Shown: positions 1 through 9,617 of the stretch, in pieces
Layout of the letters: each line of letters begins with the position of its first letter
Numbering within the stretch: position 1 is the stretch's first letter
DNA from: Polynucleobacter sp. MWH-HuK1
Lineage (GTDB): Bacteria; Pseudomonadota; Gammaproteobacteria; Burkholderiales; Burkholderiaceae
Length of the DNA: 9,617 bases
Assembly: GCF_018881815.1 (NCBI RefSeq)
Contig: NZ_JACVPP010000001.1
Location: 399,352 to 408,968, forward strand
Reading direction: 5' to 3'
Program-made: the position numbers and the translations under genes
Notes under the pieces: generated by a model
What the model was told of the DNA's origin: nothing
Database searches by the model: none
Seen by the model: only the letters and a program-made list of their open reading frames with translations

Positions 1-17
1 ATTTGACGCTTAACTTT

Positions 18-46
18 AAAGCCCGCTTATAAAGCGGGCTTTTTTA
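18..46. terminator. Bidirectional intrinsic-terminator-like hairpin at the 3' end of the recombinase gene
   Basis: The stem is AAAGCCCGC (18-26) paired with GCGGGCTTT (34-42), with a 7-nt loop. A T-run at 40-45 follows on the + strand and an A/T tract sits on the other side. The hairpin overlaps the recombinase stop codon (44-46, minus). Confidence 0.55.
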
Positions 47-613
47 TATCAACTCTACAGCTTTACGCAGCATATCGTCATTGGCATCTACATAGATTGC
101 TGTAGTAGATACAGATTTATGCCCCATTAGACGCATTAGCACACGCAGACTAGTGCCATTACTCGCTATGCCTGTTGCGTAAGTCCGCCTTCCGCTATGA
201 CTTGATGCTCCACTTACGCCTGCTTTGCGATACAACCAAAAGAACCATTGCGTAAGTGTATTAGCTGTAAATCCTTTTGACTTTTCTGTATAAAACAATG
301 GCAAAGACATATCTTTGACAGGATAGTGTTTTAAGTAGGTGCCTAATTCAGTTCGTAGTTTCTCATTGACAAATACAACTCGTGCCTTATTACCCTTAGT
401 TTGGTTGGCGGCTAAACGAATCTCACCCTTAATCGAACCATCCTCATTTCGCACATCACAAATTCTTAGCGCAGCAATTTCCCCTACCCGCATTCCACTC
501 CAATAGCTAGTAAGCAACATCGCCCTATTTCTAATGCTGTATTTCTGTTTAGTGCTGATATAGCGCAAAACCATATCAATTTCGCTTTGGTTTAGTGTTT
601 TAGCTTGCGCCAT
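44..613 (-). CDS. Short tyrosine recombinase/integrase (189 aa, catalytic domain only)
   Basis: The ORF shows the tyrosine-recombinase catalytic signature in order: R in GMRVGEI, K in TKGNKARVVF, H-x-x-R in SSHSGRRTYAT, and H...Y in GHKSVSTTAIY. It has no N-terminal SAM-like or arm-binding domain, so it is FimB/FimE-sized. Confidence 0.85.
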   Translation of the reverse strand: MAQAKTLNQSEIDMVLRYISTKQKYSIRNRAMLLTSYWSGMRVGEIAALRICDVRNEDGSIKGEIRLAANQTKGNKARVVFVNEKLRTELGTYLKHYPVKDMSLPLFYTEKSKGFTANTLTQWFFWLYRKAGVSGASSHSGRRTYATGIASNGTSLRVLMRLMGHKSVSTTAIYVDANDDMLRKAVELI

Positions 614-922
614 TTCGTCTCCCCATAAAAGAATTTATTGTTATTAGTATGTTTTCTTATGCGCAAAATTCCTACCGAAATTCAGCATTAAAAGAGTTTC
701 CATAAATCAATGACTTACAAATTCAGCGTGGGCTGAGATAAGAATTTCGCAATTTTCTTATGTCGCTATAGTCAATAAGCCACAGCAAAATAAGCCCTAC
801 AAGCAATTATTTAAGTATTCTGTAGCAAGAGCATTAAGTTAGTGAAGATTTAGCTTTGTAGATATGATTTAAAGCACAGCAGACAAATAAAGAATTAAAA
901 TCAAAAAAATATCAAAGCTAAG

Positions 923-1474
923 ATGAATAAAGATTTAGTAAAAAATAAATTCTACATAGGCGCTTACAGCGCAGCTATTCATTGGCATCTTTTACAAGCT
1001 AATGACTTTTCAACAACTTCAACAAAAGATTTAAAACTTTTAGCGTTGGGAAATAAATCATTTGGAATAATTGAAAATAAAATAACAAGTAAGCAATCAT
1101 TGATTTCAGATCCAACAAGAACAATTGTGGATTTATTGGATAAACCTAAACTAGTTGAAAATATATATTTGGTTGAAAAAGCATTAGTAAATTATGCGAA
1201 TTCGAAATATAAAAACTTTGAACTATTATTTAATTACGCTGAAAAATTTCGTAGTGGTGCTTTTTATAAGCGGCTTGGGTTTCTATTGGAACGAAACTAT
1301 CCCAATGAAAATGAAATATTAAGGCATTGTCTGACTAAGATTAGTCAAGGCTATAGCTATTTAGATACTAGAGAGACTTCAGATAAGATCATTTCCAAAT
1401 GGAATCTTTGGGTTTCTCAAGAAATGAAATCAAGTATAAAAAAAATACCCGCGCATATTTTTACTAGTCTGTAA
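923..1474 (+). CDS. AbiEi-like (type IV TA antitoxin / COG5340-like) C-terminal-domain protein, 183 aa, lacking the N-terminal wHTH
   Basis: Several motifs match my memory of AbiEi/COG5340 proteins: YIGAYSAAIHW, SDPTRTIVDLLDKPKL, YAEKFRSGAFYKRLGFLLE, SQGYSYLDT and KWNLWVS. The gene is very A+T-rich (18/60 G+C at 1081-1140). The Shine-Dalgarno sequence is weak. Confidence 0.6.
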   Translation: MNKDLVKNKFYIGAYSAAIHWHLLQANDFSTTSTKDLKLLALGNKSFGIIENKITSKQSLISDPTRTIVDLLDKPKLVENIYLVEKALVNYANSKYKNFELLFNYAEKFRSGAFYKRLGFLLERNYPNENEILRHCLTKISQGYSYLDTRETSDKIISKWNLWVSQEMKSSIKKIPAHIFTSL

Positions 1475-1517
1475 TTTAAGTTCAAGTGGTGATTTTTGAC
1501 CTATTGCCACCTTGTAT

Positions 1518-1589
1518 AGCGAACTGCGTTCGCTAGTGTTTCGTAAGTGCTTCGCACTCACTCACACATTTTTTCTCTTTTGATTTTTT
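1518..1589 (+). terminator. Probable terminator region for the AbiEi-like gene
   Basis: There are two hairpins: AGCGAAC-tgc-GTTCGCT (1518-1534) and AGTGC-ttc-GCACT (1546-1558). A T-rich tract TTTTTTCTCTTTTGATTTTTT (1569-1589) follows. Confidence 0.4.
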
Positions 1590-2166
1590 AGAGTTAATGT
1601 TTGAATGCTTTCGCTAGATTCAACCTACACTGAGCCTTAAGCAACAGGCTCAGTAATAGAAAAGGACTTTCGCTGAGTTCTTTACTACATCACTAAGGGC
1701 ATAACCATTTAGGTAAGGGCGGCTTCGCTGTCTCCTTTTATATGCGGCTGAAATGAAGCGCAACAATGACAACAGCATAAGTGGCTACCGTTGTCCTGTT
1801 TGAAAGTTGCTGTGTGAGCAGAGCTCTCTCGTGTTGTTATAGCACTATAGGCTATCAACTTTATGCTGATTAATTCTCAATTCAATTAGCTAGCAAAGCT
1901 AACGGCGTCCTGTTAAGGATAGTGAATATAAGTCTCTGCTACCGCACAGAATTTCCATCGCTGCGCACACCAATGGCCAGCTTTAGGGCGACATAACAAC
2001 TGAGTGTCGCTGCTCATTATCAGTAGTAGTAAATGGCATACAGATTGCTCTGCTGTCAAAGTTATTTATATGAGTGAAAAGAAATTCAGAATGAAAGTGG
2101 CGTTTTATTTGGTAAGACGGTAATTTGAGTTGAATTTCGGTTGTTCTCAATGCTTTTCCGAATTTA
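1590..2166 (+). other. ORF-free, G+C-enriched tract: candidate structured RNA, long leader or cis-acting DNA region
   Basis: The supplied six-frame track shows no ORF on either strand across 1475-2166. Stem-loops include TTGAAT/ATTCAA (1601-1623), CTGAGCC/GGCTCAG (1630-1653), GACAAC/GTTGTC (1768-1795), TTAGCT/AGCTAA (1886-1902) and GCGACA/TGTCGC (1988-2010). The pentamer TCGCT occurs six times. The strand is unknown. Confidence 0.3.
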
Positions 2167-2199
2167 TTGTTTTATTACACAAACAGAAAAGGAAGCACT

Positions 2200-2640
2200 A
2201 TGAGCACACTAGCAGCACTCAAACTAACATCAACTAAAAAGCCCAATCAAATTCCGCAGGTGCTACAGCGTAGAAATAAATTAGCTAAGCGTATTTGGGA
2301 GCAAATTGAATTGGCTAAAGCAGAACAAACAGGTGGTCAATTCGCCGTCAGTCGTTTTCGTAGCTATACAGACAAAGAAACAGGTTTGCGCAAACAAGTA
2401 GAAACACAAAAGCGTATTAAAGCGTGGTGGTTTGTAGGCGATAACGGTAAGCTAGCACTAGCAATTCGTTATGGTTCAAAAGTATTGGAGTTGGCGAAAG
2501 GAAAATTCGCAGTAGAGGTTGGAGCTTCCACTGAATTAGTTTCAACACTACAAGTAATTAAGTCCGCAGTTGAAGCGGGCGAACTAGACGCAGCTATTGA
2601 CTTTGCGGCTAACAAATTGCGCAGTGGATTTGTTAAATGA
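2200..2640 (+). CDS. Conserved-looking hypothetical protein, 146 aa, first gene of the small-protein operon
   Basis: ATG 2200 is preceded by AAAGGAAG (2187-2195). The track ORF begins at TTG 2167, but the ATG with the Shine-Dalgarno sequence is the better start. The composition is protein-like (MSTLAALKL...WWFVGDNGKLALAIRYGSKVLELAKGK...). I cannot name the family with confidence. Confidence 0.7.
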   Translation: MSTLAALKLTSTKKPNQIPQVLQRRNKLAKRIWEQIELAKAEQTGGQFAVSRFRSYTDKETGLRKQVETQKRIKAWWFVGDNGKLALAIRYGSKVLELAKGKFAVEVGASTELVSTLQVIKSAVEAGELDAAIDFAANKLRSGFVK

Positions 2641-2780
2641 AAAAATATAAGTTGTGGGTCCGCATAAATGGTTCGCAAACCGTATTCACTCTTATATTCG
2701 CTCAAAATGGTTTAGCAGCAAAGTCATTAGGCGAAGCGCAGTATGGCGTAGGTAATGTATTGAGTTTTAAAGAGGTGTGA
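2637..2780 (+). CDS. Small hypothetical protein, 47 aa, translationally coupled
   Basis: It is not in the ORF track because it is too short. Its ATG (2637-2639) overlaps the upstream TGA (2638-2640) as ATGA. The translation is MKKYKLWVRINGSQTVFTLIFAQNGLAAKSLGEAQYGVGNVLSFKEV, with the stop at 2778-2780. Confidence 0.5.
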   Translation: MKKYKLWVRINGSQTVFTLIFAQNGLAAKSLGEAQYGVGNVLSFKEV

Positions 2781-2786
2781 ATTGAG

Positions 2787-2987
2787 TTGCGTAAATACAC
2801 AATGCGCTTTTATGAATTTGCCACTAAGTCAATCAAACCAAAGCCACCTCTTACGCCCGCGCAGGCTAGAATTAACGCTCTTAAACAAGGTGTTGAAAAC
2901 AGCCGTCGCCAATTACAAGCAGAGCGTGAAAGACAGCGACGACAGCGTGATGCTGAGAGATTGCGTAAGCAGCTACAGCAACGCTAA
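2787..2987 (+). CDS. Small basic protein with an Arg/Gln-rich helical tail (66 aa from TTG 2787, or 61 aa from ATG 2802)
   Basis: AGAGG at 2771-2775 sits upstream of TTG 2787. The C-terminus RRQLQAERERQRRQRDAERLRKQLQQR looks like a real charged helix. The ORF competes with the N-terminal part of the 2782..3450 ORF. Confidence 0.5.
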   Translation: MRKYTMRFYEFATKSIKPKPPLTPAQARINALKQGVENSRRQLQAERERQRRQRDAERLRKQLQQR

Positions 2988-3159
2988 ACAGAAAATACCT
3001 AATTTGAATCAAACGACGGGTTTTCTGTTGGTTAGTAGTGCTATTACAAAATCATTGTTTTGTCGGACAAGAGGTATAGCAAAAATAATTCATAAAACTA
3101 TTGACTTTGATGTTGCCAATTGTGTAGAAGGAGCTTTATTCAATGTAAATGGAGACACT

Positions 3160-3450
3160 ATGAATTTGGAATTTCAATTTGCTCAATATCAGGTGAAAGT
3201 AAATGGATGGGGTGATGAGGAGGACCCGATCGTTATAAGTGGCGTAGATAGCCCCTCAGCTATGGCGGCAATTGAGCATCACTTAATTAATTTTGAAATG
3301 AAAATGAAGAATTTAGAGTGGCAATTGAAACTAAGCGAACACCTTACTACAAAAGACGAAAAGCATATTGCTAAATTAACGATTGATATTAAAACTACAG
3401 GTGAAACTAAAGAGTATTGGTTTGATATTACAGAGGCATTCAAATGTTAG
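3160..3450 (+). CDS. Hypothetical protein, 96 aa
   Basis: This internal ATG 3160 of the 222-aa track ORF is preceded by GGAGA (3151-3155). The upstream part of the track ORF overlaps the better 2787..2987 gene and then crosses an A+T-rich promoter-like tract (TTGACT at 3103-3108). Confidence 0.55.
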   Translation: MNLEFQFAQYQVKVNGWGDEEDPIVISGVDSPSAMAAIEHHLINFEMKMKNLEWQLKLSEHLTTKDEKHIAKLTIDIKTTGETKEYWFDITEAFKC

Positions 3451-3570
3451 CCATACATAAAGCAAGCGTAAATTATTTTTACGCTGCGTGGGACAAAAGC
3501 ACAACGCTTACAAAAAACTTTCCCCCTATGCTTTATCTCTTTGATTTTAAGTATCTCTTAGGCGGTCTAT

Positions 3571-3624
3571 CAGAGTTGAAAATCCTTGTGTCGGTGGTTC
3601 GATTCCGCCCCGGGCCACCAAGAA
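3571..3624 (+). repeat. tRNA-Phe 3' fragment (att-like site, copy A): anticodon loop to CCA plus AGAA
   Basis: The fragment contains TTGAAAA (3576-3582, GAA anticodon), TCCTT, variable loop GTGTC, T-arm GGTGG-TTCGATT-CCGCC (3593-3609), acceptor 3' strand CCGGGCC (3610-3616) and A-CCA (3617-3620). It closely parallels the 3' half of E. coli tRNA-Phe as I remember it. There is no matching acceptor 5' strand or D-arm upstream, so this is not a functional tRNA. Confidence 0.8.
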
Positions 3625-3629
3625 ATACC

Positions 3630-3659
3630 AAAACCACCTTCGGGTGGTTTTTTCTTTTT
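3630..3659 (+). terminator. Intrinsic terminator (UUCG tetraloop)
   Basis: The stem is AAAACCACC paired with GGTGGTTTT around a TTCG loop (3639-3642), followed by a T-run at 3648-3653. Confidence 0.8.
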
Positions 3660-3679
3660 GGGGCTCGAATTAAAACGGT

Positions 3680-3693
3680 AATAGGCATAGAAT
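3680..3693 (+). promoter_or_regulatory. Promoter module AATAGGCATAGAAT (-10-like TAGAAT at 3688-3693) upstream of the DUF2703-like gene
   Basis: An identical 14-mer recurs at 4190-4203. It is followed by GGGGG (3701-3705) and ATG 3712, and preceded by TTAAAACG, which resembles the right half of the 17-bp dyad. Confidence 0.45.
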
Positions 3694-3711
3694 ATTTTCA
3701 GGGGGCTTTAT

Positions 3712-4146
3712 ATGAAAACCATGCCAATAGTTTGGTATCGACTTGTAAAAGCGGGCGAGACTTGTATTCGTTGCGGGGAAACCCATCAAGAGCTTGAAAA
3801 GGCGTTAGCCAAGTTGAAATCGTCACTGCTGCCATTAGGTGTTGAGGTTACATTTGAAACTAAAGAGTTAACGGAGGCAGAGTTCAAAATCAATCCATCT
3901 AAATCAAATGAAGTTTGGATTGCGGGTAAGCCAGTGGAGGAGTGGCTGGGCGCTCGAGTTGGCATGACCCCCTGCTCTTCAGTTTGCGAAGGATCAAGCT
4001 GTCGCACACTTGAGGTTGACGGAAATAGCCATGAAACTATCCCTGAAGAGTTATTTGTAAAAGCAGGGCTGAGGGCAGCAAGTGAATTATTAACTTCTGA
4101 TACAGGCCCTAAATCTAATGCTTGTTGTGGCGGTTCTTGCGGATAA
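3712..4146 (+). CDS. DUF2703-like cysteine-rich putative metal-binding protein, 144 aa
   Basis: Motifs include GETCIRCGETHQELEKA, EVWIAGKPVEEWLGA, CSSVCEGSSCRTLEVDG and ETIPEELFVKAGL, matching my memory of DUF2703. The C-terminal tail is NACCGGSCG. The Shine-Dalgarno sequence is good. Confidence 0.6.
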   Translation: MKTMPIVWYRLVKAGETCIRCGETHQELEKALAKLKSSLLPLGVEVTFETKELTEAEFKINPSKSNEVWIAGKPVEEWLGARVGMTPCSSVCEGSSCRTLEVDGNSHETIPEELFVKAGLRAASELLTSDTGPKSNACCGGSCG

Positions 4147-4163
4147 GTTTTAGTATTGGACAG

Positions 4164-4180
4164 TGTCGTTTAAAACGACA
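4164..4180. promoter_or_regulatory. 17-bp dyad operator candidate, copy 1 (TGTCGTTT-A-AAACGACA)
   Basis: It has perfect 8-bp inverted arms and a 1-nt centre. It lies 30 nt upstream of ATG 4210 and immediately upstream of the TTAAAT/TAGAAT -10-like boxes. Confidence 0.55.
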
Positions 4181-4189
4181 AAATCATTA

Positions 4190-4203
4190 AATAGGCATAG
4201 AAT
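4190..4203 (+). promoter_or_regulatory. Promoter module AATAGGCATAGAAT (-10-like TAGAAT at 4198-4203)
   Basis: It is identical to 3680-3693. Only 6 nt separate TAGAAT from ATG 4210, and no Shine-Dalgarno sequence lies between them. Confidence 0.45.
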
Positions 4204-4209
4204 TAAAGT

Positions 4210-4545
4210 ATGAGAAAGATTTGTATTGCTCTCTGCCTAAGTTTATTTGCCAGCCTCATTCATGCGGTTGGCATGCCTACGTCTAACGATGGGCTAGATC
4301 AATTACATTTCCAGCATGTCATTCAGCATGATTGCCATACTCAGGCTGATACAAAAATTGATAAAACACATCAATCTACTAATCACCAAGCCCATCATCA
4401 ATGTTGCTTAGGGGTAGTTGCTAACCTATCTTCTAATCAATACAGGCAACCTGACTTTTCTAGTCATTTTGTTCCTCATGTTCCTCAATTAATTGTTGAG
4501 GCAATTCCTAGTCATATCTTCAAGCCACCAAGATTCATTAGTTAA
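4210..4545 (+). CDS. Secreted His-rich small protein, 111 aa, putative periplasmic metal binder
   Basis: It has the signal peptide MRKICIALCLSLFASLIHA. The mature part has 11 His and 3 Cys, including HHQCC. It sits in the metal cluster. Confidence 0.55.
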   Translation: MRKICIALCLSLFASLIHAVGMPTSNDGLDQLHFQHVIQHDCHTQADTKIDKTHQSTNHQAHHQCCLGVVANLSSNQYRQPDFSSHFVPHVPQLIVEAIPSHIFKPPRFIS

Positions 4546-4604
4546 TTAAGTAGTTAACTAATTTTTTGTGGCATTAAGCCACAGTAATCTATTGGAGAAA
4601 TCTT

Positions 4605-5279
4605 ATGAACATGACTCACTACATGGAGTTGTTGGCTGTTAACCAGCCTTGGAATTTAATTATTTTTATGGCCATTCCAGTCATTCTGGCTGAGACTTTG
4701 GCAATCACCGAGTTGTACCTATTATTCACTCGCAAGTTTGATGGAGCGGTTTATTACCTGAATCGTTTTGCTGGCATTGCTGTAGGCATTTATTTTGTTG
4801 GAATCATCATTTACATCATGACGAATGCGGTAATCCCAATTACCAAGGCGGGTGAATGGAGAACAGTGATTGATGTGATTGCTGTGGGTACTTACCTCAT
4901 AGCAGGATTGCCGCTCATTTGGATTGCTTTACAGGAAATGGGATTAGTCAATAAAGCATTGGATCAAATGGGTAAGCTAAAGATTCATGCGATCTGTGTT
5001 GCCTTGTTCTTGGTGTTTGGACACATCGCTATGATTGCCGGCATGGTTGATCCAAGCATTCTTGGTTATAAAGGTGCGAGTGCTCACCAAATGAGTTCAG
5101 GTGCGGATGATCATGAGTTCTGTCACCCCGAAAAGCATGAAAAGATGATGAAACAACATCAGAAAATGATGGGCAATATGCCTTCCAATCAAATGCCTAA
5201 GAACAGCGGACAGGTGCCTATGAATGATGGGCAAATGAAACAAAACATGCCAACGAACAACCAAGGACATACGCACTAA
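4605..5279 (+). CDS. Polytopic inner-membrane protein with a Met/His-rich C-terminal tail, 224 aa
   Basis: GGAG precedes the ATG. There are about 5-6 hydrophobic segments. The tail reads HPEKHEKMMKQHQKMMGNMPSNQMPKNSGQVPMNDGQMKQNMPTNNQGHTH, and Met-rich tracts of this kind are typical of Cu(I)-binding proteins. Confidence 0.65.
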   Translation: MNMTHYMELLAVNQPWNLIIFMAIPVILAETLAITELYLLFTRKFDGAVYYLNRFAGIAVGIYFVGIIIYIMTNAVIPITKAGEWRTVIDVIAVGTYLIAGLPLIWIALQEMGLVNKALDQMGKLKIHAICVALFLVFGHIAMIAGMVDPSILGYKGASAHQMSSGADDHEFCHPEKHEKMMKQHQKMMGNMPSNQMPKNSGQVPMNDGQMKQNMPTNNQGHTH

Positions 5280-5286
5280 TGAGAGG

Positions 5287-5308
5287 ATTGCCCGCAAGGG
5301 CAATTTTT
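5287..5308 (+). terminator. Intra-cluster intrinsic terminator or attenuator
   Basis: The stem is ATTGCCC (5287-5293) paired with GGGCAAT (5298-5304), with a GCAA loop. The T-run reaches 5308. Confidence 0.6.
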
Positions 5309-5334
5309 ACTTGTTGAAAGGAATGGTTAAAAAA

Positions 5335-5796
5335 ATGAAATTAATAAATCAACATAGAAGGCTGATCTTTTTTGGATTGGCTTTATTGCCAAGCTTGAGT
5401 TTTGGCGCAACACAAAAGCCTGTCATTACGATGTGGAAGAGCCCCACCTGCGGTTGTTGTAAAGACTGGGCGGACCATGTGGAAAAGAATGGCTTTGCTG
5501 TTAAAACCTATACAGATGGCAATGACGAAATTCGTAAGAAGTTAGGTATGCCTATTCAGTTTGGCTCTTGCCATACAGCCTTAATTGGTGGCTATGTCAT
5601 TGAAGGACATGTTCCTGCTAAAGAAATTAAGCGACTTTTGGTGGAAAAACCTAAAGCCATTGGTTTAGCCGTTCCTGCTATGCCGCTTGGCTCTCCTGGT
5701 ATGGATGGGCCTGAGTACAAGGGCAGAAAAGACCCCTACGATGTTTTGTTAATTGGATTAAATGGCAAGCCCAGTGTTTATCAATCCTACAAATAA
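5335..5796 (+). CDS. copG: CopG-like DUF411 periplasmic metal-binding protein
   Basis: It has the signal peptide MKLINQHRRLIFFGLALLPSLSFG. Motifs SPTCGCCKDW, SCHTALIGGYVIEGHVPA and GLAVPAMPLGSPGM are hallmark DUF411/CopG motifs. The track start TTG 5311 and ATG 5323 are possible alternative starts. Confidence 0.85.
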   Translation: MKLINQHRRLIFFGLALLPSLSFGATQKPVITMWKSPTCGCCKDWADHVEKNGFAVKTYTDGNDEIRKKLGMPIQFGSCHTALIGGYVIEGHVPAKEIKRLLVEKPKAIGLAVPAMPLGSPGMDGPEYKGRKDPYDVLLIGLNGKPSVYQSYK

Positions 5797-5807
5797 AGGA
5801 ATTTGAA

Positions 5808-6074
5808 ATGAGCGAAATTAACTTAGATGTAAGCGGTATGACTTGTGGCTCTTGCGTCAAACATGTCACTAACGCACTTAAACCATTAGAAGGTGTACAG
5901 GATGTATCTGTAGACTTAGCTACCGGAAAAGTTAAGGTGACAAGAGCCACCGAAAAGGCGGATGACTTAATTGCGGCCTTAATAGAGGATGGTTATCCAG
6001 CTCAATTGGATACTGGTGGCACCACTCATGCCAAGCAGGGCGGCGGCTGTGGTGGTGGGTGTAAGTGTTCATGA
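5808..6074 (+). CDS. Heavy-metal-associated (HMA) domain protein, CopZ/MerP-like, with a Cys/Gly-rich tail, 88 aa
   Basis: It has the GMTCGSCVKHV metal-binding loop and a ferredoxin-like HMA layout. There is no signal peptide. The tail is GGGCGGGCKCS. AAGGA precedes the ATG. Confidence 0.85.
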   Translation: MSEINLDVSGMTCGSCVKHVTNALKPLEGVQDVSVDLATGKVKVTRATEKADDLIAALIEDGYPAQLDTGGTTHAKQGGGCGGGCKCS

Positions 6075-6091
6075 TGTCGTTTTATGAGACA
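6075..6091. promoter_or_regulatory. Degenerate copy of the 17-bp dyad (TGTCGTTTTATGAGACA, 14/17)
   Basis: The left arm and centre are identical to the 8488-8504 copy, and the right arm has 3 mismatches. It lies directly after the HMA stop and 33 nt before the dehalogenase ATG. Confidence 0.3.
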
Positions 6092-6123
6092 ATGGCTGTT
6101 CATAAGAATAATTAGGAGCCGGT

Positions 6124-6816
6124 ATGTATAAGTTGATAGCTTTTGATGCCTATGGGACATTGCTTGATGTGTATTCCATGGGGCAGTTAGCGGAAGAATT
6201 GTTTCCGGGGCACGGTCAAGCATTGAATTTAATGTGGCGTGATCGCCAAATTGAATACACCCGTTTAGTGACAATGAGTGATCCTAACCCAAACGGTAGC
6301 AAACACTATCTTTCATTTTGGGAGATCACCATTCGCTCATTACGTTATGTATGTAAGCGCATGAGCTTACACCTCACTCCAGAATACGAGAGGCGACTGA
6401 TGGATCAGTATGCTAAGTTGAAGAGCTTTGACGACAGCCTGGAAGTGCTCAAGTCAGTAAAACAAAAAGGTATTTCAACGGCTATTTTATCTAATGGAAG
6501 CACAGAAATGCTTGCCACCGTTATAGAAAGCAATGGCTTAAAACCCTATTTGGATAAAGTTGTCACCGTTGAAGATGTGCGCTTATTTAAAACCGCCCCC
6601 CAAGCCTATGAGCTATTACTAAAAGCTTTTCCTGTGAAAAAGGAAGAGATTCTGTTTGTCTCTAGTAATGCTTGGGATGCCTTAGCGGCAAAGTGGTATG
6701 GTTTTGATGTATTTTGGGTGAACCGTTTGAATCATCCGTTTGAAGAGATTGGCGAAAAGCCAAGCTATGAAGGTAGTTCTCTAAATCAGGTTCTTGATGT
6801 TATTGAGATAAATTAA
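6124..6816 (+). CDS. Type II (S)-2-haloacid dehalogenase, HAD superfamily, 230 aa
   Basis: It has the nucleophile motif FDAYGTLLDV, plus RDRQIEYT, SNGS, FKTAPQAY and SSNAWDALAAKWYGF. This is the full set of L-2-haloacid dehalogenase signature residues. AGGAG precedes the ATG. Confidence 0.85.
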   Translation: MYKLIAFDAYGTLLDVYSMGQLAEELFPGHGQALNLMWRDRQIEYTRLVTMSDPNPNGSKHYLSFWEITIRSLRYVCKRMSLHLTPEYERRLMDQYAKLKSFDDSLEVLKSVKQKGISTAILSNGSTEMLATVIESNGLKPYLDKVVTVEDVRLFKTAPQAYELLLKAFPVKKEEILFVSSNAWDALAAKWYGFDVFWVNRLNHPFEEIGEKPSYEGSSLNQVLDVIEIN

Positions 6817-6827
6817 TAAACTTTTTT

Positions 6828-6891
6828 GGCCGGGTTGCTGTTGGATTAAGCAGCCTCAGTCTCGGTCGATTCCGCCCCGGGCCACCAAGAA
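6828..6891 (+). repeat. tRNA-derived att-like site, copy B (core 6866-6891)
   Basis: The core TCGATTCCGCCCCGGGCCACCAAGAA is identical to copy A. The upstream GGCCGGG (6828-6834) can pair with the acceptor 3' strand. It is separated from the core by a GCTGTT/AGCAGC hairpin (6837-6854). Confidence 0.75.
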
Positions 6892-6895
6892 CACC

Positions 6896-6919
6896 AAAAC
6901 CACCTTCGGGTGGTTTTTT
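6896..6919 (+). terminator. Intrinsic terminator, same sequence as at 3630-3659
   Basis: The sequence is AAAACCACC-TTCG-GGTGGTTTTTT. Confidence 0.8.
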
Positions 6920-6962
6920 CTTTTCTGGGCGTAGAGTATAGAAAGCGCACTAGGAGAGACCT

Positions 6963-7478
6963 ATGACTACAACCATACCCACCAATCAAGAACTTCAAGT
7001 TTTAGACGCTTTGCGTGCTCACAGAAAAAGGCATCGCCAAGGACTCCCAACTCAAATTACGGCTCATGTCGAGCAACCCATAGGACCATTGACTGTTGGG
7101 CAAAAAATATCGGATGCGGTGGCAAGAACGGTAGGCTCTTGGAAGTTCATCATTTTTCAAAGCGTTTGTATTTTGGGTTGGATTACTTATAACTCTGTAA
7201 ACAATGACAATGTTTGGGATCCATACCCTTTCATTCTTTTGAATTTAATGCTGTCATTTCAAGCGGCTTATACAGCGCCAGCAATCATGATGAGTCAGAA
7301 TCGACTCTCGGAGATAGATCGACAACATGCTAATAACGACTTTGAAGTCAATGTAAAGGCGGAGCTAGAAATCGAATTGCTTCATCAAAAGATCGACATG
7401 ATGAAAGAAAAAGAGCTTTATGCTTTAACTAAGGCGGTTGAGGCTTTGAGCGAGAAATTAGATAGCTATAGAGGGTAG
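6963..7478 (+). CDS. DUF1003-like membrane protein, 171 aa
   Basis: Motifs include GSWKFIIFQS, DPYPFILLNLMLSFQAAYTAPAIMMSQNR, DRQHANNDFEVNVKAELEI and LHQKIDMM, matching my memory of DUF1003. AGGAG precedes the ATG. Confidence 0.7.
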   Translation: MTTTIPTNQELQVLDALRAHRKRHRQGLPTQITAHVEQPIGPLTVGQKISDAVARTVGSWKFIIFQSVCILGWITYNSVNNDNVWDPYPFILLNLMLSFQAAYTAPAIMMSQNRLSEIDRQHANNDFEVNVKAELEIELLHQKIDMMKEKELYALTKAVEALSEKLDSYRG

Positions 7479-7492
7479 GATAGGAACTCCTC

Positions 7493-7527
7493 GGCCCTGG
7501 TTCGATTGCGCCCCGGGCCACCAAGAA
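7493..7527 (+). repeat. tRNA-derived att-like site, copy C (core 7502-7527, one mismatch G7508)
   Basis: The arm GGCCCTGG (7493-7500) is an imperfect inverted repeat of the acceptor 3' strand CCCGGGCC. The core is TCGATTGCGCCCCGGGCCACCAAGAA. Confidence 0.75.
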
Positions 7528-7532
7528 ACATC

Positions 7533-7556
7533 AAAACCACCTTCGGGTGGTTTTTT
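7533..7556. terminator. Intrinsic terminator shared by the convergent DUF1003-like and sugE genes
   Basis: The sequence is AAAACCACC-TTCG-GGTGGTTTTTT. The A-run on the left makes it usable from both strands. The sugE stop is at 7571. Confidence 0.75.
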
Positions 7557-7570
7557 CATTTATAGCTCAG

Positions 7571-7885
7571 CTAGCCCATCTTCAGAAAAATGACTCCAAG
7601 CAGAATCAATGCGGCCCCGATCCAACGAATTGGAATATTGGGGTCACCAAAAACTAAAACGCCAATAGCAAAAGTACCCACTGCGCCAATGGATGTCCAT
7701 ACCGCATACGCTGTTCCGATAGGAATGCCTTTTAATGAATACCAAAGCAGGAATCCACTCAGTGCCATGCTTGTTCCAGCCAAAGCAATGCCCAAGATTT
7801 TCATGTTGGGATTGTCTGATAGCTTTAATCCAAGAGGCCAGCCAATCTCAAAAACACCTGCCATTAATAAAGATAGCCAATACAT
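7571..7885 (-). CDS. sugE: SMR-family SugE/Gdx-type small multidrug/guanidinium exporter, 104 aa
   Basis: MYWLSLLMAGVFEIGWPLGLK and PIGTAYAVWTSIGAVG align to E. coli SugE motifs. I chose the start at the internal ATG 7885. The 38-codon extension of the track ORF (to 7999) runs into the att-like core and is rejected. Confidence 0.85.
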   Translation of the reverse strand: MYWLSLLMAGVFEIGWPLGLKLSDNPNMKILGIALAGTSMALSGFLLWYSLKGIPIGTAYAVWTSIGAVGTFAIGVLVFGDPNIPIRWIGAALILLGVIFLKMG

Positions 7886-7960
7886 GTTGGGCCTAGAGTT
7901 AACCAAAGAATTTACTTTATCAAATTTTCTCGCGCCATAAAACAGGATTAGACATCTTCG

Positions 7961-7994
7961 GGCCTGGCTCGATTCCGCCCCGGGCCACCAAGAA
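7961..7994 (+). repeat. tRNA-derived att-like site, copy D (core 7969-7994)
   Basis: The arm GGCCTGG (7961-7967) pairs with CCGGGCC (7980-7986) over 7 bp including one G-U. The core is identical to copies A and B. Confidence 0.75.
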
Positions 7995-8000
7995 CTCAAA

Positions 8001-8030
8001 CAGTCGCCTTTCGGCGGCTGTTTTCGTTTT
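8001..8030 (+). terminator. Intrinsic terminator, different sequence from those after copies A-C
   Basis: The stem is CAGTCGCC paired with GGCGGCTG around TTTC, followed by TTTTCGTTTT. Confidence 0.65.
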
Positions 8031-8076
8031 CACTCTCTAATCACAGTGCTAGACGCTATTGGACTTTATATATCGC

Positions 8077-8093
8077 TGTCGTTTAAAACGACA
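8077..8093. promoter_or_regulatory. 17-bp dyad operator candidate, copy 2
   Basis: The sequence is TGTCGTTTAAAACGACA. On the minus strand it is followed after 4 nt (GCGA) by TATATA (8067-8072). It lies 5 nt beyond the stop of the 8099..8449 gene. Confidence 0.5.
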
Positions 8094-8098
8094 AATCA

Positions 8099-8449
8099 TC
8101 ACAACAGTTCAATTCCAAAGCCCTTCATCAGCAAAGCAAACAGTCCAAAACATATAACCGTCACAACAACACTTGCTCCCATCGTCAGCCAAAAACCTAG
8201 TCTTGGTAGCAAATAGGGAAATAGTAAAAACATCGGCAATGTTGGAATGACATACCAAAAAGTGTAATAAGCGTGGTTTGCTATTTTCTCTTCCGATTGA
8301 TTCTCAATGTAGAGCCAAGTAAGAGTAAGTAATGTCATCAAGGGCAATGCCGCAATGAATCCCCCTAACTTATCGCTTCGCTTAGCAACTTCGCTAATGA
8401 ATACAATCATCCCTGCTGTCAGTAGATATTTTGTGATTATCCAAGTCAT
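8099..8449 (-). CDS. Small 4-TM inner-membrane protein, DUF3147-like, 116 aa
   Basis: The profile is hydrophobic, with FISEVAKRSDKLGGFIAALPLMTLLTL near the N-terminus. The family name is recalled only weakly. AAGG precedes the ATG. Confidence 0.6.
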   Translation of the reverse strand: MTWIITKYLLTAGMIVFISEVAKRSDKLGGFIAALPLMTLLTLTWLYIENQSEEKIANHAYYTFWYVIPTLPMFLLFPYLLPRLGFWLTMGASVVVTVICFGLFALLMKGFGIELL

Positions 8450-8487
8450 AGACGCCTTAAGTGTTTTTGCTTGCCCAATTATAGGAA

Positions 8488-8504
8488 TGTCGTTTTAAAC
8501 GACA
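8488..8504. promoter_or_regulatory. 17-bp dyad operator candidate, copy 3
   Basis: The sequence is TGTCGTTTTAAACGACA. On the minus strand it is followed after 4 nt (TTCC) by a consensus TATAAT (8478-8483), about 29 nt upstream of ATG 8449. Confidence 0.6.
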
Positions 8505-8539
8505 TTACAAATATATGCGCATAGACGTATGTATGTGAA

Positions 8540-9349
8540 CTACTTTCTTTGATTCAGATTGCTTGACCCCCATTGATCCAGCTGTCTCTGATTATGGGCG
8601 GCCACACCTTCAATAGAATCCTGAGGTAATTGTTTGAGGCACTCTGCTAACGATTCAGGACTAAGTTTTTCGGCAGGCTTATTTTGTTTTATCTCTTGTG
8701 GCGATTTGCCATCCCAAGCAAAGGGATTATTAAATGATGGGGGATCAGGTAAACAGTCATCGCTATAAATTGGCGTGTCATCAGTAGCAAATGGCGTAAA
8801 CGAAATTGTCTTTTCAAAGATGAGTGGTTTCCCAGTTGGCGTGGGCGGTGGCGGTGGCATTGAATAAATGGCTTTGCGAGCAAGAGCCTCTGCTTTATCA
8901 GATGTCTTCCAGAGGGTTTCAACTCTAGTGATGCTGCCATTTGGAGCAATCTCGATTCTAAATCTCACTTGCCCTTGATCGACACCTTCAACGGCTGTTC
9001 CCATCATGCTACGCACTTGCTTGCCCCAAGTGTGTCTGTAGCCTTTACTATTTTTTAGTGTGTATGTTGAGGCAAATGCCCATTCTTCTGCTGTTGGAGC
9101 ATTTGGGGCAGCTTGTGTTGCTGGAGCTTTCGTTGTGAGCGTTTGATTCTTTTGGGTGGTGACCGGTTCTTGTTTTTCTTCGGGCTCATTTAGTTTGATG
9201 ACAACGACATCTTCTTTAACTTTTTTTAGCGGCTTTGCTGTTGATGGAGTCCATAAAAGTAGAACGCAAAAATGTAAAGCTAAAGAAAGTACAAGCGCCG
9301 ACTTAAAAGCAGACTGTGGCGTTTGAATAAGGCGATTAAGACGGAACAA
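8540..9349 (-). CDS. TonB-family-like protein with an extra C-terminal extension, 269 aa
   Basis: It has an N-terminal TM segment (ALVLSLALHFCVLLLW) and a charged, Pro-containing linker (EPEEKQEPV...). A TonB-C-like block follows (GQVRFRIEIAPNGSITRVETLWKTSDKAEALARKAIYSMPPPPPTP). The start is TTG 9349, 3 nt after the upstream stop, and is uncertain. Confidence 0.5.
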   Translation of the reverse strand: MFRLNRLIQTPQSAFKSALVLSLALHFCVLLLWTPSTAKPLKKVKEDVVVIKLNEPEEKQEPVTTQKNQTLTTKAPATQAAPNAPTAEEWAFASTYTLKNSKGYRHTWGKQVRSMMGTAVEGVDQGQVRFRIEIAPNGSITRVETLWKTSDKAEALARKAIYSMPPPPPTPTGKPLIFEKTISFTPFATDDTPIYSDDCLPDPPSFNNPFAWDGKSPQEIKQNKPAEKLSPESLAECLKQLPQDSIEGVAAHNQRQLDQWGSSNLNQRK

Positions 9350-9352
9350 TCA

Positions 9353-9617
9353 CTACCCGTCTTGTTTGGCTAGCTTCAGATTCATATTGAGCCAATTAGG
9401 TATGCCATCTTCTGCTCGTACCGCCTTGAATCCTTTTTCTCTGAGGCGCTTTACAGCTTCATAAGATAGAACGCAGTATGTGCCTCTACAGTAAGCAACA
9501 ATCGTTTTAGATTTTGGAAAATCTCCTAATCTCTCTTCTAATTCCTCAAGGGTGATATTGAGCGCCCCCTCAAGATGAGAGTGAGCGTACTCTTCACTAG
9601 GCCGCACATCTAAAAGT
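9353..9617 (-). CDS. Rhodanese-domain protein, 5'-truncated by the window edge (probably the C-terminal domain of an ArsR/SmtB-rhodanese fusion regulator)
   Basis: The frame stays open to position 9617 (..LLDVRPSEEY). The M in the track is an internal GTG. The motifs DVRPSEEYAHSHLEGALNI and AYCRGTYCVLSYEAV resemble ArsR-rhodanese fusion proteins as I remember them. Confidence 0.65.
   Translation of the reverse strand, partial: LLDVRPSEEYAHSHLEGALNITLEELEERLGDFPKSKTIVAYCRGTYCVLSYEAVKRLREKGFKAVRAEDGIPNWLNMNLKLAKQDG

Follow-up and report, generated by a model that had tools for sequence, protein, structure and literature searches.

Although streamlined planktonic bacteria are poor in classical mobile elements, they differ widely in gene content. 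The locus considered here, a 9,617-nucleotide stretch of the genome of Polynucleobacter sp. MWH-HuK1 (hereafter the window), raises the question of how small gene modules without an integrase come to stand in a row between direct copies of a tRNA 3' end. The region probably forms the tRNA-proximal stretch of an 'additive' genomic island, in which integrase-less cassettes are moved by an integrase acting in trans.

Four direct copies of a 26-bp core, the third with one mismatch, are present in the window at core-to-core spacings of 3267, 636 and 467 bp, and none was expected by chance (200 shuffles). The core is identical to the T-loop-to-CCA end of tRNA-Phe(GAA) genes at related loci, and a terminator-like hairpin begins 4-6 nt past each copy. 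The same hairpin, AAAACCACCTTCGGGTGGTTTT (T1), is common to copies 1-3, and that of copy 4 differs. The positions, orientation, mismatch and intervals had been proposed in a sequence-only reading of this DNA, together with a tRNA-Phe 3'-end identity and a terminator within about 10 nt of each core, and all were recovered. No intact tRNA was detected within the window by ARAGORN. The features are collected in Table 1.

Table 1. Features of the window, with positions counted from its first nucleotide
Feature	Position	Strand	Basis or detail
Right-hand 3.6 kb of 10.8-kb integrase-bearing island in tRNA-Phe	1-3556		identity to L128/L129
int189, 189-aa catalytic-domain-only tyrosine recombinase	44-613	-	Pfam
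183-aa ORF	923-1474		
Polynucleobacter-1 RNA motif	1878-2015	-	Rfam
DUF6641	2197-2640		Pfam
Core copy 1, island attR, pseudo-tRNA-Phe	3557-3624	+	core 3599-3624
Cassette 1, 3.27 kb	3625-6865	+	T1 terminator 3630-3651; degenerate left motif 6842-6865
Cassette 1: DUF2703	3712-4146		Pfam
Cassette 1: 111-aa protein	4210-4545		
Cassette 1: DUF6803	4605-5279		Pfam
Cassette 1: DUF411	5335-5796		Pfam
Cassette 1: HMA	5808-6074		Pfam
Cassette 1: HAD hydrolase	6124-6816		Pfam
Core copy 2, cassette-type junction	6866-6891	+	
Cassette 2, 0.64 kb	6892-7501	+	T1 terminator 6896-6917; DUF1003 gene 6963-7478; left motif 7477-7501
Core copy 3, cassette-type junction	7502-7527	+	C7>G variant
Cassette 3, 0.47 kb	7528-7968	-	T1 terminator 7533-7554; SMR/SugE-like 7571-7885 (-); left motif 7944-7968
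Core copy 4 and distinct terminator, distal end of array	7969-8023	+	core 7969-7994; terminator 7998-8023
Conserved chromosomal flank: 116-aa membrane protein, TonB-like 269-aa protein, rhodanese	8046-9617	-	family matches

Copy 1 of the core forms the attR of a 10.8-kb island, and its att class is not the one seen at copies 2-4. It is exact to tRNA-Phe from the anticodon loop (~3576) to the CCA, with a degenerate D-arm region, and its alignment with intact tRNA-Phe genes starts at the left end of the attR (~90% identity); it is not called as a tRNA by ARAGORN. Positions 1-3662 are 99.4% identical to two other contigs (L128 and L129), both of which share the copy 1 junction. In these contigs the island begins at an intact tRNA-Phe, for which the sequence-only reading had advised a search to the left, continues through the gene of a 418-aa tyrosine integrase (Phage_integrase) and ends in an attR equivalent to copy 1; the position of this integrase gene corresponds to DNA just left of the window. 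The only recombinase within the window is, as had been noted, the short one, int189. The accompanying view that the modules lack an integrase of their own holds for the three cassettes, but int189 is itself part of the 10.8-kb island, whose 418-aa integrase lies outside the window.

The three cassettes are bounded by att-type sites and have no integration or transfer genes, and no recombinase was found by Pfam and jackhmmer searches in these or in the other cassettes screened. Six genes are present in cassette 1, not the seven first counted, and six are likewise called in L262. Cassettes 2 and 3 hold the single DUF1003-like and sugE-like genes that had been described.

Arrays of this kind are present in Polynucleobacter genomes (six cores in each of L077 and L102) and in 119 lake-metagenome contigs, and reach seven cores. 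Every unit is followed by a 22-26-bp core, and core orientation is uniform within each locus. Cassette-type cores occur together with an intact tRNA-Phe at 26 loci, and at every one of them the cassette cores lie 3' of the tRNA. The smallest cassette is 392 bp and the largest 3267 bp; most have one ORF, some have genes on the opposite strand, and BrnT and Phd/YefM toxin-antitoxin types are among them. Cassettes in different species share 85-99% identity in different neighbourhoods, and their number and content differ among close relatives. The core with its terminator can hardly be a small dispersed REP- or MITE-like repeat that lands between genes and marks no module boundary. Such scatter, which would have counted against the modular view, was not seen when Polynucleobacter genomes and lake metagenomes were searched for the 26-bp core: only same-orientation clusters 3' of tRNA-Phe were returned, large Polynucleobacter contigs had one core locus apiece, and contexts differed by whole cassettes and not by the repeat alone. 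Two observations would suit a dispersed repeat. In JS-Fieb-80-E5 cores occur at two places on one contig, but the second adjoins an IS3 transposase at the contig end. In L100, homologues of the HAD and DUF1003 genes are adjacent, with 38 bp in place of the ~125-bp site of the window, a siteless arrangement that the insertion model leaves unexplained.

A common 24-nt degenerate tRNA-Phe-like motif, AGGATyAGgCATCCTcGGCCCTGG(T), was found at 259 distinct cassette ends. Relative to tRNA-Phe it has a 2-nt deletion and fixed substitutions, which points to a shared derived site and not to independent decay. This bears on the suggestion that the cores are passive scars of decayed larger islands, with modules now swapped, lost and duplicated through RecA-dependent recombination between repeats of 26-62 bp, including after uptake of foreign DNA, and no site-specific enzyme. 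We consider this unlikely: random decay of unrelated islands would not leave one derived, non-tRNA motif, and single-gene units down to 392 bp have precise ends. Nevertheless, several data suit passive scarring: neighbouring cassettes are commonly fused via degenerate cores (for example L077 vs L118), a truncated integrase lies beside a decayed tRNA half in L232, similar island decay has been described in Prochlorococcus (bioRxiv 10.1101/2020.12.28.424599), and no recombinase is linked to the cassettes. In ~190 loci none was found inside cassette-type units or adjoining the tRNA, nor was any found upstream of tRNA-Phe or within arrays. This absence also weighs against the additive-island reading, as does the lack of a cassette-type site on any viral contig. 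Among the loci examined, none of the elements with an integrase had the cassette-type motif. The tRNA-Phe-specific integrases of co-resident islands form one family (42-84% identity), and in L172 and L214 the integrase island directly follows a cassette-type core. This family, the only one seen, is tied to islands with att identity from the anticodon loop, unlike the cassette att class, and the co-resident enzyme may therefore not be the cognate integrase of the cassettes.

The same cassettes have been joined to different neighbours exactly at the core, the outcome looked for at core boundaries when strains were compared. The cassette 1 module has at least three other left partners and one other right partner. 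Identical copies of cassette 2 directly follow an intact tRNA-Phe (L006), a tRNA half (L001), a DUF6268 cassette (L002) or the HAD gene (the window and L003), and on its right cassette 3 adjoins the chromosomal flank in L005 as in the window, and a DUF6268 cassette in L001, L002 and L004. In the loci taken together, two or more right partners were counted for 24 left flanks and two or more left partners for 18 right flanks; these counts take in tRNA-type flanks as well as cassette ends. Two cassettes with T1 terminators share identity of up to ~62 bp, often running through the terminator, which is long enough for RecA-dependent exchange. However, partners have also been exchanged at T1 vs T2 or T3 junctions, where the 26-bp core alone is shared. 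Moreover, core SNPs at positions 7, 11 and 14 segregate with the right-hand partner in the few informative cases, suggesting a fixed exchange point, at the T-loop edge, and this too argues against homologous exchange between scars. We infer that recombination at the cores is site-specific.

Recombination between direct cores had been predicted to release circles. The ends of the metagenome contig L002 overlap by 127 bp and its period is 2336 bp, as long as the stretch between cores 1 and 4 in the three-cassette array of L001. This assembly cycle, the one hint of excision by an integrase in trans, has the size predicted for an excised or duplicated three-cassette array and fits the expected product, although it could reflect a tandem duplication or a mixture of strains and not a circle.

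The additive-island reading would account for the locus through repeated site-specific insertion at the 3' part of tRNA-Phe in a Polynucleobacter-like freshwater betaproteobacterium. Copy 1 belongs to a recent island with an integrase of its own, and copies 2-4 are the junctions closing three integrase-less cassettes. Each cassette consists of a terminator, its cargo and the 24-nt motif. On circularisation its two ends would join around the core, giving a site of ~90 bp matching the chromosomal target from the T-loop through the CCA and often through the terminator of the tRNA. A tyrosine integrase supplied in trans would probably act on the core at its 5' (T-loop) edge, where strands would be exchanged. 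The tRNA and every internal core could receive circles, and cassettes between direct cores could be excised or duplicated. The cassettes would thus behave as cis-mobilizable elements.

The proposal that the modules form an integron-style array using a tRNA 3' end stands as regards layout, an array dominated by single ORFs with sites in one orientation, but not as regards an adjoining integrase, a folded site or a shared promoter. No intI-type tyrosine recombinase lies next to the insertion site. The cassette site is conserved in sequence, unlike the structure-conserved attC, and no covariation supporting a fold was found in it (pairing in candidate stems was, for example, 0.57 observed vs 0.61 shuffled). 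A terminator opens every cassette, which rules out expression of the array from one shared promoter. The likeness is closest to sedentary chromosomal integrons, which also have long arrays of mostly single-ORF cassettes, sites in one orientation that are closely similar within a lineage, toxin-antitoxin cassettes and expected insertion at the proximal end. They differ in having intI beside the array and a folded site; here terminator-first cassettes need their own promoters and the target is a functional tRNA gene. A dedicated integron-like platform, in which a specific recombinase (int189, or one whose gene lies elsewhere in the genome) captures single-gene cassettes at the tRNA-Phe T-loop via the ~90-bp site, is quite improbable. 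The array layout with hundreds of cassette types, the toxin-antitoxin cargo, site conservation extending well past the tRNA-identical part and the recurrence of int189 on tRNA-Phe islands are in its favour. However, neither the tRNA nor the arrays adjoin an integrase, and the absence of covariation and the need for individual promoters also speak against it. As for int189, it is missing from most array loci, is always found within islands that have their own integrase, and scores 49.8 bits against an integron-integrase cut-off of 265, far under. It is conceivable, if somewhat doubtful, that Polynucleobacter and related lake bacteria possess a true cassette-capture system, integron-like in its working but assembled from different parts: the tRNA-Phe T-loop as insertion site, hundreds of mostly single-gene cassettes with a ~90-bp site (degenerate tRNA half, exact tail and terminator), and a specific recombinase encoded elsewhere.

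The earlier statement that this is not a described system was too strong, as arrangements of this kind are already published, namely additive genomic islands at tRNA genes (PMC4898812, PMC10872708) and integrase-less, att-flanked tandem units, including CIME accretion (PMC5704250) and the ssrA islands of Dehalococcoides (PMC3146451). Additive islands are tRNA-anchored and composed of cassettes marked by partial-tRNA repeats (PMC4898812, PMC10872708); examples include Alteromonas islands, one of them a heavy-metal island at tRNA-Phe (PMC4898812), and fGI-2 of 'Ca. Methylopumilus' at tRNA-Lys, with units down to 330 bp (PMC10872708). The present arrays share with them a fixed tRNA hotspot, near-identical cassettes across strains and species, and metal and resistance cargo: the same tRNA gene is used in relatives, a core follows each unit, and the cassettes are variable and shared between species. 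They differ in being mostly single-gene units with a conserved ~90-bp site, whereas the additive-island reports are descriptive and define no cassette-end motif, built-in terminator, crossover position or cycle (PMC4898812, PMC10872708).

In the Dehalococcoides ssrA islands, tandem units are separated by a 20-bp direct repeat of the gene 3' end, with insertion at the T-loop and, just upstream of the repeat, a conserved motif that has no match in the gene; an integration module is missing from about half of these units, for which cis-mobilizable elements were suggested (PMC3146451). The tandem arrangement 3' of a tRNA-like gene, the gene-end repeat, the upstream motif and the T-loop insertion are all paralleled here. 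However, the serine integrase DsiB is carried by half of those units, which are several kb or longer, whereas no cassette-type unit here has a recombinase and most are 0.4-1 kb. CIMEs, reviewed with tandem accretion in the ICESt1/ICESt3 family (PMC5704250), are similarly att-flanked, lack integration and transfer genes, share the 3' end of a target gene in tandem with an element that has an integrase, and are expected to be excised by an integrase in trans. By definition they are ICEs or IMEs that have decayed and are related to the resident element, whereas no sign of such descent was found for the cassettes, whose att class is unlike that of the co-resident island. Tycheposons and the tRNA-anchored islands of Prochlorococcus (bioRxiv 10.1101/2020.12.28.424599) resemble the arrays in their streamlined planktonic host, their growth at tRNA genes with partial tRNAs left between one element and the next, and their adaptive cargo. 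Tycheposons, however, have an integrase and in most cases a replication module; the cassettes have neither, and the tyrosine integrase is on the 10.8-kb island.

The locus offers a sequence-defined model for the gain and loss of small adaptive genes, with the tRNA-Phe T-loop as target, a defined cassette site, cultured hosts and hundreds of natural cassettes for metal handling, efflux, redox enzymes and toxin-antitoxin pairs. It opens the mechanism of 'additive islands' to testing, and the defined site could help to survey lake metagenomes for their flexible genes or possibly serve as a single-copy insertion tool. Beyond the distal end of the array, the flank of the window is homologous, at 68-71% nucleotide identity, to the DNA that adjoins the tRNA-Phe arrays of L100 and L110 on their right.

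The window probably holds an array of att-flanked cassettes that lack integrases and are anchored at tRNA-Phe; site-specific recombination at the T-loop of the tRNA, by an enzyme supplied in trans, would move them. The 26-bp core that bounds the cassettes, of which no copy is expected in the window by chance, is identical to the T-loop-to-CCA end of tRNA-Phe(GAA) genes of related loci and recurs at spacings of 3267, 636 and 467 bp; no intact tRNA is present within the window. The sequence-only reading had described four same-strand tRNA-Phe 3' cores with nearby terminators, and both positions and hairpins were borne out in all four copies, each core being followed by a terminator-like hairpin that starts 4-6 nt downstream. 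Copies 1-3 have hairpin AAAACCACCTTCGGGTGGTTTT (termed T1) in common, and the hairpin of copy 4 is different. The first interval had been credited with seven genes, but six ORFs were counted. No known RNA family was recognised at the cores, Rfam returning only a weak, terminator-driven Phe_leader match at copy 2 (26 bits, cut-off 55), and a Xer/dif-type site seems unlikely, as the core is unlike dif when judged by eye.

Cores of the window and content of the intervals between them
Feature	Position or content	Strand	Basis
Core TCGATTCCGCCCCGGGCCACCAAGAA, 26 bp	3599, 6866, 7502 (one mismatch), 7969	+	sequence match
First interval	six ORFs: DUF2703, 111-aa protein, DUF6803, DUF411, HMA, HAD hydrolase		
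Second interval	DUF1003		
Third interval	SMR/SugE-like gene	minus	

Comparison with loci from related genomes and lake metagenomes (L-numbers) demonstrates that the cassettes change partners at the core. Similarity breaks at the core for all three window modules in every comparison and all three were found with other neighbours, in agreement with the earlier expectation that strains would differ exactly at core boundaries. An identical DUF1003 cassette has as its left neighbour an intact tRNA-Phe (L006), a tRNA half (L001), a DUF6268 cassette (L002) or HAD (the window and L003). The SMR cassette is followed on the right by chromosomal flank in the window and L005 and by the DUF6268 cassette in L001, L002 and L004, and for the metal/HAD module there are no fewer than three other left partners and one other right partner. 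Across all loci listed, at least 24 left flanks have two or more right partners and at least 18 right flanks have two or more left partners, counts which take in tRNA-type flanks as well as cassette ends. Moreover, arrays are distinguished by whole-cassette differences, and cassettes are common to different species at 85-99% identity, in differing neighbourhoods. Circular module junctions had also been predicted, and the metagenome contig L002, with a terminal overlap of 127 bp of the kind left by a k=127 assembly cycle, has a period of 2336 bp, equal to the distance from the first to the fourth core in the L001 array. This cycle is the expected product of core-by-core recombination, as a circle or a tandem duplication. 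One observation is not accounted for by the insertion model, namely that in L100 (5963-7263, compared with window 6124-7478) homologues of HAD and DUF1003 adjoin without a cassette site, at 72-75% nucleotide identity, about 4.5 kb beyond the tRNA-Phe array of that genome. The gap between them is 38 bp, compared with a site of about 125 bp in the window, and a promoter-like stretch upstream of DUF1003 is common to both; either old cassettes have shed their sites or sites have arisen between resident genes.

All counts from the genome and metagenome scans are lower bounds. In a core scan of one genome per species, Oxalobacteraceae genomes showed lone tRNA-Phe genes, some with one island attR, and Polynucleobacter and related lake MAGs showed arrays, with six cores each in L077 and L102 and five each in L072, L076 and L118. 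In the metagenome scan the cassette-type junction, that of copies 2-4, was found on at least 119 lake contigs with up to seven cores per contig, always in a single orientation within any one locus; the search pattern demanded ATCCT, and conservation of that pentamer is inflated. At least 156 loci have cassette-type cores and 26 of them also hold an intact tRNA-Phe, with no cassette core 5' of the tRNA in any of the 26. This distribution in one-orientation clusters rules out a REP-like scattered repeat, one outcome under which the sequence-only reading would have failed. In Polynucleobacter sp. JS-Fieb-80-E5 a second core stretch lies about 345 kb from the main array, at the end of the same contig, with an IS3-family transposase pair directly upstream (L010 flipped 2931-4081, contig 2 start), pointing to either IS-mediated rearrangement or a break in the assembly.

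Immediately left of the core, at least 259 distinct cassette ends share a 24-nt motif, AGGATyAGgCATCCTcGGCCCTGG followed by an optional T, and conservation ends at position -24. It derives from the anticodon arm and T-stem of tRNA-Phe, with 2 nt fewer and with fixed substitutions, and is therefore a shared derived site rather than the outcome of independent decay. An apparent GGAT-N5-ATCC stem lies left of the core but has no covariation across the 259 distinct ends; the motif acts as a signal in sequence, and a folded, attC-like site was rejected. Terminators after cassette-type cores comprise at least 104 of type T1, 55 of T2 and 22 of T3, and terminators of these types also lie 3' of intact tRNA-Phe genes in various genomes, so that target and cassette are identical from the T-loop as far as CCA. 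In the few informative cases the SNPs at core positions 7, 11 and 14 go with the right-hand partner, which puts the crossover at the core's 5' (T-loop) edge. Identity between target and cassette often runs on through the terminator, to about 62 bp in total, and blocks of this length, together with cassettes without any linked recombinase, are what RecA-dependent exchange between relic repeats would lead one to expect. This main rival is nevertheless considered unlikely, given the shared derived cassette-end motif and exchanges in which identity spans only 26 bp.

Copy 1 differs from copies 2-4 in that its identity to tRNA-Phe starts at the anticodon loop, with a degenerate D-arm further left. 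Over positions 1-3662 the window matches metagenome contigs L128 and L129 at 99.4% identity, and in these the order is intact tRNA-Phe, 418-aa tyrosine integrase, methyltransferase, MjaV, EVE, AAA, 189-aa recombinase, DUF6641 and the copy-1 junction. Copy 1 is therefore the attR of a 10.8-kb island with its own integrase. The intact tRNA-Phe sought to the left of the window is thus present at the island start in L128/L129, and lies about 10 kb, with the 418-aa integrase about 9 kb, left of window position 1. No cassettes follow attR in L128, indicating that the same island occurs in strains with differing downstream content. The island also contains a strong match to the Rfam Polynucleobacter-1 RNA motif (window 1878-2015, minus strand; 94.8 bits against a cut-off of 37). 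It is flanked by a 183-aa ORF and by the DUF6641 gene, to which it is divergently oriented, and its position beside DUF6641 on a tRNA-Phe island may be a lead.

The recombinase was sought by tblastn and jackhmmer with three tyrosine-recombinase seeds in all ORFs of about 260 loci, and by Pfam in the largest 'cassettes' and 20 cargo proteins, serine and DDE recombinases being covered by this Pfam sampling alone. Within this scope neither the cassette-type units nor the DNA beside the tRNA yielded one, consistent with the earlier description of modules without their own integrase. Islands at tRNA-Phe repeatedly carry one integrase family, 42-84% identical to the 418-aa protein and often together with a 189-aa-enzyme homologue, and all islands bearing it end in junctions of the anticodon-loop class, that of copy 1. 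In L172 and L214 the integrase island starts directly after a cassette-type core, so that cassettes and islands interleave at one hotspot. The 189-aa enzyme (window 44-613) is Xer-like, consists of the catalytic domain only and falls below every curated cut-off; no specific link to the cassettes was found. A full-length integrase of the 418-aa family accompanies it on the tRNA-Phe islands of L028, L128, L172, L175 and L206 and on that of the window, there from outside the window; L147 and L249 also have the short enzyme, with the large integrase off-contig. These islands thus carry two recombinases that travel together. Viral contigs gave no matches to the cassette-type site, and a phage or satellite carrying it was rejected, the nine plain-core viral matches being ordinary tRNA/prophage junctions of the anticodon-loop class. 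L232, considered as an integrase-bearing cassette-type element, proved instead to have a truncated N-terminal integrase fragment beside a decayed tRNA half. A lake metagenome contig with a cassette-type core, L234, also has three tandem tyrosine recombinase genes (3926-6914), which resemble a tyrosine-recombinase-trio element. Contig 16 of the isolate Polynucleobacter sinensis MWH-HuW1 (L056, 7052 bp) has a terminal overlap of 130 bp and may thus be a 6.9-kb circle; it holds a tRNA-Phe-half att site, a HAD homologue, an AraC-like regulator and an AAA protein, with no integrase found, and could be a small plasmid or an island after excision.

The modules had been likened to an integron-style array and judged not to be a described system. 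A dedicated integron-like system is a less likely possibility; three of four integron features are lacking (adjacent intI, structured attC and common promoter), and the likeness is one of layout. As to novelty, tRNA-anchored cassette islands and integrase-less tandem units are already published. In Alteromonas, additive flexible genomic islands occupy tRNA genes and their cassettes are set apart by partial-tRNA repeats, one case being a heavy-metal island at tRNA-Phe (PMC4898812); in 'Ca. Methylopumilus' units from 330 bp to 42 kb long lie between repeats of the last 20 nt of tRNA-Lys (PMC10872708); and Dehalococcoides ssrA islands consist of units in tandem, some without an integrase, which insert in the T-loop and have a conserved motif ahead of the repeat (PMC3146451). 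A review covers CIMEs and accretion (PMC5704250), and Tycheposon islands with partial tRNAs have been described (bioRxiv 10.1101/2020.12.28.424599). No description of the Polynucleobacter tRNA-Phe array was found in the literature searched, which did not include PMC5244307, on Polynucleobacter genomic islands. The array is distinctive in its very small, mostly single-gene units, its diverse cassettes, the lack of any linked integrase found and a defined site, about 90 bp long, that includes a terminator of its own.

Units range from 392 to 3267 bp, with a median near 0.8 kb, and most have one ORF, mostly in the same direction as the tRNA. Cargo identified by Pfam on a sample includes glutathione S-transferase, lipid A acyltransferase, cupredoxin, a CDF cation efflux protein, a DMT-family transporter, ChrR-type cupin, aldo/keto reductase, glutamate dehydrogenase, a BLUF blue-light sensor, a family-2 glycosyltransferase and the toxin-antitoxin components BrnT and Phd/YefM. 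The toxin-antitoxin cassettes are about 0.62-0.66 kb long, with BrnT in L049, L077 and L102 and Phd/YefM in L011, L049 and L001 (2538-2780); chromosomal integrons carry similar cassettes, which are thought to stabilise the array. An intergenic 17-bp palindrome, TGTCGTTT(A/T)AAACGACA, is present at window 4164-4182, 8077-8095 and 8488-8506, in L001 (about 1328) and in L056 (about 6860), and may serve as an operator or be a repeat specific to the lineage. The gene starts at 4210 (+) and 8449 (minus) each have a copy about 30-55 bp upstream, and a related sequence, GTCCTTTAAAAGGAC, occurs in L001, L056 and L102.

Follow-up and report, generated by a model that had tools for sequence, protein, structure and literature searches.

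The 17-bp palindrome P1 is a repeated junction element of the gene cassettes that are piled up beside the tRNA-Phe gene, only some of its copies overlapping promoters, as seen in its distribution, its positions, its behaviour at junctions and its promoter overlap. From these we infer that P1 binds a protein and has a role in recombination and in repression. The best explanation, a tentative one, is that of a putative protein-binding palindrome in the arms of cassette attachment sites and at cassette junctions, which secondarily overlaps promoters of the cargo. The window analysed is a stretch of 9,617 nucleotides from Polynucleobacter sp. MWH-HuK1, with the following features (related loci are designated by L numbers).

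3595–3658, plus strand: tRNA-Phe 3' fragment and terminator, long type; tRNA-Phe identity from the anticodon loop (3576)
4164–4180, no strand: P1 copy 1, junction between the DUF2703 gene and the His-rich-DUF6803-DUF411-HMA operon
4175–4203, plus strand: promoter-like ACGACA-17 nt-TAGAAT, 6 nt before the ATG of the His-rich gene
6075–6091, no strand: degenerate P1 (14/17) at the HMA/HAD junction, left half intact, right half decayed
6862–6925, plus strand: tRNA-Phe 3' fragment and terminator
7498–7561, plus strand: tRNA-Phe 3' fragment and terminator
7965–8028, plus strand: right-most tRNA-Phe 3' fragment (T arm, acceptor, CCA) with its own terminator hairpin (7998–8023), repeat family D1
8029–8076, plus strand: conserved 'type II' leader, from the tRNA fragment/terminator to P1 copy 2; homologous leaders in L001, L058, L079, L077 and L118
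8077–8093, no strand: P1 copy 2, 86 nt past the CCA of the tRNA fragment and 5 nt past the stop of the 116-aa gene
8099–8449, minus strand: 116-aa membrane protein gene (PF28289 / PRK09272), with P1 on both sides
8478–8483, minus strand: -10 box TATAAT, at 4 nt from copy 3 and kept in four diverged contexts
8488–8504, no strand: P1 copy 3, 35 nt past the stop of the 269-aa TonB-like gene, overlapping the -35/spacer of the 116-aa gene promoter

A motif search of the window placed perfect P1 (TGTCGTTT-W-AAACGACA) at 4164, 8077 and 8488, as TGTCGTTTAAAACGACA at 4164–4180 and 8077–8093 and as TGTCGTTTTAAACGACA at 8488–8504, and a copy with three mismatches (TGTCGTTTTATGAGACA, 14/17) at 6075–6091; the three perfect copies and the 14/17 copy of the sequence-only reading were all found again. 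Up to three mismatches, the window contains 4 matches against 0.07 expected, a number reached in 0 of 200 dinucleotide shuffles. The palindrome is real and far from chance. Isolated 8-mer half-sites are absent from the window and the related loci, which indicates that the unit is the whole dyad. The half-site TTAAAACG proposed earlier is present at 3670–3677; it matches 8 of the 10 right-half bases, lies only 7 nt from the next TAGAAT and is thus at best a remnant.

Related loci, about 50 in number and drawn from at least 29 named Polynucleobacter genomes, carry about 100 copies of P1. The copies per genome were bounded indirectly, the counts of the genome scan being matches listed and lower bounds. 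Dyad-bearing blocks number at least 119 among the matches listed, 39 of which come from 29 named Polynucleobacter genomes, and the remaining listed blocks include freshwater betaproteobacterial genome bins. Each genome has one to three blocks among the matches listed, and a tRNA-Phe fragment usually shares the stretch, as is the case in 42 of the 52 P1 loci. The centre is A or T in every copy of these loci, and perfect and one-mismatch copies stand at 80:15. Two sister palindromes exist, GTCCTTT-W-AAAGGAC and GTCGATT-W-AATCGAC, and the linkers are conserved too. The former, which unlike P1 played no part in choosing the loci, occurs 25 times in 392 kb (perfect to one-mismatch copies 25:12), usually 28–29 nt from P1 within a conserved composite unit. 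Only 2 P1/sister hybrids were found, versus 80 P1 and 25 sister palindromes. By sequence, P1 appears to be the most conserved member of a small family of 15–17-bp palindromes, GTC-NNTT-W-AANN-GAC. Two diverged integrase genes also retain P1 in their 5' part, as codons for CRFKRQ, but three other homologues are without it, which points to selection at the DNA level. A selected palindrome resembling a protein site is supported.

The window is part of the Polynucleobacter tRNA-Phe cassette island, with four tRNA 3' fragments inside. The island boundary that the sites were thought to span does not lie there, the whole window being island cargo. The distances between P1 and the tRNA fragments are quantised on both sides: downstream P1 is found at 50–175 nt (42 of 111 fragments), and upstream at either 37–38 nt (6 cases) or 215–246 nt (11 cases). 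A core-like 13-mer, CCTTGTGTCGGTC, is repeated in the arms, with 62 hits in total against 6.6 expected by chance; 28 of the 62 are non-core, and 24 of these lie within 300 nt of a tRNA fragment. Twelve non-core copies have a palindrome at a distance of 14–19 nt; in the composite unit they stand between P1 and its sister. Roughly half of the tRNA fragments, among them three of the window's four, have no palindrome nearby, and P1 therefore cannot be essential for integration. Several P1 copies are far from any tRNA fragment (e.g., window copies 1 and 3 and those in L040, L047 and L104), which weakens the reading of P1 as a palindromic element of attachment arms.

Relative to genes, for which every ORF of at least 80 aa was taken in a crude call that used no gene finder, P1 is present in 22 of 50 (44%) convergent versus 6 of 53 (11%) divergent intergenic regions (Fisher p = 3e-4), and in 12 of 28 versus 2 of 40 when regions with tRNA fragments are removed. 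It is often placed 0–10 nt 3' of stop codons, and in the tight convergent pairs of L108, L131 and L065 the 22-nt or 29-nt spacer is almost all dyad. The dyad is thus abundant at gene 3' ends, which the sequence-only reading had named as counting against its operator; the position of P1 argues against a simple operator.

Homology between islands frequently breaks at the palindromes. A palindrome holds 94 of 684 homology-block endpoints, versus 9 for random positions and 41 for random intergenic positions (maximum 58), and 67 endpoints stop at most 2 nt from its far edge. In L032 and L117 both arms are common and different cargo lies between two palindromes. In the window, homology to L110 begins exactly at the copy 1 dyad; L110 carries the same His-rich operon after a full leader (palindrome 2, linker, palindrome 3, linker, P1), and the His-rich operon of L130 has no dyad. 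At the degenerate copy, L079 homology stops at 6091 and L049 homology begins at 6077, each half travelling with its neighbour, the left with the HMA and the right with the HAD gene. Blocks shared with L096, L058, L083 and L043 end at the edge of copy 2. L057 homology ends at 8486, 2 nt past the copy 3 edge, with a different cassette beyond.

Such breakpoints would also be left if P1 itself were the site-specific crossover site, a second-tier, attC-like cassette junction with 5-bp inverted arms around a 7-bp AT-rich overlap (TGTCG-TTTWAAA-CGACA), at which an island recombinase would swap or insert cargo. This explanation is rather doubtful. Tyrosine integrases use tRNA stem-loops as cores with the same 5-7-5 layout, and the candidate recombinases are a 188–196-aa, catalytic-domain-only tyrosine recombinase or the 403–424-aa integrases; small tyrosine recombinases occur in 9 of the 53 loci, the window (44–613) among them. 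The replacement of cargo between two palindromes with conserved flanks, the half-sites segregating with the adjoining modules at the HMA/HAD junction, the existence of P1/sister hybrids, the attC-like proximity to stop codons and the dominance of perfect copies are also in its favour. However, no pair of 'empty' and 'occupied' sites was found among the loci compared, and a metagenome junction search returned a single, non-informative contig. The central A/T is oriented at random along the arrays, which leaves no polarity; for a recombinase, arms of 5 bp within unconserved flanks are very short; and copies within integrase and other ORFs would be destructive. In L144, about 200 nt of left flank moved along with the upstream P1, which is therefore not the junction there.

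Three promoters had been proposed to carry the dyad. Copies 1 and 3 do overlap conserved sigma-70-like promoters, whereas the '-10' of copy 2 is not conserved. Copy 1 lies, as described earlier, just upstream of TTAAAT and TAGAAT (4198–4203), and the ATG follows at 4210. The right half of the copy, ACGACA, resembles a -35 hexamer and is separated by 17 nt from the conserved TAGAAT. This promoter-like ACGACA-17 nt-TAGAAT is a portable 'P1 + TAGAAT' module, which methyltransferase operons in L096 and L104 have at their head in the same geometry. Read on the minus strand, copy 2 leads into GCGA and TATATA (8067–8072) and copy 3 into TTCC and TATAAT (8478–8483). This identical geometry holds in the window, but TATATA, part of the type II leader, is replaced by ACCCGC, GCCTGC or another sequence in the leaders of L001, L058 and L079. 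The arrangement 'dyad-TTCC/TTTC-TATAAT/TATCAT' before the 116-aa gene is kept in the window, L049, L103 and L144. Copy 2 is an arm or 3'-end copy and not a conserved promoter. An activator of the MerR type, for which the spacer would be 21 bp, finds no place here, the TTGTAA '-35' being missing in L049 and L103.

These promoters bear on a further explanation, an unlikely one, in which P1 is the operator of one dimeric, island-wide repressor, KorA/KorB-like, with sites over the promoters of many cargo genes, the non-promoter copies being remnants or roadblocks. A perfect 17-bp palindrome with an AT-rich centre is a typical site of a helix-turn-helix dimer, the overlap at the 116-aa gene is conserved in four contexts, ACGACA-17/18-TAGAAT heads three different operons, and an integrase gene and a 254-aa gene keep sites in their 5' part at the DNA level. 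On the other hand, P1 is enriched in convergent and depleted in divergent regions, with convergent spacers of 22 nt or 29 nt that are nearly all dyad, its distances from tRNA fragments are quantised, and much of the apparent -10 enrichment at 17–18 nt is the AATAAT of a conserved linker with no downstream gene. The flanked genes are functionally unrelated: in place of the suggested metal/sugE/membrane-protein regulon, P1 also flanks porin, Kef antiporter, methyltransferase, cupin, HAD and integrase genes across about 50 loci. Of the earlier repressor operator there stand a selected palindrome and two copies at conserved promoters; the 3'-end bias and the lack of a metal regulon speak against it. 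Among the proteins annotated across related loci, no regulator or excisionase-like gene is consistently linked to P1. The gene cut at 9353–9617, formerly the nearest regulator candidate, is the 3' part of a 224-aa ArsR (HTH_5) and rhodanese protein (whole in L001, 9323–9997), which has its own palindrome, ATTCAAT-N6-ATTGAAT, in a divergent promoter without the dyad.

A REP-like hairpin acting as single-stranded nucleic acid, either a 3'-end stem-loop stabilising or ending transcripts or a unit copied by a REP-associated (RAYT-type) transposase, is highly improbable: the 3'-end and convergent preference, palindrome classes that differ on both arms with rare hybrids, the BIME-like mosaic with conserved linkers and a predicted hairpin of 7–9 bp (-6.6 to -8.3 kcal/mol as RNA) agree with it, but this hairpin is weak and without a U tract, the tRNA fragments each bring a terminator (e.g., -17.6 kcal/mol at 7998–8023), terminating ribosomes would melt any copy 0–5 nt past a stop codon, the sequence is invariant beyond mere pairing with only A or T at the loop centre, there is no genome-wide spread among the matches listed, and no RAYT-type transposase is among the proteins annotated.

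Several known systems share features with P1. The REP/BIME elements of enterobacteria, the REPINs of Pseudomonas and the dRS3/NIME of Neisseria are likewise short palindromes at 3' ends and between convergent genes, in mosaics with conserved linkers that coincide with rearrangement junctions. Unlike them, P1 stays for the most part within the tRNA-Phe flexible island and its mobile elements, and is shorter and perfectly symmetric, with no GTAG head, no ATTCCC-N8-GGGAAT and no associated transposase seen among the proteins annotated. As with the KorA/KorB operators of IncP plasmids, many near-identical perfect palindromes occur on a mobile element, some overlapping -35 or -10 boxes and others far from promoters; in contrast, the P1 'element' is a chromosomal array of independent cassettes in many species, strongly 3'-end biased and with no regulator gene found linked. 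Like integron attC, P1 is palindromic and located at cassette junctions, often right after the cassette stop codon, array homology breaks at it, and the arrays are rich in toxin-antitoxin and small cargo genes. However, attC is imperfect and variable (57–141 nt) and P1 is an invariant 17 bp; P1 islands have no IntI/attI/Pc platform, and their cassettes lie in both orientations, with their own promoters and borders that are primarily tRNA-Phe fragments. Tycheposon-type tRNA-linked arrays reportedly have the same context of tandem cargo and tRNA 3'-end repeats; the P1 island resembles these and additive islands in context, not in the dyad. Additive flexible genomic islands carry tandem cargo by a tRNA gene with tRNA 3'-end repeats between (PMC10872708). 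The string 'palindrom' appears nowhere in the text of that paper, and a literature search for the letters of the dyad found no paper.

The attP arms of lambda-type systems hold sites for accessory proteins (IHF, Xis, Fis), and some directionality factors double as repressors (P2 Cox, 186 Apl, P4 Vis, KplE1 TorI). P1 is similarly found at fixed distances on both sides of a core, beside repeated integrase-type sites, and all mobile units of the family carry the palindromes irrespective of cargo. As for the sites of repressor-type directionality factors, some copies overlap promoters, including an integrase gene start. The likeness rests on established knowledge of those systems, the binder of P1 being putative. 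Unlike lambda-type arm sites, P1 is a perfect palindrome and not asymmetric or a direct repeat, it lies at the outer, cargo-facing arm edge, and half of the attachment sites are without it. Textbook accounts of lambda-type systems do not feature palindromic accessory sites on the outer edge of the att arms, which counts against the attachment-arm reading.

In the preferred reading of P1 as an attachment-arm and junction palindrome, cassettes would integrate serially at the tRNA-Phe 3' end, each with palindromes at set distances on either side of the attachment core (the tRNA fragment). These would bracket core-like 13-mers resembling integrase arm-type sites and form the inner edge of the conserved arms, where variable cargo begins. 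Adjoining the cargo edge, P1 would for this reason lie next to stop codons and mark the points where island homology breaks; as the last conserved element before the cargo, it would often overlap the first cargo promoter, as a -35 surrogate 17–18 nt before TAGAAT or 4–6 nt before a -10 box. The cassette system may have a dimeric DNA-binding protein for these palindromes, be it an accessory factor, a directionality factor or an island-wide repressor. The bound protein would additionally repress or insulate cargo genes, which is likely at window copies 1 and 3. The P1-family palindromes would then be the standard 'chassis' of mobile gene cassettes in Polynucleobacter and related freshwater betaproteobacteria.

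The palindrome described in the sequence-only reading, here called P1, is present as perfect copies of TGTCGTTT-W-AAACGACA at window positions 4164-4180 (copy 1), 8077-8093 (copy 2) and 8488-8504 (copy 3), and as a degenerate 14/17 copy at 6075-6091. Allowing up to three mismatches, the window holds four matches where 0.07 would be expected, a number reached by no shuffled sequence out of 200. All copies were found where that reading had placed them, far above expectation, and the coordinates that it gave for the -10-like boxes agree with the sequence. In the window and the related loci searched, the 8-mer half-sites are found only as parts of the dyad, and a DNA uptake sequence was rejected on this ground. 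An intrinsic terminator or known RNA was also rejected: no Rfam match was obtained at the dyads with E up to 1, and the hairpin is weak, of only -6.6 to -8.3 kcal/mol and without a U tract.

When one genome per species (596 Gb) was scanned, at least 119 blocks containing the dyad were found. At least 39 of them belong to at least 29 named Polynucleobacter genomes; others come from freshwater betaproteobacterial genome bins. The centre base in these loci is invariably A or T; scattered matches in other phyla, with a centre that is often G or C, look like chance. Among the matches listed there are one to three blocks per genome, often adjacent or at contig ends, and these include 2.0-Mb contigs with a single block. 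Since, in addition, a fragment of tRNA-Phe is present in 42 of 52 loci, P1 appears largely confined to islands among these matches, and a genome-wide REP element was discarded. Several blocks carry three or four P1 copies, and perfect copies stand to one-mismatch copies as 80:15. A sister palindrome, GTCCTTT-W-AAAGGAC, occurs in 25 perfect and 12 one-mismatch copies in 392 kb, and a third class, GTCGATT-W-AATCGAC, is also present; hybrids between the classes are rare (n = 2). The loci were chosen for a perfect P1, a choice of which the sister-palindrome, breakpoint and spacing statistics are independent. In 2.9 million viral contigs only scattered single matches were found (seven for P1 and five for the sister palindrome), and a phage operator was rejected. 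A literature search found no paper with the dyad sequence and nothing relevant on Polynucleobacter palindromes.

Some occurrences deserve separate mention. In Limnohabitans parvus (L121 6873-6991) the dyad lies 52 nt downstream of tRNA-Phe and 30 nt upstream of an integrase gene, and in a 52%-GC betaproteobacterium (L131 995-1018) it occupies the spacer of two convergent genes. In another low-GC proteobacterial bin (L088 6800-6917, L091 1-135) it centres a 31-bp palindrome, GAACAATTGTCGTTTWAAACGACAATTGTTC, repeated in tandem with a period of 75 nt, which looks iteron- or centromere-like.

Polynucleobacter are among the commonest freshwater bacteria, and their strain-level diversity resides mostly in flexible islands. 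Small cassettes integrated in tandem make up the window, which is a flexible island of the "additive" kind, formed by serial integration at tRNA-Phe, and all its content is island cargo. A 64-nt unit recurs in it, in which the T arm, acceptor stem and CCA of a tRNA precede a terminator hairpin.

Mobile-element features of the window
44-613, minus strand: tyrosine recombinase, 189 aa, catalytic domain only; R, K, HxxR, H and Y all present
1878-2015, minus strand: Polynucleobacter-1 RNA (RF01718)
3595-3658, 6862-6925, 7498-7561 and 7965-8028: the four copies of the 64-nt unit

An intact tRNA-Phe(GAA) with a matching 3' end was detected by ARAGORN in related loci, where BLAST finds up to eight copies of the unit per 8 kb. 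Between the copies lie one or a few genes, which include toxin-antitoxin pairs, an OprB porin, a Kef antiporter, HAD hydrolases, methyltransferases and metal-related genes. In L001, the related locus that extends the window, the same genes sit between integrase genes and the intact tRNA-Phe, and freshwater metagenome contigs encode proteins identical to those of the window. The 189-aa recombinase has the C-terminal halves of XerA and XerD as best NCBIfam matches, and homologues of it are encoded in 9 of 53 related loci. An additive flexible island beside a tRNA gene is a structure of a known kind (PMC10872708).

The Polynucleobacter-1 RNA, which scores 89-99 bits in Rfam (gathering score 37), is also found at L065 527-662 and L105 2294-2429. 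Each of the three copies lies within one kind of integrative element, near a 188-189-aa tyrosine recombinase, accompanied in the window and L105 by a DUF6641 gene, and the motif may be part of a mobile element rather than of host regulation. The sugE (SMR) gene forms a separate cassette between two tRNA fragments; its upstream region (7886-8076) contains no guanidine riboswitch and no other Rfam family at E up to 1.

The palindromes occupy defined places relative to the tRNA fragments, which represent the attachment core. P1 lies within 260 nt downstream of 40 fragments, and the intervening leaders fall into a few conserved types. The most frequent order runs from fragment and terminator through about 55 nt, the sister palindrome and a 28-nt linker to P1; in longer leaders the third palindrome and a 23-nt linker are inserted ahead of P1. 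The distances between fragment and palindrome are quantised, at 50-175 nt downstream (42 of 111 fragments) and at 37-38 nt (n = 6) or 215-246 nt (n = 11) upstream. A 13-mer from the tRNA-Phe core, CCTTGTGTCGGTC, recurs in the 28-nt linker and in the long upstream arm. It has 62 matches in all, against 6.6 by chance; 28 are outside the core and 24 of these lie within 300 nt of a fragment (for example at L029 1334, 1381 and 6367, L056 1900, 1947 and 2737, and L058 3607). These non-core copies are probably integrase arm-type sites. The layout resembles an attP, with predicted arm-type integrase sites and with palindromes where the arms meet the cargo; a lambda-type attP arm has fixed core spacing on both arms, and so has P1.

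Tentatively, and with somewhat less than even confidence, P1 and its sisters are taken here as protein-binding palindromes in the standard arms of cassettes that integrate at tRNA-Phe. Observed are their distribution, their spacing, their behaviour at junctions and their overlap with promoters; that a protein binds them, or that they act in recombination or repression, is what we infer from the sequences. The palindromes would form the boundary between conserved arms and variable cargo. Such a position would explain the fixed core spacing, the adjacency to stop codons, the homology breakpoints and the replacement of cargo.

Breakpoints were defined as the internal endpoints of BLASTN blocks of at least 200 nt between loci (n = 684). 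Within 6 nt of a palindrome lie 94 of them, compared with 9 for random positions and 41 (maximum 58) for random intergenic positions. At 67 endpoints the block takes in the palindrome and ends within 2 nt of its far edge; tRNA fragments account for another 223. Copy 1 is the exact start of homology to L110, and homology to L057 stops at 8486, 2 nt past the edge of copy 3, where a different cassette follows in reverse orientation. At the degenerate copy, homology to L079 stops at 6091 and the HAD-gene homology to L049 starts at 6077; its halves segregate, the left half-site with the HMA gene and the right one with the HAD gene. L032 and L117 have both flanks in common up to the palindrome on each side, and differ in the cargo between. 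The two porin genes of L117 and L063 have no nucleotide similarity by which a possible inversion of their OprB cargo could be judged. A metagenome scan for an empty site, with P1 and the flank on the side of a TonB-like 269-aa gene gave one contig, L144, in which a 116-aa membrane protein gene and its P1 promoter stand in another context and carry about 200 nt of the left flank.

The breakpoints, hybrid sites and half-sites would also suit P1 as the true crossover site, with a 5-7-5 layout as in the tRNA arm. This is rather unlikely, given that the orientation of the central base is random, the arms are short, P1 copies occur inside ORFs and no pairs of empty and occupied sites were found. A more elaborate proposal is an undescribed second layer of cassette exchange, in which P1 and its sisters, as 17-bp mimics of a tRNA stem-loop with 5-bp arms and a 7-bp AT-rich loop, would serve an island recombinase that swaps or inverts cargo between chassis integrated at tRNA-Phe; we regard it as improbable.

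On the promoter side, the sequence-only reading had proposed P1 as the operator of a putative regulon comprising the metal operon, the sugE side and the DUF3147-like gene. The orientation of the flanking genes bears on this directly.

Intergenic regions with at least one palindrome (crude gene calls, ORFs of at least 80 aa)
Convergent genes: 22/50; regions with tRNA fragments excluded, 12/28
Tandem genes: 35/193; regions with tRNA fragments excluded, 17/146
Divergent genes: 6/53; regions with tRNA fragments excluded, 2/40

Convergent and divergent regions differ with p = 3e-4 for all regions and p = 4e-4 without those containing tRNA fragments (Fisher). Many copies lie 0-10 nt downstream of a stop codon, and some spacers of convergent genes are almost wholly dyad (22 nt in L108 and L131, 29 nt in L065). 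This bias towards convergent genes and 3' ends is the opposite of that of promoter operators. An abundance of the dyad at gene 3' ends, seen in both the convergent bias and the stop-codon proximity, is also what the sequence-only reading had itself named as contrary to its proposal.

Promoter overlap is nevertheless observed at certain copies. Ahead of the 116-aa gene (8099-8449, minus strand, with P1 on either side) the order P1, TTCC/TTTC, TATAAT/TATCAT, about 25 nt, Shine-Dalgarno and ATG is conserved in the window/L001, L049, L103 and L144. The four units are 71-82% identical and have different neighbourhoods, that of L144 being outside any tRNA array. At copy 1 the right half, ACGACA, stands 17 nt ahead of a TAGAAT conserved upstream of the His-rich operon; L130 has this operon without the dyad, and ACGACA-17/18-TAGAAT also heads methyltransferase operons in L096 and L104. 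Copy 2 belongs to the arm layout: it lies 86 nt past CCA and closes a "type II" leader common to L001, L058, L079, L077 and L118, and its proposed promoter is not conserved because the homologous leaders have other sequence where the window has TATATA. Across related promoters, the spacing to the -35/-10 boxes is kept at copy 3, in four contexts, and in the TAGAAT module of copy 1, and is not kept at copy 2. An apparent excess of -10-like hexamers at 17-18 nt is largely the AATAAT of the conserved linker, with no gene downstream. In two diverged integrase genes P1 falls within the 5' part and encodes CRFKRQ; three other homologues keep the peptide motif as CRFK/CRFR and lack the dyad. The retention of both in two genes and of the peptide only in three suggests selection on the DNA. 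In the His-rich gene, 6 nt separate the end of TAGAAT from the ATG, which suggests a leaderless transcript. A box, AATAGGCATAGAAT, occurs before the DUF2703 gene (3683-3696) and before the His-rich gene (4190-4203).

A plain island-wide operator would account for the conserved -35/-10 geometry at copy 3 and the copy 1 module. It is nonetheless unlikely in view of the convergent enrichment and divergent depletion, the unconserved geometry of copy 2 and the functional incoherence of the flanked genes, which code for an OprB porin, a Kef antiporter, methyltransferases, a cupin, a HAD hydrolase, metal-related proteins, integrases and a 254-aa protein. The notion of a shared functional regulon falls on this diversity. 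As cassette-arm palindromes, on the other hand, P1 and its sisters are the final conserved element ahead of the cargo, and hence often overlap the first cargo promoter; a protein bound at P1 would also repress or insulate the cargo, a likely effect at copies 1 and 3.

The search for a binding protein was equally unfavourable to the regulator suggested before. A repressor of the ArsR/SmtB type would be expected, through autoregulation, to have the P1 operator in its own promoter as well. The full ArsR-rhodanese gene (224 aa, L001 9323-9997) is divergent from an operon of 141-aa protein, rhodanese and methyltransferase genes. Its 40-bp divergent promoter (L001 9283-9322) has no dyad, even at three mismatches, and contains a different palindrome, ATTCAAT-N6-ATTGAAT (L001 9299-9318), present once per locus and probably its own operator. 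The ArsR-rhodanese protein was accordingly dropped as the P1 regulator. MerR-type sites have the dyad centred between -35 and -10 with a spacer of 19-20 bp. Such an activator was rejected at copy 3, where the spacer would be 21 bp (TTGTAA...TATAAT) and TTGTAA is missing in L049 and L103, and at copy 1, where the dyad overlaps the -35 itself. In the related loci examined, P1 has no consistent association with any helix-turn-helix gene. MarR/SarA-like genes (104-122 aa) show no consistent link and, like HigA-type antitoxins, are not recognisable as a directionality factor, and the small ORFs adjoining integrases show neither a consistent link nor a recognisable excisionase. An NtrX-like response regulator (receiver plus Fis-type HTH), with a 5-7-5 site architecture that presumably resembles P1, is merely the conserved 5'-side neighbour of tRNA-Phe.

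That P1 works as a REP-like hairpin, in RNA or in single-stranded DNA, is very unlikely: the 3'-end and convergent preference and the mosaic clusters with conserved linkers fit REP/BIME elements, but one to three blocks per genome among the matches listed compare with an expected tens to hundreds genome-wide, and no RAYT (Y1 transposase) was found among about 50 proteins scanned.

P1 shares features with attP arm sites, attC, REP/BIME, Neisseria dRS3/NIME and KorA/KorB operators, and departs from every family in one or more defining features, except for the arm-site model, with which it has the fixed core spacing in common. Integron attC sites are imperfect palindromes of 57-141 nt with paired core sites, extrahelical bases and variable sequence, whereas P1 is a perfect 17 bp of invariant sequence with unconserved flanks. 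An integron has IntI with attI and Pc heading a co-oriented array; here the arrays begin at tRNA-Phe and hold cassettes in both orientations, and the small recombinase scores 49.8 bits against an integron-integrase cut-off of 265.

P1 is best classed as a short, palindromic repeat at the junctions of a mobile-element system, whose tRNA-linked array is itself of an already known kind. For annotation, the dyad gives no basis for inferring a metal- or sulfur-responsive regulon. It provides a handle for delimiting cassettes in genomes and metagenomes, for capturing its putative binding protein and for testing whether cargo is exchanged site-specifically. The second layer of exchange, if true, would represent integron-like shuffling in genome-streamlined freshwater bacteria.
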